64,000 nt of DNA from positions 74,300 to 138,299 of IMG/VR virus record IMGVR_UViG_3300006737_000017. The stretch is one strand, 5' to 3'. Source of the DNA: a virus. Positions 1 to 64,000 of this stretch are shown in pieces. The position numbers and the translations under genes were made by a program. The notes beneath the pieces are model-generated. The model was not told the origin of the DNA, made no database searches, and saw nothing but the letters and a program-made list of their open reading frames with translations. The number at the start of each line of letters is the position of its first letter. Position 1 is the first letter of the stretch.

Positions 1-1
1 A

Positions 2-112
2 TTAGAAGACTTTGCAAAACTAAAAGCACAGTATAGAAAACAAGCAACTATACCCAATGCTGAATTTGAAAAACTAATTAATAAATACTATAAACATGGC
101 AAAAAGAAATAA
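2..112 (+). CDS. 3' end of a hypothetical protein (partial)
   Basis: Open frame from the window edge (LEDFAKLKAQYRKQ...HGKKK) to TAA at 110-112, overlapping the next start. Confidence 0.6.
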   Translation, partial: LEDFAKLKAQYRKQATIPNAEFEKLINKYYKHGKKK

Positions 113-635
113 AAAAATAAAGGTTGTAAATAGAGAACAAGAATATATTGTTGAATATAGAAAGGGTACAAAATGGAACGAAAGACCTGATTGCACCTAC
201 AGATATATGTCTTGTAAATTATGCGGTCACATGACAGTAGTAGGAGAAGACGCTACAGCAGTTACTTGTCACCATTGTGTTAATGAAATGGTAGAAGGCC
301 CACAATTTTCAGCAAGAAGAATAAGCTCTGGTCGCCCAGCTGGTTGGCATTTTATGGCTGAGTACGTTGATAAAGATGGTAACGTATTTCACAAAGGTAA
401 AGAGCAACCTAAATTAAAAGGTACAATAGAAGCTACTGTCATTGTAAAAAAACAAAAAATTTCAAAGACAGAAAAGAATACTATGATCAGAGAAGCTAAC
501 ACTAGAATTCACAAATTAAAGAAAGACCTTAAGAATGCAAAGCTCAAGAAAGAAATCAAAAGTCTTACAAGAGAAATAACTAGATTATCTAAAATTGCAA
601 GAGGTAAAATACCAAGGTCAAAAAGATTTAAGTAA
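96..635 (+). CDS. Zn-ribbon hypothetical protein with basic coiled-coil C-terminus
   Basis: CKLC...CHHC pair; Lys-rich helical tail. Confidence 0.7.
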   Translation: MAKRNKKIKVVNREQEYIVEYRKGTKWNERPDCTYRYMSCKLCGHMTVVGEDATAVTCHHCVNEMVEGPQFSARRISSGRPAGWHFMAEYVDKDGNVFHKGKEQPKLKGTIEATVIVKKQKISKTEKNTMIREANTRIHKLKKDLKNAKLKKEIKSLTREITRLSKIARGKIPRSKRFK

Positions 636-638
636 ATT

Positions 639-672
639 ATTTGGATAAGTCGAAAAAATTTATTATATTGTA
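639..672 (+). promoter_or_regulatory. Host-RNAP-type (early/middle) promoter, copy 1
   Basis: ATTTGGATAAGTCGAAAAAATTTATTATATTGTA, 33/34 identical to 19391-19424. TTTG-N20-TATATT resembles the Bacteroidota -33/-7 layout. Confidence 0.75.
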
Positions 673-707
673 TACTAATAGAAAACAAAACTTATTAGGA
701 GATTACA

Positions 708-929
708 ATGGCAACGCACGACAAACTTATTTACTATAGAAGCGAATTTAGTAGAGAAGCAAAAAAGATAGAAATGGAAATTCCTCCGAATTTAACAATA
801 GCAGAGTTTAAGATTGTATGTAGAAGATTAGCTTCTTCTTTGGGTTATGCACCTGAATCAGTAGCTAATGAATTTGGAAGAGATAAAGAAGTTGGAAATA
901 AAAAACAATTAAAATTATTATTTGACTAA
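708..929 (+). CDS. Hypothetical protein
   Basis: 73 aa ORF with AGGAG RBS, downstream of the promoter motif. Confidence 0.7.
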   Translation: MATHDKLIYYRSEFSREAKKIEMEIPPNLTIAEFKIVCRRLASSLGYAPESVANEFGRDKEVGNKKQLKLLFD

Positions 930-931
930 AT

Positions 932-1516
932 ATGAAAAATTCAATTAAATTTTTTCTATGGATAGCTGTTATATTTTTATCGAGTATATTCGTTATTATT
1001 ACAATGGTATCTTATGAAAAGCAAATAGAAGATTTGCAAAATGAAAACGGCTCTTTAGATTATGCATTAAAATTTCAAAAAGAACAGTGTCAATATCACG
1101 TTCAAGAATTAATGCTTAAAATAGATTCTTTAGAAAAAGAGCTTATTTTTTATGAACCAAAAACTATTGGTGAAACTATAGATGAAATCTTAAATGCCAT
1201 AATTAGAGTAGAGTCTAGCAACAACGATTCAGCATACAATGTAAAAGAAGATGCAGTTGGATGTTTACAAATTAGACAAACTATGGTAGACGACGTTAAC
1301 CGAATCTTAAGAAGAAATGGTTATGATAAAAGATATTCATACAATGATAGATGGGATAGAAAAAAATCTATAGAGATGTTTGATATCTTTTGTAATTACT
1401 ATGGTTTAACTACTGCAGAAGAAATGGCAAGGTGCTGGAACGGTGGACCAAGAGGAATTGATAATCCAGCAACATTAGGTTACTGGGATAAAGTACAAAT
1501 GGAGATGAACTCATGA
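932..1516 (+). CDS. Membrane-anchored lysozyme-fold muralytic enzyme (SLT/i-type lysozyme-like)
   Basis: N-terminal TM helix, coiled coil, then AIIRVESS..AVGCLQI..ARCWNGGP with a candidate catalytic Glu. Confidence 0.7.
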   Translation: MKNSIKFFLWIAVIFLSSIFVIITMVSYEKQIEDLQNENGSLDYALKFQKEQCQYHVQELMLKIDSLEKELIFYEPKTIGETIDEILNAIIRVESSNNDSAYNVKEDAVGCLQIRQTMVDDVNRILRRNGYDKRYSYNDRWDRKKSIEMFDIFCNYYGLTTAEEMARCWNGGPRGIDNPATLGYWDKVQMEMNS

Positions 1517-2259
1517 ATTTAGATGAAAGTAAAATATTAGAAAATTGGAATGATTTATTAAAAGTCATTAATGATAATTTTGATGGTGAAAGAAAAAAGA
1601 ATCTTAAAGCAATGTACAATAAGTTAGCTGAAAGAATGATGTTAGCTCCTGCTTCTGGTATTATACACTATCACAATTGTTTTGCTGGTGGATACGTTGA
1701 TCATGTTCTAAGAGTTATAGAGTGTGCAAAAAGACTGTCTAATCAATGGGATGAAATGGGAGCAGACAAAAATTATACAGACGAAGAATTAATTTTTTCT
1801 GCATTGAACCACGACTTAGGTAAAGTTGGAGATATGGAAAAAGACTATTATATTCCTAACCCAAGTGAATGGCATAGAAAGAATCAAGGCAAGCTTTACA
1901 AATTTAACCCTGACTTAGATTACATGTCAGTACCAGATAGATCTTTATTTTTATTAGCACAGAATGGAATTTCATACACATACAATGAAGCAATGGGTAT
2001 TAGATTGCACGATGGTTTATATGACGATTCTAATGTTCAATATCTAAAAACTTTTAATACAGACAAAGAAATTAAAAGTAATCTACCTACAATACTTCAC
2101 CATGCAGATCATATGGCTTCTAGGATTGAACATGATAATTATGTAAAGTCTGCTGGTAATAATCTTAAGCCTCAACCAAAGAGAAGAAAAGCTTCTCCTA
2201 AACTAAATGGTGCATCAGATTCAGCAAACGACTTATTCAAAGATTTTTTTAAGGAGTAA
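1513..2259 (+). CDS. HD-domain phosphohydrolase (YhaM-like)
   Basis: APAS..HH..GG..DH, HDLGKVG, IRLHDG and LHHAD motifs. Confidence 0.8.
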   Translation: MNLDESKILENWNDLLKVINDNFDGERKKNLKAMYNKLAERMMLAPASGIIHYHNCFAGGYVDHVLRVIECAKRLSNQWDEMGADKNYTDEELIFSALNHDLGKVGDMEKDYYIPNPSEWHRKNQGKLYKFNPDLDYMSVPDRSLFLLAQNGISYTYNEAMGIRLHDGLYDDSNVQYLKTFNTDKEIKSNLPTILHHADHMASRIEHDNYVKSAGNNLKPQPKRRKASPKLNGASDSANDLFKDFFKE

Positions 2260-2262
2260 TAA

Positions 2263-2529
2263 ATGATATTAGAAATTATATTAATTAGTTTATTAATGTT
2301 GTCTATCTTTATAATTTATAGACAAGACCAAACTATAAAAAAGCAAATAGACTATATAGATTCTATAGAGACAAAGTTAATTAATAACTTTGAAATTATT
2401 AAAAGTTCTTTTATACGTATGAAAGAAATAGATCAAAAGGGCGGCTTTGAAAGTGACGACGAAGTAGGCCAAGTATTTACTAACATTAAAGAAGTCATAG
2501 AAGATTTAGAGAAAGAAGTAAATGGATAA
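2263..2529 (+). CDS. Small membrane-anchored coiled-coil protein
   Basis: N-terminal hydrophobic helix; AGGAG RBS. Confidence 0.7.
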   Translation: MILEIILISLLMLSIFIIYRQDQTIKKQIDYIDSIETKLINNFEIIKSSFIRMKEIDQKGGFESDDEVGQVFTNIKEVIEDLEKEVNG

Positions 2530-3268
2530 TTTAAGCCCAGTAGATTTATTCTACAAAGAACTAGAAAAACCTAAAGAAGTTAAATTAACTAGAAGAGGTA
2601 GACCTAGAAAAACTAAGATGTATTTTACACAAGTAACAGAAGATGCTATTATAGCATACAACCAAGAGTCTGATGTAAGAAAAAGAAACAAGGTTTGGAA
2701 TGATCATATTAATGGTGCAATATTCAAATTAGCAGAAAACATAATTAACAGGTTTAAGTTTATGTACATGGATGGTGGTATTGTAGAAGTTAAATCTGAA
2801 GTTGTTTCTTTCCTATTAACAAAGCTGCCTAAATATACTTCTGATAAAGGTAAAGCTTTTTCTTACTTTTCAATAGTAGCAAAAAATTATTTAATACAAA
2901 ATAACAATAAAAATTATAAAAGATTGATAAATAAAGCTGGTGTTAATCATATAGATTGGCAAAGAAATATAGGTAATGAAATGCATTTGTCTAAAACGCA
3001 TGATGGTATATTAGACTTTATGACTCAATTTATAGAATGGTATGAAGAAAAAATAGATCAAAAGTTTAGATTAGATAGGGACAAAGCTATTGCTTATGCA
3101 GTAATGGAATTATTTAAGAAAAGAGACAACATAGAAACTTATAATAAAAAAGCTCTTTATATTCTCATAAGAGAGATGACTGGAGCTAAAACACAGTATA
3201 TAACCAAAGTAGTAAAGCAGATAAAAAAAGAGTATGAAACTCTCTACTTAAAATACCAAACCAGATAG
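2522..3268 (+). CDS. Late-transcription sigma factor (T4 gp55-like)
   Basis: Sigma region 2-like LAENIINRFKF..KY...KAFSYFSIVAKNYLIQ, resembling the gp55 AYFTQ motif. Confidence 0.7.
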   Translation: MDNLSPVDLFYKELEKPKEVKLTRRGRPRKTKMYFTQVTEDAIIAYNQESDVRKRNKVWNDHINGAIFKLAENIINRFKFMYMDGGIVEVKSEVVSFLLTKLPKYTSDKGKAFSYFSIVAKNYLIQNNNKNYKRLINKAGVNHIDWQRNIGNEMHLSKTHDGILDFMTQFIEWYEEKIDQKFRLDRDKAIAYAVMELFKKRDNIETYNKKALYILIREMTGAKTQYITKVVKQIKKEYETLYLKYQTR

Positions 3269-3280
3269 TTATAATAAAGA

Positions 3281-3313
3281 AAAAGGTTATATAAAAGGTT
3301 TCTAAAAAAGGTT
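3281..3313 (+). repeat. Three direct repeats of AAAAGGTT
   Basis: Copies at 3281, 3293 and 3306, upstream of the OMP gene. Confidence 0.6.
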
Positions 3314-3327
3314 ATGGTATTGAACTC

Positions 3328-3808
3328 CGAAAGCATGTTAATTTTATTAAGAAAATAACAAGGAGAATTATATGAAAAATTTGATTTTAACAATGATGCT
3401 AGTATGCGGCATGTTCGCAGCAAATGCACAAACAAGTGGTGACTGGTACGTAGGTACTGGAGATGTAGCAAATACAGCATGGACTGATTGGTCTGTGTCA
3501 CCTACAATTGGATATGGTGTTATGGACAACCTAATGGTTGGTTGCTCAGTATCTCAAGCAGATTCAACTGTTGATATGGATATTGATTTTCACGCAAGAT
3601 ATTTTGTAAAAGGATATTTTGCTTATTTAGCAACAGACGGGCTATCTACGGATGGTATGTCTATTGGGGCAGGTAAGATGTTTACCTTACGTAATAATAT
3701 TTACGTTGACCCTAAAGTGGTTTACAACACAGGAGAAAAAACTACAAACCTTACATTAGGGTTTGGGTTTAGATTCTAATTAACCCATAATGGGTCAACA
3801 TGCTTTCG
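3328..3808. repeat. 12-bp perfect inverted repeat flanking the OMP gene
   Basis: CGAAAGCATGTT (3328-3339) and AACATGCTTTCG (3797-3808). Confidence 0.85.
3372..3779 (+). CDS. Small outer-membrane beta-barrel protein
   Basis: Sec signal peptide ending ANA-Q, alternating amphipathic strands, C-terminal BAM-type signal LGFGFRF. Confidence 0.8.
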   Translation: MKNLILTMMLVCGMFAANAQTSGDWYVGTGDVANTAWTDWSVSPTIGYGVMDNLMVGCSVSQADSTVDMDIDFHARYFVKGYFAYLATDGLSTDGMSIGAGKMFTLRNNIYVDPKVVYNTGEKTTNLTLGFGFRF

Positions 3809-3854
3809 ATGCAATTTTGCAACAGAATACTTATTAAAACAATAGGAGAAAACA

Positions 3855-4079
3855 ATGGATTCAGTAATTAAATACGTAAATGGTTTCTTTGGTGGTTTAG
3901 GTACTATTATGTTAGCTATCTTACCAGTAACGATTCTATGGCAAGTACTTACGGGTACTACTGTATTTGGAATGGATGTAATTGCAAATTTATCAGCTCT
4001 TGTAACTTCACTAGGTAATGGTGGTTTTGTAGGATTGGTAGTATTAGTAATTGTTGCTTCATTCTTTATGAAGAAATAG
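3855..4079 (+). CDS. Small inner-membrane protein (about 2 TM helices)
   Basis: 74 aa, almost wholly hydrophobic/Gly, ends KK; strong AGGAG RBS. Confidence 0.8.
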   Translation: MDSVIKYVNGFFGGLGTIMLAILPVTILWQVLTGTTVFGMDVIANLSALVTSLGNGGFVGLVVLVIVASFFMKK

Positions 4080-4096
4080 TTATATAAATAAAAAGG

Positions 4097-4122
4097 GCCC
4101 TCGTTAATTCGGGGGCTTTTTT
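4097..4122 (+). terminator. Intrinsic terminator
   Basis: GCCCTCG-TTAATT-CGGGGGC followed by a T-run. Confidence 0.85.
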
Positions 4123-4132
4123 GTGTGTTTAA

Positions 4133-4142
4133 GATATTTATA
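4133..4142 (+). promoter_or_regulatory. Putative late promoter GATATTTATA
   Basis: Recurrent intergenic motif upstream of structural operons. Confidence 0.7.
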
Positions 4143-4158
4143 ATAAAGGGAATGATAT

Positions 4159-4497
4159 ATGGATAAAGAAATATTTAAGGGAAAAACGTTTTCTGATTTG
4201 TGTGAGGATATATATACAAATTCTGTAAAGAAAGAAAAACAAATTTCAGCTTTGATAAAAGATTTACAACCAATGATCAAGTCAATTGGGGATGCAACTG
4301 TTATTGTACCGATAATAAAAGAATATTTAGAAGTTGGTGTAAAGAACGATGAGCATTTAATAAAGATGGCAGCTATAGTACAAAGGGCTCAATCTAGAGG
4401 CGATTCAACTGAGTCTGGTGGAATGCTTTTAACTGAAGAAGAAAAACGCCATCTATTAGAAACTGTTGAAGAACTAAACTCGGAAGATAAAAAATAA
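4159..4497 (+). CDS. Helical hypothetical protein (possibly small terminase subunit)
   Basis: 112 aa helical ORF heading a late operon. The function is a guess from size and helicity. Confidence 0.45.
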   Translation: MDKEIFKGKTFSDLCEDIYTNSVKKEKQISALIKDLQPMIKSIGDATVIVPIIKEYLEVGVKNDEHLIKMAAIVQRAQSRGDSTESGGMLLTEEEKRHLLETVEELNSEDKK

Positions 4498-5531
4498 TGC
4501 AAGACGAAATAATACAATCATCATTTTCTTCAGCAGATGGAAACAAAAATGAAGGAAATAAAATACCTCTTTATATGGGAAGAGTTATTAATGTTCTATT
4601 AAACCCTGAAACAAAAGAGTCGGTTGGTAGAGTAGAATTAAGAGTAGCAGAAAGAGAAGATGAAGAGGACAATCAGTTTGAAGAAGTATTTGCATTTCCA
4701 ATAAATTTGTATAACTATACAATGCCGCTTATTAACGAGTCTGTATTGGTTCATAGAACTGAAGCTGGTAGATACTTTTACTTTTCAATACCTCCTCACA
4801 ATTTTTATGATCAAATAACAATTGATAATGAGGATGACACTGAGCTAGAAGGTGAGGAAGAAGATGTAAAAATAAACTTGCAATCTTTTGATTTAATATC
4901 TGCAAATGATGAATCAGATAAAGAAATATATGGAGAGACCTTTACAGAAGAAGTTAAAACTGCTACTGATGCTATATTAAGTAGAAACGTTCATGAAGGT
5001 GATACACTAATACAAGGTAGATTTGGAAACTCTATAAAGCTTACTTCAAAGAATGAACTAAATGAAACTCCTTGGAGTATAGATGGAGAGGACGGTCAAC
5101 CTGTAATAGCAATTAGAAATGGTTTAGAAAGATACGAAGATCCTACAACAGATAATTCATTTATATACCTATTATCAGATCAATCTTTTGATTTTGGCGA
5201 TATAGCTTTCTCTCCTGAGAGTGGAAATCTTGGTGATACTATGGATGCTTATGTTGGAGGCCAAGTTATAATCGGAGCAGATAGATTAACATTGATGTCT
5301 AAAGCAGACGATATTTCTATATCATCTGCAGGATTAGTTAGTATAGCAACTGCAAAGTGGGCAGTAGATGTAGACGTCTTAATGGATCAAGTTAAAGCAT
5401 TAGCAGAACAAGTTGAGGCTTTAACAGCTGGGTCAGCAACATTCACAACTGGAGTTGGTCCAACTGGTCCTGCTACTAATGCTGGTGACTGTGCAGCCAT
5501 CACTGTTGAAATATCTGGGATGGAGCAATAA
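4497..5531 (+). CDS. Baseplate central spike (gp5/gpV-like)
   Basis: N-terminal OB-like GRVINV..GRV..P.INESV, GDTLIQGRFGNSI, beta-rich C-terminus; upstream of gp25/gp6 homologues. Confidence 0.6.
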   Translation: MQDEIIQSSFSSADGNKNEGNKIPLYMGRVINVLLNPETKESVGRVELRVAEREDEEDNQFEEVFAFPINLYNYTMPLINESVLVHRTEAGRYFYFSIPPHNFYDQITIDNEDDTELEGEEEDVKINLQSFDLISANDESDKEIYGETFTEEVKTATDAILSRNVHEGDTLIQGRFGNSIKLTSKNELNETPWSIDGEDGQPVIAIRNGLERYEDPTTDNSFIYLLSDQSFDFGDIAFSPESGNLGDTMDAYVGGQVIIGADRLTLMSKADDISISSAGLVSIATAKWAVDVDVLMDQVKALAEQVEALTAGSATFTTGVGPTGPATNAGDCAAITVEISGMEQ

Positions 5532-6067
5532 TGGCAATTAATTGGTCAGGTTTAGAATCGGATATTAAAGCTTGGTTCGAAGATGTAGGAGAAAAGACAG
5601 AAGATGATACTGCAAAATTTTTAGCAGACTCATATGGTCAAACTGTATCAACAGCTGCTGATCCAAATGGTAATCCTGTAATACCTCCTGGTAAAGAATC
5701 TGGAATAGAAAAAGCTTGGTCTTCTGCCTTTGCAGCACAGAAAGCAGTAGACAATAAATTAGGCCCTCCTGGGTGGGTATCTGTCGAAGGCGCTATACTT
5801 TTATTTTGGACTGCTTGTCCCTTTTCACCAGCACCCCCGCATCCTGGTACAGTAACGCCAATTTCAAATATTACAACTATGCCTGGATCTCCCGGTATAG
5901 CAGCAGCTATAGATAAAGCTTTTAATCAAGAAGATCCTGCTAAAGTTGCAAAGGAATTAGTTACTGGGTATAAAGCGCATGCTGCAACAATAGCTGGTTT
6001 GTACATAGGTCTTATACCACCTACAGCATCTACTCCATTAAACGTACCATGGGCAGGAATAAAATAA
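5531..6067 (+). CDS. Hypothetical baseplate-associated protein
   Basis: Pro/Ala-rich; its start overlaps the spike gene stop. Confidence 0.55.
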   Translation: MAINWSGLESDIKAWFEDVGEKTEDDTAKFLADSYGQTVSTAADPNGNPVIPPGKESGIEKAWSSAFAAQKAVDNKLGPPGWVSVEGAILLFWTACPFSPAPPHPGTVTPISNITTMPGSPGIAAAIDKAFNQEDPAKVAKELVTGYKAHAATIAGLYIGLIPPTASTPLNVPWAGIK

Positions 6068-6075
6068 CCTTTAGT

Positions 6076-6085
6076 GATATTTATA
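6076..6085 (+). promoter_or_regulatory. Putative late promoter
   Basis: GATATTTATA. Confidence 0.7.
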
Positions 6086-6118
6086 TATAGAAAAAGGTTT
6101 ATATAATAGGAGAATAAA

Positions 6119-6457
6119 ATGACAAAGAAAGACTTAGTACGTTTGATTAGAGAAGTAGTAAAACGAGAAGTAAAGACGCAAGTTAACAATGTATTAACTG
6201 AGATGGAAAATACCTCATCTAAAAAAATGAGTATTAATGAAGCAATAGAGCAAACAGCTGCAACAGACGTTCCAACTCTGAAAACATTTACAGCTGCTGA
6301 TGCAAGAGCAGGTTTTGCTGCAATGCAAACTGGCTTCAACCAACCACCACAGCAAACAGATTTACACGGTAAACCAGTTGACGTTAGTCAATTGCAAGGT
6401 GGACTAGATAAAGTATTAACAAGAGATTATTCAGAATTAGTAAAAAAGTTTAAGTAA
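6119..6457 (+). CDS. Hypothetical virion protein
   Basis: AGGAG RBS; N-terminal LVRLIREVVKREV helix motif shared with head-region proteins. Confidence 0.65.
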   Translation: MTKKDLVRLIREVVKREVKTQVNNVLTEMENTSSKKMSINEAIEQTAATDVPTLKTFTAADARAGFAAMQTGFNQPPQQTDLHGKPVDVSQLQGGLDKVLTRDYSELVKKFK

Positions 6458-6463
6458 TAACAT

Positions 6464-6883
6464 ATGCCAGAAAATAACCCGATATTAATAAACCCAATTG
6501 ATCTTGAACCAGATGTTGCCATCGGTATTAGTTTACCTATGGATGCTTCAAATGGCGCAGCACTTCAAAGTACATTTTATACTAAAGATCAAATAAAGGC
6601 AAATATTACAAGTTTATTTTCAACTATGATTGGAGAAAGAGTTATGCAACCAACGTTTGGTACATATCTTTTCAATCTATTATTTGAACAAGTTAATACT
6701 GATTTGAAAGAAAAACAAATAAGAAATGAAGTAGATAGAGCTATACAACAATGGGTACCAGAAGTAATTGTAAATGAAGTATCATTTCCTGAAGTTATAG
6801 ATGAAAGAAAAATATTAATTAAATTGAAATATAGTATACCACAGTATAACTTAGAAGACGAATTAACTTTAGAGGCACAATAA
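6464..6883 (+). CDS. Baseplate wedge subunit (gp25-like)
   Basis: QIKANI..LFSTMIGERVMQPTFG..LLFE..W.PEV signature. Confidence 0.9.
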   Translation: MPENNPILINPIDLEPDVAIGISLPMDASNGAALQSTFYTKDQIKANITSLFSTMIGERVMQPTFGTYLFNLLFEQVNTDLKEKQIRNEVDRAIQQWVPEVIVNEVSFPEVIDERKILIKLKYSIPQYNLEDELTLEAQ

Positions 6884-6885
6884 TT

Positions 6886-8769
6886 ATGGCAAGTAAAGAT
6901 ATTAAATATGTAGGTAGAGATTTTGATGGTTTTAAGTCTAACTTGATAGAGTTTGCTAAAAACTATTTTCCTAATACCTATAATGACTTTGATACTGCAT
7001 CACCTGGTACAATGTTTATTGAGATGGCGTCTTATGTAGGAGATGTACTTTCATATTACACAGATTATGCATTAAAAGAAAGTATGTTGCACAGAGCAAC
7101 AGAGAGAAAGAATTTATACGACCTAGCACAAGGTTTTGGATATAAACCAAAAATTTCTGTAGCATCTACATGTAAATTAGATGTATATATAAAAATACCC
7201 GCATTACAAGTAGCGACAGAAGATAATGCATTCGGAGGAGCAGCATCAGCACCAGATTGGGACTATGCTCCAGTTATAGAACAAGGAATGGTAGTATCAA
7301 CAGATGGTGGTACAAAATTTTATACGATGAACTCAATCAATTTCCAAGCTTCATCATCCTCTGATACTACTGATGTAACTGTTCACACGATTAATGCAAC
7401 TACATCTAATCCGGAATATTATTTATTAAAGAAGACTGTATTAGTATCAAGTGGTGATATAAGAACTACTTCATATGGTGGAACTGGTACAAAATCTCAA
7501 AAGTTTACTATAAACGATGATAATGTAATAGGTATAAATGAAGTAACAGACGGCGACAGCAATAGATGGTATGAAGTTCCTTACCTAGCTCAAGACACTA
7601 TCTTTGGAGAAAATGTTAATAGCGCAGCTTTTGATCCAACAACAAGTGGAGAATCTTCTAAGACTCCATATATTTTAACGTTAAAGAAAACGCCAAGAAG
7701 ATTTGTAACAAGAATCAATGGTGATAATAAATTAGTTTTACAATTCGGTTCTGGTATTTCAACAATAGCAGATTCTTTAATATTACCAAACCCAAATAAT
7801 GTAGGTACAAATTTACCAGGTTCATCTGATAATTTGAACAAAGCTTTTGACCCTTCTAATTTTATGAAAACCAAAACTTATGGTCAAGCTCCAACTGAAG
7901 CTCTTACAATAAAATATACAGTTGGATATGGCTTAGCTGGTAATGTATCAACTGGAACTATAACAAGTGTCAATTCGAAAACTATTACACAAAATTCAGA
8001 TGACGTATCAGATGCTCTAAAGAATATAGTAGAAACTTCTATAGCAGTAAACAATCCTGAACCAGCAAGTGGAGGAAAATCACAAGAAACAATAGAAGAC
8101 GTTAGAGAAAATGCTCTTGCTCATTTTGCTACACAACAAAGAGCTGTAACTAAGGAAGATTATATAATAAGAGCATATTCAATGCCGCCTAAGTTTGGAT
8201 CTGTTCCAAAAGTATTTATAACTCAAGACACGCAAATAGATATGAAAACAAGAGAAGAAGTGAATAATCCTCTTGCTTTGAATATGTACGTTTTGGGATA
8301 TGATCAAAATAAAAACTTAGCTAATTGCAACGAAGCTTCAAAAAAGAATTTGAAAAATTATTTATCACAATACAGAATGATGACTGATTCTATAAATATT
8401 AAAAATGGGTACATAATAAATCTAGGAGTAGACTTTGAAATTGTAGTACTAGCAGGCTTTAACTCTAGAACAGTCGTCTTAACTTGTATAGATAAATTAA
8501 AAGAATTAATGCATATAGATAATATGCAATTTATGCAACCAATTATTATAAAAGATTTACAATTAGAACTTTCAAAAATAGACGGTGTTCAGTCTGTTAT
8601 GAAATTTGATATAAGAAATAAGTGGAGAACAAGCTTAGGTTATTCTGGGGTTAAATACAACTTAGAAGATGCTAATAAAGGTGGAATAATATATCCTTCA
8701 AAGGATCCGTCTATATTTGAAATAAAATATCCAAACATAGACATCCAAGGAAGAGCAACTACATATTAG
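6886..8769 (+). CDS. Baseplate wedge protein (gp6/baseplate J-like)
   Basis: RDFD..K..L, YVGDVLSYY, GG...ET..R...QQRAVTKEDY motifs. Confidence 0.9.
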   Translation: MASKDIKYVGRDFDGFKSNLIEFAKNYFPNTYNDFDTASPGTMFIEMASYVGDVLSYYTDYALKESMLHRATERKNLYDLAQGFGYKPKISVASTCKLDVYIKIPALQVATEDNAFGGAASAPDWDYAPVIEQGMVVSTDGGTKFYTMNSINFQASSSSDTTDVTVHTINATTSNPEYYLLKKTVLVSSGDIRTTSYGGTGTKSQKFTINDDNVIGINEVTDGDSNRWYEVPYLAQDTIFGENVNSAAFDPTTSGESSKTPYILTLKKTPRRFVTRINGDNKLVLQFGSGISTIADSLILPNPNNVGTNLPGSSDNLNKAFDPSNFMKTKTYGQAPTEALTIKYTVGYGLAGNVSTGTITSVNSKTITQNSDDVSDALKNIVETSIAVNNPEPASGGKSQETIEDVRENALAHFATQQRAVTKEDYIIRAYSMPPKFGSVPKVFITQDTQIDMKTREEVNNPLALNMYVLGYDQNKNLANCNEASKKNLKNYLSQYRMMTDSINIKNGYIINLGVDFEIVVLAGFNSRTVVLTCIDKLKELMHIDNMQFMQPIIIKDLQLELSKIDGVQSVMKFDIRNKWRTSLGYSGVKYNLEDANKGGIIYPSKDPSIFEIKYPNIDIQGRATTY

Positions 8770-8780
8770 AGGAATAACTT

Positions 8781-9857
8781 ATGATTTATAATATATACCC
8801 AACAAAAGATACGACTGTTTATAATTACTCTGCGAGTATGAATACTGGTCTTGATCCAATATTGGAAATACAAAAAACTACGCCAATACAAGGTTCAAAA
8901 AGTATAGCAAGATCATTTTTACAAGTAGATTGGGAAAAGGGATACGCAGAACTTCAAGCTTTACCTGGCGATTTTACTACGGCTTTTGCTGCATCAAACT
9001 TTTCAAGTAATTTAATCTTACATTCTACAGAAGCAGAAAATATACCTTACTCTTATAAGATAGAAGCAATACCATTAAATCAATCTTGGGAAATGGGTAT
9101 AGGTAAAAGAACGCATACTCCTATAACTGATAAAGGTTGTTCTTGGGGGTTTACCGATCTTTCCGGTTCAACTGAATGGGGTAATGAAGGCGGTTCTCCT
9201 AGTGCAACTATAACTCAAGCAAACATAATGACTCAATCTTTTGAGTTTGAATCGACAGATATAAAAATAGATGTATCCGAATCTTTAGCTGGCTGGCATT
9301 TGAATGCTAGTAATAATAATGGTATAATGCTAAGAATTACTTCTAGCCAAGAATCAGATTCATTAGAATATGGTACATTAAAATTCTTTTCAAAAGATAC
9401 TAATACAATCTATACTCCAAAGTTGCAAATAGGGTGGGACGATTCTATATACTATACTGGTTCAATGGAGAAAGCTGAAACAGATGAAATATTAGTTTAT
9501 ATAAAAAATAATAAATATGAATACAAAGAAAAAGAAGTAATAAGAGTAGAAGTTAGAGCTAGAGATATTTATCCTACACAAACATATGGAACTTCTTCAG
9601 CAGCATTAAAAGATTATTATTTACCAACTGGTTCTTTTTATTCTATAAAAGATGCAGAAACTGAAGAAGCTGTTATTGACTTCGATAGTTCATATACAAA
9701 ATTAAGTTGTTCTGGTTCTGGGCATTATTTCAATTTAGCAATGAATGCTCTACCTTCAGAAAGGCTATATAAAATAATATTAAAAGTAGACAATAGAAAT
9801 TATAATGGTCAAGTAGAATACTTCGACTCTAATCATGTATTCAAAGTAGTTAGGTAA
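8781..9857 (+). CDS. Virion structural protein (DNRLRE-like domain)
   Basis: KDTTVY..N.G....LEI, W..G.G, NNGIML..F.S...T...PKL.I.W pattern. Confidence 0.6.
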   Translation: MIYNIYPTKDTTVYNYSASMNTGLDPILEIQKTTPIQGSKSIARSFLQVDWEKGYAELQALPGDFTTAFAASNFSSNLILHSTEAENIPYSYKIEAIPLNQSWEMGIGKRTHTPITDKGCSWGFTDLSGSTEWGNEGGSPSATITQANIMTQSFEFESTDIKIDVSESLAGWHLNASNNNGIMLRITSSQESDSLEYGTLKFFSKDTNTIYTPKLQIGWDDSIYYTGSMEKAETDEILVYIKNNKYEYKEKEVIRVEVRARDIYPTQTYGTSSAALKDYYLPTGSFYSIKDAETEEAVIDFDSSYTKLSCSGSGHYFNLAMNALPSERLYKIILKVDNRNYNGQVEYFDSNHVFKVVR

Positions 9858-9862
9858 AAGAT

Positions 9863-11509
9863 ATGCCAAGAAAAATATTTTCAATAGAAGACATACAGGA
9901 GATATACAATAAAGAGCGCGTTAATAAAAAACGCCAACAGTCCGAGTATGAAAAAAGTAGAAATCAAGAAAATACAACTGGGCCAACTGCTAATTCTAAC
10001 AATGTAGTTTTAATAAGCAACAGAGAAGAAATTGTAACAGATTTTAATGTATCTGCCGATAGAGAATACTATGATAGAAAATCTTTTGAAAGCACATTTG
10101 ATACAGAGATTGCACAATTAAAAACTGGAGCTCCACCAGTGGAACAAGATCCAGATCCAAGCCCACCACCTGCTCCAACAGTCGTTCAAGTTAGATGTAC
10201 AAATCATCATTGGACATTAGATGGAGGGAAGGGGAGAACTGAAAAAGACAAACCATCTTGGCATCATAATCATCACCCATTAGGTAACAACCCCGATGGT
10301 GGTGCATTAGTAATACCAAATGATCACCCTCTTTTCTTTTTAAGAAGATGTGAACCTGCTGATGCAAGGAGGACTTTTAATTTTGAATGGAAAGTAGATG
10401 GCAAAGTAGTTTCAGAAGCTCCATATTTTCACATGTTTAATGCAAGCGATCAAAAACCCGAAGGCAATTCTTGGAGAAAGGCTCCGGATATTATAGTAGA
10501 AGTAAGAGTTTGGAATGAATCTGGCGAAAAGACTGCAAAGATGAAAATGAGATGTGCAAGCAGCATAGGCGATGATAATCATTTAGAAGATGATGGAAAA
10601 CCAAAACCAAGATGGAAGTGGAAAGGTACAAGATACTTTAGAGAAGAAGAATTTTGGAAAGGTGGTTGGAGAGTTTACACTGATTATCAACTTGACACAA
10701 GGTATAAACCTAGAAAAGTTTATCTTAGCAAAATAACTTTAGAAGATTTTGATAAATTGTCTTACACTAAACCTTCAAAGTTTGCAGCTAAACCTTGGAA
10801 TAATAGTAAAGGTATATCTAAGCAATTATTACCAGAGATGAAAAAGCCAGAAAGAAACGATTCGGACTATGCTCATCATTCTAAGAATTGGTCTAAGTGG
10901 AGAAGAGAACACTCTTCAATATTCCATTCAAGTAGATACAATCCTTGGAACCGTAATAAATTTTCCTTTATAGGTGAAGTATATATAAATGGTGATTGGG
11001 TTACTTTTCCAAAAATTTGGTCTGGGTATGAAAGCGAATCTGCATTAAAGGATAAGTATGACGCAAAAAACTTTATGAGATTAGATGAAGATGGAAATCC
11101 TGCTAAAGTACGCTCTAATACAAAGGACGGGGAAAAAGTTGGAACTACATTAATGCAAAAAATAAATAAGCCTATATTTGTAACAGCACCACTTGGAGAA
11201 GTAGTTAAATTTGGTTTTAAGTATGGATTCAAAAAATCTTCTACAAACAAGGGAGAATTAGAATATGTAATTTTTACAGGCCATAAAGCTCACACAGTAA
11301 AAGAATCAGATGGCGAAAAAGTTTGGTTAAATATAAAATTAAGACCGCATATTATAAAATACGACAAAGACGTTTATGAATACGAAATGCCTGATGGAGA
11401 GGAAAAAACTGACGGAGAATTTACTAAGTCAACAGCAACAAGTAGAAGTGAAAAAGGAACAACTACTAGTAATCGTAGAGATATGAATCGTGGAGGGGGA
11501 GGATACTAA
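9863..11509 (+). CDS. Hypothetical protein (Pro linker, Ig-like segment, basic C-terminal part)
   Basis: 548 aa ORF in the baseplate operon; FEWKVDGKVV Ig-like strand. Confidence 0.65.
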   Translation: MPRKIFSIEDIQEIYNKERVNKKRQQSEYEKSRNQENTTGPTANSNNVVLISNREEIVTDFNVSADREYYDRKSFESTFDTEIAQLKTGAPPVEQDPDPSPPPAPTVVQVRCTNHHWTLDGGKGRTEKDKPSWHHNHHPLGNNPDGGALVIPNDHPLFFLRRCEPADARRTFNFEWKVDGKVVSEAPYFHMFNASDQKPEGNSWRKAPDIIVEVRVWNESGEKTAKMKMRCASSIGDDNHLEDDGKPKPRWKWKGTRYFREEEFWKGGWRVYTDYQLDTRYKPRKVYLSKITLEDFDKLSYTKPSKFAAKPWNNSKGISKQLLPEMKKPERNDSDYAHHSKNWSKWRREHSSIFHSSRYNPWNRNKFSFIGEVYINGDWVTFPKIWSGYESESALKDKYDAKNFMRLDEDGNPAKVRSNTKDGEKVGTTLMQKINKPIFVTAPLGEVVKFGFKYGFKKSSTNKGELEYVIFTGHKAHTVKESDGEKVWLNIKLRPHIIKYDKDVYEYEMPDGEEKTDGEFTKSTATSRSEKGTTTSNRRDMNRGGGGY

Positions 11510-14500
11510 TGGCACAGAAAGATAAAACTTCTATGAATCAAATAGCACCATTGATGAAAGAATTTGATGGTGATAGACATGACAAGTTAAAATCTGTTGA
11601 AAAGGTATTAGATAAGCGTAGCCCAAGAGATGGAGATTTTTTATACTTAAAAGTTTTTAATGGTGAAACTTTATTAAATACTCATTGGCTTAAAATAGCT
11701 GAATACGATTGTATAACTATTCCTAACGAAAGAGAATTATCTGTAGATTGGTATGACCTTTTATTAGATGAACTAAGATATAGCCCTGGTAATTATTCTA
11801 TCGACTATTGCGTAAAAAGGATGGCTTGTTGGCCAAACGAATTTGTTAGAGTAAATGAAATTTCCAAGAATAAAATGGAAATTAGAGTAGATGCAATACA
11901 CGAAGATGCTCTTACTAATATAAGAAAACCTTTAATACAAGGTAAATATTATGCACCACTAGATATATTTCACGAAAGAGAGGGTTTAGTAAAAGCTGTT
12001 TCTTGGGTATACGATGAACACTTTGAAGATGAAACTTTAATCGTAAAGCTAGGCGATAAAATTCCTAGGAAAATTAAAGTTGGAGATGAAATAGAATTAT
12101 GGGATGAAATTTCAAGTGTAAGAAAACTAGATATAATTTTAGAAGTATCACTACCAACAGGTCTAGAACCATACACAGAACTTAGAGGACCGCAAGTAAC
12201 ATTAGATGTTAATACAGAAGTTGGAAAGCCAACTGAATTGGAATCTTGGGAATCTATATTAACAGGATCAGCTGAAGTAAATCAAAACTTGTCAACGAAG
12301 ATATTATCTGGTTCTGGATATGAATTAAATATAGACTACAGAAAATTCGATAATTTTATACATTTCAGTTCTGCAAAGGAAAGGTTGGTAAACTTTGAAT
12401 ACAAGGTTAGATTAGTAGAATACTATGAGTCTAAATCTTTAGGTCACTCAACAAGTTTAACTGGTCAAGCTTCATCCTCAGTTACTGCTTCAGCAATATA
12501 CATTTCTGAATCAGCAAATTACAGTACAGAAAAACAACATATAATAGGAAGCTTTGATCACTTTGAAAAATATCTTTATGAGCAATCTGGTAGTGGGCAT
12601 ACAGAAGATAGTATAGTTTATTATTCTACAACTTGGCCAAAATACGATAACCCAGTTGCAAACGGCTATCCAAAATATATTAACCACTCTTACTCTTCTT
12701 CTGAAGCTCAAACTTGGTTAACTGGTTCTTTCTTATCTGCTTCAAATTACGACGAAAGTAATATGAATATATTAAGAAAAACGATACCAGCAGTTCAAAG
12801 AGCAGATCAAAATAATTCTGGTTTTGTTTTATTTGTAGATATGATTGCTCAACACTTTGATATCTTGTACAATTATATAGACAACTTGAAACACCAAAGA
12901 ACAAGAGATGAAGATCTTAATACTGGTATATCTAAAGATTTACTATTTGAAACATTAAAATCTTTTGGTTGGAAGCCAAAGTCTGGTTTAGATTTAGAAA
13001 AGATTTGGGAATATTGGTTAGGAACAAGTAGAACTGGTGGTTACGCTGGACCAGGAACCACGGCTTGGGATGCTGATAATTCAGCTACATATGCATCAAC
13101 TGCTACTACATCAAGTGCTTGGTCTACAGAACCAACTCCAAAAAGAGATTTAGAATTAGAACCTATTTCAAGAGTTATTAACAACTTACCTTATTTATTA
13201 AAAACTAAAGGTAGTAAGAGAGGTCTTAAAGCATTATTAGCTTGTTATGGTATACCAAGTTCTTTCTTCAAGATTCAGGAATTCGGAGGACCAGATCCAC
13301 AAAGACACACAGCAACAACTTCTTCTCATACAAGAGAGATAGACGTTTCCAATCATGCATTACAATTTCAAGGTGGACTATATAATCAAGATGCAAAAGT
13401 TTGTTTCTTAAGTGGTTCATGGGATAATGCTGATGCAATACAATCTGTAGAATTTAGAATCAAAACCAATTATCAAAATTCTCAATCTTTGTTTGCAACT
13501 AACATAGCTGGTAATGCTCCATCAAGGCAGCAAGTATTTTTATTGCCATCTAAATCAGCAGATGACCCAGATACTAAATATGCCTTTGTTAAGTATATGT
13601 TTGCAGACGTAGATTCAGCAACGTATAAATCGGGATCTCTTGGTAAACTTCCAATATTAGATAATGATTGGTGGAACCTAGCGCTTATCAATGATGACGA
13701 AGGTAAAAAGATAAAATTAGTTTGTCAAAAAGCTCCTGATCATGCAAATGGTAATATAACTCATAAGGATTCTATAGAAATAGATTATTTAGATACAGAT
13801 CAAGGTTATGGATGGGGTCACTCATCGGTAAATGAATGGAGATTTGGAAAGAAATTCCAAGTTACAAATACCCATTTTAATAGTTCTGCATCAAATTGCG
13901 ATTTCTTTTCTGGAAGCTTACAAGAATTAAGATTTTGGTCAAACGAATTAGATGATTATTCTATAGACTTACATACTAGAGCAGCAACATCTATATATGG
14001 AAATTCTTATTCTGGTTCTTTTGACAATCTTGTACTTAGACTTCCATTGGGAACGGATAATAACATAGATCACAATACAGCATCGATAAATACATTTACT
14101 TCAACACACCCAGATCAAACGAAAACTGGTATATCAACTCAAACAGTTTATATGTCTGGGTCATTTGAATGGGAGGATGAAAATGAAACTTATTATGTTA
14201 CTACTCCAAACTCTTTTGGCCTAAGACCAGTATCTAATAAGATTAGAATAGAAGCTAATACTGTAAATGGAACACTAGATCCATTTGAATCTCAAGAGTC
14301 AAGTTCGTCAGATACAAATCCTATAGACTTAGCTGATCTATATGTATCAGTATCTCCACAAGACGATTTAGATTTAGACATAGGTTTACAATATGGCGAT
14401 ATAAATATGGATAACTATGTAGGAGATCCAAGAGAAAAGTATGCAACAGATTATTCTCAACTGAGAAAATTAAGAGCAGATTACTTTAAGAAGTTTACAT

Positions 14501-15288
14501 CAGTTCAAAAGATACAAGCTTATGTAAAAACGCTATCTTATATAAACAATGCATTATTCCAACAAATAGATGCTATGCTTCCAGCAAGAGGAACTAACGT
14601 AGTTGGTTTAATGGTAAAACCCACTTTATTAGAAAGATCAAAAGTTTCACTTGAACCGTCTTTCTCTTTCCAAGAAAATCATTACTTAGGTAAAACCGCA
14701 AGGTCTGATCAAAATCTAGAACACTATACCCAAAGTATAGATGTAATGCCAGATAGGTATATGGAAGAAAGCGATGATTATGATGCAATGTATTATGAAT
14801 TCGAAGATGGGTCTGGTGCTGCACAATGGTTTTCTACTTTAACTGATACTGTAAAAACTGAAGCTGGTCATGAACCAAACCATTATACATTTAACATAGC
14901 AACGATAAATCAAGATGGTACTGGTAGAGATAAAAACTTAGACGGATCACAATTAACAATGTCAGTTGCAGGAGTAATGCCACAAGCATATGATCAACCA
15001 ACTGATAATAAGTATTATCAAATCAGATATTACTACAGCTCTTCTCTTAGCTCTTCATTAAAAAAATGGTATTCATCTTCTTATGAACCAACTCAAATAG
15101 TTCAACAAGACGTATTTTTAGGTTTTAACAATTCGTTTGTAGCAGGTTGTAAGATGACATCACCAGACTTTAATGCCGCAAGCGAGGATACAATAGATGG
15201 TGGTCCAGTAGTAGAATACATAGAAGGAAACCCGAATACACTAATTAGTAAAAATCCAGGCTTATCTGGTGACCTATTAGTTAGATAA
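11509..15288 (+). CDS. Large baseplate wedge protein (gp7-like) with LamG-like domain
   Basis: NLPYLLKTKGS.RGL..LL.CYG motif; SVEFRIKT..WWN..FSGSLQELRFW LamG pattern. Confidence 0.7.
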   Translation: MAQKDKTSMNQIAPLMKEFDGDRHDKLKSVEKVLDKRSPRDGDFLYLKVFNGETLLNTHWLKIAEYDCITIPNERELSVDWYDLLLDELRYSPGNYSIDYCVKRMACWPNEFVRVNEISKNKMEIRVDAIHEDALTNIRKPLIQGKYYAPLDIFHEREGLVKAVSWVYDEHFEDETLIVKLGDKIPRKIKVGDEIELWDEISSVRKLDIILEVSLPTGLEPYTELRGPQVTLDVNTEVGKPTELESWESILTGSAEVNQNLSTKILSGSGYELNIDYRKFDNFIHFSSAKERLVNFEYKVRLVEYYESKSLGHSTSLTGQASSSVTASAIYISESANYSTEKQHIIGSFDHFEKYLYEQSGSGHTEDSIVYYSTTWPKYDNPVANGYPKYINHSYSSSEAQTWLTGSFLSASNYDESNMNILRKTIPAVQRADQNNSGFVLFVDMIAQHFDILYNYIDNLKHQRTRDEDLNTGISKDLLFETLKSFGWKPKSGLDLEKIWEYWLGTSRTGGYAGPGTTAWDADNSATYASTATTSSAWSTEPTPKRDLELEPISRVINNLPYLLKTKGSKRGLKALLACYGIPSSFFKIQEFGGPDPQRHTATTSSHTREIDVSNHALQFQGGLYNQDAKVCFLSGSWDNADAIQSVEFRIKTNYQNSQSLFATNIAGNAPSRQQVFLLPSKSADDPDTKYAFVKYMFADVDSATYKSGSLGKLPILDNDWWNLALINDDEGKKIKLVCQKAPDHANGNITHKDSIEIDYLDTDQGYGWGHSSVNEWRFGKKFQVTNTHFNSSASNCDFFSGSLQELRFWSNELDDYSIDLHTRAATSIYGNSYSGSFDNLVLRLPLGTDNNIDHNTASINTFTSTHPDQTKTGISTQTVYMSGSFEWEDENETYYVTTPNSFGLRPVSNKIRIEANTVNGTLDPFESQESSSSDTNPIDLADLYVSVSPQDDLDLDIGLQYGDINMDNYVGDPREKYATDYSQLRKLRADYFKKFTSVQKIQAYVKTLSYINNALFQQIDAMLPARGTNVVGLMVKPTLLERSKVSLEPSFSFQENHYLGKTARSDQNLEHYTQSIDVMPDRYMEESDDYDAMYYEFEDGSGAAQWFSTLTDTVKTEAGHEPNHYTFNIATINQDGTGRDKNLDGSQLTMSVAGVMPQAYDQPTDNKYYQIRYYYSSSLSSSLKKWYSSSYEPTQIVQQDVFLGFNNSFVAGCKMTSPDFNAASEDTIDGGPVVEYIEGNPNTLISKNPGLSGDLLVR

Positions 15289-15338
15289 AATTAAAGAACA
15301 TGGATATTTATTAGTATAAAAAGAATAGAGGAAATACA

Positions 15339-15986
15339 ATGGGATACTTAGACAATACAAGTTTAACAGTTGATGCAATCCTTACCAAAAAAGGAAGACA
15401 GCTGTTATCAGAGGGCGCATTAGAAATTACAAAATTTGCCCTAGCTGATGATGAAATAGATTATAGATTATGGGATTCTGCTCATTCATTGGGTACGAAT
15501 TACTATGGACAAGCAATAGAAAATATGCCGTTATTAGAAGCATTTGCAAATGAAAATCAAATGATGAGGTATAAGTTAATTAGTTTACCAAAAAACACTA
15601 CTAAACTACCATTAGTACAAGCTGGTCAAACGTCTATATCTCATGTAAGACCTGGTGTACAAACAACAATTATTCCAACAACTGCCAACATAGCAAACGG
15701 AAACAGAACAGCAGGATATACATGTATATTATCAAATTCTGCAATTGCAACACTTACAGTTGCTCCAGGTGGAAACGTAGAACAAGAATCTACATTCTCT
15801 GCAATTGGCGATGATGCTGCAACATCTGTATCTGTAGTTGGAACAAGATTTTTAATTACATCTAAAGTAGTTACTGTAGATACTGCAACTACTATCACAA
15901 TTGTAGGAAATGAAACAGGGGGTTCTTTAACGATACCTTACACTGTTAAGAAAGATCCTGAGTTGGATATAGTAACTAGCGTATAA
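15339..15986 (+). CDS. Baseplate/tail structural protein
   Basis: DAILTKKGRQLL..ITKFALADDEIDY; preceded by GATATTTATT. Confidence 0.65.
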   Translation: MGYLDNTSLTVDAILTKKGRQLLSEGALEITKFALADDEIDYRLWDSAHSLGTNYYGQAIENMPLLEAFANENQMMRYKLISLPKNTTKLPLVQAGQTSISHVRPGVQTTIIPTTANIANGNRTAGYTCILSNSAIATLTVAPGGNVEQESTFSAIGDDAATSVSVVGTRFLITSKVVTVDTATTITIVGNETGGSLTIPYTVKKDPELDIVTSV

Positions 15987-15998
15987 GAGGAATAGAAA

Positions 15999-17108
15999 AT
16001 GGCACAAAGAAGATCAAGACTAAATAAAAGAGCTTTACTAGAAGCAAGAAGTCGTAGAAGATTTAGAGGTATTACTACAAAAACCTATAATAGATTCGAT
16101 GATGAAGATATTATAGAATCAGATGTAGCTAAATCGATTACTTCGGCTTTATGGTCTGACAACGTTAGTACACTTACTACGTTCCATACGTCGTCGACTC
16201 AGTCACCGCATCCATCAACATCTCAATCGTATCAAGCAGAGATATACTCTGTAGATCCTGCAACAAATACTTCATCATCTGTACAATTTAACATTGCTTG
16301 GGGACATTATGCTGGCTCTGGGTCTATTACTTCTTCAGGAGCTTCTGATCAAGGTAATACTCCTTCAAAAGCGGTTTATACTTCTTTTGCAAATCAATTA
16401 CTTGCAGCAGGAGATGATAAATTTACAATAGATACTACAGATAACGATTATATGTATTTTATTACAGTAGCTAGAAATCGTTTCAAAGAAAAGATGAACC
16501 CTAATGGATGGGAATTAAAATTAGACGTTGGTTCTGCAACTTGCCATTTAATAGATGACAGTAGATACAATGCTAATTCTTCTACAAATGGAAACAGGGT
16601 ATACAATATAATTTCGGGTACATTAGCTGCAGGACAATCTGCAACTACAACTAATATGGGGTTATTTTATCCTGATCTTGGTATCTTAGCTATATCTCAT
16701 CAAAATATTAATGCTGTATCTGGTTTTGATATTGCTTCTACAATTACACAAAGTAATTACTCAGTAGCACCAGTAGAACCTTTTGTTGATCCAGTAAAAG
16801 CTATGTTTACAGCAATTTCTGGTTCAGATGGTGCTTATTTCCAAGGAAGAGCAGAAGAAGATATTTCATCAACGCATTATTTTGTAAGAGTTAAAAATTC
16901 AGAATATAATTTTTCAAACAATCCAACCTTCGCAACTACTGTTGGAACATTGCAAAATGCAAGTATGGTTGGTGATCCTTCTGTTTATATTACAACAGTT
17001 GGTTTATATAATGACGAAAATGAATTAGTTGCAACTGCAAAACTTAGCAAACCGCTAAAGAAAACTTTTGCAAGAGAAGCAACAATTAGGGTTAAACTTG
17101 ATTATTAA
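15999..17108 (+). CDS. Baseplate/tail structural protein
   Basis: C-terminal YITTVGLYNDENELVATAKLSKP, tail-collar-like. Confidence 0.65.
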   Translation: MAQRRSRLNKRALLEARSRRRFRGITTKTYNRFDDEDIIESDVAKSITSALWSDNVSTLTTFHTSSTQSPHPSTSQSYQAEIYSVDPATNTSSSVQFNIAWGHYAGSGSITSSGASDQGNTPSKAVYTSFANQLLAAGDDKFTIDTTDNDYMYFITVARNRFKEKMNPNGWELKLDVGSATCHLIDDSRYNANSSTNGNRVYNIISGTLAAGQSATTTNMGLFYPDLGILAISHQNINAVSGFDIASTITQSNYSVAPVEPFVDPVKAMFTAISGSDGAYFQGRAEEDISSTHYFVRVKNSEYNFSNNPTFATTVGTLQNASMVGDPSVYITTVGLYNDENELVATAKLSKPLKKTFAREATIRVKLDY

Positions 17109-17125
17109 TAAGTACAAGCTATGAT

Positions 17126-18952
17126 ATGTCAGAAATTTTCAAAACATTCAAAGGTGGTGAAAAAAAGATTACGCCAACCGTTACCCATAAAGAATGGGAA
17201 GTAGATAAAGAAAACTCTGCAAGCTTAGGTGTTGAATATTTTCAAGGGTTAGCTTATGATCACAAAGCAGCACAAACTGGAAGTTACCAATTCAATACGT
17301 CAGACCCTCATTTCGGCGGCACAGTCAGTAATGCAATAACTACACATAGAGGTAGAGAATATTATTCATACGGAATTCATAAAAGTATAGACCATTTGTA
17401 CTATGGTTTGAATGACAATCCCTATGACTCTTTTTGTAACGATGAACCTCATAAAATGGCAAAGGAATTAGATGGAATAGTTTTTGTTTTATCTATACCG
17501 TCTTCTATATATGGAGAAGAAATAAAACCTGGTAGTTTAATAATAAGCAGATCGTCTTACGTTTTAACAGATGATGGCAAAGGTAATTTAAGAGATTTAT
17601 TAGATACTACTGGTTCAACTGCATCAACTACTTTATCTTCATCTTTGTTATACGCACCCTTTACTGATTACTGGAGACACACTGGAGAATGGTTTAGCCC
17701 TGGCGGTCCAAGATTCGTAGCAACAAGTTCTACTTTTATTGAAGCAGCTGGAGACTATGAAGCTTGTGCATATAATGTAAAATGGTACGGAGATCCAGCT
17801 CATATTAATGGAGCAACAAGAGGACATGTAACTTTTCATGGTTCTCATAGTTTACAAGAAAGCAATTCTATAGATAACCCTTCTGATAGTTCTTTTGTTA
17901 GAATAAAAGGAACGAAAGATTTAGATTTAGAATCTGACTTTGCAATTTCATTATGGGTCAAATGTCCAGAATCTCAATCTGTTTCCGAAAGTTATTCTGG
18001 CCCTTGGGATTATGAAAATGGAACCAATTCTAGAATTACAAGAACGCTAAGAACTGGTAGGCAAAGAAATACCATATTAACAACTAGAGAATGGTGGGGA
18101 AATAATTGTCCTATATCTTTAGAAATAATAAACAGTCTATCTGCAGACAAGGGTAAATTAAGAGTTACATATAAATCTAAAACCGAAGGTTGGATTAACA
18201 ATCTTACTTCAACTAATACCTTTAATGATTCAGAATGGCACCACATCTTACTAACCGTTGGAGGTGGAACTTGTTATTTAATTGTAGATGGTAATACAGA
18301 AGCAAGTGGCGATTACATACCTTCTCACCTTAATACAAGATGGCCAGTAGATATGCATCTGGGAGCAAGACCTTATAATTACAAACAAAGATATAGAAAT
18401 CAACAATATCAAAAGTGGTTTAATCAAAAAGATCAAAAAAATTACATAGATCCTTTTTCTGGGTCAATATCTTCAGTAAGATTATACGATGAATTTATAA
18501 ACCCTAGTAATACTAACTTGATTAATTGTATTAGTGCTAGCGTTAACCAAGACAATTACGTTGGAAATGTTTTCTATGAACATGGTATAGCAACCATAAC
18601 TACGCCAAACAATACAGATGGCGTAAGTTATCAAGTTAACTGGGGTAATGATGCAACAGAAAAGATAACTTTCAAAGGTACACATAAAATAAAAGAACAT
18701 CTTTATATTTGCAATATATTAGATGGAGAATTTAATGCAACGTATAATCCAACTGCAAGAGAAAAGTTTGATGCAAGAAATGATAACTTACAAGCATATA
18801 CTACTCATTCAGAATTTAACCCTTATATCACAACTATAGGTTTGTATAATGATAGTCACGAATTAGTAGCAGTTGGAAAATTAGCTCAACCTATAAAAAA
18901 TCAAGATGATTATGATAACACTTTTCAAATAAGATTTGATACAACAATATAA
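17126..18952 (+). CDS. LamG-domain structural protein, paralogous to the previous gene
   Basis: FAISLWVK..WHHI..FSGSISSVRLY; C-terminal YITTIGLYND..ELVAVGKLAQP. Confidence 0.7.
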   Translation: MSEIFKTFKGGEKKITPTVTHKEWEVDKENSASLGVEYFQGLAYDHKAAQTGSYQFNTSDPHFGGTVSNAITTHRGREYYSYGIHKSIDHLYYGLNDNPYDSFCNDEPHKMAKELDGIVFVLSIPSSIYGEEIKPGSLIISRSSYVLTDDGKGNLRDLLDTTGSTASTTLSSSLLYAPFTDYWRHTGEWFSPGGPRFVATSSTFIEAAGDYEACAYNVKWYGDPAHINGATRGHVTFHGSHSLQESNSIDNPSDSSFVRIKGTKDLDLESDFAISLWVKCPESQSVSESYSGPWDYENGTNSRITRTLRTGRQRNTILTTREWWGNNCPISLEIINSLSADKGKLRVTYKSKTEGWINNLTSTNTFNDSEWHHILLTVGGGTCYLIVDGNTEASGDYIPSHLNTRWPVDMHLGARPYNYKQRYRNQQYQKWFNQKDQKNYIDPFSGSISSVRLYDEFINPSNTNLINCISASVNQDNYVGNVFYEHGIATITTPNNTDGVSYQVNWGNDATEKITFKGTHKIKEHLYICNILDGEFNATYNPTAREKFDARNDNLQAYTTHSEFNPYITTIGLYNDSHELVAVGKLAQPIKNQDDYDNTFQIRFDTTI

Positions 18953-18953
18953 A

Positions 18954-19391
18954 ATGAGTCATTGGTTATATAAAAATAAAATTCTAGAAGAAGCGCCTGA
19001 AGGCGTATTTGGTTTTGTTTATTTAATTACAAACGATAAAACTGGTAAAATGTATATTGGTAGAAAATACTTTGGCAAAACTAGAAGAGTTAAAAAGAAA
19101 GGAAGTAAAAGAAGAAAAGTCATAAGAAAGGATTCAGATTGGAGAACTTATATAGGCAGTTCCAAAACTTTACAAGAAAGCATTCAAAAAAATAAAAAAC
19201 AATTTAATTTCAAGATATTAGCTTTTGGTAAAACGAAAGGTCAAGTTAATTATATAGAAGAAAATTTACATCATAAATTTCATGTAGCAAACTCAAGCAA
19301 GTTCTATAATGATTGCATAGGACCAAGAAGATTTGCAAGAGTAAATCTAGACAAAGAAACTATAAACGTTATAAATAAAATTGCGTTATAA
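18954..19391 (+). CDS. GIY-YIG nuclease (DenA/Seg-like)
   Basis: GFVYLITN..GKMYIGRK..W..Y.GSS..E...N. ATG at 18954 preferred over TTG at 18936. Confidence 0.8.
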   Translation: MSHWLYKNKILEEAPEGVFGFVYLITNDKTGKMYIGRKYFGKTRRVKKKGSKRRKVIRKDSDWRTYIGSSKTLQESIQKNKKQFNFKILAFGKTKGQVNYIEENLHHKFHVANSSKFYNDCIGPRRFARVNLDKETINVINKIAL

Positions 19392-19424
19392 TTTGGATAA
19401 GTCCAAAAAATTTATTATATTGTA
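19391..19424 (+). promoter_or_regulatory. Host-RNAP-type promoter, copy 2
   Basis: 33/34 identity to 639-672; the primase ATG follows 4 nt after the motif. Confidence 0.75.
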
Positions 19425-19428
19425 GTAA

Positions 19429-20349
19429 ATGAAAAAATCAAGATTAAAGAGGTTACTAGCAGCTCTACTAGGTAGAGGCTCTGAAAAGAATAAAGGCGAT
19501 GTTTGGCACAAATGCCCTTTTTGTAAACACCCAAAAAATAAACTTAGCGTAAACTTAATAAGTGAAAAATGGCACTGCTGGCATTGTAATGCTAAAGGTA
19601 GAAAATTATTTGTACTGCTTAAAAAGCTAAATGCTAATTCAAAACAAATAGAAGAATTAAACGATATACTTGGTGAAAGATCTTTTGCAATTGTAAATAA
19701 AAAAAGAGACGATTATGTTTCCTTGCCATTAGAATTTATTCCTCTATTAAATGGTAATATAAATTCTCCTCATTATAAAAATGCAATACATTATTTGAAA
19801 GGTAGAGGATTAAATAAAATAGACATACTTAGACATAATATAGGCTACGCAGAAAATGGTGAATATAATGGTATGATAATAATACCAAGCTATGACGCAG
19901 ACGGCGTAGTTAATTACTTTGTAAGTAGAGCTTTTTATGAAACAAATTATAAACACAAAAACCCTAATGTTTCAAAAGACGTAGTAGGTTTTGATATGTT
20001 AATAGATTGGAAAAAAGATATAAATTTAGTTGAAGGAGCTTTTGATGCAATAGCAACTGGTGATAATACAATACCTCTATTCGGTAAAATATTACCAGAT
20101 AATCTAAGTAAAAAGATAATAGAAAATAAAGTTAAAAGGATTAATATAATACTAGATTCTGATGCAAAGAAAGCAGCAATAAAACATTCAGAATATTTTA
20201 TGGGTAATGGTATAGATGTACATCTAATAGATTTACCAGGAAAAGATCCAAGTGAATTAGGAAAAGACGTAGTTAATAGATTGATCAGTGAATCAAAGAA
20301 ATTAACTTTCGGTAAGATAATGGAGTATAAAATTAATGCAGCATGTTAA
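19429..20349 (+). CDS. DNA primase (Zn finger + TOPRIM)
   Basis: CPFC..WHCWHC, YLKGRG, LVEGAFDA, LDSDA, KDPSE. Confidence 0.9.
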   Translation: MKKSRLKRLLAALLGRGSEKNKGDVWHKCPFCKHPKNKLSVNLISEKWHCWHCNAKGRKLFVLLKKLNANSKQIEELNDILGERSFAIVNKKRDDYVSLPLEFIPLLNGNINSPHYKNAIHYLKGRGLNKIDILRHNIGYAENGEYNGMIIIPSYDADGVVNYFVSRAFYETNYKHKNPNVSKDVVGFDMLIDWKKDINLVEGAFDAIATGDNTIPLFGKILPDNLSKKIIENKVKRINIILDSDAKKAAIKHSEYFMGNGIDVHLIDLPGKDPSELGKDVVNRLISESKKLTFGKIMEYKINAAC

Positions 20350-23300
20350 AGTCGATTTTGAAAATGTAAATAAAATTTTACACATTGCAGACGTTCATAT
20401 AAGAAATTACCAACGTCACAAAGAATATAGGTCAATATTCAAAGAATTGTATAAAGCTGCAAAGGCTTTACCTAACAATTCTTTGATTTATATTGCGGGA
20501 GATATAGTACATAACAAAACAGATATATCACCAGAGCTAATAGAGATAACCTCAGAATTTCTAAAGAAACTAGCAGACATAAAACCTACTATACTTATCA
20601 AAGGTAACCATGACACCAATCTAAACAACGATACGAGACTAGATACACTGTCTCCTATAGTTAAGAACTTAAATCATAAAAATTTATTTTACTTAGATAA
20701 GACCGATGTATACAGAATTGCAGATTGCAACTTTTCTGTATTTGAAATTGCAGATGAGGTAAGCAATTATATTAAAGCAAAAGATATAGATGGAAAAAAT
20801 AAAATAGCCTTGTTTCACGGAGCTATAGACTCATCAGCAACTGACGCTGGCTTTAAGGTAGCAAATGAAGAACATAAAATAGATTTATTTGAAGATTACG
20901 ATTTAGTCTTGCTTGGTGATATACACAAAAGACAATTTCTAAATAAAGAAAAAACCATTTGTTATGCTGGTAGTTTGATACAACAAAATTTTGGTGAAGC
21001 TTATGAAAATCATGGCTATATAGTTTGGGATGTTAAAACTAAAAGTTACGAAGAATTTAGTATAAAAAATGAATATGGATATTACACAATCCATATAAAA
21101 GATGGTATTATAAATCAAGACCTAAGTGATATACCAAAATATCCTAGATTAAGGTTTAAGATTGTAAATACAACTCAAGCACAAATAAAAGAAGTTGTAA
21201 AAGAAATAAGAAAAAAATGCAAAGTTCAAGATGTAATAATAATTAGAGAAGATAAAATAAAAGGTTCATCGGAAAATAAATCTTCTAGAAGAATAACCAA
21301 AGACGTTCGTAATGTAGAGTATCAAAACGAAATGATAGAAGAATACTTGAATAAAAACCACGAAATAGAACCAAGCATATTATCTGAGATAAAGTCTATA
21401 AATAGAAACTTGAATAATAATTTGTCAGATATAGAAATAGGTAGGGGTATAGATTGGAAACCTGTAAAATTTGAATTTTCAAATATGTTTTCATATGGAC
21501 CGGGTAACGTTGTAAACTTTGAAAAGTTAAATGGTTTAATTGGAATATTTGCACAAAATCATATAGGTAAATCTGCTTTATTAGATTCTTTGTCTTTTTG
21601 TTTATTTGATAGATGCAGTAGAGGAAAAAAAGCTGATGACATAATGAATACTCAAAAATCAACTTTTTCTTGTAAGTTGCATTTTAAGATAGAAGAGGTA
21701 GACTATTATATAGAAAGAACTGCTAAGAGAAGAAGAAATAATACAAAGATTAGAGTTGACGTTGACTTTTGGTATATCGATGAAGGTGGAGAAAGGGTCG
21801 ATTTGAATGGTGAACAAAGAAGAGACACCGACAAAAATATCAGGGGTATAGTTGGAGAATACGAAGATTTTATTTTAACGGCTTTATCTGTACAAGGTAA
21901 TAATACAGGCTTTATAGAAAAAACACAAACAGAAAGAAAAGAGTTGCTTTCTCAATTTTTAGATATAACCGTATTTGAAGAATTATATCAATTAGCAAAT
22001 GAAGATATAAAAGAAGTTCAAATACTATTAAAAGATTTTAATAAGACTGATTATGATTCCGAGTTAATAGAAGCAGAAGACCAACTAAAAGATAGTAAAG
22101 CAGAATACAAGCAATCTAGTAAAACTGTTTCTAGAATAAAATCTAATATAAAAGACAAAGACGAAGAGCTTAAAGAATTGTACAAATCTTTGAGAAAAGT
22201 TAAAAAGGATTTAGACATAGTAGACTTAAAGAAGAGAAAAGAAGAACTTGAAGAGGAAGCGGTATTAGACTTAAGTAAACTTAATAAATACAAAGACTAT
22301 ACAGAAAAAAATAAAGTTGAGTATAAAAATATTAGTTTAGAACTTTCCAAAATAGATATTGAAAAAGCAAAAGCAAACCAAAAAAACTATTTAGCTGATG
22401 AAAAGGTAATGCAAAAGTTAAATACTAAATTAAAATTGTTAAAGTCTGAAGTTAAAAATGCTAAAGAAAAACTTGATGCAATAGGTACATTCGACCCCAA
22501 CTGTGACTTTTGTAAAAATAATTCTTTTGTAAAAAGTGCAGAAAGAATAAAATTGCAAATAGATCAATGCAAAATTGAATACATAGCTCTAATGAAAGAT
22601 ATTTCTAAGTGCAATCAAAAACTAGAATCTTATGGAGAATTTGAAGATTTGATAGATGAGTATGCAAAATTAGAAAAAAAGGTTTCAACTATACAAGTTT
22701 ATCAATCTGAAATAAAAGTTAAGACTGTAACAAGGAAGTCAAATATAAAACGTTGCAAATCTGAAATAAGAGCTATAGATAAAGATATAAAGAAATATTA
22801 CGAAAATGAAGAGGTTATCCTTTTTAATGAAAAAGTCAATAAAGAAATTGCAAAGAAAGAGTTATCTAAAACAAAGTGGGAAGCTGACTTAGAATTAAAG
22901 GAAGAAGACCTAGTTGAAAAACATTCTTCTGTTAGTTTATGGAAAACTAAAATTGAAACTATAAATAATACAATTGAAAAAGCTCATCAATTGGAAATAA
23001 AATTAAAGTCATATGAATATTACCTAGAAGCAATTCAAAGAGACGGTATACCCTATGAAATAATTTCAGAAGTCCTTCCATATATACAAGACGAAGTTAA
23101 CACTATACTTTCTCAGATGGTTGACTTTACTATAGAATTTGAAGTAGACGGTAAATCAGTTTTAACCTATATCGTTTACGACAATAAAAAGTGGTCTTTA
23201 GAATTAACTTCTGGTATGGAAAAGTTCATATCTTCTTTAGCAATACGTGTTGCACTAATAAACGTTTCAAATTTACCAAGGCCGAATTTTTTAGCAATAG

Positions 23301-23479
23301 ACGAAGGTTTTGGAACATTAGATTCTGAAAACTTAAGTTCAATGGAAAGCATGTTTAGTTATTTGAAATCGGAGTTTGATTACATAATAATTATTTCTCA
23401 TATAGAATCTCTAAAAGATGTAACAGATTCTTTAATAGAGATAAATAGGAAAGGCGAATTCTCCAACGTTATTCACTAG
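20336..23479 (+). CDS. Fused Mre11/SbcD nuclease and Rad50/SbcC ATPase (gp47-gp46 fusion)
   Basis: ADVH, AGD, GNHD, HG, GDIH phosphoesterase motifs; Walker A NHIGKS; zinc hook CDFC; signature TSGME; Walker B/D-loop IDEGFGTLD; ISH. Confidence 0.92.
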   Translation: MQHVKVDFENVNKILHIADVHIRNYQRHKEYRSIFKELYKAAKALPNNSLIYIAGDIVHNKTDISPELIEITSEFLKKLADIKPTILIKGNHDTNLNNDTRLDTLSPIVKNLNHKNLFYLDKTDVYRIADCNFSVFEIADEVSNYIKAKDIDGKNKIALFHGAIDSSATDAGFKVANEEHKIDLFEDYDLVLLGDIHKRQFLNKEKTICYAGSLIQQNFGEAYENHGYIVWDVKTKSYEEFSIKNEYGYYTIHIKDGIINQDLSDIPKYPRLRFKIVNTTQAQIKEVVKEIRKKCKVQDVIIIREDKIKGSSENKSSRRITKDVRNVEYQNEMIEEYLNKNHEIEPSILSEIKSINRNLNNNLSDIEIGRGIDWKPVKFEFSNMFSYGPGNVVNFEKLNGLIGIFAQNHIGKSALLDSLSFCLFDRCSRGKKADDIMNTQKSTFSCKLHFKIEEVDYYIERTAKRRRNNTKIRVDVDFWYIDEGGERVDLNGEQRRDTDKNIRGIVGEYEDFILTALSVQGNNTGFIEKTQTERKELLSQFLDITVFEELYQLANEDIKEVQILLKDFNKTDYDSELIEAEDQLKDSKAEYKQSSKTVSRIKSNIKDKDEELKELYKSLRKVKKDLDIVDLKKRKEELEEEAVLDLSKLNKYKDYTEKNKVEYKNISLELSKIDIEKAKANQKNYLADEKVMQKLNTKLKLLKSEVKNAKEKLDAIGTFDPNCDFCKNNSFVKSAERIKLQIDQCKIEYIALMKDISKCNQKLESYGEFEDLIDEYAKLEKKVSTIQVYQSEIKVKTVTRKSNIKRCKSEIRAIDKDIKKYYENEEVILFNEKVNKEIAKKELSKTKWEADLELKEEDLVEKHSSVSLWKTKIETINNTIEKAHQLEIKLKSYEYYLEAIQRDGIPYEIISEVLPYIQDEVNTILSQMVDFTIEFEVDGKSVLTYIVYDNKKWSLELTSGMEKFISSLAIRVALINVSNLPRPNFLAIDEGFGTLDSENLSSMESMFSYLKSEFDYIIIISHIESLKDVTDSLIEINRKGEFSNVIH

Positions 23480-23536
23480 CTCTATATTTATATATGAAAC
23501 ATTAGATAGACTATTGTTGATATATCGGAGAAACTC

Positions 23537-25648
23537 ATGGGACGAAAAAGAAGTTCAAGAAAATATTTGGCTGAGACACCTGTACTTATAGTAGATAATA
23601 AGTACGAATCTCAGTATTTTCAAGTGTCCGATTTTCCAACACAATTACATGCTGGTAAAAATATGTTTAGACTTAGTGGTAACTCTGATTTACTATTAAG
23701 AGGTAGTATAGTAGAAATAGAAATTATGCCAGAAAATGGCGTAGAACCTATATATCACGAAGTAAACAATTACACAGACAATTCTAATAGAAAATTAATA
23801 TCTATATACGTTTATCCAGAAGATTTAACTGGTCTTGCAACTGTTACTATAAGAGGAACAGCGACTAGAAGACCTGGTGGTAGATTTGTAAGAGGTTCTT
23901 TTCAAGGAAGACCTAATGTAAAGTGGTCAAGAGAAATATATGTTGATCCTTCAAAACCTAATACTACACCTATAGTATTTGGTCATCAACCAAGAATAAC
24001 AATAACAGAAAATGTAAAACCTTATTTAAGCGAATCTTTTTCACAAGATTTAGGTTTTAACACTATAACTGATGCACAAGAATCTTCTACATTTACTTAC
24101 ACTCATACGCCAGCTCAAACTTACAATAACGTTGGAGCAACAAGAGGCGGAGGAGGACAAGCAGCAAATAGCGGATATTCTTATAGTACACCACCTCAAA
24201 CAACAATTCAATCTAGTAACTTTCAATTTAGTTCTTCAATGATTGGTGGAACTTTAATGTTTCCAGACCCTTCTTCTGGTAACACGCCTGCTTTACCTAA
24301 TGTCACAATTACAGTTCCAGCATTAAAACAAAATGGTCAACCAAACACTAGAGATTACACTTGTTCTATAGTATCTGTTGTAAATACTACTACTTGCATA
24401 GTTGATAAACCCTATTCATTTGAATATAGTTATACTCAACCTGGTACAACTTCAAGAGGTACACCTGCTGTATCTTCTTTCCCTCAATCTATTTATGCAA
24501 CACACACAGCTACACAAATGGCAGCTACTGCTTACTCTGCAAGTTGGCAAGGTGAACCAACGCTTTATACAGAAAACAATTACAATCTTGTTTCTTATGC
24601 AAATATAGTTATGGGTAACTTAGCACCAATGGCTGGGGATGTATACAGAGTTAAAACTTGTATGAAATCTCATGGTATGCAAACTTGGGATATACTAGCA
24701 GACGAGATAGTTGAACAAAGAGAATTGCTTGCAAACCCTTCTAACATTTTTAGATTAGAAAGAACTGGTAGATTTATAAACCAAAGTACAATAGATGATT
24801 ATTGGGCAGCAACATCTACTAAAGCAGGAGGATCAACAGAATTAAAAGCAGACTCTGAAGTTTTAATGGAAGGTATGATTATATCTGGATCTAAAGATTT
24901 AGCTAATGAATCTAATCGTAATAATCAATATGTTAGAGTAAGATGTAAAAAACCAGTTGAGGTTTTTAGAAATTGCGAATATCAAGTGTCTTTCAAAGCA
25001 AGAGCCTTTGCAGAAGTAGATGATGGTTCAGATGTAGGAAGAGAATATATGAAAGTGTTTATGTCTGGGTCTGGAGTTGATTATGATCCAATAGGTTCAG
25101 CGGACTTGGGTAGAAGAATGGACAGTAACGAATTAAGAGCTCCTTATGTAGCACCGGTTTCACTAATTGGCAGACCTTATATGGCTGGACCAAGTATACC
25201 TATGGCACAAGTTGCAAATATACCAAGATCTAGTACGATTGCAACTGCTACATCAACAACTACTTTGTCAATACCAGACTTTACGGAAAACTCTGCACCA
25301 GCTTATGATAGCGACAATGTAGTTTACACTTTTACAGCAGATCACGACGGTTTTGTAGTTCCAGTGTTTGCAGTTCACTTTGGAAAATGGTTAATAAGCG
25401 AAGTTTCAATAAAAGCTATTTCTGAAGATGGCTTTACACCGAATCATACTATAATAGAAGCAAGAGTACCAGAATATCAAGAGGATGATGTATTAGATTT
25501 CAAATTTGAATTTTTCGATTATAACGGAGTAAGAGCAGATTTAATATTAGTATCTGAAAGTATAGATTTTGCAGGTGGAAATACTTATATAAATGGAGAA
25601 GGATTTTTAGGTGAAGGTATAATATTTGACGGACAGATAGGAGCATAA
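23537..25648 (+). CDS. Virion structural protein (tail/baseplate-associated)
   Basis: Preceded by TATTTATA (23485-23492); beta-rich and Thr/Ser-rich; upstream of fibre genes. Confidence 0.6.
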   Translation: MGRKRSSRKYLAETPVLIVDNKYESQYFQVSDFPTQLHAGKNMFRLSGNSDLLLRGSIVEIEIMPENGVEPIYHEVNNYTDNSNRKLISIYVYPEDLTGLATVTIRGTATRRPGGRFVRGSFQGRPNVKWSREIYVDPSKPNTTPIVFGHQPRITITENVKPYLSESFSQDLGFNTITDAQESSTFTYTHTPAQTYNNVGATRGGGGQAANSGYSYSTPPQTTIQSSNFQFSSSMIGGTLMFPDPSSGNTPALPNVTITVPALKQNGQPNTRDYTCSIVSVVNTTTCIVDKPYSFEYSYTQPGTTSRGTPAVSSFPQSIYATHTATQMAATAYSASWQGEPTLYTENNYNLVSYANIVMGNLAPMAGDVYRVKTCMKSHGMQTWDILADEIVEQRELLANPSNIFRLERTGRFINQSTIDDYWAATSTKAGGSTELKADSEVLMEGMIISGSKDLANESNRNNQYVRVRCKKPVEVFRNCEYQVSFKARAFAEVDDGSDVGREYMKVFMSGSGVDYDPIGSADLGRRMDSNELRAPYVAPVSLIGRPYMAGPSIPMAQVANIPRSSTIATATSTTTLSIPDFTENSAPAYDSDNVVYTFTADHDGFVVPVFAVHFGKWLISEVSIKAISEDGFTPNHTIIEARVPEYQEDDVLDFKFEFFDYNGVRADLILVSESIDFAGGNTYINGEGFLGEGIIFDGQIGA

Positions 25649-25651
25649 AAA

Positions 25652-28600
25652 ATGGCAAATTTAAGAACATTAAATTATCAAGGATTCAAAGCTGCAAGTT
25701 CTTCTTTAGGAACTTCTGGTTGGATGTTCTGGTCTGGCTCCAAAACCTTAACCGGATCGGGGGGAGCACCGGACACAGATTACGACGGTATAGGTTTAGA
25801 AGCAGTATTACATTCAGAAAGTTATTTTAGATACTCTGCATCTTCTGCTGGTTCAGGTTTAGATATTAGAACCGATACGTTTTTCTTAGGAAGTAGTGAT
25901 GCTTTCTTATCTGGTTCTGGAGATGGTAAGATTGCTATATCATCTTCTAATTTCGAATTGTCAAATACTGGTAATGTAACAATGCAAGGGTCTATTACGG
26001 CTACGGCTGGTGGTACACTTGGGGGATGGGTAATAGGAACAGACATTCTATCAGCTTCTGCAGGAACCTTTGAATTAGATTCTGATGGACCTTTTCATAT
26101 TTCATCTTCTGGTTTTCAAGTAGATACTGCTGGAGCAATAACAGCAAGTGCTGGAAAAATTGGTGGATGGATAATTTCTGATAAAACTTTAAGTGCACCT
26201 AATGATAATATAGCTTCAGAAGCTGGTATATTTTTAGAAGCAGATGCCCACCCAAGAATTAGAATAAATCGTACTAGCTCGCCATCTGATAACTATATAA
26301 ATCTATTTTTTAGTGCTGATTCGAATTGGGGAATAGAAGGTAAGGAAGATGGTAATAGAGTATTTGGATTAGGTAACCCTAACAACACTGGAAATACAAT
26401 TGCAGGCTGGGCATTTGATAATGCAAAATTAACATCTGGTCCATTAATGATAAATTCTGCTAATGCTTATATATCTTCATCTGCTGGAGATGGTTGGTTA
26501 ATATCTTCATCAGCAGACCCAGCTGACGAAGCAGGCTTTATTTCAAGTTCATTATTTAAGGTAAGATCTTCTGGACAGATGACAGCTTCTGCTGCAAACA
26601 TTGAAGGAAAGATAACTGCTAATGAAGGAGAGATAGCTGGATGGGCAATAGAGACTGGTAAATTGCATTCTGGACCATTAGAATTAAATTCTACAAATGG
26701 GTATATATCTTCCTCTGCTGGTAGCAAATGGATGATATCTTCATCAGCAGAAACTTCTGATCCTACTGGTTTTATAAGCTCATCTCAATTCAAAGTTTCT
26801 GCAGATGGTAGAATGTCAGCATCAGCTGGTAAAATTGCAAGTTGGAATATAAATGGAGACGACCTTGCATCAATTGGAGAACACATAGAACTAAAAGGAG
26901 ATGCATCTCCTGAAATTATAGTAACAGGTCCGAGTAATCAACATAAAGTTAGAATGTACTATACGGATGATGCTAATTATGGTATCCAAGCAAATTCTGG
27001 TTCAGCTACAAAAGTATTCCAATTAGGATCTACTAATCAAATTGCAGGATGGGATTTTACTAATGAAAAGCTGCAAGGTGGAGTAATGATAATTAAAAAA
27101 GATGGAACCATAGAATCAGATGGTTTTGCATCTAACGTTCCGGGAACTGGTTTTAGATTAACAGCTGCATCGGGAGGTTTCCTTGAAGTAGAAAACGCAA
27201 GAATTAGAGGGACACTTTCAACAGCTGTATTTGAAAAAGAAGCAGTAACTGCAGTAGGAGGTCAATTATATGTTGCAAATTCTACAACATTAACTGGGTC
27301 TGTATTTCCAACAACATTGCAACCTTCCGGGTATACTTCTTCAGAGTATCCTCCTAATGAAACAACAATGTCAGTAGTTAATGTTACTGGTTTTGCAAAT
27401 GGTGAAATACTATCAGCAAAGAAAATGAATAGTACAGGTTTTGCAACTGAATATATGAAAGTAATTTCATCTTCTAGATACGGGGATGCAGAAAACGATT
27501 TAACTGGTGCTATATATGTAGAAAGAGGATTAGGTACTTCATTTGCAGGAACATCTGGTTCACTTGGAGATAGTGGTTCATCTGCTCAAAGTTATTCAGG
27601 TTCACAAGTAATAGTTTCTACTGGTAAACTTGGAACTGGTTATATTAGATTAAACGCAAACCCTAATGATCCCTATACACCATACATAGACATAGTAGAA
27701 AGAACGGGTTCTGATGTTTATGATGTAGATCTAAAAGCAAGGCTTGGAGATTTATCTGGTGTTACCGATTCTAAATTTAGCGATGGCGTAAGCGGTTATG
27801 GTTTATATACACAGAATGGATATTTTTCTGGTAAAATAGAAGTAGCAAGTTTACCGGCTTTACCTACTACCACACCATCTTATCATTACGATTTTAACGT
27901 AGGAGCAGGAACAATAGTATATAACACAGTAGGACAAGACTTAAACGATATTAGTGGTTCTATTGTAAACGCAAATGAATGTTGGGTATCTGGAAGTGGA
28001 AACTTTATAACTGGTGGTACATCTATAAATTTTGAATCTGGTAAAAGTACTCGTATAGAAATAGAAGATAGAGAATGGTATTATCCTGGTGGTTCAACGA
28101 CTCCGCTACACTCTGCAAGTATATCTGTTTGGGTAAAACCTGAAAATGTTGCACATACTCAACCTCAAATAGTATGGGAAGCTGGAGGAGGATCAAATGG
28201 AGACGCTTTATATATTTCAGGTAGCCATATCTGGTGGACAGCTTGGGAGGGCTCTTCAAATAATTATGACACATTAAAAGTTTCTGCATCTATAGAATCT
28301 AGCGTTTGGACTCACGTTGCAGCATCACGATATCATGGTACTGCAAGTATTTATATAAACGGAGTACATCAAGCAACTGAAACAGGCCACCCGGATATAG
28401 ACAGTGGCGGTATAGTTTACTCGGGTTTTAGTGGTATTGGAGCATCTCATAATGATAGTGCAATAATAACTTCTAGCTTTAGACAAACATCAGGAGTTGT
28501 TTCTGGTGATGGGATATACTGTTATACTGGATCTATCGATGAGCTTAGAGTTTTTGGCCATTACAAATTAACAGACAATGAAATCTCTGCTTTATACCAA

Positions 28601-30385
28601 TCGCCAGCAGGAACTGTAGGTGGAACAACAGTTATAGAAGGTGGCAGAATTAAAACTGGAAAGGTTCAATCAACAAATTACGGAGCATCAGCTGGCTCTG
28701 AATTAGACTTAGATAATGGAACAATTAAACTGGGAGGCTCATCTGCACCAGACTTTGCAGTAGATGAAACTGGAGCATTAACAGCTTCTGCTGGTACAAT
28801 AGCTGGTTGGACAATAGCCTCAGACAAATTATCTAAAAACAACGCAGAGATAGATTCAGCTGGTTCATTAACTTTGGGTACAACTAATGATATTGTAAAA
28901 CTAGATTCACAAGATGGAACTTATAGACTATGGGCAGGTAACGCAACTGCCGGGTCAGCACCATTCAGTGTAACAAAAGCAGGAGTATTAGCAGCAACTG
29001 GTGCTAATATATCTGGAGATATAACAGTAACTGGTGGAGCATTAACAGCTTCTATAATGGACTTCCCTTCTGAAGAAAATTTAATTGGGTATTACCCTTT
29101 GCATAATTCTGTAACAACAGATAATGGTAATGATAGAGTATTAGATTATTCGGGTAACGATTACCATGGAGAAGATGATGCTGGAAGTATATCTGGAGGA
29201 ACAACATTTGTGGCAGGAACATCTGCAGGACCATTACCAGGAGCCGCTCAATTTGATGGATCAGATTCTAGAATAGATATAAATGCATTAAAAGCTGGTT
29301 TAACTTCTAACATGGATATATCTTTATCTTTTTGGATTAAGGAAACAAGCAATGCAGGTGATATAATACCATTTGGTTTTCATGATGGTGGAAATAATGA
29401 TTTAATTTGGGTTATGAATGATGGTTCAACGGATAATCTAACCGAACTAATTGTAAATCAAGTATCTCTTGGAACATTGGCATCTGGAGTTGAATTTACA
29501 AACCAATGGCACCATATAGTACTAGTAATGGCAGACGGTTCTCAAGCTAAACTATATATTGATGGTGAATATGTAGGTGCTTATACTACTGCCAATGTAG
29601 AAACAGCCAATTTAGATTCAGGCCAGATAGATGAAATTCTATTAGGAGGAGAATTAGATTCAGCTGCTGGATCACCAACTAATGACCTTACAGGTTATAT
29701 GTCTGAGTTCCGTGTATATAAGTCTGCATTGACAGCAGATAATGCAAGAGCGTTATTTAATTTACCGGCCGGACCTAACTCTGCTGGGACAACTATATCT
29801 GGTGATAAAATAACAACTGGAAAGATACACTCTAACAATTGGGCAGCATCAGCTGGTTCTCAATTAGATTTAGACAATGGAATAATTAGACTTGGTGGTT
29901 CTTCATCTCCATCATTCCAAGTAGACCAAGCAGGAGCACTAACAGCTTCTGCCGGTAAAGTTGCAGGCTGGACAATTGGTGCTTCATCGATAACTTCAAC
30001 AACTTCAGTTGATGGTGGTTCAACGATATTAAAATCAAATGGGCAAATAACTGCATCAAGCATGCTATTATCTGGGTCCGCAACAGCTACAAACTTTGCA
30101 ACTAAAGTAGTAACTGTAGATTCTGGAAATTTATCTTCTTATAGAAGAGCAAATGGCGATGGCTACAATTTAGTATTTGATGGATCTCAAGGTGGAGAAA
30201 GAATTATGCATATGATTTTAGATGTAGACCCAGGAAAAATTAAGGGGTTTGATTTAGTTAATTCTTCTGCATCAGTTGAATCTCAGATTGTAATAGATGT
30301 AATTACAACTGTAACAGGTTTTGATAACGGTGTCGTCAATAGTTCGTTTACAGCAATGAACGCAGTAAGGGAAGCACAACCATAA
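25652..30385 (+). CDS. Long tail fibre with two LamG-like domains
   Basis: Many G.ITASAG.I.GW.I repeats; two LamG patterns (SISVWVKP..WTHV..GSIDELRVF; SLSFWIK..WHHI..GYMSEFRVY). Confidence 0.8.
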   Translation: MANLRTLNYQGFKAASSSLGTSGWMFWSGSKTLTGSGGAPDTDYDGIGLEAVLHSESYFRYSASSAGSGLDIRTDTFFLGSSDAFLSGSGDGKIAISSSNFELSNTGNVTMQGSITATAGGTLGGWVIGTDILSASAGTFELDSDGPFHISSSGFQVDTAGAITASAGKIGGWIISDKTLSAPNDNIASEAGIFLEADAHPRIRINRTSSPSDNYINLFFSADSNWGIEGKEDGNRVFGLGNPNNTGNTIAGWAFDNAKLTSGPLMINSANAYISSSAGDGWLISSSADPADEAGFISSSLFKVRSSGQMTASAANIEGKITANEGEIAGWAIETGKLHSGPLELNSTNGYISSSAGSKWMISSSAETSDPTGFISSSQFKVSADGRMSASAGKIASWNINGDDLASIGEHIELKGDASPEIIVTGPSNQHKVRMYYTDDANYGIQANSGSATKVFQLGSTNQIAGWDFTNEKLQGGVMIIKKDGTIESDGFASNVPGTGFRLTAASGGFLEVENARIRGTLSTAVFEKEAVTAVGGQLYVANSTTLTGSVFPTTLQPSGYTSSEYPPNETTMSVVNVTGFANGEILSAKKMNSTGFATEYMKVISSSRYGDAENDLTGAIYVERGLGTSFAGTSGSLGDSGSSAQSYSGSQVIVSTGKLGTGYIRLNANPNDPYTPYIDIVERTGSDVYDVDLKARLGDLSGVTDSKFSDGVSGYGLYTQNGYFSGKIEVASLPALPTTTPSYHYDFNVGAGTIVYNTVGQDLNDISGSIVNANECWVSGSGNFITGGTSINFESGKSTRIEIEDREWYYPGGSTTPLHSASISVWVKPENVAHTQPQIVWEAGGGSNGDALYISGSHIWWTAWEGSSNNYDTLKVSASIESSVWTHVAASRYHGTASIYINGVHQATETGHPDIDSGGIVYSGFSGIGASHNDSAIITSSFRQTSGVVSGDGIYCYTGSIDELRVFGHYKLTDNEISALYQSPAGTVGGTTVIEGGRIKTGKVQSTNYGASAGSELDLDNGTIKLGGSSAPDFAVDETGALTASAGTIAGWTIASDKLSKNNAEIDSAGSLTLGTTNDIVKLDSQDGTYRLWAGNATAGSAPFSVTKAGVLAATGANISGDITVTGGALTASIMDFPSEENLIGYYPLHNSVTTDNGNDRVLDYSGNDYHGEDDAGSISGGTTFVAGTSAGPLPGAAQFDGSDSRIDINALKAGLTSNMDISLSFWIKETSNAGDIIPFGFHDGGNNDLIWVMNDGSTDNLTELIVNQVSLGTLASGVEFTNQWHHIVLVMADGSQAKLYIDGEYVGAYTTANVETANLDSGQIDEILLGGELDSAAGSPTNDLTGYMSEFRVYKSALTADNARALFNLPAGPNSAGTTISGDKITTGKIHSNNWAASAGSQLDLDNGIIRLGGSSSPSFQVDQAGALTASAGKVAGWTIGASSITSTTSVDGGSTILKSNGQITASSMLLSGSATATNFATKVVTVDSGNLSSYRRANGDGYNLVFDGSQGGERIMHMILDVDPGKIKGFDLVNSSASVESQIVIDVITTVTGFDNGVVNSSFTAMNAVREAQP

Positions 30386-30397
30386 TAGGAGAATAAA

Positions 30398-31537
30398 ATG
30401 GCAACAGTAACAATGACAAATGGGCATAGGTATAAATTTGCAGCTTCGGCTGGAGCACCTGTGTTAGTAGAATCTTCAGACAATGTAGGAGATGTAAATT
30501 ATTTCCACAACGCAGTTCACATGGAAGACATAGAGGCCGATCAAGGAAGTTTAGGGTTTCTTACGGTTAAAGGTGATAATGGTAATACAAGTTATGGACC
30601 TCAAATATTATGTTGGAATATTGGATCAGGTGATGCAGGAATAAGCTTTAGATGCGATAGCCAATACTGGACAATTGGACAAGACAATAGCGATGGAAAT
30701 AGCTTTGGTATTTATGAATCATATGTTATGGGTAGTTTACGTGCAATAGGTATAGATACATCTAGAAATGTTACTATTGACAATGATTTATATGTAAACG
30801 ATTATGCTAGAATAGATGCATTAAGAGTAGGGACTACTTCTACTGACCCAGGAGATGGCAATTTATACGTTGAAAATGATATTACATTGAAAGCTGGAGG
30901 AGATATACTTTTCGAAGCTGGTAATGGTCAAATAAGTTGGACGCATGCTGGGTCTGGTGGTAATCATGATTATTTGAAAATGGCTCAAGGAAATGAAGAT
31001 AGAGCTTATATAAAATTGTTTGATTATGGAAACGAACATTCGCAAAGAGCTTATTTCTTTTATGATACAGATACTAATTTTATAGGAATACAACAACACA
31101 GAGACGATTCGGGCACTAGCCATTGGCCAGTATTCTACGTTAATCAATATGGAACTGTATATGCTACAGGTACTTACAATCAAACTTCAGATGAAAGGTT
31201 AAAGGAAGAAGTAAAAACTATTGAAAGTTCATTGGATACAATAAAAAAGTTAAGAGGGGTAAGCTTTACTTGGAACGATAAATCCTCAACACCTGGTGTA
31301 AAATCTTTTGGTATGATAGCTCAAGAAACAGAAACTGTAATTCCAGAATTAGTTAATACTGAAACAAAATTGGCAACAAAAAATGACAGCCCTGATAATA
31401 CACCAACTTCTAATATAGATAATGCAAAAAGTATATCTTATGCAAATCTAGCTGGTCATTTTGTAGAAGCAATTAAAGAACAACAAGTAATTATAGAAGA
31501 TTTGAAAGCTAGAATAATAGCATTAGAGGCTAAATAA
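30398..31537 (+). CDS. Tail fibre/spike with C-terminal intramolecular chaperone (peptidase S74)
   Basis: SDERLKEEV...LRGVSFTW...GMIAQE...PELV...EAIKEQQ coiled coil. Confidence 0.9.
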   Translation: MATVTMTNGHRYKFAASAGAPVLVESSDNVGDVNYFHNAVHMEDIEADQGSLGFLTVKGDNGNTSYGPQILCWNIGSGDAGISFRCDSQYWTIGQDNSDGNSFGIYESYVMGSLRAIGIDTSRNVTIDNDLYVNDYARIDALRVGTTSTDPGDGNLYVENDITLKAGGDILFEAGNGQISWTHAGSGGNHDYLKMAQGNEDRAYIKLFDYGNEHSQRAYFFYDTDTNFIGIQQHRDDSGTSHWPVFYVNQYGTVYATGTYNQTSDERLKEEVKTIESSLDTIKKLRGVSFTWNDKSSTPGVKSFGMIAQETETVIPELVNTETKLATKNDSPDNTPTSNIDNAKSISYANLAGHFVEAIKEQQVIIEDLKARIIALEAK

Positions 31538-31695
31538 TGAAAGAGAATAAATCTAAAGGTTTGGGTGATACTATAGCAAAAATAACAAAAGCTACAGGTA
31601 TTCAAAAAATAGTTAAAAAAACTATTGGTAATGATTGTGGCTGCGACGAAAGACAGGAACTATTGAATAAGAAATTCCCTTATAAGAAAGGTTAG
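31537..31695 (+). CDS. 52-aa CGC-motif protein (absent from the ORF track)
   Basis: MKENKSKGLGDTIAKITKATGIQKIVKKTIGNDCGCDERQELLNKKFPYKKG; its start overlaps the previous stop (TAATG). Confidence 0.75.
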   Translation: MKENKSKGLGDTIAKITKATGIQKIVKKTIGNDCGCDERQELLNKKFPYKKG

Positions 31696-31708
31696 ATGAT
31701 ATTTATAT

Positions 31709-32002
31709 ATGGCACAAAAAGTAAAATGGGAAGAAGCTAATTTTAAGTGGAATGATAACCCTCATCTATGGGATCTAGTACAGATAATAGAAGAGGTTAC
31801 TACCACTGGAGGAGCAATAGCTCCAGAATTAGTTAAAAAGTTAGATAAGAAGAAAAAAAAGAAACTAGTCCGTTTAATAATGCACAAAAACGGTACAAAA
31901 ATCTATGACGAAGAAAAAGAAGTTAAAAGCTTACATCTTAAAGTAAAAGACATAGAAATAATAGCCGAGGAGATAAAAAGACATGTACAAATTATACACT
32001 GA
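31709..32002 (+). CDS. Hypothetical protein
   Basis: 97 aa ORF with a Lys run. Confidence 0.6.
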   Translation: MAQKVKWEEANFKWNDNPHLWDLVQIIEEVTTTGGAIAPELVKKLDKKKKKKLVRLIMHKNGTKIYDEEKEVKSLHLKVKDIEIIAEEIKRHVQIIH

Positions 32003-32543
32003 TAAAATAGAAAACTTTGAAGCAAAAATTGAGTTACAAGGAGCTTCATTAAAAAAGTCTAAAGCTAGGTTGGTAATTGAAGCAGAAGATTTTAATATAA
32101 TGTTTAATGGTAAAATTTCTGAGTCTGGTAATGTTAGTGTACCCGTTAAAAGATTAAAGGGTTTAATAGATGAAAATAGCAAAGGATCTATTAAATTAGA
32201 AGTAATTGCTGAAGATACATTTTTTACACCTTGGGAATCTACTTTCAAAGTAGAAGCAAGTAAAAAAGTTACAGTAGAAGTTAAATCTCAATCTTCTCCT
32301 TCTTTAGTAGAAAATAACTCAAAAGTAGAAATATTATCACAACCAACGTTAACAGAAAAAGAACATGTAATTAATTTGTTAAAAATGTTAATAAAAGAAA
32401 ATATAAACATTAAGAATCTTTCTATAAAGAAAACTGAGGTTAATACTATAGTAGCTGAATATATCCAAGCTAATCCTATAAATGATAATCAAAAAACGCC
32501 AATTATAGAGAAAGTAGTAAAGATATTAGAAAAACGTAAATAG
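31983..32543 (+). CDS. Hypothetical protein (beta-rich N-terminal domain)
   Basis: 186 aa ORF overlapping the previous gene. Confidence 0.65.
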   Translation: MYKLYTDKIENFEAKIELQGASLKKSKARLVIEAEDFNIMFNGKISESGNVSVPVKRLKGLIDENSKGSIKLEVIAEDTFFTPWESTFKVEASKKVTVEVKSQSSPSLVENNSKVEILSQPTLTEKEHVINLLKMLIKENINIKNLSIKKTEVNTIVAEYIQANPINDNQKTPIIEKVVKILEKRK

Positions 32544-32552
32544 AGGTTATAA

Positions 32553-35500
32553 ATGGCTGGATCAGACGACTTTACAGGCCAAAATATTCAAGACACTTAT
32601 CAAAGGGTTTTGCAATTATCATCGAGCGGAGCAGTTGCAGATGGTACAGGATCTTTAGTGCCACTGTTAAGAGTAACATCTTCATATGCTGTTTCATCTT
32701 CAGTCGAGATATTAAAGGAGCTATCTTCTTCATATGCAGAAACCGCAAGTTTTGCAAATAGCTTTGAAGTTACAGGACCACTTACAGCAAGCAATATAAG
32801 CGCAAGTGGTAGAGTAACTACATCAGATATTACATTGTTTAATACTAATGCTGGAAACCAAGAGATAGCTTGGTTCGGTGGAACAAATCAAGACGTTGAA
32901 AAAATCTATTGGGATGGTAACAATATAAATATTACTATACAAGACGAGGATATATTGCAAACTCATGTAGGAGGTGTAAACGTTAAAGGTACTTTAAGCG
33001 CAAGTACTGCAGTAAATACCGAAAAGATTATAACTACAAATAGTAATAATAACATAGAAATAAACCCAGCTGGTACAGGTGAAATAGATTTAGTAACTGG
33101 TAAAGTAAACATAAAAACTTCTGGGCCATTAGTACTACCTAAATTAAATTTATACAATAATGCTGGAACGTATTCTCAATCTATAAGTTGGACTCCCAGT
33201 TCAAACAAGCTTATTTCCATCCCAGACGAAGCTGGATCATTTGTAATAGAATCTCCTGGTAATGTAATATCAACAACTGCAATAAGCGCATCTGGTATTG
33301 TTTCTTCAAGTGGACTAAGATTACCAAACGGAGGAGCAATAACTTGGGGAGGTGTTGGTTACGCTTTATCAGTAACAAATAATAATCTGCAATTAGGATC
33401 AGGAGCTAACGTTGATGTAGAAGGTTATTTATCTGTCGGGGGAGCTATTACTTCATCAGCAGTATCATCTAGCGGTTTAATTGAAGCTAATAATATATTA
33501 TCTTCTGGCAGACTTTATTTTGGAGAATTTGGCGGATCTAACAAATTTTTTGGTATATCTGGAACTGGGTTAGCCCTTGAAAATACCTCATACCTTAAAA
33601 CGCCTTCTATAACTGCTTCCGGTGATATATCTACAAGTGCAGATCTTAAAGGTGGTAATTTATATTTAGGTCATAGTTCAAGAACCATAGCTAACACTGG
33701 TCACAGTAGTATAGGTAATCTTAATGTAAATGCTTCAAGAATTTTATATTTGCAACATGCGGAAGGATACAATTGTGCTATCGGAGGATATGAAGCACAA
33801 GAAACATTAATAGTTGAAGGTCAAAATGCTCAACAATCAGTTACGATTACAGCTAATAAAGGTCTTACAGTAAATGGAGCAATTACTTCATCTGGTAATA
33901 TAAGTTCAAGTGGTAATATCATAACGGAAAATGCACAAATCGCAACAAATTTATCAGTTGGCGGTTTTATTACTTCAAATATTGATAACACATTTGGAAA
34001 TATATTTTCTGTAGCTACAACAAACCTAACAGCTTCAAGTAATATAAGTGCAAGTGGTAATGTATATGCTCATTCGGCATTTCTTCCGAATGGTGCTTCA
34101 ATTCAATTTGCTGATGAAACAGCTAATGAAGTAAGATTAAGAGGAGTTCAAGGAGCATTAGCAATAATGAGTGGTTCTAATACGGGTATAAGTATTAATC
34201 CAGGTGTAGGCCACATAACAGCATCAGGACATATAAGTTCAAGTGCAAATATTTATGGACAAGGGTATTATCTAAACGATGTTTCAATTTTAACTGAAAA
34301 TTCAAATATAGTTTATATAGGAGATACTGCAGCAGGTTCAGATTTTGATAGAGTAGAAGTATTACACCCATTAAGAACTCATCATCCAATAACAGCTTCA
34401 GCAGTTATTAGTCAAAGCGATATCGGCCATGCTACAAATATATTAGGTGGTGATTTACTTGTTTATGGTAAAATAAAATCTGTTGGTTCAGAACTTACGA
34501 TTATGTCTGGGTCGATAACAGCTTCTGCAAATATATCAACCTCTGCAGCTGTACAAGCTTTAACAGGTTCATTCGGTACTAATACTACAACTATAACAGA
34601 TAGAATAGAAACTACAGGCTTTATTAGTACAACAACTGGACTTCAAGCTCCGGGACTTACTGCATCTCATAAATTATTACAACTGGGATCAGCGGTAGAT
34701 ACAAGACAAGAATTAGTAGTTTATGGAAAGATAGAACAAAAAGGATCAGGCCTAACTATTATGTCTGGTTCTATAACGGCTTCATCAGATATTTCAATGT
34801 CTGGAGACAGTAGTATTATAACTAGGACAGGATCTTTCAATCATATTATTACAGACGGAAATACTATTGAATTTAGAAATGCAGGGACTGGAGCAAAAGA
34901 AGGTTCGTTAAAGTTTGATTCAACAAATGGTTTACAAGTAAAAGATGAAAATGATGCAGAAGGTAAATTAAAAAGTAAATTTATAACTGCAACTGAAACT
35001 TTAATTTCTACGGGTAATGCAGAGTTTACAGGACCACTAACTGCATCAGGTGATATTAGTGCAAGTGGTACAATTAGAACTAGTGGAAACATCTTATCTA
35101 GTGGAGCAATAACAGCAAATTCAATAGCAGCACCAGGGTTCACAGCATCCCATAGATTATTACAATTAGGCTCAGAAGTTGATACAAAACAGGAATTAAT
35201 AGTTTACGGAAAGATACAACAAAAAGGTTCTGGTTTAACGATTATGTCTGGGTCGATAACCGCTTCTGCTGACATTTCAATGTCTGGACCTGGTAGACAG
35301 ATTATTACAGAAACAGGATCTTTCAACCATATAATCACAGATGGTGATACTATTGAATTTAGAAATAAAGGAACTGGTGCTAAAATGGGATCGTTAAAAT
35401 TTGATACAAGTAACGGTTTACAAGTTAAAGCAGCAGACGATTCTTCTGGTAAAACAAAAATAGGAGTTTTAGATGTAGATGATCAGTTCGTAGTTTCCGG

Positions 35501-37259
35501 AGATCAGGCAAGATTCGATGCACCAGTCACAGCTTCTATAATAAGTTGTAGTACAGAAGCAACAATGGGTGCTATGTCTGTAAGAGGAGCACTTGAAAGT
35601 TTTAATACTATAGAATCTTCAAAATTTATTACATCTCAACAAGGTCTAAGAGCACCGGGCTTTACTGCATCAGCAAAATTATTGCAATTAGGAGCAGCAG
35701 ATAATGAAAGACAAGAATTAATTGTTTTTGGTAAATTGCAAATAAAAGGATCTGATATTACTATGATGTCCGGTTCTATTACGGCATCTTCTGATATAAG
35801 TACAAGCGCTGGTGTAGTAGCTTTATCTGGTTCATTCGGAACTGGAACAACTACAATCACCGATAGAATACAAACATCTGGTGATATACAATCCTCTGGG
35901 GAAATTACTGGAACTGTTGTAAATGGTACAAAGGGTGTATTCTCTGATGACATGGTTGTTGCAAATAGAATACAAACGAACCTAGAATTCAGAGCTCCAG
36001 GCTTTACTGCATCAAATAAATTATTACAACTGGGAGCACCAGACAATGAAAGACAAGAATTAATCATTCATGGTATAATTAGACAAAAGGGTTCTGAACT
36101 TACAATAATGTCAGGATCTATTACAGCTTCTGGTGATATAAGCTCAAGTGCAACAATTGCAGGATTAACAGGTTCGTTCGGAACTGGTACTACAACGATA
36201 ACAGATTACATACATACAACCGGAACTGTATCTGGTAGTGGTATTCTAACTTCTGGAAATGTAACAGCATTAGGAGGCATTGCAACCGATGGAGAAGTAG
36301 AAGCAGTTACAGTGTCAGCTGGTTCTGGAGGAGTTAGTTCAAAGGGTACAATTACTACTCAAGGTCTAATAAACGCAGGTACTGGTTTAAGAGCTCCCGG
36401 CTTTACAGCTTCACATAAACTATTACAAATAGGTTCAGCGGTAGATACAAAACAAGAATTAATTGTTCACGGAAAATTACAAGTAAGAGGTTCAGACTTT
36501 ACAATTATGTCTGGGTCAATAACAGCTTCAGGTGATATTTCTGCATCGGGTAACGTAATGGCTGGTGGAGGAGGAACAGGATCCTTTGATCATATAATAA
36601 CTTCACAAAATACTATTGAATTTAGAAACCCTGGAACTAAATCACCAGTTGGGTTTGTAAGCTTTGATGCAACAAATGGTATGCAACCAATGGATGCTTC
36701 AAGAGCAAATCTTCCAAGATTAGCAGATAAATTTGCAACAGCAAGAACAATAGATGGTGTAAGCTTTGACGGATCTGCAAATATAACTACTAATCAGTAT
36801 ATGGGTACAACCCAATTTCAAAAGGTTTTAATGAATGAATTCAATTATCAAACTAACGATTATGTAAGTTTATTAATTGGACCTAAATTCATATATCTAA
36901 CAAATCTTAATGAAGAAAAAGCAACTACTATTTATGCTACTGTTCAAATACCAATTGGAAGAACCTTAACAGCAGTAGCTCCTTTTGGTTCAACTGCTCC
37001 AGCTAACTCTGTTGCTAAAAATTATGTAACCTTAAGAGGGATTAATATTGATGGAACTTATAACTCAGACCCAATAACGTTTATTAGAAAATTGAAAACC
37101 GTTGTTCCTGAGCTTACTTTGCTAGGCATGGAATATCCAGTAGATGCAACAACGGCTAAAAAACCAAAGCATGAATCCACTAGAAATAATTATTTGATGA
37201 TAGGAGTAGTATTACAACCAGGAGCTAACTTTAGAGGATTGGTACTAACTTACTCTTAA
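32553..37259 (+). CDS. Long repetitive fibre protein
   Basis: ITASGDISASG repeats, three repeated module types, and the fibre motif ADKFATARTIDGVSFDGSANIT. Confidence 0.75.
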   Translation: MAGSDDFTGQNIQDTYQRVLQLSSSGAVADGTGSLVPLLRVTSSYAVSSSVEILKELSSSYAETASFANSFEVTGPLTASNISASGRVTTSDITLFNTNAGNQEIAWFGGTNQDVEKIYWDGNNINITIQDEDILQTHVGGVNVKGTLSASTAVNTEKIITTNSNNNIEINPAGTGEIDLVTGKVNIKTSGPLVLPKLNLYNNAGTYSQSISWTPSSNKLISIPDEAGSFVIESPGNVISTTAISASGIVSSSGLRLPNGGAITWGGVGYALSVTNNNLQLGSGANVDVEGYLSVGGAITSSAVSSSGLIEANNILSSGRLYFGEFGGSNKFFGISGTGLALENTSYLKTPSITASGDISTSADLKGGNLYLGHSSRTIANTGHSSIGNLNVNASRILYLQHAEGYNCAIGGYEAQETLIVEGQNAQQSVTITANKGLTVNGAITSSGNISSSGNIITENAQIATNLSVGGFITSNIDNTFGNIFSVATTNLTASSNISASGNVYAHSAFLPNGASIQFADETANEVRLRGVQGALAIMSGSNTGISINPGVGHITASGHISSSANIYGQGYYLNDVSILTENSNIVYIGDTAAGSDFDRVEVLHPLRTHHPITASAVISQSDIGHATNILGGDLLVYGKIKSVGSELTIMSGSITASANISTSAAVQALTGSFGTNTTTITDRIETTGFISTTTGLQAPGLTASHKLLQLGSAVDTRQELVVYGKIEQKGSGLTIMSGSITASSDISMSGDSSIITRTGSFNHIITDGNTIEFRNAGTGAKEGSLKFDSTNGLQVKDENDAEGKLKSKFITATETLISTGNAEFTGPLTASGDISASGTIRTSGNILSSGAITANSIAAPGFTASHRLLQLGSEVDTKQELIVYGKIQQKGSGLTIMSGSITASADISMSGPGRQIITETGSFNHIITDGDTIEFRNKGTGAKMGSLKFDTSNGLQVKAADDSSGKTKIGVLDVDDQFVVSGDQARFDAPVTASIISCSTEATMGAMSVRGALESFNTIESSKFITSQQGLRAPGFTASAKLLQLGAADNERQELIVFGKLQIKGSDITMMSGSITASSDISTSAGVVALSGSFGTGTTTITDRIQTSGDIQSSGEITGTVVNGTKGVFSDDMVVANRIQTNLEFRAPGFTASNKLLQLGAPDNERQELIIHGIIRQKGSELTIMSGSITASGDISSSATIAGLTGSFGTGTTTITDYIHTTGTVSGSGILTSGNVTALGGIATDGEVEAVTVSAGSGGVSSKGTITTQGLINAGTGLRAPGFTASHKLLQIGSAVDTKQELIVHGKLQVRGSDFTIMSGSITASGDISASGNVMAGGGGTGSFDHIITSQNTIEFRNPGTKSPVGFVSFDATNGMQPMDASRANLPRLADKFATARTIDGVSFDGSANITTNQYMGTTQFQKVLMNEFNYQTNDYVSLLIGPKFIYLTNLNEEKATTIYATVQIPIGRTLTAVAPFGSTAPANSVAKNYVTLRGINIDGTYNSDPITFIRKLKTVVPELTLLGMEYPVDATTAKKPKHESTRNNYLMIGVVLQPGANFRGLVLTYS
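34450..36690 (+). repeat. Intragenic modular repeats A'-C-A-B-A-B-A-C-A-C-A-B (approximate bounds)
   Basis: A=APGFTAS.KLLQLG..QEL..GK..GS.LTIMSGSITAS; B=TGSF.HIIT..TIEFRN; C=GSFGT.TTTITD. Confidence 0.85.
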
Positions 37260-37265
37260 TAGACT

Positions 37266-37275
37266 GATATTTATA
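37266..37275 (+). promoter_or_regulatory. Putative late promoter (probably leaderless transcript)
   Basis: GATATTTATA, then 4 nt, then ATG 37280; no SD. Confidence 0.65.
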
Positions 37276-37279
37276 CTAT

Positions 37280-37984
37280 ATGATAAAATTAAAAGACATA
37301 ATAACAGAAGGAGTCTATGATCCAGGAATATTCAAAGCAGTATTTACTGCAGGTGGTCCTGGTAGTGGAAAGTCTTATACTGCTTCAACATTGTTTGGCA
37401 TGCCTGAAAAAATGCCCTATGTTTCTGCAAAAGGATTAAAGGGTGTAAATTCAGATTCGGCATTTGAAACTTATTTAGATAAAGCCGGTTTATCTCAAGA
37501 TATAAAATCCTTGAATGCAGACGAATATGCAAAAGCAATGGAATTAAGAAATCAAGCAAAACGTGTAACTGTAAAAAGAATGCACAGTTATATAAATGGA
37601 AAACTTGGTATGTTAATAGATGGAACGGGAAAAAATTATGATAAAATTGCAAATATGAAAAAGCAATTGCAATTACACGGTTACGATTGTTATATGATAT
37701 TTGTAAATACTACTTTAGAAGTAGCAATAGAAAGAAATGATAAAAGACCAAGAAAAGTTCCTTTAGATATATTGAAAAAATCTTGGAAAGATGTACAAAA
37801 CAATTTAGGCAGATTCCAAACGCTATTTGGTGCAAGTCAAATATTAATAGTTGACAATTCAACTTACAAAGAGTTTTCATCAGTGGTTAAAAAAGCAGCT
37901 TCAAGTTTTGTAAACAAACCTATCAAAAATCACATTGCTAAAAAATGGATAAAAAAAGAATTAGAACTAAAGAAGAAAATATGA
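37280..37984 (+). CDS. Zeta-toxin-like P-loop kinase, paralog 1
   Basis: AGGPGSGKS, VNSD, LIDGTG, MIFVNT.LEVAIERN..R.R. Confidence 0.8.
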   Translation: MIKLKDIITEGVYDPGIFKAVFTAGGPGSGKSYTASTLFGMPEKMPYVSAKGLKGVNSDSAFETYLDKAGLSQDIKSLNADEYAKAMELRNQAKRVTVKRMHSYINGKLGMLIDGTGKNYDKIANMKKQLQLHGYDCYMIFVNTTLEVAIERNDKRPRKVPLDILKKSWKDVQNNLGRFQTLFGASQILIVDNSTYKEFSSVVKKAASSFVNKPIKNHIAKKWIKKELELKKKI

Positions 37985-39150
37985 ATTTAGGTCAATGGCT
38001 AGCAGATAATATATTAGAAGATGAAATAGTAGATTTCGTTTCAACTGGTAAAGTTAATTCTTTACTAGAAGTAAATTCTATAGGTTCTGCTGAAGTAGAT
38101 GATGGGCCAACAACTTTTTACAAGTCATATAAAGAATATGAAAAATTTACAAAAGCTCAAGCTGAAAAGATGGGAATGAAAGTTATAAATTTTGTAATTG
38201 GTGAAAACCCATTAGATACTAGTTATACAAATTCTAATATGCCAACATATTTTCCAGCTGGTATACCGGGAGAATCAACTCCAGCAGGTGGTAAAGATTA
38301 CAAATTTACTAAAGCGTATTCTTTATGGAGAAAGCGTATAAAGGACATAGCATTATTGGTTGGCTTTGAATTTTTAGATCACTTAGAGAAAAAAGAAATA
38401 CCTTCGAAAACTCCAAGTAACGATAAGATAGATGAACCAGTAAAACCTTCAAGCAATCCTCTAACAGAGGCTGTAAAGAACGAGCATGCATTCAAAGCTA
38501 TATTCTTAGCTGGAGGTCCAGGATCTGGTAAATCAACAGTAATAAATAAATTATTTGGAATACCACCAAAGAATAAAGTACAATCGGGCCTAACTACAGC
38601 AGGGTTAAAGATAGTAAATTCAGATTCAGCTTATGAATATCTAAAAGCAAAAAATAAAATACCTCCATCGGAAAACGATATGACTGATGCTCAAAGATCA
38701 ATGGGCGGCAAGCTAATGGCTAAGTCTGTAAAGATTGCAAAGAAACAATTGGAAAATTATTTAGATGGAAAGCTTGGTATTATAATAGATGGAACTGGAG
38801 CTTCGTCAAATGCTCTTGGAAAAAAGAAAGCAAGAATAGAAGATTTAGGATACGATTGTTATATGATATTTGTATCTACTTCTTTAGAAACTGCTTTAGA
38901 AAGAAATAGAAATAGAAAAGAAAGAACATTGCTAGATAAGGTAGTTGAAAGATCTTGGCAAGCGGTTATGGATAATTTGAAAACTTATAAATCTATGTTT
39001 GGTTCAAATTTTGCAGAAGTATCAACAGAAGGAAAGGAATCAGACAAATTACCACCTGGAGTTAAATCTGGTATAAATAAGTTTTTAAGAAAACCTCCAA
39101 AAAATAAAGTAGCTAAAAAATGGCTTAAACATGCAAGGGAGTTGTTATAA
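37981..39150 (+). CDS. Zeta-toxin-like P-loop kinase, paralog 2, with extra N-terminal domain
   Basis: Same motifs (AGGPGSGKS, VNSD, IIDGTG, MIFVST.LETALERN). Start at ATG 37981 inferred from an ATGA overlap. Confidence 0.8.
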   Translation: MNLGQWLADNILEDEIVDFVSTGKVNSLLEVNSIGSAEVDDGPTTFYKSYKEYEKFTKAQAEKMGMKVINFVIGENPLDTSYTNSNMPTYFPAGIPGESTPAGGKDYKFTKAYSLWRKRIKDIALLVGFEFLDHLEKKEIPSKTPSNDKIDEPVKPSSNPLTEAVKNEHAFKAIFLAGGPGSGKSTVINKLFGIPPKNKVQSGLTTAGLKIVNSDSAYEYLKAKNKIPPSENDMTDAQRSMGGKLMAKSVKIAKKQLENYLDGKLGIIIDGTGASSNALGKKKARIEDLGYDCYMIFVSTSLETALERNRNRKERTLLDKVVERSWQAVMDNLKTYKSMFGSNFAEVSTEGKESDKLPPGVKSGINKFLRKPPKNKVAKKWLKHARELL

Positions 39151-39725
39151 TGAGAAAAGCAATAGATGATGCAAAAGTTCAGAGAATGAGAAATTTAGTA
39201 TCTGGGAACTATACATCTAAAACTAAAATAAGAAGTGGATATACGAAAAAAAGAATCGTAAGAAAAGAAGGTGATGTTTGGGAAGAGAACAAAAAAACTT
39301 GGACTATAAAAAACGGAATTAAACAGACAATAAATAAACTTGATAAGATAAGAGTAGAAAGTACAGTTCCTTTATGTTGTCCTAAATGCAATAAGAGAAT
39401 GAAGCACGAAGCTGATAAATTTGCATATAGTCACTTTAAGTTTTGCATGAATTGCTTATCCGAATTTGAAACTTCTATAAAAATGAAAGGAAGAGACAAT
39501 TGGTTTAAGTATAAGAAAGGAGTACAAGATGCTAATTTCCAATCTTGGTTAAAAGAAGTTTCTGGTGAATATGAAGATTTTCTAAAGCATAGAACTTCTA
39601 AGTCTATGATTAGTGAAGCTGGAGATATAGAAGATTGGGGATCTGGTCAAAGTGAAAAGCAATTAAGAGAAAAGTTTGATAAAGAAATTAAAGAAATAAT
39701 GGAAAGAAGAAATGGCAATAAGTAA
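39150..39725 (+). CDS. Zn-finger hypothetical protein
   Basis: CPKC...CMNC. Confidence 0.7.
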   Translation: MRKAIDDAKVQRMRNLVSGNYTSKTKIRSGYTKKRIVRKEGDVWEENKKTWTIKNGIKQTINKLDKIRVESTVPLCCPKCNKRMKHEADKFAYSHFKFCMNCLSEFETSIKMKGRDNWFKYKKGVQDANFQSWLKEVSGEYEDFLKHRTSKSMISEAGDIEDWGSGQSEKQLREKFDKEIKEIMERRNGNK

Positions 39726-40023
39726 AAAACAAATTAAGGAAATCTTAAAAGAAGAATTAATTAGAATTAAAGAAGCTTCAATAACTAGAGGTTTTCAAAA
39801 AGCTATAGAAGCTTACCAGGATGTGCAATTAAAACAGCAACAATTAAGAAAAGCTTTTGTCGCTGAAAAGAATCCAAAAACAAAAGAAAGGCTAAAACAA
39901 CAATTAATAAAAATGCACAAGGTTGTTCAAAAAGCTGAATCTGAATTTCAAAGAGTTCTAAGAGACGAACCAGTAGATTTAGATGAAAAAGTTGTTTGGG
40001 TAGGAAAACGTAAAAATAAATAA
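39712..40023 (+). CDS. Coiled-coil hypothetical protein (candidate head-internal)
   Basis: N-terminal IKEILKEELIRIKE motif. Confidence 0.65.
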   Translation: MAISKKQIKEILKEELIRIKEASITRGFQKAIEAYQDVQLKQQQLRKAFVAEKNPKTKERLKQQLIKMHKVVQKAESEFQRVLRDEPVDLDEKVVWVGKRKNK

Positions 40024-40037
40024 AAGGAGAAAAAGTT

Positions 40038-40433
40038 ATGGGACTAGGATTAGGAAAATTATTTTCAGGTGGCGCCGGAGAACTGGTAGAATCAGTTGGT
40101 GGTGTACTTGATAATCTTACAACTTCAAAAGAAGAAAAGCTAGAAGCAAAGCGTAAAATGAAACAATTAATTTCAGATTACGAAACTAAAATGGAAGAAA
40201 ATATTACAAACCGTTGGACAGCAGATATGAATTCTGATTCTTGGTTAAGTAAAAACGTTAGACCATTAGTATTAATATTTTTAGTAGTATGCACAATGCT
40301 ATTAATATTTATAGATGCAGGTGCAATTAAATTTACAGTAGAAGAAAAATGGACCGATCTTTTACAACTAGTATTGATTACTGTAATCGGTGCTTATTTT
40401 GGTGGTCGTTCATTCGAAAAACGTAAAAAATAA
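40038..40433 (+). CDS. Holin (GTA 3TM-holin-like)
   Basis: D.L.TS.EEK, RW.AD..SDSWLSKNVRP, TM helices, GAYFGGRSFEK. Confidence 0.8.
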   Translation: MGLGLGKLFSGGAGELVESVGGVLDNLTTSKEEKLEAKRKMKQLISDYETKMEENITNRWTADMNSDSWLSKNVRPLVLIFLVVCTMLLIFIDAGAIKFTVEEKWTDLLQLVLITVIGAYFGGRSFEKRKK

Positions 40434-40435
40434 TT

Positions 40436-42004
40436 ATGGCACAAAATCTAAAACAAATAATAGCTTCCGAGTATAAAAAGTGCGCTTCTGATCCAATGCA
40501 CTTTATGAGAAAGTATGGGTATATACAACATCCAACTAGAGGAAAAATATTATTTGATTTATACCCGTTTCAAGAAAAATCTTTAGATCAAATTTCTAAA
40601 CATGATTATAGTATTATATTAAAATCTAGGCAACTTGGTATATCAACATTAACTGCTGGATATGCACTATGGTGTATGTTATTTAATGAAGACTTTAACG
40701 TTTTAGTAATTGCAACAAAACAAGACGTAGCAAAGAACCTTGTAACAAAAGTTAGAGTTATGCATCAATATTTACCATCATGGTTAAAAGGTAAAGTTTC
40801 AGAAGATAATAAGCTTTCATTAAGATTGCAAAATGGATCACAGATAAAAGCAATATCTTCATCTCCAGATGCAGGTAGATCAGAAGCACTATCATTATTA
40901 GTAATGGATGAAGCTGCATTCATAGATCACATAGATGAAATATGGGCATCTTCTCAACAAACATTAGCAACTGGTGGTAAATGTATTGCTTTATCAACTC
41001 CTAATGGTATGGGTAATTGGTTTCATAAACAATGGGTAAAAGCTGAGAATGGTGAAAATGCTTTTCAAACTATAAGGCTTCACTGGACAGTACACCCAGA
41101 AAGAGATCAAGCTTGGAGAGACGATCAAAATGAATTACTAGGAGCAGCAATGGCAGCACAAGAATGTGATTGTGATTTCCTATCTTCAGGTAATTCAGTA
41201 ATATCTGGTGAACTATTACAATGGTATAAAGAAAGTATGTGCCAAGATCCATTAGAGCAAAGAGGTCCAAATGGTGAATTTTGGATATGGGAATACCCTG
41301 ATTACTCTAGAGATTATATGATAGTAGCCGATGTTGCTCGTGGAGACGGTGGAGACTTTTCAACATTTCATATAATAGATGTAGAAACTGTAACACAAGT
41401 TGCAGAGTATAAAGGTCAACCTGGTACTAAAGAATTTGGTAATATGTTAGTAAATGTAGCAACTGAATACAATGAAGCTTTATTAGTTATAGAGAATGCA
41501 AACGTTGGATGGGCAGCTTTACAACCTGCAATAGATAGAGGCTATAGAAATTTATATTATACATATAAACATGAAGGAGTATCAGATCCAGCAACACAAT
41601 TAACAAAAGGTTATGATATGAAAGACCGGTCACAAATGACTCCTGGGTTTACAACATCATCTAGGACAAGACCGCTTTTGGTATCAAAACTTGATATTTA
41701 TTTTAGAGAGAAGTCCTGTACTGTGAAGTCAAAAAGACTAGTAGATGAACTAACTGTTTTTGTATGGAATGGTAATAGGCCAGAAGCACAAAGAGGCTAT
41801 AACGATGACCTTGTAATGGCTTTTGCAATTTCTTTATTTGTTAGAGATCATGCATTGAAACTAAGAAATGAAGGAATAGAGTTAAATAGATTGGCACTAA
41901 ATAACTTTAATAGAACTAGTGGCATATATAATAATACTCCTCAACAGAGCGAATGGACAATGAACAATGGTCGCGAAGAAGAGGACTTAACTTGGCTTTT
42001 ATAA
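40436..42004 (+). CDS. terL: Terminase large subunit (gp17-like)
   Basis: LYPFQ, KSRQLGIST, VMDEAAF, STPNG, ADVARG and DDLVMA motifs. Confidence 0.95.
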   Translation: MAQNLKQIIASEYKKCASDPMHFMRKYGYIQHPTRGKILFDLYPFQEKSLDQISKHDYSIILKSRQLGISTLTAGYALWCMLFNEDFNVLVIATKQDVAKNLVTKVRVMHQYLPSWLKGKVSEDNKLSLRLQNGSQIKAISSSPDAGRSEALSLLVMDEAAFIDHIDEIWASSQQTLATGGKCIALSTPNGMGNWFHKQWVKAENGENAFQTIRLHWTVHPERDQAWRDDQNELLGAAMAAQECDCDFLSSGNSVISGELLQWYKESMCQDPLEQRGPNGEFWIWEYPDYSRDYMIVADVARGDGGDFSTFHIIDVETVTQVAEYKGQPGTKEFGNMLVNVATEYNEALLVIENANVGWAALQPAIDRGYRNLYYTYKHEGVSDPATQLTKGYDMKDRSQMTPGFTTSSRTRPLLVSKLDIYFREKSCTVKSKRLVDELTVFVWNGNRPEAQRGYNDDLVMAFAISLFVRDHALKLRNEGIELNRLALNNFNRTSGIYNNTPQQSEWTMNNGREEEDLTWLL

Positions 42005-42019
42005 AGGGTTAGAAATAAA

Positions 42020-43834
42020 ATGGAAAACAATACATTTTTTAATAGATTAAGAGGGTTATTTTCAACTAATACTATTGTCCGTAGGATTGGCAATAATAAA
42101 CTAAAGGTTATAGATGTAAATAAAGCCCAAGCAAAAGAAAAACTTTCAACAAACAGATTAATAGATAGGTTTAGTAAACTGCATTCTACAATGGGAGCAG
42201 TTAATCCAGCTAATGATCCAAACTTTCACACGTTAAAATTACAACTATATGGTGATTATGAAATAATGGATGAAGATTCAATTATATCAGCAGCATTAGA
42301 TATCTATGCAGATGAATCTACTTTAAGAGATGAGTTTGGTGATGTACTAACTATCAACAGTAAAAATGAAGAAGTGAAAAAAATTCTTCACAATTTATTT
42401 TACGATATAATAAATATTGAATTTAACTTATGGCCATGGGTTCGTAACATGTGTAAATATGGAGACTTCTATTTGAAGTTGGATATTGCTGAAAAGATGG
42501 GTATAATTGGTGTAACTCCTATATCTAGTTATGAAATGTATAGGCATGAAAATTTTGACCCTAACAATCCGGAGCTAGTACAATTTGTACAAGATGCTTC
42601 GATGGGTGGACAATCTGGTTACAATTCTAAAGTTGCTAAAGTAGAATATGATAATTATGAAATAGCTCACTTTAGATTATTATCAGATACAAACTTTTTA
42701 CCTTATGGTAAATCTATGATTGAGCCATCAAGAAAGTGTTGGAAACAACTAACTCTTATGGAAGATGCAATGATGATCCATAGAATTATGAGAGCACCAG
42801 AAAAAAGAATATTCAAAGTTGATATAGGTAATATACCTCCAGCAGAAGTAGATACATATATGCAAAGAGTTATAAATAAATCAAAGAAAACTCCTTATGT
42901 AGATACTAAAACTGGACAATACGATTTGAAATATAATATGAATAATATGATGGAAGATTTCTATTTACCTGTAAGAGGTGGTCAATCTGGTACAGAAATA
43001 GATACACTTTCGGGTATGGAATGGACAGGTATCGATGACGTTAATTATCTAAAAGAAAGAATGTTTGCTGCATTGAAAATACCTAAAGCTTTTATTGGGT
43101 ATGAAGAAGGCGTAGAAGGTAAAGCAACTCTTGCAGCACAAGACGTTAGGTTTGCAAGAACGATAGAAAGAATACAAAGAATATTAGTTTCAGAGCTTAC
43201 AAAAATAGCAATTGTACATTTATATTCTCAAGGGTATAACGATGAAGATCTAGCAGATTTCGATTTGCAATTAACAAACCCTTCTACGATTTATCAACAA
43301 GAACAAATTGAATTATGGAATAGTAAAATACAATTAGCTAGAGAAATAAAAGATACTCAAATACTTTCAGAAGATTGGGTTTATAAAAATGTATTCGAAT
43401 TATCTGATGAAGATATTCAATCCGAAAGGGAAAAAGTAATTGCAGATGCTAAAGAAAGATTTAGAAAAATGCAATTAGAACAAGAAGGTAATGATCCATC
43501 CGTTTCTAAAGAATCACTTGGTACACCACATGCTCTTGCAATGGTAGATCAAGAAGAAGAAAGAGAACCTGGAGATGCAAATGCTTTTGAAATAAAAGGC
43601 AAAGTAGGCAGACCAGATGAAGGACCAAAATCAGGCCAACAAGATTCTGCAAGAGGAAGAGATCCTCTTGGTAAGGAAATTAGAAATAGAGAAGGTAAAT
43701 TAAGTAATAATGTTAGAAGAAGAACAAACGCTTTGAAAAGAGAGTCAAATCTTTCTATAGCAAAAAATTTATTTAATAAAAGCAAAAACACTTCTATATT
43801 GAATGAAAACAGTCTATTAGATGATAACATTTAA
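42020..43834 (+). CDS. Portal protein (gp20-like)
   Basis: LMEDAMMIHRIMRAPEKRIFKVDIGN, EDFYLPVRGG..TEIDTL. Confidence 0.95.
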   Translation: MENNTFFNRLRGLFSTNTIVRRIGNNKLKVIDVNKAQAKEKLSTNRLIDRFSKLHSTMGAVNPANDPNFHTLKLQLYGDYEIMDEDSIISAALDIYADESTLRDEFGDVLTINSKNEEVKKILHNLFYDIINIEFNLWPWVRNMCKYGDFYLKLDIAEKMGIIGVTPISSYEMYRHENFDPNNPELVQFVQDASMGGQSGYNSKVAKVEYDNYEIAHFRLLSDTNFLPYGKSMIEPSRKCWKQLTLMEDAMMIHRIMRAPEKRIFKVDIGNIPPAEVDTYMQRVINKSKKTPYVDTKTGQYDLKYNMNNMMEDFYLPVRGGQSGTEIDTLSGMEWTGIDDVNYLKERMFAALKIPKAFIGYEEGVEGKATLAAQDVRFARTIERIQRILVSELTKIAIVHLYSQGYNDEDLADFDLQLTNPSTIYQQEQIELWNSKIQLAREIKDTQILSEDWVYKNVFELSDEDIQSEREKVIADAKERFRKMQLEQEGNDPSVSKESLGTPHALAMVDQEEEREPGDANAFEIKGKVGRPDEGPKSGQQDSARGRDPLGKEIRNREGKLSNNVRRRTNALKRESNLSIAKNLFNKSKNTSILNENSLLDDNI

Positions 43835-43870
43835 TAGTTATATGATATTTATAAGAAATAGGCAGAGAAG

Positions 43871-44731
43871 ATGAAATATAAAAAATTGAAACACTCTAAA
43901 TTCAAAAATACAGGTGTATTGTTTGAACTACTGGTAAGACAAATTACTAGTGACACTTTGAACGGTGTAAAGAAATCTCCTGCTATAAAAATATTAGAAA
44001 CGCATTTTAATTCTAAAACTAATATTAGAAAAGAAATACAAATGTATCATACTTTGCAAAATCAAAAGTTTAATACAGAAGATAAAGCTAATAGATTTAT
44101 AGATGCAGTTATAAGAGAATATGCTAAAATTAATAGAACAGCATTAAGAAAAGAGAAATATAATTTGATTAAAGAAATAAAGCTAAATTATAATCTAGAA
44201 GCTTTTTTCAAAACTAAAATTTCAAATTATAAAATGAATGCATCTATTGCTAAAACTTTAGATAAAGATTATGTAAACCCAGCAGATAAGGTAAGATCAA
44301 GATATACTATCATAGAATCTATAACTGGTAAATCTTCAGAAGTTGGAAAACAAAAAGCAACTGTCTTAAAAGAATTTTCACAAGGCGATAAAGATCTAAG
44401 GATATTATCTTATAATATATTGCTAGAAAAGTTCAATGCTAAATATGGAAAACTTAGTATTTCGCAAAAGAGATTGTTAAAAGAATATATTAATAATGTT
44501 TCAAATACTGAGAGGTTAAAGAAATATGCAGACTCTGAAGTTATAAAGCTTGCAAATAGCTTAAGTAAATGTGAAACAAGGGTTAATGATAAAATTGTAA
44601 AAATAAAAATAGCTGAAGTAAAAACGCAATTGTTAAAAATACAAGGCGAAAAGAAAATAAAAGATTTACATCTAGTTTCTTTGCTTCGTTCTTATGATTT
44701 AATAAAGGAGTTGAAAAATGTCTCTAAATAA
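43871..44731 (+). CDS. Hypothetical head-module protein
   Basis: Basic helical ORF between portal and protease; late motif at 43844-43853. Confidence 0.7.
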   Translation: MKYKKLKHSKFKNTGVLFELLVRQITSDTLNGVKKSPAIKILETHFNSKTNIRKEIQMYHTLQNQKFNTEDKANRFIDAVIREYAKINRTALRKEKYNLIKEIKLNYNLEAFFKTKISNYKMNASIAKTLDKDYVNPADKVRSRYTIIESITGKSSEVGKQKATVLKEFSQGDKDLRILSYNILLEKFNAKYGKLSISQKRLLKEYINNVSNTERLKKYADSEVIKLANSLSKCETRVNDKIVKIKIAEVKTQLLKIQGEKKIKDLHLVSLLRSYDLIKELKNVSK

Positions 44732-45164
44732 AAAATTGAAAGAATTAGAAGATAAATTCAAAGAGGAAGAAATAGAAGAAGCAAACACAACTGCAGATGC
44801 AGGAGGTGAATACAATACAAAATATGCTTTTGGCAAAAAGAAAAAGAAAGACTTAGAAGTTGGCGGTTATAAGAAAGTTAAAGAGTCTAAGTTTATGACT
44901 TTAGCAAAAGCAACTTTGATGAATGAAGTATCTTATAAAGAATATAAGAAAGACGAATCAGCAACTTCAAAACAAAAAGTAAATAGAGCTATAAAAGAAA
45001 TTAATAGTAAGCTATATAAAATTGAACATATAGTCAACCAGAATATAAAATTAAAATCTGAATCGGGAGTAGATGAATCTAAATATTGGAAATCTACTAG
45101 AAGTAATCTTGCAAAGATATCAGAGAAAATGAATAGAATATCAAATAGGTTAAGAAGATTTTAA
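44718..45164 (+). CDS. Hypothetical head-module protein
   Basis: 148 aa, overlapping operon arrangement. Confidence 0.7.
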   Translation: MSLNKKLKELEDKFKEEEIEEANTTADAGGEYNTKYAFGKKKKKDLEVGGYKKVKESKFMTLAKATLMNEVSYKEYKKDESATSKQKVNRAIKEINSKLYKIEHIVNQNIKLKSESGVDESKYWKSTRSNLAKISEKMNRISNRLRRF

Positions 45165-45301
45165 TGAAAAAGAAAAAGACTATATTAAAAGAAAAACTAG
45201 AAAAAGAAGATCTAGCAAGAATACGAAAAATAATTCGTTCTGAAATTGCTGAACTGTTTTTTGATTTATATAGAAAAAGAACCGTTTGGAGCAAGCAATG
45301 A
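45164..45301 (+). CDS. 45-aa hypothetical protein (absent from the ORF track)
   Basis: MKKKKTILKEKLEKEDLARIRKIIRSEIAELFFDLYRKRTVWSKQ; TAATG and ATGA overlaps at its two ends. Confidence 0.7.
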   Translation: MKKKKTILKEKLEKEDLARIRKIIRSEIAELFFDLYRKRTVWSKQ

Positions 45302-45930
45302 AAAATATTTTAATAGATACTATACCATTTAATGTAAGCCCAGAACTGATCAAAGAATCAGAAGAAAAAAATAACGGAAGAGTTATTGTTACTGGTGTTC
45401 TACAAAGAGCTGGAGCTAAAAATCAAAATGGTAGAATTTATCCAAAAGAAATTTTAGTTAGAGAAGCTGAAAAATATGCAAAGACTGAAATAGCAGAAAG
45501 AAGAGCTTTAGGCGAATTAGATCACCCAGATTCTTCTGTTGTTAATTTGCAAAATGCTTCACACAATATAAATAAGATATGGTGGAAAGACAACGATTTA
45601 ATGGGACAAGTAGAAGTACTTGGAACTCCTTCTGGTAATATACTAAAGGAATTGTTAAAAGCTAATATAAAATTGGGAATATCTTCTAGAGGTATGGGAT
45701 CCGTTAAACAATTATCCGAAGATGGCACATTAGAAGTACAAGGCGATTTTGAATTAGTTTGTTGGGATTTTGTAAGTAACCCTTCAACTCATGGAGCTTT
45801 TATGCATCCAGTAAACGAATCTGTTACAAAAACTATTGTAAATAATAAATACGAAAAAGTAAACTCTATAATAAACGAAATACTTTGCGACTTAACATGC
45901 AAATGTTCTTTACCTAGAAGGAGAAAATAA
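45298..45930 (+). CDS. Prohead protease (gp21-like)
   Basis: KNQNGRIYP, ALGELDHP, LGISSRGMGS, WDFVSNPS. ATG 45298 preferred as start. Confidence 0.95.
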   Translation: MKNILIDTIPFNVSPELIKESEEKNNGRVIVTGVLQRAGAKNQNGRIYPKEILVREAEKYAKTEIAERRALGELDHPDSSVVNLQNASHNINKIWWKDNDLMGQVEVLGTPSGNILKELLKANIKLGISSRGMGSVKQLSEDGTLEVQGDFELVCWDFVSNPSTHGAFMHPVNESVTKTIVNNKYEKVNSIINEILCDLTCKCSLPRRRK

Positions 45931-46652
45931 TGAAATTAAAAAGAATACTAAAAGAAAATGAAGAAGCTCAAGCTAAGTCTTTAACAAGAGAACAGAAAAG
46001 AGCTATTATCGATTCAGTTTCTAAATTCAATGAATACGGTAAATCTGTATACAGAGAATCAGATATTAAAGAAATGGTTAAAACAATAAAAGAGCTTTCA
46101 GCAAATGCTTCTGAATTAGCTGTAAACGAAGCTGGTGATTGGTTTGATGGTATCTCCGTAAAAAGAGATATGAAAGAAGTAAACGCTTCGGTTAGTTTAT
46201 TTGAAAAGACTGCAAATGAAATAGCAACACTTCAACAAAGACTAGAATCTGTATTTGAAGATGTAGGTCATAAGCTTGGTAAATATTACGAAATCAAAGA
46301 AGAACTAGATAAGATAGACGATAAAGAAGCTGAAACTGATTATGACGACCTCGAAGATAAAGACATAGATAACGACGGAGACACAGATGATTCAGATGAG
46401 TACTTACATCACAAACTAGGAGTTGTAGCAAAGAAAACTGAAGGTATATCTTTAAGCAAATTGAAAAATGAAGCTGCTCCTAAAATGAGAAAGAATCCAG
46501 AAGCTGAAAAAATTGACAAAATATATAAAGCAGCATATCTTCTAAGAAAAGGTGGAGCTGGTAATAGATATGGAAAAGAATTTGAATCTGCTAAAAAGAA
46601 AGCACTTAAAGCTTTAGCAGATATGTATAAATATTCAAAGATAGGAGTGTAA
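45930..46652 (+). CDS. Putative prohead core/internal protein with DxDxDG motif
   Basis: MKLKRILKE leader; DKDIDNDGDTDDSDEYL. Confidence 0.6.
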   Translation: MKLKRILKENEEAQAKSLTREQKRAIIDSVSKFNEYGKSVYRESDIKEMVKTIKELSANASELAVNEAGDWFDGISVKRDMKEVNASVSLFEKTANEIATLQQRLESVFEDVGHKLGKYYEIKEELDKIDDKEAETDYDDLEDKDIDNDGDTDDSDEYLHHKLGVVAKKTEGISLSKLKNEAAPKMRKNPEAEKIDKIYKAAYLLRKGGAGNRYGKEFESAKKKALKALADMYKYSKIGV

Positions 46653-46654
46653 CA

Positions 46655-47611
46655 ATGAATTCTGAAACAATTAGAAAAATAATTAAAGAAGAATTACAAG
46701 CTCTTCTACTAACAGAAAAATTTCAATCTAAAAAGCTTACAAATTTATACTCTTTACTTTCAGCTGAAAGATGGTCTGGAGGAAAAAAGATATTTGATAA
46801 AATAGCTAGAGCTAAATCTTTTGATTGGGCAAATACACCGGACTCTGCAGTTAAGAAAGCAACATCTGGTAATGCAGATGCTAATACCTTAAATATATTT
46901 GTAGTAACTAAGGCAAAGCAAAATACTAGAGATAGAAGCTACGGTTATAATACTGTTAGGCCTGGTTTACTTGGTATGACTTTAGGAAAGAAAGTATTAG
47001 GTGGTAATGGTAACATAGTTTCTAAAAGAGGCGATAGAGCTGGAGAAGATTATACTAAGAAAGGTATTCATAACTTCAAAGCTTTCAATGAATTTTCAGA
47101 CGAAGTTTATCAAATAAACATAGTTGGCATTCCAAGCTCAGCTGATGTTCAAAAATCAAGAGCAGAAGCAAAAGATGGTGCAGCTGCTTTAATGACAGCA
47201 AGAGATGTACTAAGAAAGAATAAACAAAGATATCAAGATGCTTTAACTATGAAAGCTGGAGAAGGCGGTTGGAAATCAGCAAGAGATATGGTAAAAAGAG
47301 CAACAGATATATTTACAAATGCAATTGGTAATCACACTAAAATGTTATCTAATGGTATGTACATGAATACATGGAATAACGAATATGGTAATGCTTCAAA
47401 TTTATATAGTAGCATAATGGATAAATTCAAAAGATTCCAAGAGCAAAACAAATCTGCTATGAAATATAAAGCTGATGGAAGAGAAATGAAATATCATACA
47501 GATAGAATGGCTGGAACATTAAAAGACATGCAAGATTTATTCAAAGATTTTGCTAAAAGAATGAAACAATTGGAAAATGCTAAACCAGAAAAAATCAAAG
47601 CAGGTTGGTAA
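46655..47611 (+). CDS. Putative head-internal protein
   Basis: IRKIIKEELQALLLTE leader; basic. Confidence 0.6.
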   Translation: MNSETIRKIIKEELQALLLTEKFQSKKLTNLYSLLSAERWSGGKKIFDKIARAKSFDWANTPDSAVKKATSGNADANTLNIFVVTKAKQNTRDRSYGYNTVRPGLLGMTLGKKVLGGNGNIVSKRGDRAGEDYTKKGIHNFKAFNEFSDEVYQINIVGIPSSADVQKSRAEAKDGAAALMTARDVLRKNKQRYQDALTMKAGEGGWKSARDMVKRATDIFTNAIGNHTKMLSNGMYMNTWNNEYGNASNLYSSIMDKFKRFQEQNKSAMKYKADGREMKYHTDRMAGTLKDMQDLFKDFAKRMKQLENAKPEKIKAGW

Positions 47612-47640
47612 TAAAAAATAATCATCGCTCTCAATAAAAA

Positions 47641-47675
47641 AGTTGGCTTATTCTTTGGATAAGTCAATTTTTTTT
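47641..47675 (+). terminator. Intrinsic terminator overlapping the bS21 promoter
   Basis: AGTTGGCTTATTC-TTT-GGATAAGTCAATT stem (with G-U pairs) followed by a T-run. Confidence 0.75.
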
Positions 47676-47686
47676 GTTATATTAGT
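47653..47686 (+). promoter_or_regulatory. Host-RNAP-type promoter, copy 3
   Basis: TTTGGATAAGTC...TTATATT with the same spacing as copies at 639 and 19391. Confidence 0.7.
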
Positions 47687-47721
47687 ACTAATAATATTAA
47701 TTCACTAAAAACAATAATACT

Positions 47722-48057
47722 ATGGGTAAATTTATTCCTAAAGACAGGTCTGGTAAGCCTATTAAAAATTACCGCAAAAGACACGAATTTATAATGCCGG
47801 GAGTTCCATCTGGAGTCAAAGTTCCAGGGACATCGTCTGGAGATGTAGAAAAAGCTCTTAAAATATTTAAGAGACAAATGAAAGACAGCGGAACATTAGA
47901 AGAATTAAGAGATAGAAGATATTTCATTAAGGAATCTAAGAAAAGAGTTATACAAAAAGAAAAAGCAGTAAGAGCTCAACAAAAGCATGACAGATGGAGA
48001 AAAGCTCATGATAAAAATCACATCTGGACTGCAATAATAGACGGCAAGGCGCAATAA
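47722..48057 (+). CDS. rpsU: Phage-encoded 30S ribosomal protein bS21 with N- and C-terminal extensions
   Basis: VKV....DVEKALKIFKRQMKDSGTLEELRDRRYFIKESKKR fits the bS21 core. Confidence 0.85.
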   Translation: MGKFIPKDRSGKPIKNYRKRHEFIMPGVPSGVKVPGTSSGDVEKALKIFKRQMKDSGTLEELRDRRYFIKESKKRVIQKEKAVRAQQKHDRWRKAHDKNHIWTAIIDGKAQ

Positions 48058-48075
48058 TAACCATTTAAGGCATCT

Positions 48076-48123
48076 AATTTAGGTAATATATAAAAATATT
48101 GCCTAAATTGTTGCGGTTTTTTT
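48076..48123 (+). terminator. Hairpin/terminator after bS21
   Basis: AATTTAGGTAATAT-ATAAAA-ATATTGCCTAAATT, then GTTGCGG and a T-run. Confidence 0.65.
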
Positions 48124-48143
48124 AGTCTTTTCATATATTCCTA

Positions 48144-48273
48144 TATATTTATATTCACAAACGATATACAAAAATGCGTTATCTATTCTAATATAATGCA
48201 GTATATGAAAAACAATCGATATTAAGGTTCATAATAACCTTACTTCCAAATTACATATTAAAGGAGAGAAATA
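48144..48273 (+). promoter_or_regulatory. Late promoter plus structured leader of the scaffold/capsid operon
   Basis: TATTTATA at 48146-48153; stems ATATAC/GTATAT, TGCGTTAT/ATAATGCA and TAAGGTT/AACCTTA. Confidence 0.55.
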
Positions 48274-49209
48274 ATGTCAAAAGACTTATTGAAAGAAGCT
48301 ATTGCTGACGCGAAGGCTGTTAGAGAAACTGCAATTGCAAACGCAAAATTAGCTTTAGAAGAAGCTTTTACTCCAAAACTACAATCTATGCTATCTGCAA
48401 AGATACAGGAAGAAGAAGAATTAGAGGAAACTGAATTAGCTGACGAAGATACTGCACCGAATGCAGAGGAAATGGCAATGGCTGATGAAACAACTGATTT
48501 AGCTGCTGAAAATGATGAAACAGAAGAAGCAGCAGAACCTGCAGAAGAGATGGCTTATGGTGAAGGTGAAGAAGTAGAAGAAGGTGAAGACACTGAGGAA
48601 GGTATCAAAGAAGACGAAGAAGTTGAAGAAACTGAAGACGTTGAAGAAGATGCTGAACTAGAAGAAATCATCAAAGAATTAGAGGAAGAGGATGACGAAG
48701 TATCAGAAGAAGAAACTATGGACGAAGCTGAAGATGTTGAAGAAGCTGAAGAAGTAGAAGAAGACGAAGATATGGACGAAAGCCTAGACCTTGACGAAGT
48801 AATTAAATCATTACAAGAAGAAGAAATGGAAGAAGAAGAAGTTGAAGAAGTTGATGAACTTGAAGAAGCATATAAGACTATTAGATCTTTGAAAGCTACA
48901 ATCAATGAAGTTAATTTGCTTAATGCAAAACTTTTATTTTCTAACAAATTATTCAGAAGTAACGACTTAAATGAATCGCAAAAAATGAAAGTAATCGAAA
49001 CTTTCGATAGAGCAGGTTCTGTAAGAGAAGTTAAATTAGTTTATACTACTTTAGCTGAATCATTAACAGCATATACTCCATCAAGAAAGAAAAGAGTAAC
49101 TGAAGGCTTTGCATCAAAAACTTCTAAATCGACTGCACCTAAGAAAGGTGTTATAGTTGAAAGTAATGACTTTGCTAATAGAATGAAAAAATTAGCTGGT
49201 CTATTGTAA
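48274..49209 (+). CDS. Prohead scaffold/core protein
   Basis: Very Glu-rich centre with helical ends; immediately upstream of the major capsid gene. Confidence 0.8.
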   Translation: MSKDLLKEAIADAKAVRETAIANAKLALEEAFTPKLQSMLSAKIQEEEELEETELADEDTAPNAEEMAMADETTDLAAENDETEEAAEPAEEMAYGEGEEVEEGEDTEEGIKEDEEVEETEDVEEDAELEEIIKELEEEDDEVSEEETMDEAEDVEEAEEVEEDEDMDESLDLDEVIKSLQEEEMEEEEVEEVDELEEAYKTIRSLKATINEVNLLNAKLLFSNKLFRSNDLNESQKMKVIETFDRAGSVREVKLVYTTLAESLTAYTPSRKKRVTEGFASKTSKSTAPKKGVIVESNDFANRMKKLAGLL

Positions 49210-49248
49210 AACGAATTAATAATTTTAGAAATTAATAGGAGACAAAAA

Positions 49249-50865
49249 ATGTCAAATCAAATTTCAAACTTACTAAATGAAAGCTCTAATCAGTTTCGTG
49301 CACAAAGAAACGAGACTAAAGCTTTAGTTAGTAAATGGAACTCAACTGGTCTTCTTGAAGGTATCGATAAAGAATACGATAAGCATAATACTGCAATCCT
49401 TTTAGAAAACCAAGCGAAACAATTAATTTCCGAAGCAAATGCTACTTCTACTACTTCAGCTGAAGAATGGAACGGCGTTGCTCTTCCACTAGTTAGAAGA
49501 ATCTTCGGTGAATTAAGCGCTAAAGAATTTGTTAGCGTACAACCAATGAACTTACCATCAGGACTAGTATTCTGGTTAGATTTCAAATATGGATCTGATA
49601 TCCAGGGCGATGCTAATGGTAAGAAATTTACAGATGGAACTGATATCTTAGGTGATACTTCATCTTCATCTACACCAACAGGTGGTATTTACGGTAGAGG
49701 TAAAGCTGGATATACAGCTGGACAAGGTTCTGCTACTGCTGTAACTGCTGCTCACGCAACTGCATCTTGGGAAGATGTTGGATATGACGGTGCACTTTCT
49801 GCATCTGCTGCTGCAGGTACAATTATGAAAGTAACTTTAGCATCAACTAACTATCCAACAGATTTCGATTCTGATATGGTTAAGTCTGCTGCTATCTCTT
49901 GTTCAGATGGTGGTAAATTCGATGTAGCTGATAACTTATCTGCTTACAACTTTACTGAAGGAACTAACTCATACTTCTTTACTTCAAAAGATACTGCTGG
50001 TGGAGCTGCTCCAACTGCAATCGGAAAGATCTTCTTTACGAAAGCTCCAGCTGATAACTTATCAAGAGGTGACTTCGAAGCTAATGACGCTGAGCCAACA
50101 ACTAATGATTTAGGTATTCCTCAAATCGATGTTGCTTTAAGACAAGAAGCTTTAGTTGCTAAGACTAGAAAGTTAAAAGTTGTATGGACTCCAGAATTTG
50201 CTCAAGATTTGAATGCTTATCATTCAATTGATGCAGAGGCTGAGTTAACTTCAATGTTATCTGAATACATCTCAATGGAAATCGATATGGAAATCTTAGA
50301 GATGGTTGATTCAGCTGCATTACATGAAGATACTTGGATTGCTGAATTAGGTAAAACAGCTACTGCTGGTTCTGATGTATTAGCTGATGCTGGAAATGCT
50401 GCTGCTTATACTCAAGCTACTTGGTTCCAAACGTTAGGTACTAAATTACAGAAAGTTTCTAATAAGATTCACGCTTCAACAATGAGAGGAGGAGCAAACT
50501 TCGTAGTATGTTCTCCAGATGTTGCAACAATCTTAGAATCTTTAACTGGGTTTGGGGCTGATACTGATGGTCTTAAAAATCAATTTGCTATGGGTGTTCA
50601 AAAGATCGGTGCTATCAATAACAGATACACTGTATACAAGAACCCTTACTGGCAAGATAACGTTTTATTAATGGGCTTTAGAGGATCTCAATTCCTTGAA
50701 ACTGGAGCAGTTTATGCACCGTATATTCCATTAATTATGACGCCATTGGTTTATGATCCTACTAACTTTACGCCAAGAAAAGGTGTAATGACTAGGTATG
50801 CTAAGAAAGTAGTAAGACCTGAATTCTACGGTAAGATCAACATCGGTCAATTGAATACTATATAA
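49249..50865 (+). CDS. Major capsid protein (gp23-like)
   Basis: VQPMNLPSGLVF, AKTRKLKVVWTPEFAQDLNAYHSIDAEAEL, YAPYIPL, PRKGVMTRYA. Confidence 0.97.
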   Translation: MSNQISNLLNESSNQFRAQRNETKALVSKWNSTGLLEGIDKEYDKHNTAILLENQAKQLISEANATSTTSAEEWNGVALPLVRRIFGELSAKEFVSVQPMNLPSGLVFWLDFKYGSDIQGDANGKKFTDGTDILGDTSSSSTPTGGIYGRGKAGYTAGQGSATAVTAAHATASWEDVGYDGALSASAAAGTIMKVTLASTNYPTDFDSDMVKSAAISCSDGGKFDVADNLSAYNFTEGTNSYFFTSKDTAGGAAPTAIGKIFFTKAPADNLSRGDFEANDAEPTTNDLGIPQIDVALRQEALVAKTRKLKVVWTPEFAQDLNAYHSIDAEAELTSMLSEYISMEIDMEILEMVDSAALHEDTWIAELGKTATAGSDVLADAGNAAAYTQATWFQTLGTKLQKVSNKIHASTMRGGANFVVCSPDVATILESLTGFGADTDGLKNQFAMGVQKIGAINNRYTVYKNPYWQDNVLLMGFRGSQFLETGAVYAPYIPLIMTPLVYDPTNFTPRKGVMTRYAKKVVRPEFYGKINIGQLNTI

Positions 50866-50912
50866 TTAAATAATTAATTTTCTTATATATTAATAATTGA
50901 ATATTGTTAATT

Positions 50913-50941
50913 AGGGCCCCCTTAATTGGGGGCTCTTTTTT
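50913..50941 (+). terminator. Intrinsic terminator after the major capsid gene
   Basis: AGGGCCCCC-TTAATT-GGGGGCTCT followed by a T-run. Confidence 0.9.
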
Positions 50942-50992
50942 GTGTTATCTTGACTTACTTGATATTTATACTAAATAGAATAGGAGAAAGTT

Positions 50993-51670
50993 ATGTCAAC
51001 TCATTTCGCAAAAGCAGCAGGAGCAAAGAATAATAAGAAAGGTTATAGATTCTTATTATCTTTGAACGAAGAACAAAAGTTAACCAAACCTTATATACTT
51101 GATAATGATATATCTATTATAACTGGTAAAGCTGGTTCTGGTAAAACTTTACTTGCATGTCAAATTGCATTGCAAGGTGTACTTGAAAAAAGATATAAAA
51201 AAATTATCATAACTAGACCAACGGTTTCAAAAGAGGATCTTGGTTTTTTACCTGGTGGTATAGAAGATAAGATGGCACCATGGGTATCTCCAATATATGG
51301 AAACATGTATCAGCTATTAAGAAGAGAAAGAGTAGATCAAATGATAAGGGCAGATCAAATAGAAATAGTTCCAGTCTCTTACATGAGAGGAAGAACTTTC
51401 TTGGATTCTGTTATTATTATAGATGAATGTCAAAACTTAGATGATACGCAAACTCTTATGATTTTACAAAGATTAGGAAGAGATTCGAAAATGATATTCT
51501 GTGGTGACACAGACCAAATCGATATGAAAAATTCTACAGATAGCGGTTTAAGATTTTTACAATCTATAAAGAATGTAGAAGGCTTTTATGTAAAAGAATT
51601 AGAAACAAATCATAGACACCCAATTCTTGATAATATACTACCAATCTATGACAAATATTTCAAAAGTTAA
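50993..51670 (+). CDS. phoH: PhoH-like ATPase
   Basis: GKAGSGKT, TRP, LGFLPG, YMRGRTF, DECQN, GDTDQID, RHP; late motif at 50961-50970. Confidence 0.93.
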   Translation: MSTHFAKAAGAKNNKKGYRFLLSLNEEQKLTKPYILDNDISIITGKAGSGKTLLACQIALQGVLEKRYKKIIITRPTVSKEDLGFLPGGIEDKMAPWVSPIYGNMYQLLRRERVDQMIRADQIEIVPVSYMRGRTFLDSVIIIDECQNLDDTQTLMILQRLGRDSKMIFCGDTDQIDMKNSTDSGLRFLQSIKNVEGFYVKELETNHRHPILDNILPIYDKYFKS

Positions 51671-51745
51671 GTCTTCAGCTTGATAATTATATACACAACT
51701 GCACATTGACTGCGGAACATGATATTTATATAAAAGGAGCAATAT

Positions 51746-52915
51746 ATGGCAAAAGATATTTCAATATGGCCTGGGTCTGGTTCTTTCTCTGCAAGCTATG
51801 CTGCAAGTGAATCTCCAACACCTTTCGCACTATACGACACAGATAACGAATTTACAGCTTCTGCTGATAATGTAGCTGTTTGGTGTGCAAGAAGACTTGG
51901 GTATCCTATAGTAGATATTGAATTGCAAGATAAAAACTTTTGGGCTTGTCATGAAGAAGCTGTAACAGAATATTCTGCACAAGTAAATAGATTTAATATA
52001 AGAGAAAACCTATTAAATTTACAAGGAGCTTCAACTGGTTCATCATTTACTGGTAAACAAATAAAGGGTGGATTAGATGCTACAATACAAATAGCAAAGC
52101 AATATGGTTCAGAAGCTGGTTCTGGTGGATCAATAAATTGGTACAGCGGTTCTATATCTGTAACTTCTGGTTCACAAGTTTACGATTTAACTGATTCTAG
52201 TGTTACTACATATGAATCTGGTACACCAGGTACAAATGTTATAGAAGTTAAAAGAATATTTCACGAAGGAACACCAGCAATAAATAGATTGTTTGATCCT
52301 TACGTTGGAACTGGAGCTGGTACATCTCATATGATGCAAGCTTTTGGTTGGGGAGGTTATTCTCCTGCAATCAATTATCTAGTTATGCCCTTATATGATG
52401 ATATGCTAAGAATGCAAGAAATAGAATTCAACGATCAGGTAAGAAAATCTGCACACTCATTTGAGTTGATAAATAACAAATTAAGGATATTTCCAAAACC
52501 AACAAGCGATTATACTTTCTATTTTCAATATATAAAAACCTCAGATAGAAAAGGTAGTGTATCGGGGGCTGTTGTATCAGACTTTTCAAATCTACAATAT
52601 GACAATATACAATACAAGTTTATTAATGATCCAGGTAAACAATGGATTAAAAAATACACTCTTGCTTTAGTAAAAGAATTGCTAGGATCAATCAGAGGAA
52701 AATACTCTACAGTACCAATCCCTGGATCTGAGACAACTTTAGATGGAGATGCTTTAAGAGCAGAAGGTGCAGCTGAAAAGGAAACGCTAATTGCACAATT
52801 AAGAGAAGATTTACAAGCTGCTTCAAGAAGGAACTCAATGGAGAGAAACAAAGAGGAAGCAGAATTTCAACAAGAACTAATTAACAAAGTACCACTAGGT
52901 ATTTATATAGGGTAA
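51746..52915 (+). CDS. Neck/head-tail adaptor (gp13-like)
   Basis: RRLGYPIVDIEL; WIKKYTLALVKELLGSIRGKY..PG...LDG. Confidence 0.85.
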   Translation: MAKDISIWPGSGSFSASYAASESPTPFALYDTDNEFTASADNVAVWCARRLGYPIVDIELQDKNFWACHEEAVTEYSAQVNRFNIRENLLNLQGASTGSSFTGKQIKGGLDATIQIAKQYGSEAGSGGSINWYSGSISVTSGSQVYDLTDSSVTTYESGTPGTNVIEVKRIFHEGTPAINRLFDPYVGTGAGTSHMMQAFGWGGYSPAINYLVMPLYDDMLRMQEIEFNDQVRKSAHSFELINNKLRIFPKPTSDYTFYFQYIKTSDRKGSVSGAVVSDFSNLQYDNIQYKFINDPGKQWIKKYTLALVKELLGSIRGKYSTVPIPGSETTLDGDALRAEGAAEKETLIAQLREDLQAASRRNSMERNKEEAEFQQELINKVPLGIYIG

Positions 52916-52918
52916 GAT

Positions 52919-53431
52919 ATGTCGATATTCGGAGGAGATAGAGATATTTCTTTATTTAGGCACATAAATAGAGAATTAATTAACAATATCATCGATACAA
53001 AAGTTGATATTGTAAAAGCTGCGATAAAAGACATAAAGGAAAACTTATACGGCGAAGCACTTGGCAAACAATATTTTCAAAACGTTAGAGTTGGATGCTT
53101 AATAGAACAAGGCTCAACAGAAATAGAAGATACAGATTTTGGACCAGATGTAAATAAAAATGTTACTTTTAGATTTTTAAGAGATGATATAAAAGATATA
53201 GCAAACTTGAAATTAGAAATTGGTGATTTATTATTTTGGGATAATACCTATTGGGAAATAGACAAAGTCTCTTCAGGTAATCAATATTTTATGGGAAGAA
53301 ATCCTAGTACTAATTTTGCAAGTGATGAACATGGTTATAACTTAGCTGTAATATGTGAAGCTCATATGACTAGAAGAAGTAAACTTTCTATAGAACAAAC
53401 TAACAATGGCTATGATAAGAGGTTATACTAA
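52919..53431 (+). CDS. Head closure/neck protein (gp14-like)
   Basis: ENLYGE, IGDLLFW..YWEI; gene order. Confidence 0.7.
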   Translation: MSIFGGDRDISLFRHINRELINNIIDTKVDIVKAAIKDIKENLYGEALGKQYFQNVRVGCLIEQGSTEIEDTDFGPDVNKNVTFRFLRDDIKDIANLKLEIGDLLFWDNTYWEIDKVSSGNQYFMGRNPSTNFASDEHGYNLAVICEAHMTRRSKLSIEQTNNGYDKRLY

Positions 53432-54231
53432 TGAATAAACCTACAGCAAGAAAAACAAAGTCACAAAAGATAGACAGAAGTGCTCAAATAAAAAGAGACG
53501 ATAAACAGCCTATATTTGAAGTTGGTTTATATGAAATAGATGAAACTATTAAATATTATATAGATAATGTAATACAACCTCAAGTTAAAGATTCAAATGG
53601 TAGTTTATTACAATTACCAGTAATTTACGGTAGTACAGAAAGATGGAAATCTGTACAAAAATCTAATTTTTACAGAGACGTTAAAGGTAAAATACAATTA
53701 CCTCTAATGATGTATAAGAAAACTAACATAGAGAAAATTAGAGAACTGGGAAGTAAGGTAGACCCATTAGCTCCAATAGTACAAACTATAGAAATGAAGT
53801 ATACTCAAAAAAATAGGTATGACAATTTTTCTGCTTTATATGGTAGAAAACCTGTAAAGGAATATCATCAAGTTGTTGTACCAGATTATGTAAAAGTTTC
53901 TTATGAATGTATAATATGGACAGACATGATTTCACAGATGAATTCTATAGTAGAAGCAATAAATTATGCAGAAGGTGCATATTGGGGTGATCCTCAAAGA
54001 TTTAGTTTCAAATCTAGGATAGATTCATTTTCTGCAGCAACTGAAATTTCTAGTGGACAAGATAGAGCAACTAAATGCACATTCAATCTAGAATTGGCAG
54101 GGTTTATAATACCTAACACAATTCAAAAACAAATAAACAGTCAAACAACAAAAACCATATCAATGGCACAAGTTACTTTAGGTTCTGAGACTATAGTAAG
54201 CGATATTAACAATTTACCAACCTCAGATTAA
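53431..54231 (+). CDS. Tail terminator/sheath stabiliser (gp15-like)
   Basis: PVIYG..ERW..LPLM, VPDYV..SYE..IW..MN.IVE; gene order. Confidence 0.7.
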   Translation: MNKPTARKTKSQKIDRSAQIKRDDKQPIFEVGLYEIDETIKYYIDNVIQPQVKDSNGSLLQLPVIYGSTERWKSVQKSNFYRDVKGKIQLPLMMYKKTNIEKIRELGSKVDPLAPIVQTIEMKYTQKNRYDNFSALYGRKPVKEYHQVVVPDYVKVSYECIIWTDMISQMNSIVEAINYAEGAYWGDPQRFSFKSRIDSFSAATEISSGQDRATKCTFNLELAGFIIPNTIQKQINSQTTKTISMAQVTLGSETIVSDINNLPTSD

Positions 54232-54254
54232 TATAATAGTTATAGGAGAAAAAA

Positions 54255-54515
54255 ATGGCTACACCAAAAAAAGAAAAATTTACAACAGAAGAATTAACCG
54301 AACTTAAAGATATAAGAAAAAGATTTTCTGATATATCTTATAAGCTAGGACAAATAGAAATGCAAATAATAACGCTAGGTCAAGATAAGATTAAACTTGT
54401 ATCTAGTTTTAACGAAACAATTGAAAAAGAAAAAGAAATTGCTAAGAAACTTTTAGATAAATATGGAAAAGGGCAAATAGATATAGATTCAGGAGAATTT
54501 ATCTCTGCATCATAG
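54255..54515 (+). CDS. Small coiled-coil hypothetical protein
   Basis: AGGAG RBS; KYGKGQIDIDSGEF C-terminus. Confidence 0.7.
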   Translation: MATPKKEKFTTEELTELKDIRKRFSDISYKLGQIEMQIITLGQDKIKLVSSFNETIEKEKEIAKKLLDKYGKGQIDIDSGEFISAS

Positions 54516-54600
54516 TCTTTTTGAATAATTTTATTGATATTTATATACGAGAAGAAAGTAATAATTTTACTTAAAAAAAGAATTAAATTAGGAGAATAAA

Positions 54601-56412
54601 ATGGCAGAAAAAATAGTCAGTCCTGGTGTATTTACACAAGAGAACGATTTATCATTCGTTCCACAGGGAGTTGCCGAAATTGGAGCTGCAATCATAGGGC
54701 CAACTGTAAAAGGGCCAGCATTGATTCCTACCACAGTAACAAGCTTTGGTGATTTCCAAACAATTTTTGGTACAACATTTAACAGCGGTTCAGATACTTA
54801 TGAGTACTTTACCTCATTAGCAGCAGAACAATATTTAGCAAACTCAGGAGCTTTAACAGTAGTAAGAATTCTATCAGGGTCTTATACAAAAGCCTCAGCA
54901 TCGTTTATATCCGGTTCAGTAGTAGGAGGAAGATCAAATGGTATTCCAACATCAGAATCTTATGCAAACCCGAACGAAGCAGCATACTCACAATCATTTC
55001 AAATTAGTTTAAGAAACGATGGTGCATTCGGAAATTCAGATGATTTAACATCTCAAACTTTAGGAACTAATAATTTACTTGCTAATGGTACAGCTGATAA
55101 TTTAAGATGGGAAATAGCAAATGTAAATAAAAATACAGGTACATTCTCTTTATATATTAGAAGAGGTAATGATACATCTAATTCTAAAGTAGTATTAGAA
55201 ACATGGAACAACTTAAGTTTAGATCCAAAATCTAATAACTATATAAGAAAAGTAATTGGTGATCAATACTATACAGTTGGGGATGCAGGAACTGCAGATC
55301 CTTATTTACAATTAGCTGGAGATTATGCAAATAAATCTGCATATGTTTATGTAACTGGTAATGCACAAACGATAGATTACTTAGACTCAAATGGTAACAC
55401 TGGTTCATTAACAAATGACTTTGGAATATATTCAGCTTCATTACCAGCACCAGTAGAAGGAGCATTTATCGGTGGATCTGATGGTACACAAGAAGCTGCA
55501 CCAAAATTCTTTGATGCAATCACTGATAACAATGTACAAGGTTTTAATATGTCAGCTACAACTGATGGCTATAAAACTGCATTATACTTATTGAAAAATC
55601 AAGATCAATACGATATCAATATGCTAATAGTACCAGGTATGACACAAGCTAACGATTCTGCACTTACAACTTTAACAAAAGAAATTGCAGAAGCTAGAGG
55701 AGATTGCTTCTTCCTAGTAGATCCAGAAGCTCACGGTCAAACTTCAATTACAACAGCAGCAGGAAGATCAGAACAACTGATATCTTCATATGGAGCTATG
55801 TATTGGCCATGGGTTAAGATCTTCGCTTCAAGATTAGGTAAGAACGTTTGGGTTCCAGCATCTGTAGTAATGGGAGGTGTAATAGCTTTCAATGATAAAG
55901 TAGCTGCAGAATGGTACGCACCAGCTGGTTTGAACAGAGGAGGAATAGGAGCTGCAATTCAAGCAGAAAGAGGTTTAACACACGCAAATAGAGATGAACT
56001 ATATGAATCAAGAATCAATCCACTTGCAACATTCCCAGGTCAAGGGGTTTGTGTTTGGGGGCAAAAGACTTTACAAAAAAGAGCAACAGCTTTAGATAGA
56101 GTAAACGTTAGAAGATTATTGATCAACCTTAAGAAGTTCGTTGCAAGTACAACTAAGTTCTTAGTATTCGAAAATAACACTTCAACTACTAGAAACAGAT
56201 TCTTAAGTACAGTTAATCCTTATATGGAAGCAGTACAACAAAACCAAGGTCTTTATGCATTCAGAGTTATTATGGATGAATCTAATAATACTCCAGACAT
56301 CATCGATAGAAATATCATGAAAGGGGAAATATTTATTCAACCAGCAAAAGCTGCAGAATTTATAGTAGTAGACTTTAACATTATGCCAACCGGAGCTACT
56401 TTCGGAGAATAA
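54601..56412 (+). CDS. Tail sheath protein (gp18-like)
   Basis: SPGVFTQEND, WYAPAGLNRG, WGQKTL, RVNVRRL, FENN. Confidence 0.95.
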   Translation: MAEKIVSPGVFTQENDLSFVPQGVAEIGAAIIGPTVKGPALIPTTVTSFGDFQTIFGTTFNSGSDTYEYFTSLAAEQYLANSGALTVVRILSGSYTKASASFISGSVVGGRSNGIPTSESYANPNEAAYSQSFQISLRNDGAFGNSDDLTSQTLGTNNLLANGTADNLRWEIANVNKNTGTFSLYIRRGNDTSNSKVVLETWNNLSLDPKSNNYIRKVIGDQYYTVGDAGTADPYLQLAGDYANKSAYVYVTGNAQTIDYLDSNGNTGSLTNDFGIYSASLPAPVEGAFIGGSDGTQEAAPKFFDAITDNNVQGFNMSATTDGYKTALYLLKNQDQYDINMLIVPGMTQANDSALTTLTKEIAEARGDCFFLVDPEAHGQTSITTAAGRSEQLISSYGAMYWPWVKIFASRLGKNVWVPASVVMGGVIAFNDKVAAEWYAPAGLNRGGIGAAIQAERGLTHANRDELYESRINPLATFPGQGVCVWGQKTLQKRATALDRVNVRRLLINLKKFVASTTKFLVFENNTSTTRNRFLSTVNPYMEAVQQNQGLYAFRVIMDESNNTPDIIDRNIMKGEIFIQPAKAAEFIVVDFNIMPTGATFGE

Positions 56413-56452
56413 TGATATTTATATTAAAGTAATAATAAAAGAGGAGAAATAA

Positions 56453-56941
56453 ATGGCAAATTTAGTCGACCCAAATGAAATGATGTTTACGTCCTTTCAA
56501 CCAAAGGTAGCTAATAGATATGTATTATACATGGACGGAGTCCCTTCTTTCTTAATAAAGAAAGCAGCAAGACCATCTGTAAAATTCAATACTATTACTA
56601 TGGACCACATGAATACTCAAAGAAAGATCCAAGGTAAAGCAACCTGGGATGATATTTCTTTAACATTGTATGATCCAATTGTACCATCCGGAGCTCAAGC
56701 AGTAATGGAATGGATAAGATTAGGTTATGAATCAGTAACAGGTAGATCTGGTTATTCTGATTTTTACAAGAAAGAAATTGTATGTAACGTTTTAGGACCA
56801 GTAGGTGATAAAGTTGAAGAATGGACACTTAAGGGTGCTTTCCCAACTTCAGCAGGTTTTGGAGATCTTGATTGGTCTTCTGATGCACCAATGGAAATAT
56901 CAGTTGGTATTGCATACGATTACGCAATCTTACAATACTAG
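56453..56941 (+). CDS. Tail tube protein (gp19-like)
   Basis: Follows the sheath; W..ISLTLYD, EEWTLKGAFP...LDW...YDY. Confidence 0.9.
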   Translation: MANLVDPNEMMFTSFQPKVANRYVLYMDGVPSFLIKKAARPSVKFNTITMDHMNTQRKIQGKATWDDISLTLYDPIVPSGAQAVMEWIRLGYESVTGRSGYSDFYKKEIVCNVLGPVGDKVEEWTLKGAFPTSAGFGDLDWSSDAPMEISVGIAYDYAILQY

Positions 56942-56957
56942 TACAAAAATAAGAAAA

Positions 56958-56997
56958 GGAAAAGAGCTCTAACATTAGGGTTCTTTTCCAATTTCTT
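56958..56997 (+). terminator. Hairpin/terminator after the tail tube gene
   Basis: GGAAAAGAGCTCTAA-CA-TTAGGGTTCTTTTCC. Confidence 0.75.
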
Positions 56998-57050
56998 CAT
57001 ATTTATATTATATGAAGATTAACGTTATAGAATAAAAAGGAAAGGTTATT

Positions 57051-57935
57051 ATGAGCGATAAACCCACGAGATTGTCCGACAAGGACTTAAAAGAACAATT
57101 ACAAGAACAAGCTGGTCATGTTGAAAAAACCAAGCTAGTTGTAGAAACAAACTTCCCAACAGAAATTATAGACTTACCTTCAAAAGGTATACCTTATCCA
57201 GAAGATAACCCTTTATCGTCTGGTAAAGTGGAAATGAAATATATGACTGCTAAAGAAGAAGATATTCTTACAACTCAATCTTATATTACACAAGGAGTAG
57301 TATTAGATAAACTTTTCAAATCATTAATTGTTTCTAATGGACAAGGCCAACCGGTAAAATATAATGATTTATTAGTTGGAGATAAAAATGCAATTATGAT
57401 TGCAGCAAGAGTATTAGGTTATGGTAAAGATTATGAAATAAATATACCAGAACAATATAATGCTGGTGTACCTCAAACTGAAACAGTTGATTTAACAAAG
57501 TTAGAAGATAAAGATCTTCATGAACAAATACTTAAATATCCAAACTCAAGAGAATTTGAATGGGAATTACCTGTATCTAAGAAAAAGATTACTTTTAATC
57601 TAATGACACACGGTATGGAAAAGAAAGTTGATTATGCTCTTAAAGATATTAAGAAACAACAGAAAAGAACTAAAGATGAAACTGATAGAACTTTGTCTAC
57701 AAGGTTAAAGCATATAATTAAAGCAGTAGATGAAGAAACAGATTCAAAAGCAATAGCTTCATTTGTAGATGATCATATGTTAGCTTTAGATTCAAGAGCA
57801 TTTAGAAAGTATCTCACAGAATTAACACCAGATGTAAATTTGAAATATAATTTTATTTCTAATGAAACTGGAGATGAACGGGAGGTGGAGATACCCATTG
57901 AAGTGAGCTTTTTTTGGCCTGACGCAACAATATAA
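57051..57935 (+). CDS. Tail/baseplate hub assembly chaperone (gp26-like)
   Basis: IDLPSKG..Y, MTAKEEDIL, L.GD..AI.IAAR..GYG, FFWP end; lies between tube and tape measure. Confidence 0.8.
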   Translation: MSDKPTRLSDKDLKEQLQEQAGHVEKTKLVVETNFPTEIIDLPSKGIPYPEDNPLSSGKVEMKYMTAKEEDILTTQSYITQGVVLDKLFKSLIVSNGQGQPVKYNDLLVGDKNAIMIAARVLGYGKDYEINIPEQYNAGVPQTETVDLTKLEDKDLHEQILKYPNSREFEWELPVSKKKITFNLMTHGMEKKVDYALKDIKKQQKRTKDETDRTLSTRLKHIIKAVDEETDSKAIASFVDDHMLALDSRAFRKYLTELTPDVNLKYNFISNETGDEREVEIPIEVSFFWPDATI

Positions 57936-58149
57936 ACAATCTGTACACCAATCTCTTTTTATGATGGTTTACAAGATACCAGGGTTTACTCACACTGAAC
58001 TCTATAACTTGCCTGTATACTTAAGAAACTTTTATTTGAAAGAGTATAAAGACTGGAAAGCAGCTGAAAACAAAACTGCAGAAAACGCAGATCAAGCTCA
58101 AGATCAAGCCTATCAACAGTACCAAAATACGCATCAAAATCCTAGTTAG
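57910..58149 (+). CDS. Second chaperone frame (gp51-like), probably reached by frameshift
   Basis: Frame open from the T7 run: FFGLTQQYKQSVHQSLFMMVYKIPGFTHTELYNLPVYLRNFY; no RBS before ATG 57961. Confidence 0.7.
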   Translation, partial: FFGLTQQYKQSVHQSLFMMVYKIPGFTHTELYNLPVYLRNFYLKEYKDWKAAENKTAENADQAQDQAYQQYQNTHQNPS

Positions 58150-58188
58150 TAGATATTTATAAACATAAGAATATAACTAACTAGGAGA

Positions 58189-58371
58189 GTGCGCATGTTT
58201 AGCAGATTATTAGGAAAAGCCTTATTAGCATTATCTGGTGCTGGTAAAGATTACAAAAAACTCAAAAAGCATATGAATGAACCAGAGTTCAAAAAACGAT
58301 GGGATTCAATGGAAGACAGATTAAAACAAATATCCAAAGATTTCGAAGACTTAAATAGAAAATACGATTAG
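58189..58371 (+). CDS. Small hypothetical protein
   Basis: Late motif 58152-58161 and AGGAG; start GTG 58189 or ATG 58195. Confidence 0.65.
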   Translation: MRMFSRLLGKALLALSGAGKDYKKLKKHMNEPEFKKRWDSMEDRLKQISKDFEDLNRKYD

Positions 58372-58380
58372 GGTTTATAA

Positions 58381-64000: not shown

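Follow-up and report, generated by a model that had tools for sequence, protein, structure and literature searches.

Covarying leader and trailer sequences point to an RNA helix around an outer-membrane-protein-like gene in a phage

The sequences that flank a small outer-membrane-protein-like (OMP-like) gene in an uncultured marine phage (IMG/VR record IMGVR_UViG_3300006737_000017) are, by sequence comparison, clearly complementary to one another above chance once relatives are compared. The comparison shows leader/trailer pairing that is under selection while the sequence of the arms drifts, with changes that fit an RNA of the + strand. As the flanks are still complementary in relatives despite differing in sequence, pairing in the mRNA is very probable. 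The resulting leader–trailer helix would loop out the OMP-like cistron, and on balance we think it probable that it works post-transcriptionally, in mRNA processing or stability. The DNA analysed here (the window) is 64,000 nt long and covers positions 74,300 to 138,299 of the 138-kb record; all coordinates below are those of the window.

Table 1. Features of the locus in window coordinates.
Feature	Position	Strand	Remarks
Promoter-like motif ATAGTTATA	3265-3273	+	One mismatch from ATATTTATA; 107 nt upstream of ATG
Two direct AAAAAGGTTAT boxes	3280-3290 and 3305-3315	+	Repeat family D7
Arm L, CGAAAGCATGTT	3328-3339	+	In leader; ends 22 nt before GGAG
Shine-Dalgarno GGAG of OMP-like gene	3362-3365	+	Outside both arms; read from sequence
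OMP-like ORF, 135 aa	3372-3779	+	Putative signal peptide, C-terminal ...GFGFRF; would form the helix loop
Local hairpin ACCCA-TAA-TGGGT	3783-3795	+	Between stop codon and arm R; in MFE and centroid
Arm R, AACATGCTTTCG	3797-3808	+	Exact reverse complement of CGAAAGCATGTT; starts 18 nt past stop codon
Small hairpin TGCA-ATTT-TGCA	3810-3821	+	Followed by ACAGAA
Membrane-protein gene, 74 aa	3855-4079	+	Constant downstream partner
Intrinsic terminator	4091-4122	+	13-pair stem, then T run; closes two-gene unit

The enclosed ORF, for which 1977 homologues were found, has a signal-like N-terminus and a C-terminal F. Its match to the Pfam family OMP_b-brl (E 0.011, 16.3 bits) lies below the cut-off of 28.7. 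The AlphaFold2 model is all-beta (pLDDT 73.6), and the best Foldseek matches of this model are 8-stranded transmembrane barrels (TM ~0.55–0.59, best E 8e-4); as modelled, the product would be a small beta-barrel that is outer-membrane-protein-like. Motifs of the ATATTTATA type stand ahead of about 35 phage genes, mostly 10–60 nt before the ATG, and the ATAGTTATA copy is presumably a promoter; its position at −107 implies an unusually long leader, which contains arm L. The GGTTAT boxes are found again in the leaders of relatives. The 74-aa gene is a same-strand downstream neighbour in 144 of the 160 related loci. The upstream neighbour is variable: a 248-aa gene is missing from 62 of the 150 loci with room for it, and the arms remain with the OMP-like gene. 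PHROGs holds no family for the OMP-like ORF, the 74-aa gene or the 248-aa gene. A protein search of the phage GenBank collection returned no match, the corresponding DNA search gave a single 94-nt match, in an unannotated uncultured phage, and no cultured relative came to light.

Within the phage itself, arms L and R form 12 of 12 pairs (100%) across 457 nt and enclose the GGAG and the whole ORF. A preliminary description of this DNA had named five pairings around the gene, the arms among them, and all five are present where it placed them. Statistics for this one genome are unremarkable. The window holds nine perfect inverted 12-mers at spacings of 20–600 nt, compared with 6.64 ± 3.16 in 100 dinucleotide shuffles, 99 of which contain at least one. 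A scan of intergenic DNA across the whole phage, dominated by AT-rich palindromic promoter motifs, gave scores as high as that of arms L and R for 1.7% of 1215 far-apart pairs and yielded no further convincing clamp. Taken alone and within one genome, the 12-nt repeat is not above chance. Folding of 3283–3850 places the 12-bp helix in both the MFE and the centroid structure (z −5.4). An Rfam search of 2800–4400 found nothing near a gathering score; the weak matches all fall on the terminator.

For comparison we used 106 distinct related loci and counted covariation with purpose-written scripts. The leader/trailer stem score was at least 22 in 64 of the 106 loci, against 5.1% of shuffles, and at least 26 in 38, against 0.8%; it was below 20 in 30 loci, including the 12 most distant relatives, and two loci (L140 and L151) have one arm only. 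The arms comprise at least 14 different sequences and form helices of 8–20 bp. Over 12 sequence classes, the duplex energy of matched flanks summed to −243.7 kcal/mol, compared with −162.3 ± 14.5 kcal/mol for permuted partners, and none of 100,000 permutations matched the observed value. When 42 distinct rows were anchored on an AGC/GCT core, 74.9% of 458 cells were paired, a figure biased towards pairing because the anchored alignment derives from the helix search; the controls gave 56.3 ± 1.8% for shuffled partners (0 of 2000 reached the observed value) and 36–48% for slid registers.

Changes on both sides that preserve Watson–Crick pairing occur in 10–13 of the 42 rows at offsets −5, −2, +2, +3 and +4. 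AGCGCG..CGCGCT of L009 and TGCGCG..CGCGCA of L012 differ by a compensatory pair, and one helix position is A-U in L056, G.U in L147 and G-C in L099. Among the interior transition-type single mismatches of 49 helices, read on the + strand, 10 are G.U and 2 are A.C, an excess that rests on about seven independent events against one, and over all anchored offsets, including those beyond the helix ends, A.C outnumbers G.U. The covariation between flanks of homologous loci that the preliminary description had proposed as a check is thus present. Its argument that G-U-type outer pairing favours RNA does not hold, since that outer pairing is not conserved, and the G.U pairs inside the conserved helix are the better evidence for RNA.

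The outer pairing in question joins GGTATT (3316–3321) to AATACT (3826–3831); among the 15 distinct loci that carry the window's arms, the window included, the best pairing beyond the arms is matched by 26–98% of shuffles. The pairing proposed between GTTAATT (3337–3343) and AATTAAC (3778–3784) likewise fails, as AATTAAC stands at the stop codon in the window alone, and it would compete with the 12-bp helix for GTT at 3337–3339. Both local hairpins, by contrast with these pairings, are kept in relatives, some of the variants being compensatory. The one at 3783–3795 recurs in forms that include TCCCA..TGGGA and GTCCA..TGGAC. At the small hairpin (3810–3821), most relatives have GGCA-ATNN-TGCC and then RCAAAAY, immediately upstream of the next gene's ribosome-binding site; 39 of 46 distinct contexts hold this type (35 GGCA/TGCC, 3 TGCA/TGCA and 1 GACA/TGTC) and 7 hold other hairpins. 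Of the 117 matches to its motif in viral contigs, 53 have the 74-aa gene as a neighbour, 2 have only the 248-aa gene and 62 have none of the three genes; some or all of the 64 matches away from the 74-aa gene may be chance. Of the multibranch RNA once envisaged, with the ORF as its loop, the conserved 12-bp helix, present in both predicted structures, and the local hairpins find support; the other two long-range pairings do not.

The scan of stems that enclose ORFs returned a second gene with the same arrangement. Among 162 phage ORFs the top two were hsp20 (38) and the OMP-like gene (30); the background is 17.5 ± 3.3. The two share a similar geometry, with arm L at −46 for hsp20 and −44 for the OMP-like gene, arm R at +9 and +13, and the promoter-like motif at −103 and −107, respectively. 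Arms of four sequence classes, which covary, were found in 10 of 16 hsp20 loci, and the hsp20 helices contribute two further G.U mismatches and no A.C; one arm only is present at the hsp20 loci L171–L174. The gene downstream of hsp20 is unrelated to the 74-aa gene and has just one relative in viral contigs, there is no small hairpin, and arm R is not separated from the following gene by a terminator. A divergent second OMP-like family that occupies the same slot has its own 10–11-bp arms in three of six loci.

In the mechanism that we favour, arms L and R would pair in the mRNA, and the OMP-like cistron, its own ribosome-binding site included, would be closed into a loop of some 460 nt; the surrounding late transcript would run into the 74-aa gene and end at the terminator. 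In one version, a host double-strand-specific nuclease of the RNase III type would excise the cistron while the two ends stay paired and protected; in the other, the uncut clamp would bar single-strand nucleases, in the manner of Bacillus subtilis hbs mRNA. A search of the phage record for its own RNase III or a dsRNA-binding domain found neither. Evidence on transcription comes from four sequencing runs, all as assembled contigs, in which starts, ends and rare inverted forms are invisible. RNA contigs from two studies cover arm L (3293–3599 and 3294–3512), and their starts hint weakly at a 5' end. Contigs from two metatranscriptome runs bridge arm R into the 74-aa gene (3738–4012 and 3738–4046), and both may break off at 3738 because of strain variation there. 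Each arm is covered by separate RNA contigs, none of which spans both, DNA carry-over in the libraries is possible, and the RNA runs leave parts of the stretch uncovered.

Functional pairing of 5' and 3' UTRs in bacterial-type mRNA has been documented for a handful only: hbs, icaR, RNAIII/hld and hok. In B. subtilis hbs mRNA, a 14-bp duplex between the UTRs modulates how RNase Y cleaves the leader (Braun, Durand and Condon 2017, PMC5737220). That duplex resembles the phage arrangement in being short (14 versus 12 bp), in joining the leader and trailer of a small gene and in not relying on cover of the ribosome-binding site. The hbs mRNA is cellular, monocistronic and studied in one species, whereas the phage case, known from sequence, involves a two-gene transcript, a second enclosed gene and covariation across many lineages. 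The leader–trailer helices of 16S and 23S rRNA are 30–44 bp long and contain an RNase III site, with more than 17 bp needed for E. coli 16S (Warner, Bundschuh and Fredrick 2023, PMC10250234). There, too, the flanks loop out a functional RNA, vary and covary, and small leader hairpins adjoin the helix; here, however, the helix has 8–20 bp (12 in the window) and the loop would be translated mRNA. By the rRNA measure the 12-bp helix is short for RNase III, and 18–20 bp is reached in some classes only (L106, L123 and L090).

By pairing its 5' and 3' UTRs, the tac/fbi fold-back of hok mRNA, from hok/Sok of plasmid R1, closes the full-length message of a small membrane-protein gene and stabilises it; that closure locks an anti-SD/SD stem, is relieved by 3' trimming and has an antisense RNA partner (PMC9841398). 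Unlike hok, the phage locus yielded no SD occlusion, conserved anti-SD or antisense gene. In Staphylococcus aureus icaR mRNA, UCCCC in the 3'UTR pairs with the ribosome-binding site and makes an RNase III substrate (PMC3868564, PMC7821165). The likeness is a 5'/3' interaction in one mRNA that could recruit RNase III, but icaR masks its ribosome-binding site and arm L stops short of it. A review states that the applicability of such 5'/3' UTR mechanisms to other genes needs investigation (PMC7821165). Our literature search, which covered openly accessible article text, found no paper on ORF-enclosing helices in phage mRNAs. The phage pairing shows compensatory mutations in many lineages, occurs at two unrelated accessory genes and travels with the gene across genomic contexts, which makes it a good system in which to study mRNA closure in bacteria.

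A role in translation strikes us as unlikely, though it merits weighing: the helix could hold the stop codon near the start for ribosome recycling, or restore the leader continuity of the downstream 74-aa gene, interrupted by the cistron, and keep that gene under the control of 5' leader elements. Relatives without the OMP-like gene have the arms, the GGCA..TGCC hairpin (which stays put) and the ribosome-binding site joined in a single uninterrupted leader ahead of the 74-aa gene, and classes B, C and H have a second copy of the small hairpin before the OMP-like gene's own ribosome-binding site. Arm R stands 2 nt past the stop codon in some classes (L106 and L090), so that a terminating ribosome would open it. 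Set against this reading, in no class does an arm cover the ribosome-binding site or the start codon, and masking of that site was rejected in the window as well, where arm L ends at 3339 and GGAG lies at 3362–3365. The hsp20 clamp, moreover, exists with an unrelated downstream gene and no small hairpin, and the MFE pairing between the 5' leader and the Shine-Dalgarno sequence of the downstream gene contains two G.U pairs and is missing from the centroid.

What is new here is that the two arms directly abut in relatives without the OMP-like gene. L021 reads arm, cistron, arm, and its close relative L314 has the same two arms adjacent; further empty sites (L369, GAGAGT/ACTCTC; L325, ATCG/CGAT; L322, CGC/GCG) match arm classes of gene-bearing loci. 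The abutting arms, in three of four distinct cases too short to fold as RNA, allow for an origin of the repeat at the DNA level and provide a testable lead on the gain and loss of accessory genes in phages. One such account, rather unlikely in our view, would make leader hairpins landing pads, with cistrons (OMP-like, hsp20) gained or lost, guided by structure, at the hairpin loop or palindrome centre, and with the split stem persisting as an RNA helix that keeps the leader working; if true, it would add a new way in which lytic phage genomes turn over gene cassettes, coupled to rescue at the RNA level.

We judge it quite improbable that the repeat is mainly a DNA-level feature, in which a cistron cassette is gained or lost at the centre of a palindrome, the flanking repeat is the split target and RNA pairing is a by-product. 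The clean presence and absence of the gene in L021 and L314, the matching and mostly unfoldable empty sites, and the persistence of the arms with the gene although the 248-aa neighbour varies would all suit it. Compensatory changes and G.U intermediates are found, however, among loci that all carry the OMP-like gene, so pairing is maintained across the 460-nt loop. The L021/L314 junctions, inspected by eye (in the MAFFT alignment the gap went to the left and was not split), show no target-site duplication or microhomology, the phage record has no transposase or recombinase, and the arm sequences are too diverse for a single sequence-specific enzyme. PeSLs are reportedly repeated copies of one conserved promoter–terminator motif in direct orientation; unlike them, the phage arms are inverted, locus-unique and lineage-specific. 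The PeSL cassettes of T4-type phages are short structured intergenic motifs that bound variable genes in large myoviruses and are tied to gene gain and loss (PMC2839356, PMC4122927).

That the helix is a long-range terminator, or sets the 3' ends of arm-L transcripts, is very improbable. The lack at hsp20 of a separate terminator ahead of the next gene would fit, but no U run follows arm R here (ATGCAATTTTGCA follows) or in other classes, a canonical terminator stands after the 74-aa gene, and in two runs RNA contigs extend across arm R into the 74-aa gene. The preliminary description had also raised ON/OFF inversion, with the arms as recombinase sites, which we regard as having next to no chance: the geometry of inverted repeats around a gene is all that speaks for it, whereas not one of the 160 related loci is inverted, no inversion joints occur among the run X3 DNA contigs, from which rare forms would be lost, the promoter-like motif lies outside the segment with the gene's ribosome-binding site inside, and the arm sequences differ between lineages. 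Its observation that no recombinase is encoded in the window extends to the whole 138-kb record (estimated 80% complete), which has no serine or tyrosine recombinase by match to Resolvase (PF00239) or Phage_integrase (PF00589). Chance complementarity in AT-rich intergenic DNA, for which the single-genome statistics would leave space, is refuted by the comparative tests and the hsp20 parallel, and its probability is negligible.

Two short motifs adjoin or lie within the arms. CUCC next to arm L suggested an anti-SD, an idea that was rejected, as CUCC is found there in classes A and B and not in C, D and F. Whereas the classes GCGCG, TAGCTAGCA, CCTCTAATC and AACCCTTGTAA do not have it, arm R in several classes contains GCTCT(C/T), which we take to resemble boxA.

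The window forms the final 64 kb of the 138,299-bp IMG/VR virus record, has a G+C content of 33%, carries nearly all of its genes on the + strand and includes baseplate-wedge and other myovirus-type genes. DNA and protein searches of the phage GenBank collection did not find the OMP-like gene in any cultured relative; in marine metagenomes, homologues of its ORF number 1977 proteins at E ≤ 0.001. The 135-aa protein has a signal-like N terminus and a C-terminal phenylalanine, and its match to Pfam OMP_b-brl falls under the cut-off. Its AlphaFold2 model is all-beta (pLDDT 73.6), with 8-stranded transmembrane barrels as the best Foldseek matches: a designed barrel (E 8e-4), the OprF N-domain, OmpW, OmpX and the OmpA transmembrane domain. 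The label 'OMP-like' is reasonable but not proven.

Features of the OMP-like locus and of related loci (window coordinates unless a locus is named; G000:C1 is the whole phage record, L162 the phage's own hsp20 locus, and other L numbers are related loci)
Feature	Coordinates	Strand	Remark
248-aa gene	end at 3268		family unknown
Promoter-like motif ATAGTTATA	3265-3273	+	
Intergenic leader, 103 nt	between promoter-like motif/248-aa gene and OMP-like ORF	+	
Arm L	3328-3339	+	leader
135-aa ORF	3372-3779	+	signal peptide
Arm R	3797-3808	+	trailer
Spacer, 75 nt	between 135-aa ORF and 74-aa gene	+	
74-aa membrane-protein gene	3855-4079	+	
Intrinsic terminator	4091-4122	+	strong
hsp20 leader/trailer helix arms	G000:C1:61040-61056 and 61511-61527 (L162:341-357 and 812-828)		outside window; geometry like that of the OMP-like gene
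Divergent 144-aa OMP-like gene	L337, L339, L351, ORF about 367-801		slot before 74-aa gene; own arms; C-terminus ...LGLAYRF

Within one genome, the exact 12-nt inverted repeat formed by arms L and R is unremarkable. Perfect inverted 12-mers within 600 nt number 9 in the window and 6.6 ± 3.2 in shuffles, and 1.7% of 1215 distant intergenic pairs from the whole phage score as high as the repeat; the case therefore depends on comparison with relatives. Two perfect 13-nt inverted repeats with partners less than 600 nt apart also occur in the window (53891-53903/54443-54455 and 61470-61482/61666-61678). All pairings that the preliminary description had listed around the gene are present at the positions it gave. 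In the predicted fold of 3283-3850 (MFE −152.6 kcal/mol, z −5.4), the MFE and centroid structures each include the two local hairpins as well as the 12-bp helix, whereas GGTATT/AATACT pairs in the MFE structure only, and neither it nor GTTAATT/AATTAAC is conserved among 15 loci with the window's arm sequence.

For the comparison, we sampled 80 related loci from viral contigs and the best 80 of 310 from metagenome contigs. The ORF was located in 156 of 161 loci, and 146 (window included), having sufficient flank, yielded 107 distinct flank pairs, or 106 after removal of one that contained N. The best ungapped leader/trailer stem scored at least 22 in 64 of the 106 distinct loci (shuffled trailers, 5.1%) and at least 26 in 38 (shuffles, 0.8%), and in the former 64 it began at a median of 46 nt upstream of the ATG and 14 nt downstream of the stop codon. 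Scores below 20 were obtained for 30 loci, including the 12 most distant relatives, in which spacers are short and arms absent, and a few bulged helices overlooked by the ungapped score. Loci L140 and L151 retain arm R in a different upstream context.

Arm sequences vary by lineage and fall into at least 14 classes, with leader/trailer pairs such as CGAAAGCATGT/ACATGCTTTCG, TTAGAGAGCTC/GAGCTCTCTAA, AGCGCGGTGATT/AATCACGCGCT, AATGAAGAGC/GCTCTTCATT, GAGAGCATTT/AAATGCTCTC, GCGCGATG/CATCGCGC, TAGCTAGCA/TGCTAGCTA, AATTTAGAATAGAGG/CCTCTAATCTAAATT, ACCTGAGC/GCTCAGGT and GGGCGCGTTG/CAACGCGCTC. With one representative from each of 12 classes, the duplex energies of matched flanks add up to −243.7 kcal/mol, compared with −162.3 ± 14.5 for permuted partners, and 0 of 100,000 permutations reached the observed sum. 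Because several classes have a GAGC/GCTC core in common, the matched partner stands alone in first place in only 4 rows and 6 columns of the 12 × 12 partner matrix. In an alignment of 42 distinct rows anchored on this core, which derives from a helix search and is biased towards pairing (the permutation test is free of that bias), pairing is seen in 74.9% of the 458 cells that lie outside the anchor, as against 56.3 ± 1.8% after partner shuffling (0 of 2000 reaching the observed value) and 36–48% in slid registers; both-sided Watson–Crick changes occur at five positions in 10–13 of the rows. Covariation of both flanks in homologous loci, the check named in the preliminary description, is thus found in the permutations and in the both-sided changes. 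The comparison shows a predicted long-range pairing, kept by selection, that encloses the cistron without touching its ribosome-binding site. In arm R of several classes (for example, L010, L080 and L007), a GCTCT(C/T) segment resembles the boxA antitermination element; other classes show no such resemblance.

The OMP-like gene stands upstream in 61 of 80 loci found with the 74-aa gene; in 9 the 248-aa gene is present without it, in 8 the search detected neither, and 2 are without room. Each of the six distinct loci examined among the 8 carries a second, divergent OMP-like gene in the same slot, with its own 10–11-bp arms (TTACAAGGGTT/AACCCTTGTAA) in three of the six. Where an OMP-like gene is truly absent, the two arms adjoin each other in the leader of the 74-aa gene, upstream of a small GGCA..TGCC hairpin. 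Locus L314 (~860-890) has the arms of L021 with just a 7-nt loop between them, the two loci differing cleanly by insertion or deletion of the entire cistron together with its ribosome-binding site; the adjoining arms of L369 (GAGAGT/ACTCTC), L325 (ATCG/CGAT) and L322 (CGC/GCG) are short perfect palindromes, and among these four a stable hairpin is predicted only for L314. The cistron therefore occupies a leader hairpin's loop or a palindrome's centre, and has apparently been gained or lost exactly at the stem, in more than one arm class.

A scan of leader/trailer stems across 162 phage ORFs (background 17.5 ± 3.3) placed hsp20 (38; 16–17 bp) and the OMP-like gene (30) at the top. The hsp20 helix is found in that gene's own MFE and centroid folds. 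Paired arms clamp hsp20 in 10 of 16 loci, with four unrelated arm classes whose arms covary, one of them, from a 160-kb phage, forming a helix of 21 bp; of the other loci, four have the leader arm only, one is truncated and one is without a stem.

The promoter-like motif ATATTTATA precedes about 35 phage genes, mostly 10–60 nt from the ATG. Because one-mismatch variants sit 107 nt upstream of the OMP-like gene and 103 nt upstream of hsp20, we infer that both have unusually long leaders containing arm L. Metatranscriptome contigs of relatives, which cannot show ends, start at 3293 and 3294 (two studies), a point past which a DNA contig continues, and another two RNA contigs, starting at 3738, extend over arm R into the 74-aa gene; they fit transcription of both arms and read-through. 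The motif form (T)GATATTTATA upstream of these ~35 genes occurs in the window at, for example, 4134, 6077, 23484, 31699, 37267, 50962, 54537 and 56415, and the phage portion preceding the window is enriched in another intergenic motif, TTTGGATAAGTCGAAA.

The helix probably acts in processing or stability. RNase III-type excision would release the cistron with paired and protected ends, as in rRNA leader–trailer stalks (PMC10250234); alternatively, an uncut clamp would hinder nuclease entry, as in hbs (PMC5737220). The 12 bp in the window are short for RNase III, some arm classes reach 18–20 bp, and a search of the phage record found no encoded RNase III. According to PMC7821165, leader–trailer pairing of this kind is known from few bacterial mRNAs; outside subscription journals and supplementary files, we found no literature description of such ORF-enclosing phage mRNA helices. 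The novelty lies in a phage-borne helix that recurs on two genes, covaries broadly and has arms that adjoin in relatives without the gene.

Rival to processing or stability are a translational role, including restoration of the 74-aa gene's leader, and a DNA-level origin, in which the repeat would be a cassette boundary. Mismatches bear on the choice between RNA and DNA. In 49 distinct helices, interior single mismatches of transition type comprise 10 G.U (+ strand) versus 2 A.C, with a further 19 of transversion type; corrected for shared descent and spurious AT-rich helices, these become about 5 independent G.U events versus 1. Another 2 G.U and 0 A.C come from the hsp20 helices, and one helix position reads A-U in L056, G.U in L147 and G-C in L099, a series that would be the route expected of RNA. 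When all anchored offsets are counted, including those beyond helix ends, A.C is commoner than G.U, and the G.U evidence is modest overall. The invertible ON/OFF segment of the preliminary description is ruled out as far as the data reach, with 0 of 160 loci inverted and no serine or tyrosine recombinase found in the phage record; in 144 of the 160 the 74-aa gene follows on the same strand, in 11 it is not found (9 without room) and in 5 a related match lies upstream on the same strand. A terminator role was rejected, as the helix has no U run and a scan located the terminator elsewhere.

Several smaller elements accompany the arms. TTAATTTTA lies immediately 3' of arm L in both clamped genes (window 3338-3346; G000:C1:61055-61063), which hold 2 of its 4 copies in the 138-kb phage. 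The stretch from the promoter-like motif to arm L holds two or three direct GGTTAT/GGTAAAGGTTAT boxes (window 3280-3315; leaders of relatives), which also occur in relatives without the OMP-like gene. Upstream of the 74-aa gene's ribosome-binding site, a small hairpin, GGCA-ATNN-TGCC, is followed by RCAAAAY (window 3810-3827, same site in relatives) and varies less in sequence than the arms do; in arm classes B, C and H, a covarying copy also stands upstream of the OMP-like gene's ribosome-binding site. This hairpin may serve as a site of protein binding or of processing.

Follow-up and report, generated by a model that had tools for sequence, protein, structure and literature searches.

A conserved early-type cassette encodes a long-form bS21 in a T4-like phage and may retune host ribosomes towards SD-led messages

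It was found that a T4-like phage, which probably infects marine Bacteroidota, carries a self-contained early-type cassette for a phage-specific long-form bS21 in the middle of its head genes. The product may retune the host ribosomes towards SD messages, a reading to which I give a probability of about 0.45. The window analysed is the whole stretch of 64,000 nucleotides from positions 74,300 to 138,299 of the IMG/VR record IMGVR_UViG_3300006737_000017, and all positions below refer to it.

Organization of the bS21 locus

The bS21 gene is preceded by a prohead protease gene (45286-45930) and two unnamed head-module ORFs, and is followed by an acidic scaffold-like ORF (48274-49209) and then the gp23 capsid gene (49249-50865). 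The cassette and its borders consist of the following features.

47636-47674, + strand: terminator-like hairpin with a T-run, predicted by terminator scan and folding to end the upstream late head operon
47654-47685, + strand: predicted early-type promoter of bS21, with TTTG at 47654-47657, a 20-nt spacer that includes GATAAGTC, a conserved box, and TATATTAG as a -7-like box at 47678-47685
47690-47721, + strand: predicted leader of 32 nt, A/U-rich, G-free and SD-less, its start being placed from the promoter geometry
47722-48057, + strand: ORF of the long-form phage bS21 (111 aa), with an N-terminal basic extension (1-35), a core (about 36-87) and a C-terminal tail with W102
48059-48123, + strand: hairpin and then a T7 run, where the bS21 transcript probably terminates, from folding of 48055-48125
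48144-48153, + strand: late-type motif TATATTTATA, found by a motif search; the scaffold-like gene starts 120 nt further on
48260-49209, + strand: AAGGAG (48260-48265) with the acidic scaffold-like ORF, which is where SD-led late genes resume past the cassette

A preliminary description had depicted bS21 as a gene among head genes, bracketed by two hairpins and led by its own copy of a host-type promoter and an A-rich, SD-less start. These features were confirmed, the promoter as one copy of an early-type motif. The upstream hairpin has an energy of -16.3 kcal/mol (z -6.09), and none of 200 shuffles folds equally well; it is also the sole terminator-like site within 47000-49300, where the shuffle mean is 0.8. 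The downstream hairpin has an energy of -18.8 kcal/mol (z -3.70), equalled by one of 200 shuffles, and was not called by the simple terminator scan. The promoter motif copy lies at 47658-47683. The 3′ arm of the upstream hairpin overlaps the -33 part of this promoter, which makes the element a composite terminator/promoter. The Bacteroidota sigma-A promoter combines a -33 TTTG element, at a characteristic spacing, with a -7 TAnnTTTG. The TATATTAG box agrees with TAnnTTTG at five of the six specified positions and has a TTTG 20 nt upstream, and the Flavobacterium TAnnTTTG has been placed at -12 to -5 (PMC9723704).

At the bS21 start, the anti-SD core duplex energy is +2.0 kcal/mol, and the region 47684-47760 folds more weakly than shuffles (z +1.56; 193 of 200 fold at least equally well). 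Six of the eight nearest called genes on the two sides (44718, 45930, 46655, 48274, 49249 and 50993) have duplex energies of -7.3 to -9.3, while the remaining two are weaker (45164 at -3.6, and 45286, with a TTG start, at -1.1). AGGAG or AAGGAG precedes 45930, 46655, 48274, 49249, 50993, 51746, 54601 (sheath) and 56453 (tube). The AGGAG described earlier for the scaffold, capsid, sheath and tube genes is among these. Past the cassette, it is proposed that the late motif at 48144-48153 restarts late transcription; the + strand has 15 copies of GATATTTATA and the - strand none.

Four metatranscriptome runs of one study were compared, as contigs, with 46000-50000; such contigs are blind to transcript starts, ends and levels, and the libraries may contain DNA. 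They cover the scaffold-like and capsid genes. Within bS21, 47871-48033 is covered by one 163-nt contig in one of the four runs, whose 11 mismatches indicate that it comes from a relative, and none of the listed contigs of the four runs spans 48034-48244.

Promoter class and SD use in the phage genome

The early motif, defined as G[AT]T[AT][AT]GTC-N9-14-T[TA]ATATT, has 23 copies on the + strand and none on the - strand, compared with two matches in total in 20 shuffles (about 0.1 per shuffle). This promoter class is used in the early-looking region and ahead of replication genes. Two further copies lie in the window.

644-669, + strand: second early-type promoter copy in the window, preceding ORF 708-929, which has AGGAG
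19396-19421, + strand: third early-type promoter copy in the window; the ATG of ORF 19429-20349 is 7 nt past the box, leaderless-type

The next ORF after 19429-20349 is a fused Metallophos and AAA_23 nuclease-like ORF (20336-23479). The AGGAG of ORF 708, which the preliminary description had raised as a caveat, is indeed present.

With genes and their starts called by a home-made ORF program, 74 of the 168 genes have an SD (background 7%), and GGAG peaks at -10/-11. AGGAG-led genes thus make up 44% of all phage genes and most of the late-promoter genes. By contrast, an SD precedes 2 of the 23 genes that come first after a strict early motif, versus 71 of the 142 other + strand genes (Fisher p 1.7e-4). 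With looser boxes, SDs were found in 4/23 early versus 9/12 late genes of the focal genome (p 0.002), and in 3/20 early versus 11/17 late genes of G006, an independent complete genome (p 0.003). Depending on the boxes, 19-21 of the 23 early-promoter-proximal genes have no SD, and nine look leaderless. In the genome's replication half, about 42% of genes are nevertheless SD-led, many of them inside early-promoter operons. The split is therefore one of promoter-proximal genes versus the rest, not cleanly early versus late. The expected contrast in SD strength between early and late genes is borne out for promoter-adjacent early genes, which are SD-poor, and for late-motif genes, which are mostly SD-led, but it breaks down within the early operons.

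Conservation of the cassette

Is the cassette maintained in relatives? Judged by sequence comparison, it is conserved across 48 distinct upstream contexts of metagenomic relatives, a count that leaves out L026 and L063 because of truncated bS21 calls. The T[TA]ATATT box lies 25-75 nt before bS21 in 41 of the 48 contexts, and a hairpin with a T-run precedes the gene in 30. Past bS21, a hairpin with a T-run was detected in 35 contexts by a strict detector that missed the focal hairpin, and a late-like A/T-rich word (a loose pattern that includes ATTTATA) was found within 140 nt, also in 35. Only one of the 48 has an SD on bS21. When all evaluable distinct loci are taken, bS21 is SD-less in 66 of 67, and 14-100% of its neighbours there have an SD.

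It is quite unlikely, in my assessment, that the flanks are a PeSL-type composite terminator/promoter that marks a shuffled cassette. The insulation would then be a by-product, the SD-less leader a trait of the promoter class, and the role of bS21 perhaps unrelated to SDs (ribosome supply or repair, or mimicry of the host bS21). Composite terminator/early-promoter motifs do mediate modular shuffling in T4-like phages (PMC4122927), this very junction carries no cassette in two relatives (L214 and L215), and Flavobacterium phage immuto has a different small ORF nearby. In addition, 21 of the 23 first genes past an early promoter have no SD, so bS21 is not special in this respect. However, the cassette stays at the same junction with its flanks kept down to 36% protein identity, which suggests maintenance rather than recent shuffling, and shuffling leaves the link between bS21 and SD use described below unexplained.

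The long-form bS21 and its anti-SD pocket residue

The 111-residue protein matches Pfam Ribosomal_S21 (PF01165) at 47.6 bits (cut-off 27; E 1.3e-12; residues 40-86) and TIGR00030 at 44.7 bits (cut-off 28.95), and its best PDB sequence matches are bS21 chains. Residues 36-87 align without gaps with residues 6-57 of the 64-residue F. johnsoniae bS21. The surplus is about 30 residues at the N-terminus and about 17 at the C-terminus, in agreement with the roughly 28 extra N-terminal residues and the extended C-terminus described previously. The long-form family comprises 42 proteins of 89-123 residues, and W102 in the C-terminal tail is kept across the entire long form. In 59 sequences, F23, G27, V32, P35, K50, A82 and W102 are invariant and R20 is nearly so. 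A start at the residue-25 ATG was rejected, since R20, F23 and G27 indicate that the N-terminal extension is conserved as protein.

The AF2 model (mean pLDDT 84.1) has helices at 39-56, 58-66 and 71-98, and Foldseek found no PDB match for it at E <= 0.001. VIA-align places bS21 chains at the top (Z 4.1-4.4), with scores similar to those of unrelated helical rows; the top row, bS21 chain 8fmw_U (Z 4.4, rmsd 8.8, 69 aligned), does not stand above them. A tblastn search of cultured phages gave nothing at 1e-5, and thus no cultured phage with the long form; at E <= 1, the only matches were weak ones to Mel-JY01, four Melnitz phages and two uncultured records. Neither bS18 nor bS6 was found among the genes of the phage record (80% complete).

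In the Bacteroidia bS21 signature, Tyr54 stacks on A1534. The alignment with Flavobacterium bS21 that had been suggested as a check shows Tyr54 replaced by Arg84 in the phage protein, and Ile55 aligned with Ala85. The Tyr54 column of the family profile is Arg, and hmmalign of 56 distinct proteins gave R 37, A 9, Y 6, L 3 and K 1 at this column. For the C-terminal domain, counted from the KPS-type motif onwards, 47 long-form proteins gave a median net charge of +8 (range +3 to +12). Jha 2021 (PMC7797042) describes the C-terminal part of Bacteroidetes bS21 as less basic than that of other phyla, a qualitative statement that serves here as the only point of comparison in place of a computed host set. 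The traits of a Bacteroidia-type sequestering bS21, namely Tyr54/Ile55, a less basic C-terminal domain and a strong SD as in Flavobacteriales rpsU, were not found in the phage bS21.

The Tyr is kept in six SD-rich loci (L183, L185, L186, L246, L250 and L197; 38-52% SD), indicating that loss of Tyr54 is not needed for an SD-rich genome. Tyr54 loss was therefore rejected as a clade-wide general cause of SD use. These six relatives fit an alternative in which the phage bS21 sequesters the anti-SD like the host protein, or acts off the ribosome, and the phage SDs serve, for example, a minor population of ribosomes without bS21. Chen et al. 2022 (PMC9723584) gave the same reading for a Tyr54-bearing phage bS21. 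I consider this very improbable for the focal protein, which has Arg at the Tyr54 column and a basic C-terminal domain; moreover, by the F. johnsoniae results, an extra sequestering bS21 would cut the phage's own SD-led translation.

bS21 presence, SD use and the host

Related T4-like loci were sampled by capsid. Of 224 loci, 132 were kept (full-length capsid gene, at least six called genes, duplicates removed), and the 97 in which 4 kb or more precede the capsid gene were used. The 50 loci with bS21 have an SD fraction of 23-82%, while 46 of the 47 without it have 0-26%. Whole genomes show the same contrast: SDs were found on 71/181 genes in G006 and 56/231 in Mel-JY01, both with bS21, versus 10/219 in immuto, which has no bS21, and 7/212 in G012, which has none within its 21.6-kb capsid locus (L107). 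A literature search, covering abstracts and passages of papers, found no link between phage bS21 and SD-rich phage genomes.

The capsid tree rooted with RM378 has a single split, which separates a bS21-less clade (46 rows) from a bS21-bearing one (51 rows, support 87). Two changes of bS21 state and three of SD state suffice on this tree, with only two independent pairs. On this phylogeny, the bS21/SD link comes down to essentially one divergence, and a single host shift would explain it equally well. bS21 is absent at the syntenic site in L214 and L215, contigs that are 8-22% complete, and L214 has an SD on eight of its nine called genes. The clade-level link hints at ribosome retuning without proving it.

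T9SS sorting tails occur outside SD-blind Bacteroidia too. In the focal phage, such a tail was found on a 1082-residue protein (41 bits versus 27; 38.4 versus 23). The same tail is present in five of the seven other bS21-bearing large records searched (G005-G008 and G010) and is absent from G009, G011 and Mel-JY01. On the bS21-less side, it is present in immuto and G012. Since T9SS-tailed proteins occur in both groups, Bacteroidota hosts are indicated for both. The promoters and leaders of immuto also resemble the early ones of the focal phage. A scan of genome contigs with the family alignment matched 98 pattern stretches and yielded zero relatives, and the ESM Atlas neighbours of the T9SS-tailed protein were all viral clusters. 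The host prediction called for earlier thus points to a probable T9SS-bearing member of the Bacteroidota; the host may yet be an SD-competent member of the FCB group (Fibrobacteres-Chlorobi-Bacteroidetes).

The latter underlies what I regard as a somewhat unlikely explanation: the host is an SD-competent T9SS lineage in or near Bacteroidota, the SDs are ordinary, and bS21 is a generic aquatic-phage type that boosts or biases initiation, as proposed for the pelagiphage HTVC008M. The bS21/SD link would then reflect one host shift between sister clades. The single split on the capsid tree and the Tyr54-bearing bS21 of SD-rich genomes are in line with this. Mel-JY01, which has bS21 and uses SDs, has Microcystis as its recorded host and carries no T9SS tail, and the complete genome G011 likewise has none. 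Furthermore, bS21 is common in phages of non-Bacteroidota, with which the Melnitz matches agree, and mRNA-16S pairing in E. coli needs bS21 (PMC6375957). On the other hand, T9SS tails are found in the focal phage, in five of the seven other large bS21-bearing records searched and in immuto, a proven Flavobacterium phage whose promoters and leaders are like the early ones here. The avoidance of SDs by early-promoter-proximal genes, including leaderless-looking ones, would also be odd if SDs were read from the start of infection.

Proposed mechanism and significance

Ribosomes of F. johnsoniae that lack bS21 read SDs (PMC7797042, PMC9976891). Against this background, the preferred reading, retuning by the phage bS21, would run as follows. 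The first terminator would close the upstream late head operon, and the early-type promoter, being Bacteroidota sigma-A-like, would then drive bS21. The short, G-free, unstructured and SD-less leader would present the type of message that SD-blind Bacteroidia ribosomes read, and the second terminator and the late motif would end the cassette. Unmodified host ribosomes would make the phage bS21 early in infection, and it would enter 30S subunits, replacing the host bS21 or adding to it. The basic N-terminal extension and the tryptophan-bearing tail may help it to win the site and to prevent the 16S 3′ tail from occupying the bS18/bS6 groove. Start-site choice would move towards the AGGAG-led phage messages, and the SD-less host messages would lose out.

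The full claim that the virus supplies an early bS21 variant and thereby switches host ribosomes from an SD-blind to an SD-reading mode is put forward tentatively, at somewhat under even odds. This switch, as proposed in the preliminary description, is favoured by the promoter class, the SD-led late genes, the probable host, Arg84 and the clade-level link. It is weakened by the single split, the six SD-rich relatives with Tyr54 and the SD-rich lineage without bS21. That a phage bS21 replaces the host protein is in general terms already in print.

Why phages often carry bS21 and why Bacteroidia keep an unused anti-SD are questions to which this locus gives a concrete, testable link. It offers a distinct long-form bS21 family with a conserved early-type SD-less expression cassette, and a clade-wide contrast between SD-rich phages with bS21 and SD-poor phages without it, which apparently share T9SS-bearing hosts. 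If the link is causal, this would be the first virus to change the mRNA-selection rule of the ribosome by a one-protein swap, and orthogonal translation in Bacteroidota would gain a tool. About half of the genes of the phage, including most late ones, would then follow a translation dialect foreign to host messages. The exchange of bS21 would serve two ends, timing phage protein synthesis as a switch and shutting off the host at the level of translation.

Comparison with known systems

The locus resembles that of the lake Bacteroidetes myophages of Chen et al. 2022 (PMC9723584), in which bS21 lies among terminase, portal, protease and capsid genes. These authors likewise proposed that phage bS21 replaces the host's and favours phage mRNAs, but they tied bS21 expression to late replication and argued for a host-like action; in the part of that paper covered here, no SD analysis of phage genes was found. 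In their loci, bS21 is on the reverse strand and keeps Tyr54 or another aromatic residue. In contrast, the focal bS21 is co-directional with its neighbours and has its own early-type promoter, an Arg at the same column and an SD-rich genome.

HTVC008M is another large myovirus with a phage-encoded bS21 (Mizuno et al. 2019, PMC6375957), and its protein was shown to enter E. coli ribosomes. That bS21 is host-like (54% identical to Pelagibacter bS21), while the focal one is of the long form, and the part of that paper covered here proposes no SD/anti-SD logic. Another parallel is the rpS21 of huge phages (Al-Shayeb et al. 2020, PMC7162821), whose N-terminal extensions are basic and aromatic and are predicted to aid competitive ribosome binding. 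However, that work ties SD absence to rpS1 rather than rpS21, and the portion of it drawn on here mentions neither a tryptophan tail nor an insulated cassette.

The flanks are reminiscent of the PeSL cassettes (Comeau 2014, PMC4122927; Arbiol 2010, PMC2839356), in which a stem-loop fused to an early promoter is repeated in the genome and flanks a small accessory gene. What was observed for bS21 is a stem-loop with promoter, 23 copies of the promoter motif in the genome and an indel at the junction in L214 and L215. PeSLs were described in hyperplastic regions of enterobacterial and Vibrio T4-like phages, whereas the focal cassette is part of a conserved head module and has persisted throughout a deep clade.

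Finally, the autoregulation of rpsU in F. johnsoniae (Jha 2021, PMC7797042; McNutt 2023, PMC9976891) involves the same ribosomal site, where bS21 occupancy sets the freedom of the anti-SD, and an SD-led message is read only by an alternative form of the ribosome. On phages, McNutt 2023 offers speculation only, in the part of the paper considered here. The logic is inverted in the phage: the host rpsU stands out by its one strong SD, while the phage bS21 is among the few SD-less genes amid SD-led ones.

Structure and conservation of the bS21 cassette

As listed below, the cassette elements depicted in the preliminary description (two bracketing hairpins, a promoter of the bS21 gene's own, and an SD-less start) are all present. 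Genes and start codons are those of my own ORF caller.

Elements of the bS21 cassette (window positions)
47636-47674: upstream hairpin and T-run, -16.3 kcal/mol, z -6.1; 0 of 200 shuffles fold equally well
47654-47657: TTTG of the bS21 promoter, which overlaps with the 3′ arm of the upstream hairpin; a 20-nt spacer with a conserved GATAAGTC box follows
47678-47685: TATATTAG of the promoter
from near 47690: predicted leader, 32 nt, no G, no SD
47722-48057 (+): bS21 ORF, 111 aa, above the curated cut-offs of Pfam Ribosomal_S21 and TIGR00030
3′ of the bS21 stop codon: downstream hairpin, -18.8 kcal/mol, z -3.7, T7 next
48144: late-type word TATATTTATA, then AAGGAG and a scaffold-like gene

The late operon upstream of the cassette ends at 47611, and the upstream hairpin is the sole terminator-like site within 47000-49300. 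The transcription start is predicted near 47690 because the Flavobacterium sigma-A box has been placed at -12 to -5 (PMC9723704). Less structure is predicted for the leader and start region than for their shuffles (z +1.56). The flanks may have arisen by shuffling of the PeSL type, the composite terminator/early-promoter stem-loop cassettes of T4-like phages (PMC4122927); such an origin is compatible with other readings and does not decide the function.

Is this arrangement common among relatives? I found 42 relatives of 89-123 aa among 5.8 billion proteins, with query coverage mostly of 90% or more (52% and 70% for two shorter ones). At least 106 IMG/VR stretches encode a long-form bS21, while none was found in cultured phages. 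Conserved across 59 sequences are the N-terminal extension, which is basic, and the C-terminal tail, whose tryptophan is invariant; N-terminal extensions of phage rpS21 were noted earlier by Al-Shayeb et al. 2020 (PMC7162821). In an AF2 model of the focal bS21 (pLDDT 84), three helices are formed and short bridges link the N-terminal extension to the tail. Structure searches with this model gave no informative match. The box is found in 41 of 48 distinct upstream contexts, the upstream hairpin with T-run in 30, the downstream hairpin with T-run in 35, and an SD in only one. Over 68 distinct loci, the bS21 gene has no SD in 66 of the 67 evaluable cases, while 14-100% of the neighbours have one.

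The best-supported reading, to which I assign a probability of roughly 0.45, is that bS21 would be expressed early from this self-contained cassette, and that the phage protein would shift initiation towards phage messages led by an SD, in a host whose ribosomes would otherwise not read SDs.

SD use and promoter class

The early-type promoter word occurs 23 times, on the coding strand only, against about 0.1 copies per genome in shuffles.

Copies of the early-type promoter
56.6-74.9 kb of the genome, a region of small ORFs: 11
left half of the record, up to 56 kb, upstream of genes: 9
window, ahead of ORF 708, the nuclease-like operon 19429-23479, and bS21: 3

When SD was scored as any of three 4-mers at -18 to -5, such a core preceded 2 of the 23 first genes after the promoter word versus 71 of 142 other + strand genes (p 1.7e-4), the background at internal ATGs being 7%. 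With looser boxes and timing classes assigned from motifs, SD was found in 4/23 early-box versus 9/12 late-box genes of the focal genome (p 0.002), and in 3/20 versus 11/17 of G006, an independent, complete relative (p 0.003). The split by genome region is not clean: about 42% of replication-half genes, many of them within early-promoter operons, also have an SD.

At nine of the 23 early-type promoters (39%), an ATG lies 7 nt or less from the TTATATT box (window 19396-19431; genome 3233, 7156, 15481, 23927, 32321, 54976, and 55947, before the window), and G006 has six such cases. If the box lies at -12 to -5, these messages would be leaderless, starting on the A of the ATG. In F. psychrophilum, 5.5% leaderless mRNAs were reported (PMC9723704).

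In both the focal genome (10560-10600, 57370-57400, 64930-64950, and 70060-70090, all before the window) and G006, the word TTGTTAATAAC recurs just 5′ of several early-type promoters, as a possible regulator site or piece of a shared terminator. The early-type-promoter operon at 19429-23479 lies inside the tail-gene region and encodes an unnamed 306-aa ORF, followed by a 1047-aa protein in which a Metallophos nuclease domain is fused to an AAA_23 (SbcC/Rad50-like) domain.

bS21 and SD use across relatives

The IMG/VR record is 138,299 bp in length (G+C 32%, estimated completeness 80%), and the window is its final 64 kb. The phage is a T4-like myovirus with genes for terminase, portal, prohead protease, gp23 capsid protein, sheath, and tube. 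By capsid protein, its nearest cultured relatives are 'Microcystis' phage Mel-JY01 (52%), Flavobacterium phage immuto (51%), and Rhodothermus phage RM378 (36%). Mel-JY01 (L002/W02, PP395634.1), recorded on Microcystis elabens, falls in the Flavobacterium/Rhodothermus-phage capsid group; its bS21 is 75 aa in length and lacks Tyr at the key column, and the gene is preceded by AAGGA. A circularly permuted tmRNA lies at genome 72517-72677 (L088 16518-16678), about 1.6-1.8 kb ahead of the window start (Rfam RF04321, 66.9 bits versus a gathering score of 47; the ARAGORN call agrees), with the late-type word GATATTTATA upstream at 72493. A tRNA-Arg(TCT) is found at genome 68639-68713.

SD use in whole records
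Focal phage: bS21 present; SD at 74/168 genes (44%)
G006: bS21 present; 71/181 (39%)
Mel-JY01: bS21 present; 56/231 (24%)
immuto: bS21 absent; 10/219 (5%)
G012, a large viral record: bS21 not found in the scanned capsid locus; 7/212 (3%)

Loci were sampled by capsid protein, and the 97 that extend 4 kb or more beyond the capsid gene on its upstream side were kept. SD use was 23-82% in the 50 loci with bS21 (median near 53%) and 0-26% in 46 of the 47 loci without it (median near 5%; both medians were taken from row labels). In the capsid phylogeny, the SD-poor loci lacking bS21 group into a single starred clade of 46, immuto among them. The immuto fraction is under its own internal-ATG background of 15.5%; across this clade (immuto W01, L107-L182), SD-like cores are rarer before starts than at internal ATGs, which suggests avoidance rather than mere absence. 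The bS21 state changes twice on the tree and the SD state three times. RM378 has no bS21 and an SD at 3/15 genes near its capsid gene; with it as the outgroup, the root falls between the bS21-bearing and bS21-less groups. There are only two independent pairs. The association, though striking, is therefore essentially one event. The exception is L214 and L215, two SD-rich loci without bS21 at the syntenic junction, where a 131-nt gap (6807-6939) occupies the cassette site between the ORF 46655 homologue and a scaffold-like gene. Their contigs are 8-22% complete, and therefore bS21 may sit elsewhere.

Host and the anti-SD pocket

Ahead of the window, at genome 43791-47039 (L087), the focal phage encodes a secreted 1082-aa protein whose N-terminus resembles a signal peptide and which carries a T9SS sorting tail of type A. 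Such tails were found in five of the seven other bS21-bearing large records searched (ORFs of 960-1058 aa) and in immuto and G012 (245-253 aa), but not in Mel-JY01, G009, or G011. The promoters and A-rich leaders of immuto are similar to the focal early ones. Together, these sequence features suggest that the host of the focal lineage is a member of the Bacteroidota with a T9SS. They do not prove blindness of the host ribosomes to SD. An SD-competent host, in which bS21 would be an ordinary booster, is the main rival and seems somewhat less likely.

In F. johnsoniae bS21, Tyr54 is stacked on A1534 and Ile55 is packed against the 3′ tail, and the C-terminal part of Bacteroidetes bS21 is reported to be less basic than in other phyla (PMC7797042). 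In an ungapped alignment, these residues correspond to Arg84 and Ala85 of the focal bS21, and a profile of the family matches its Arg column to the Tyr of another chain that has this residue. The median net charge of the C-terminal domain is +8. Tyr is kept at this column in 6 of 56 distinct proteins of the phage group, whose genomes match the rest in SD use (38-52%). These six speak against a simple rule by which the Tyr54 state sets SD use.

Comparison with known systems

In the literature searched, I did not find the conserved SD-less early cassette of a long-form family, the Tyr-to-Arg change in phage bS21, the SD split by promoter class, or the clade-level bS21/SD contrast. The general idea that phage bS21 replaces host bS21 is already published, and Chen et al. 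2022 (PMC9723584) drew the opposite inference for phage proteins that bear Tyr54.
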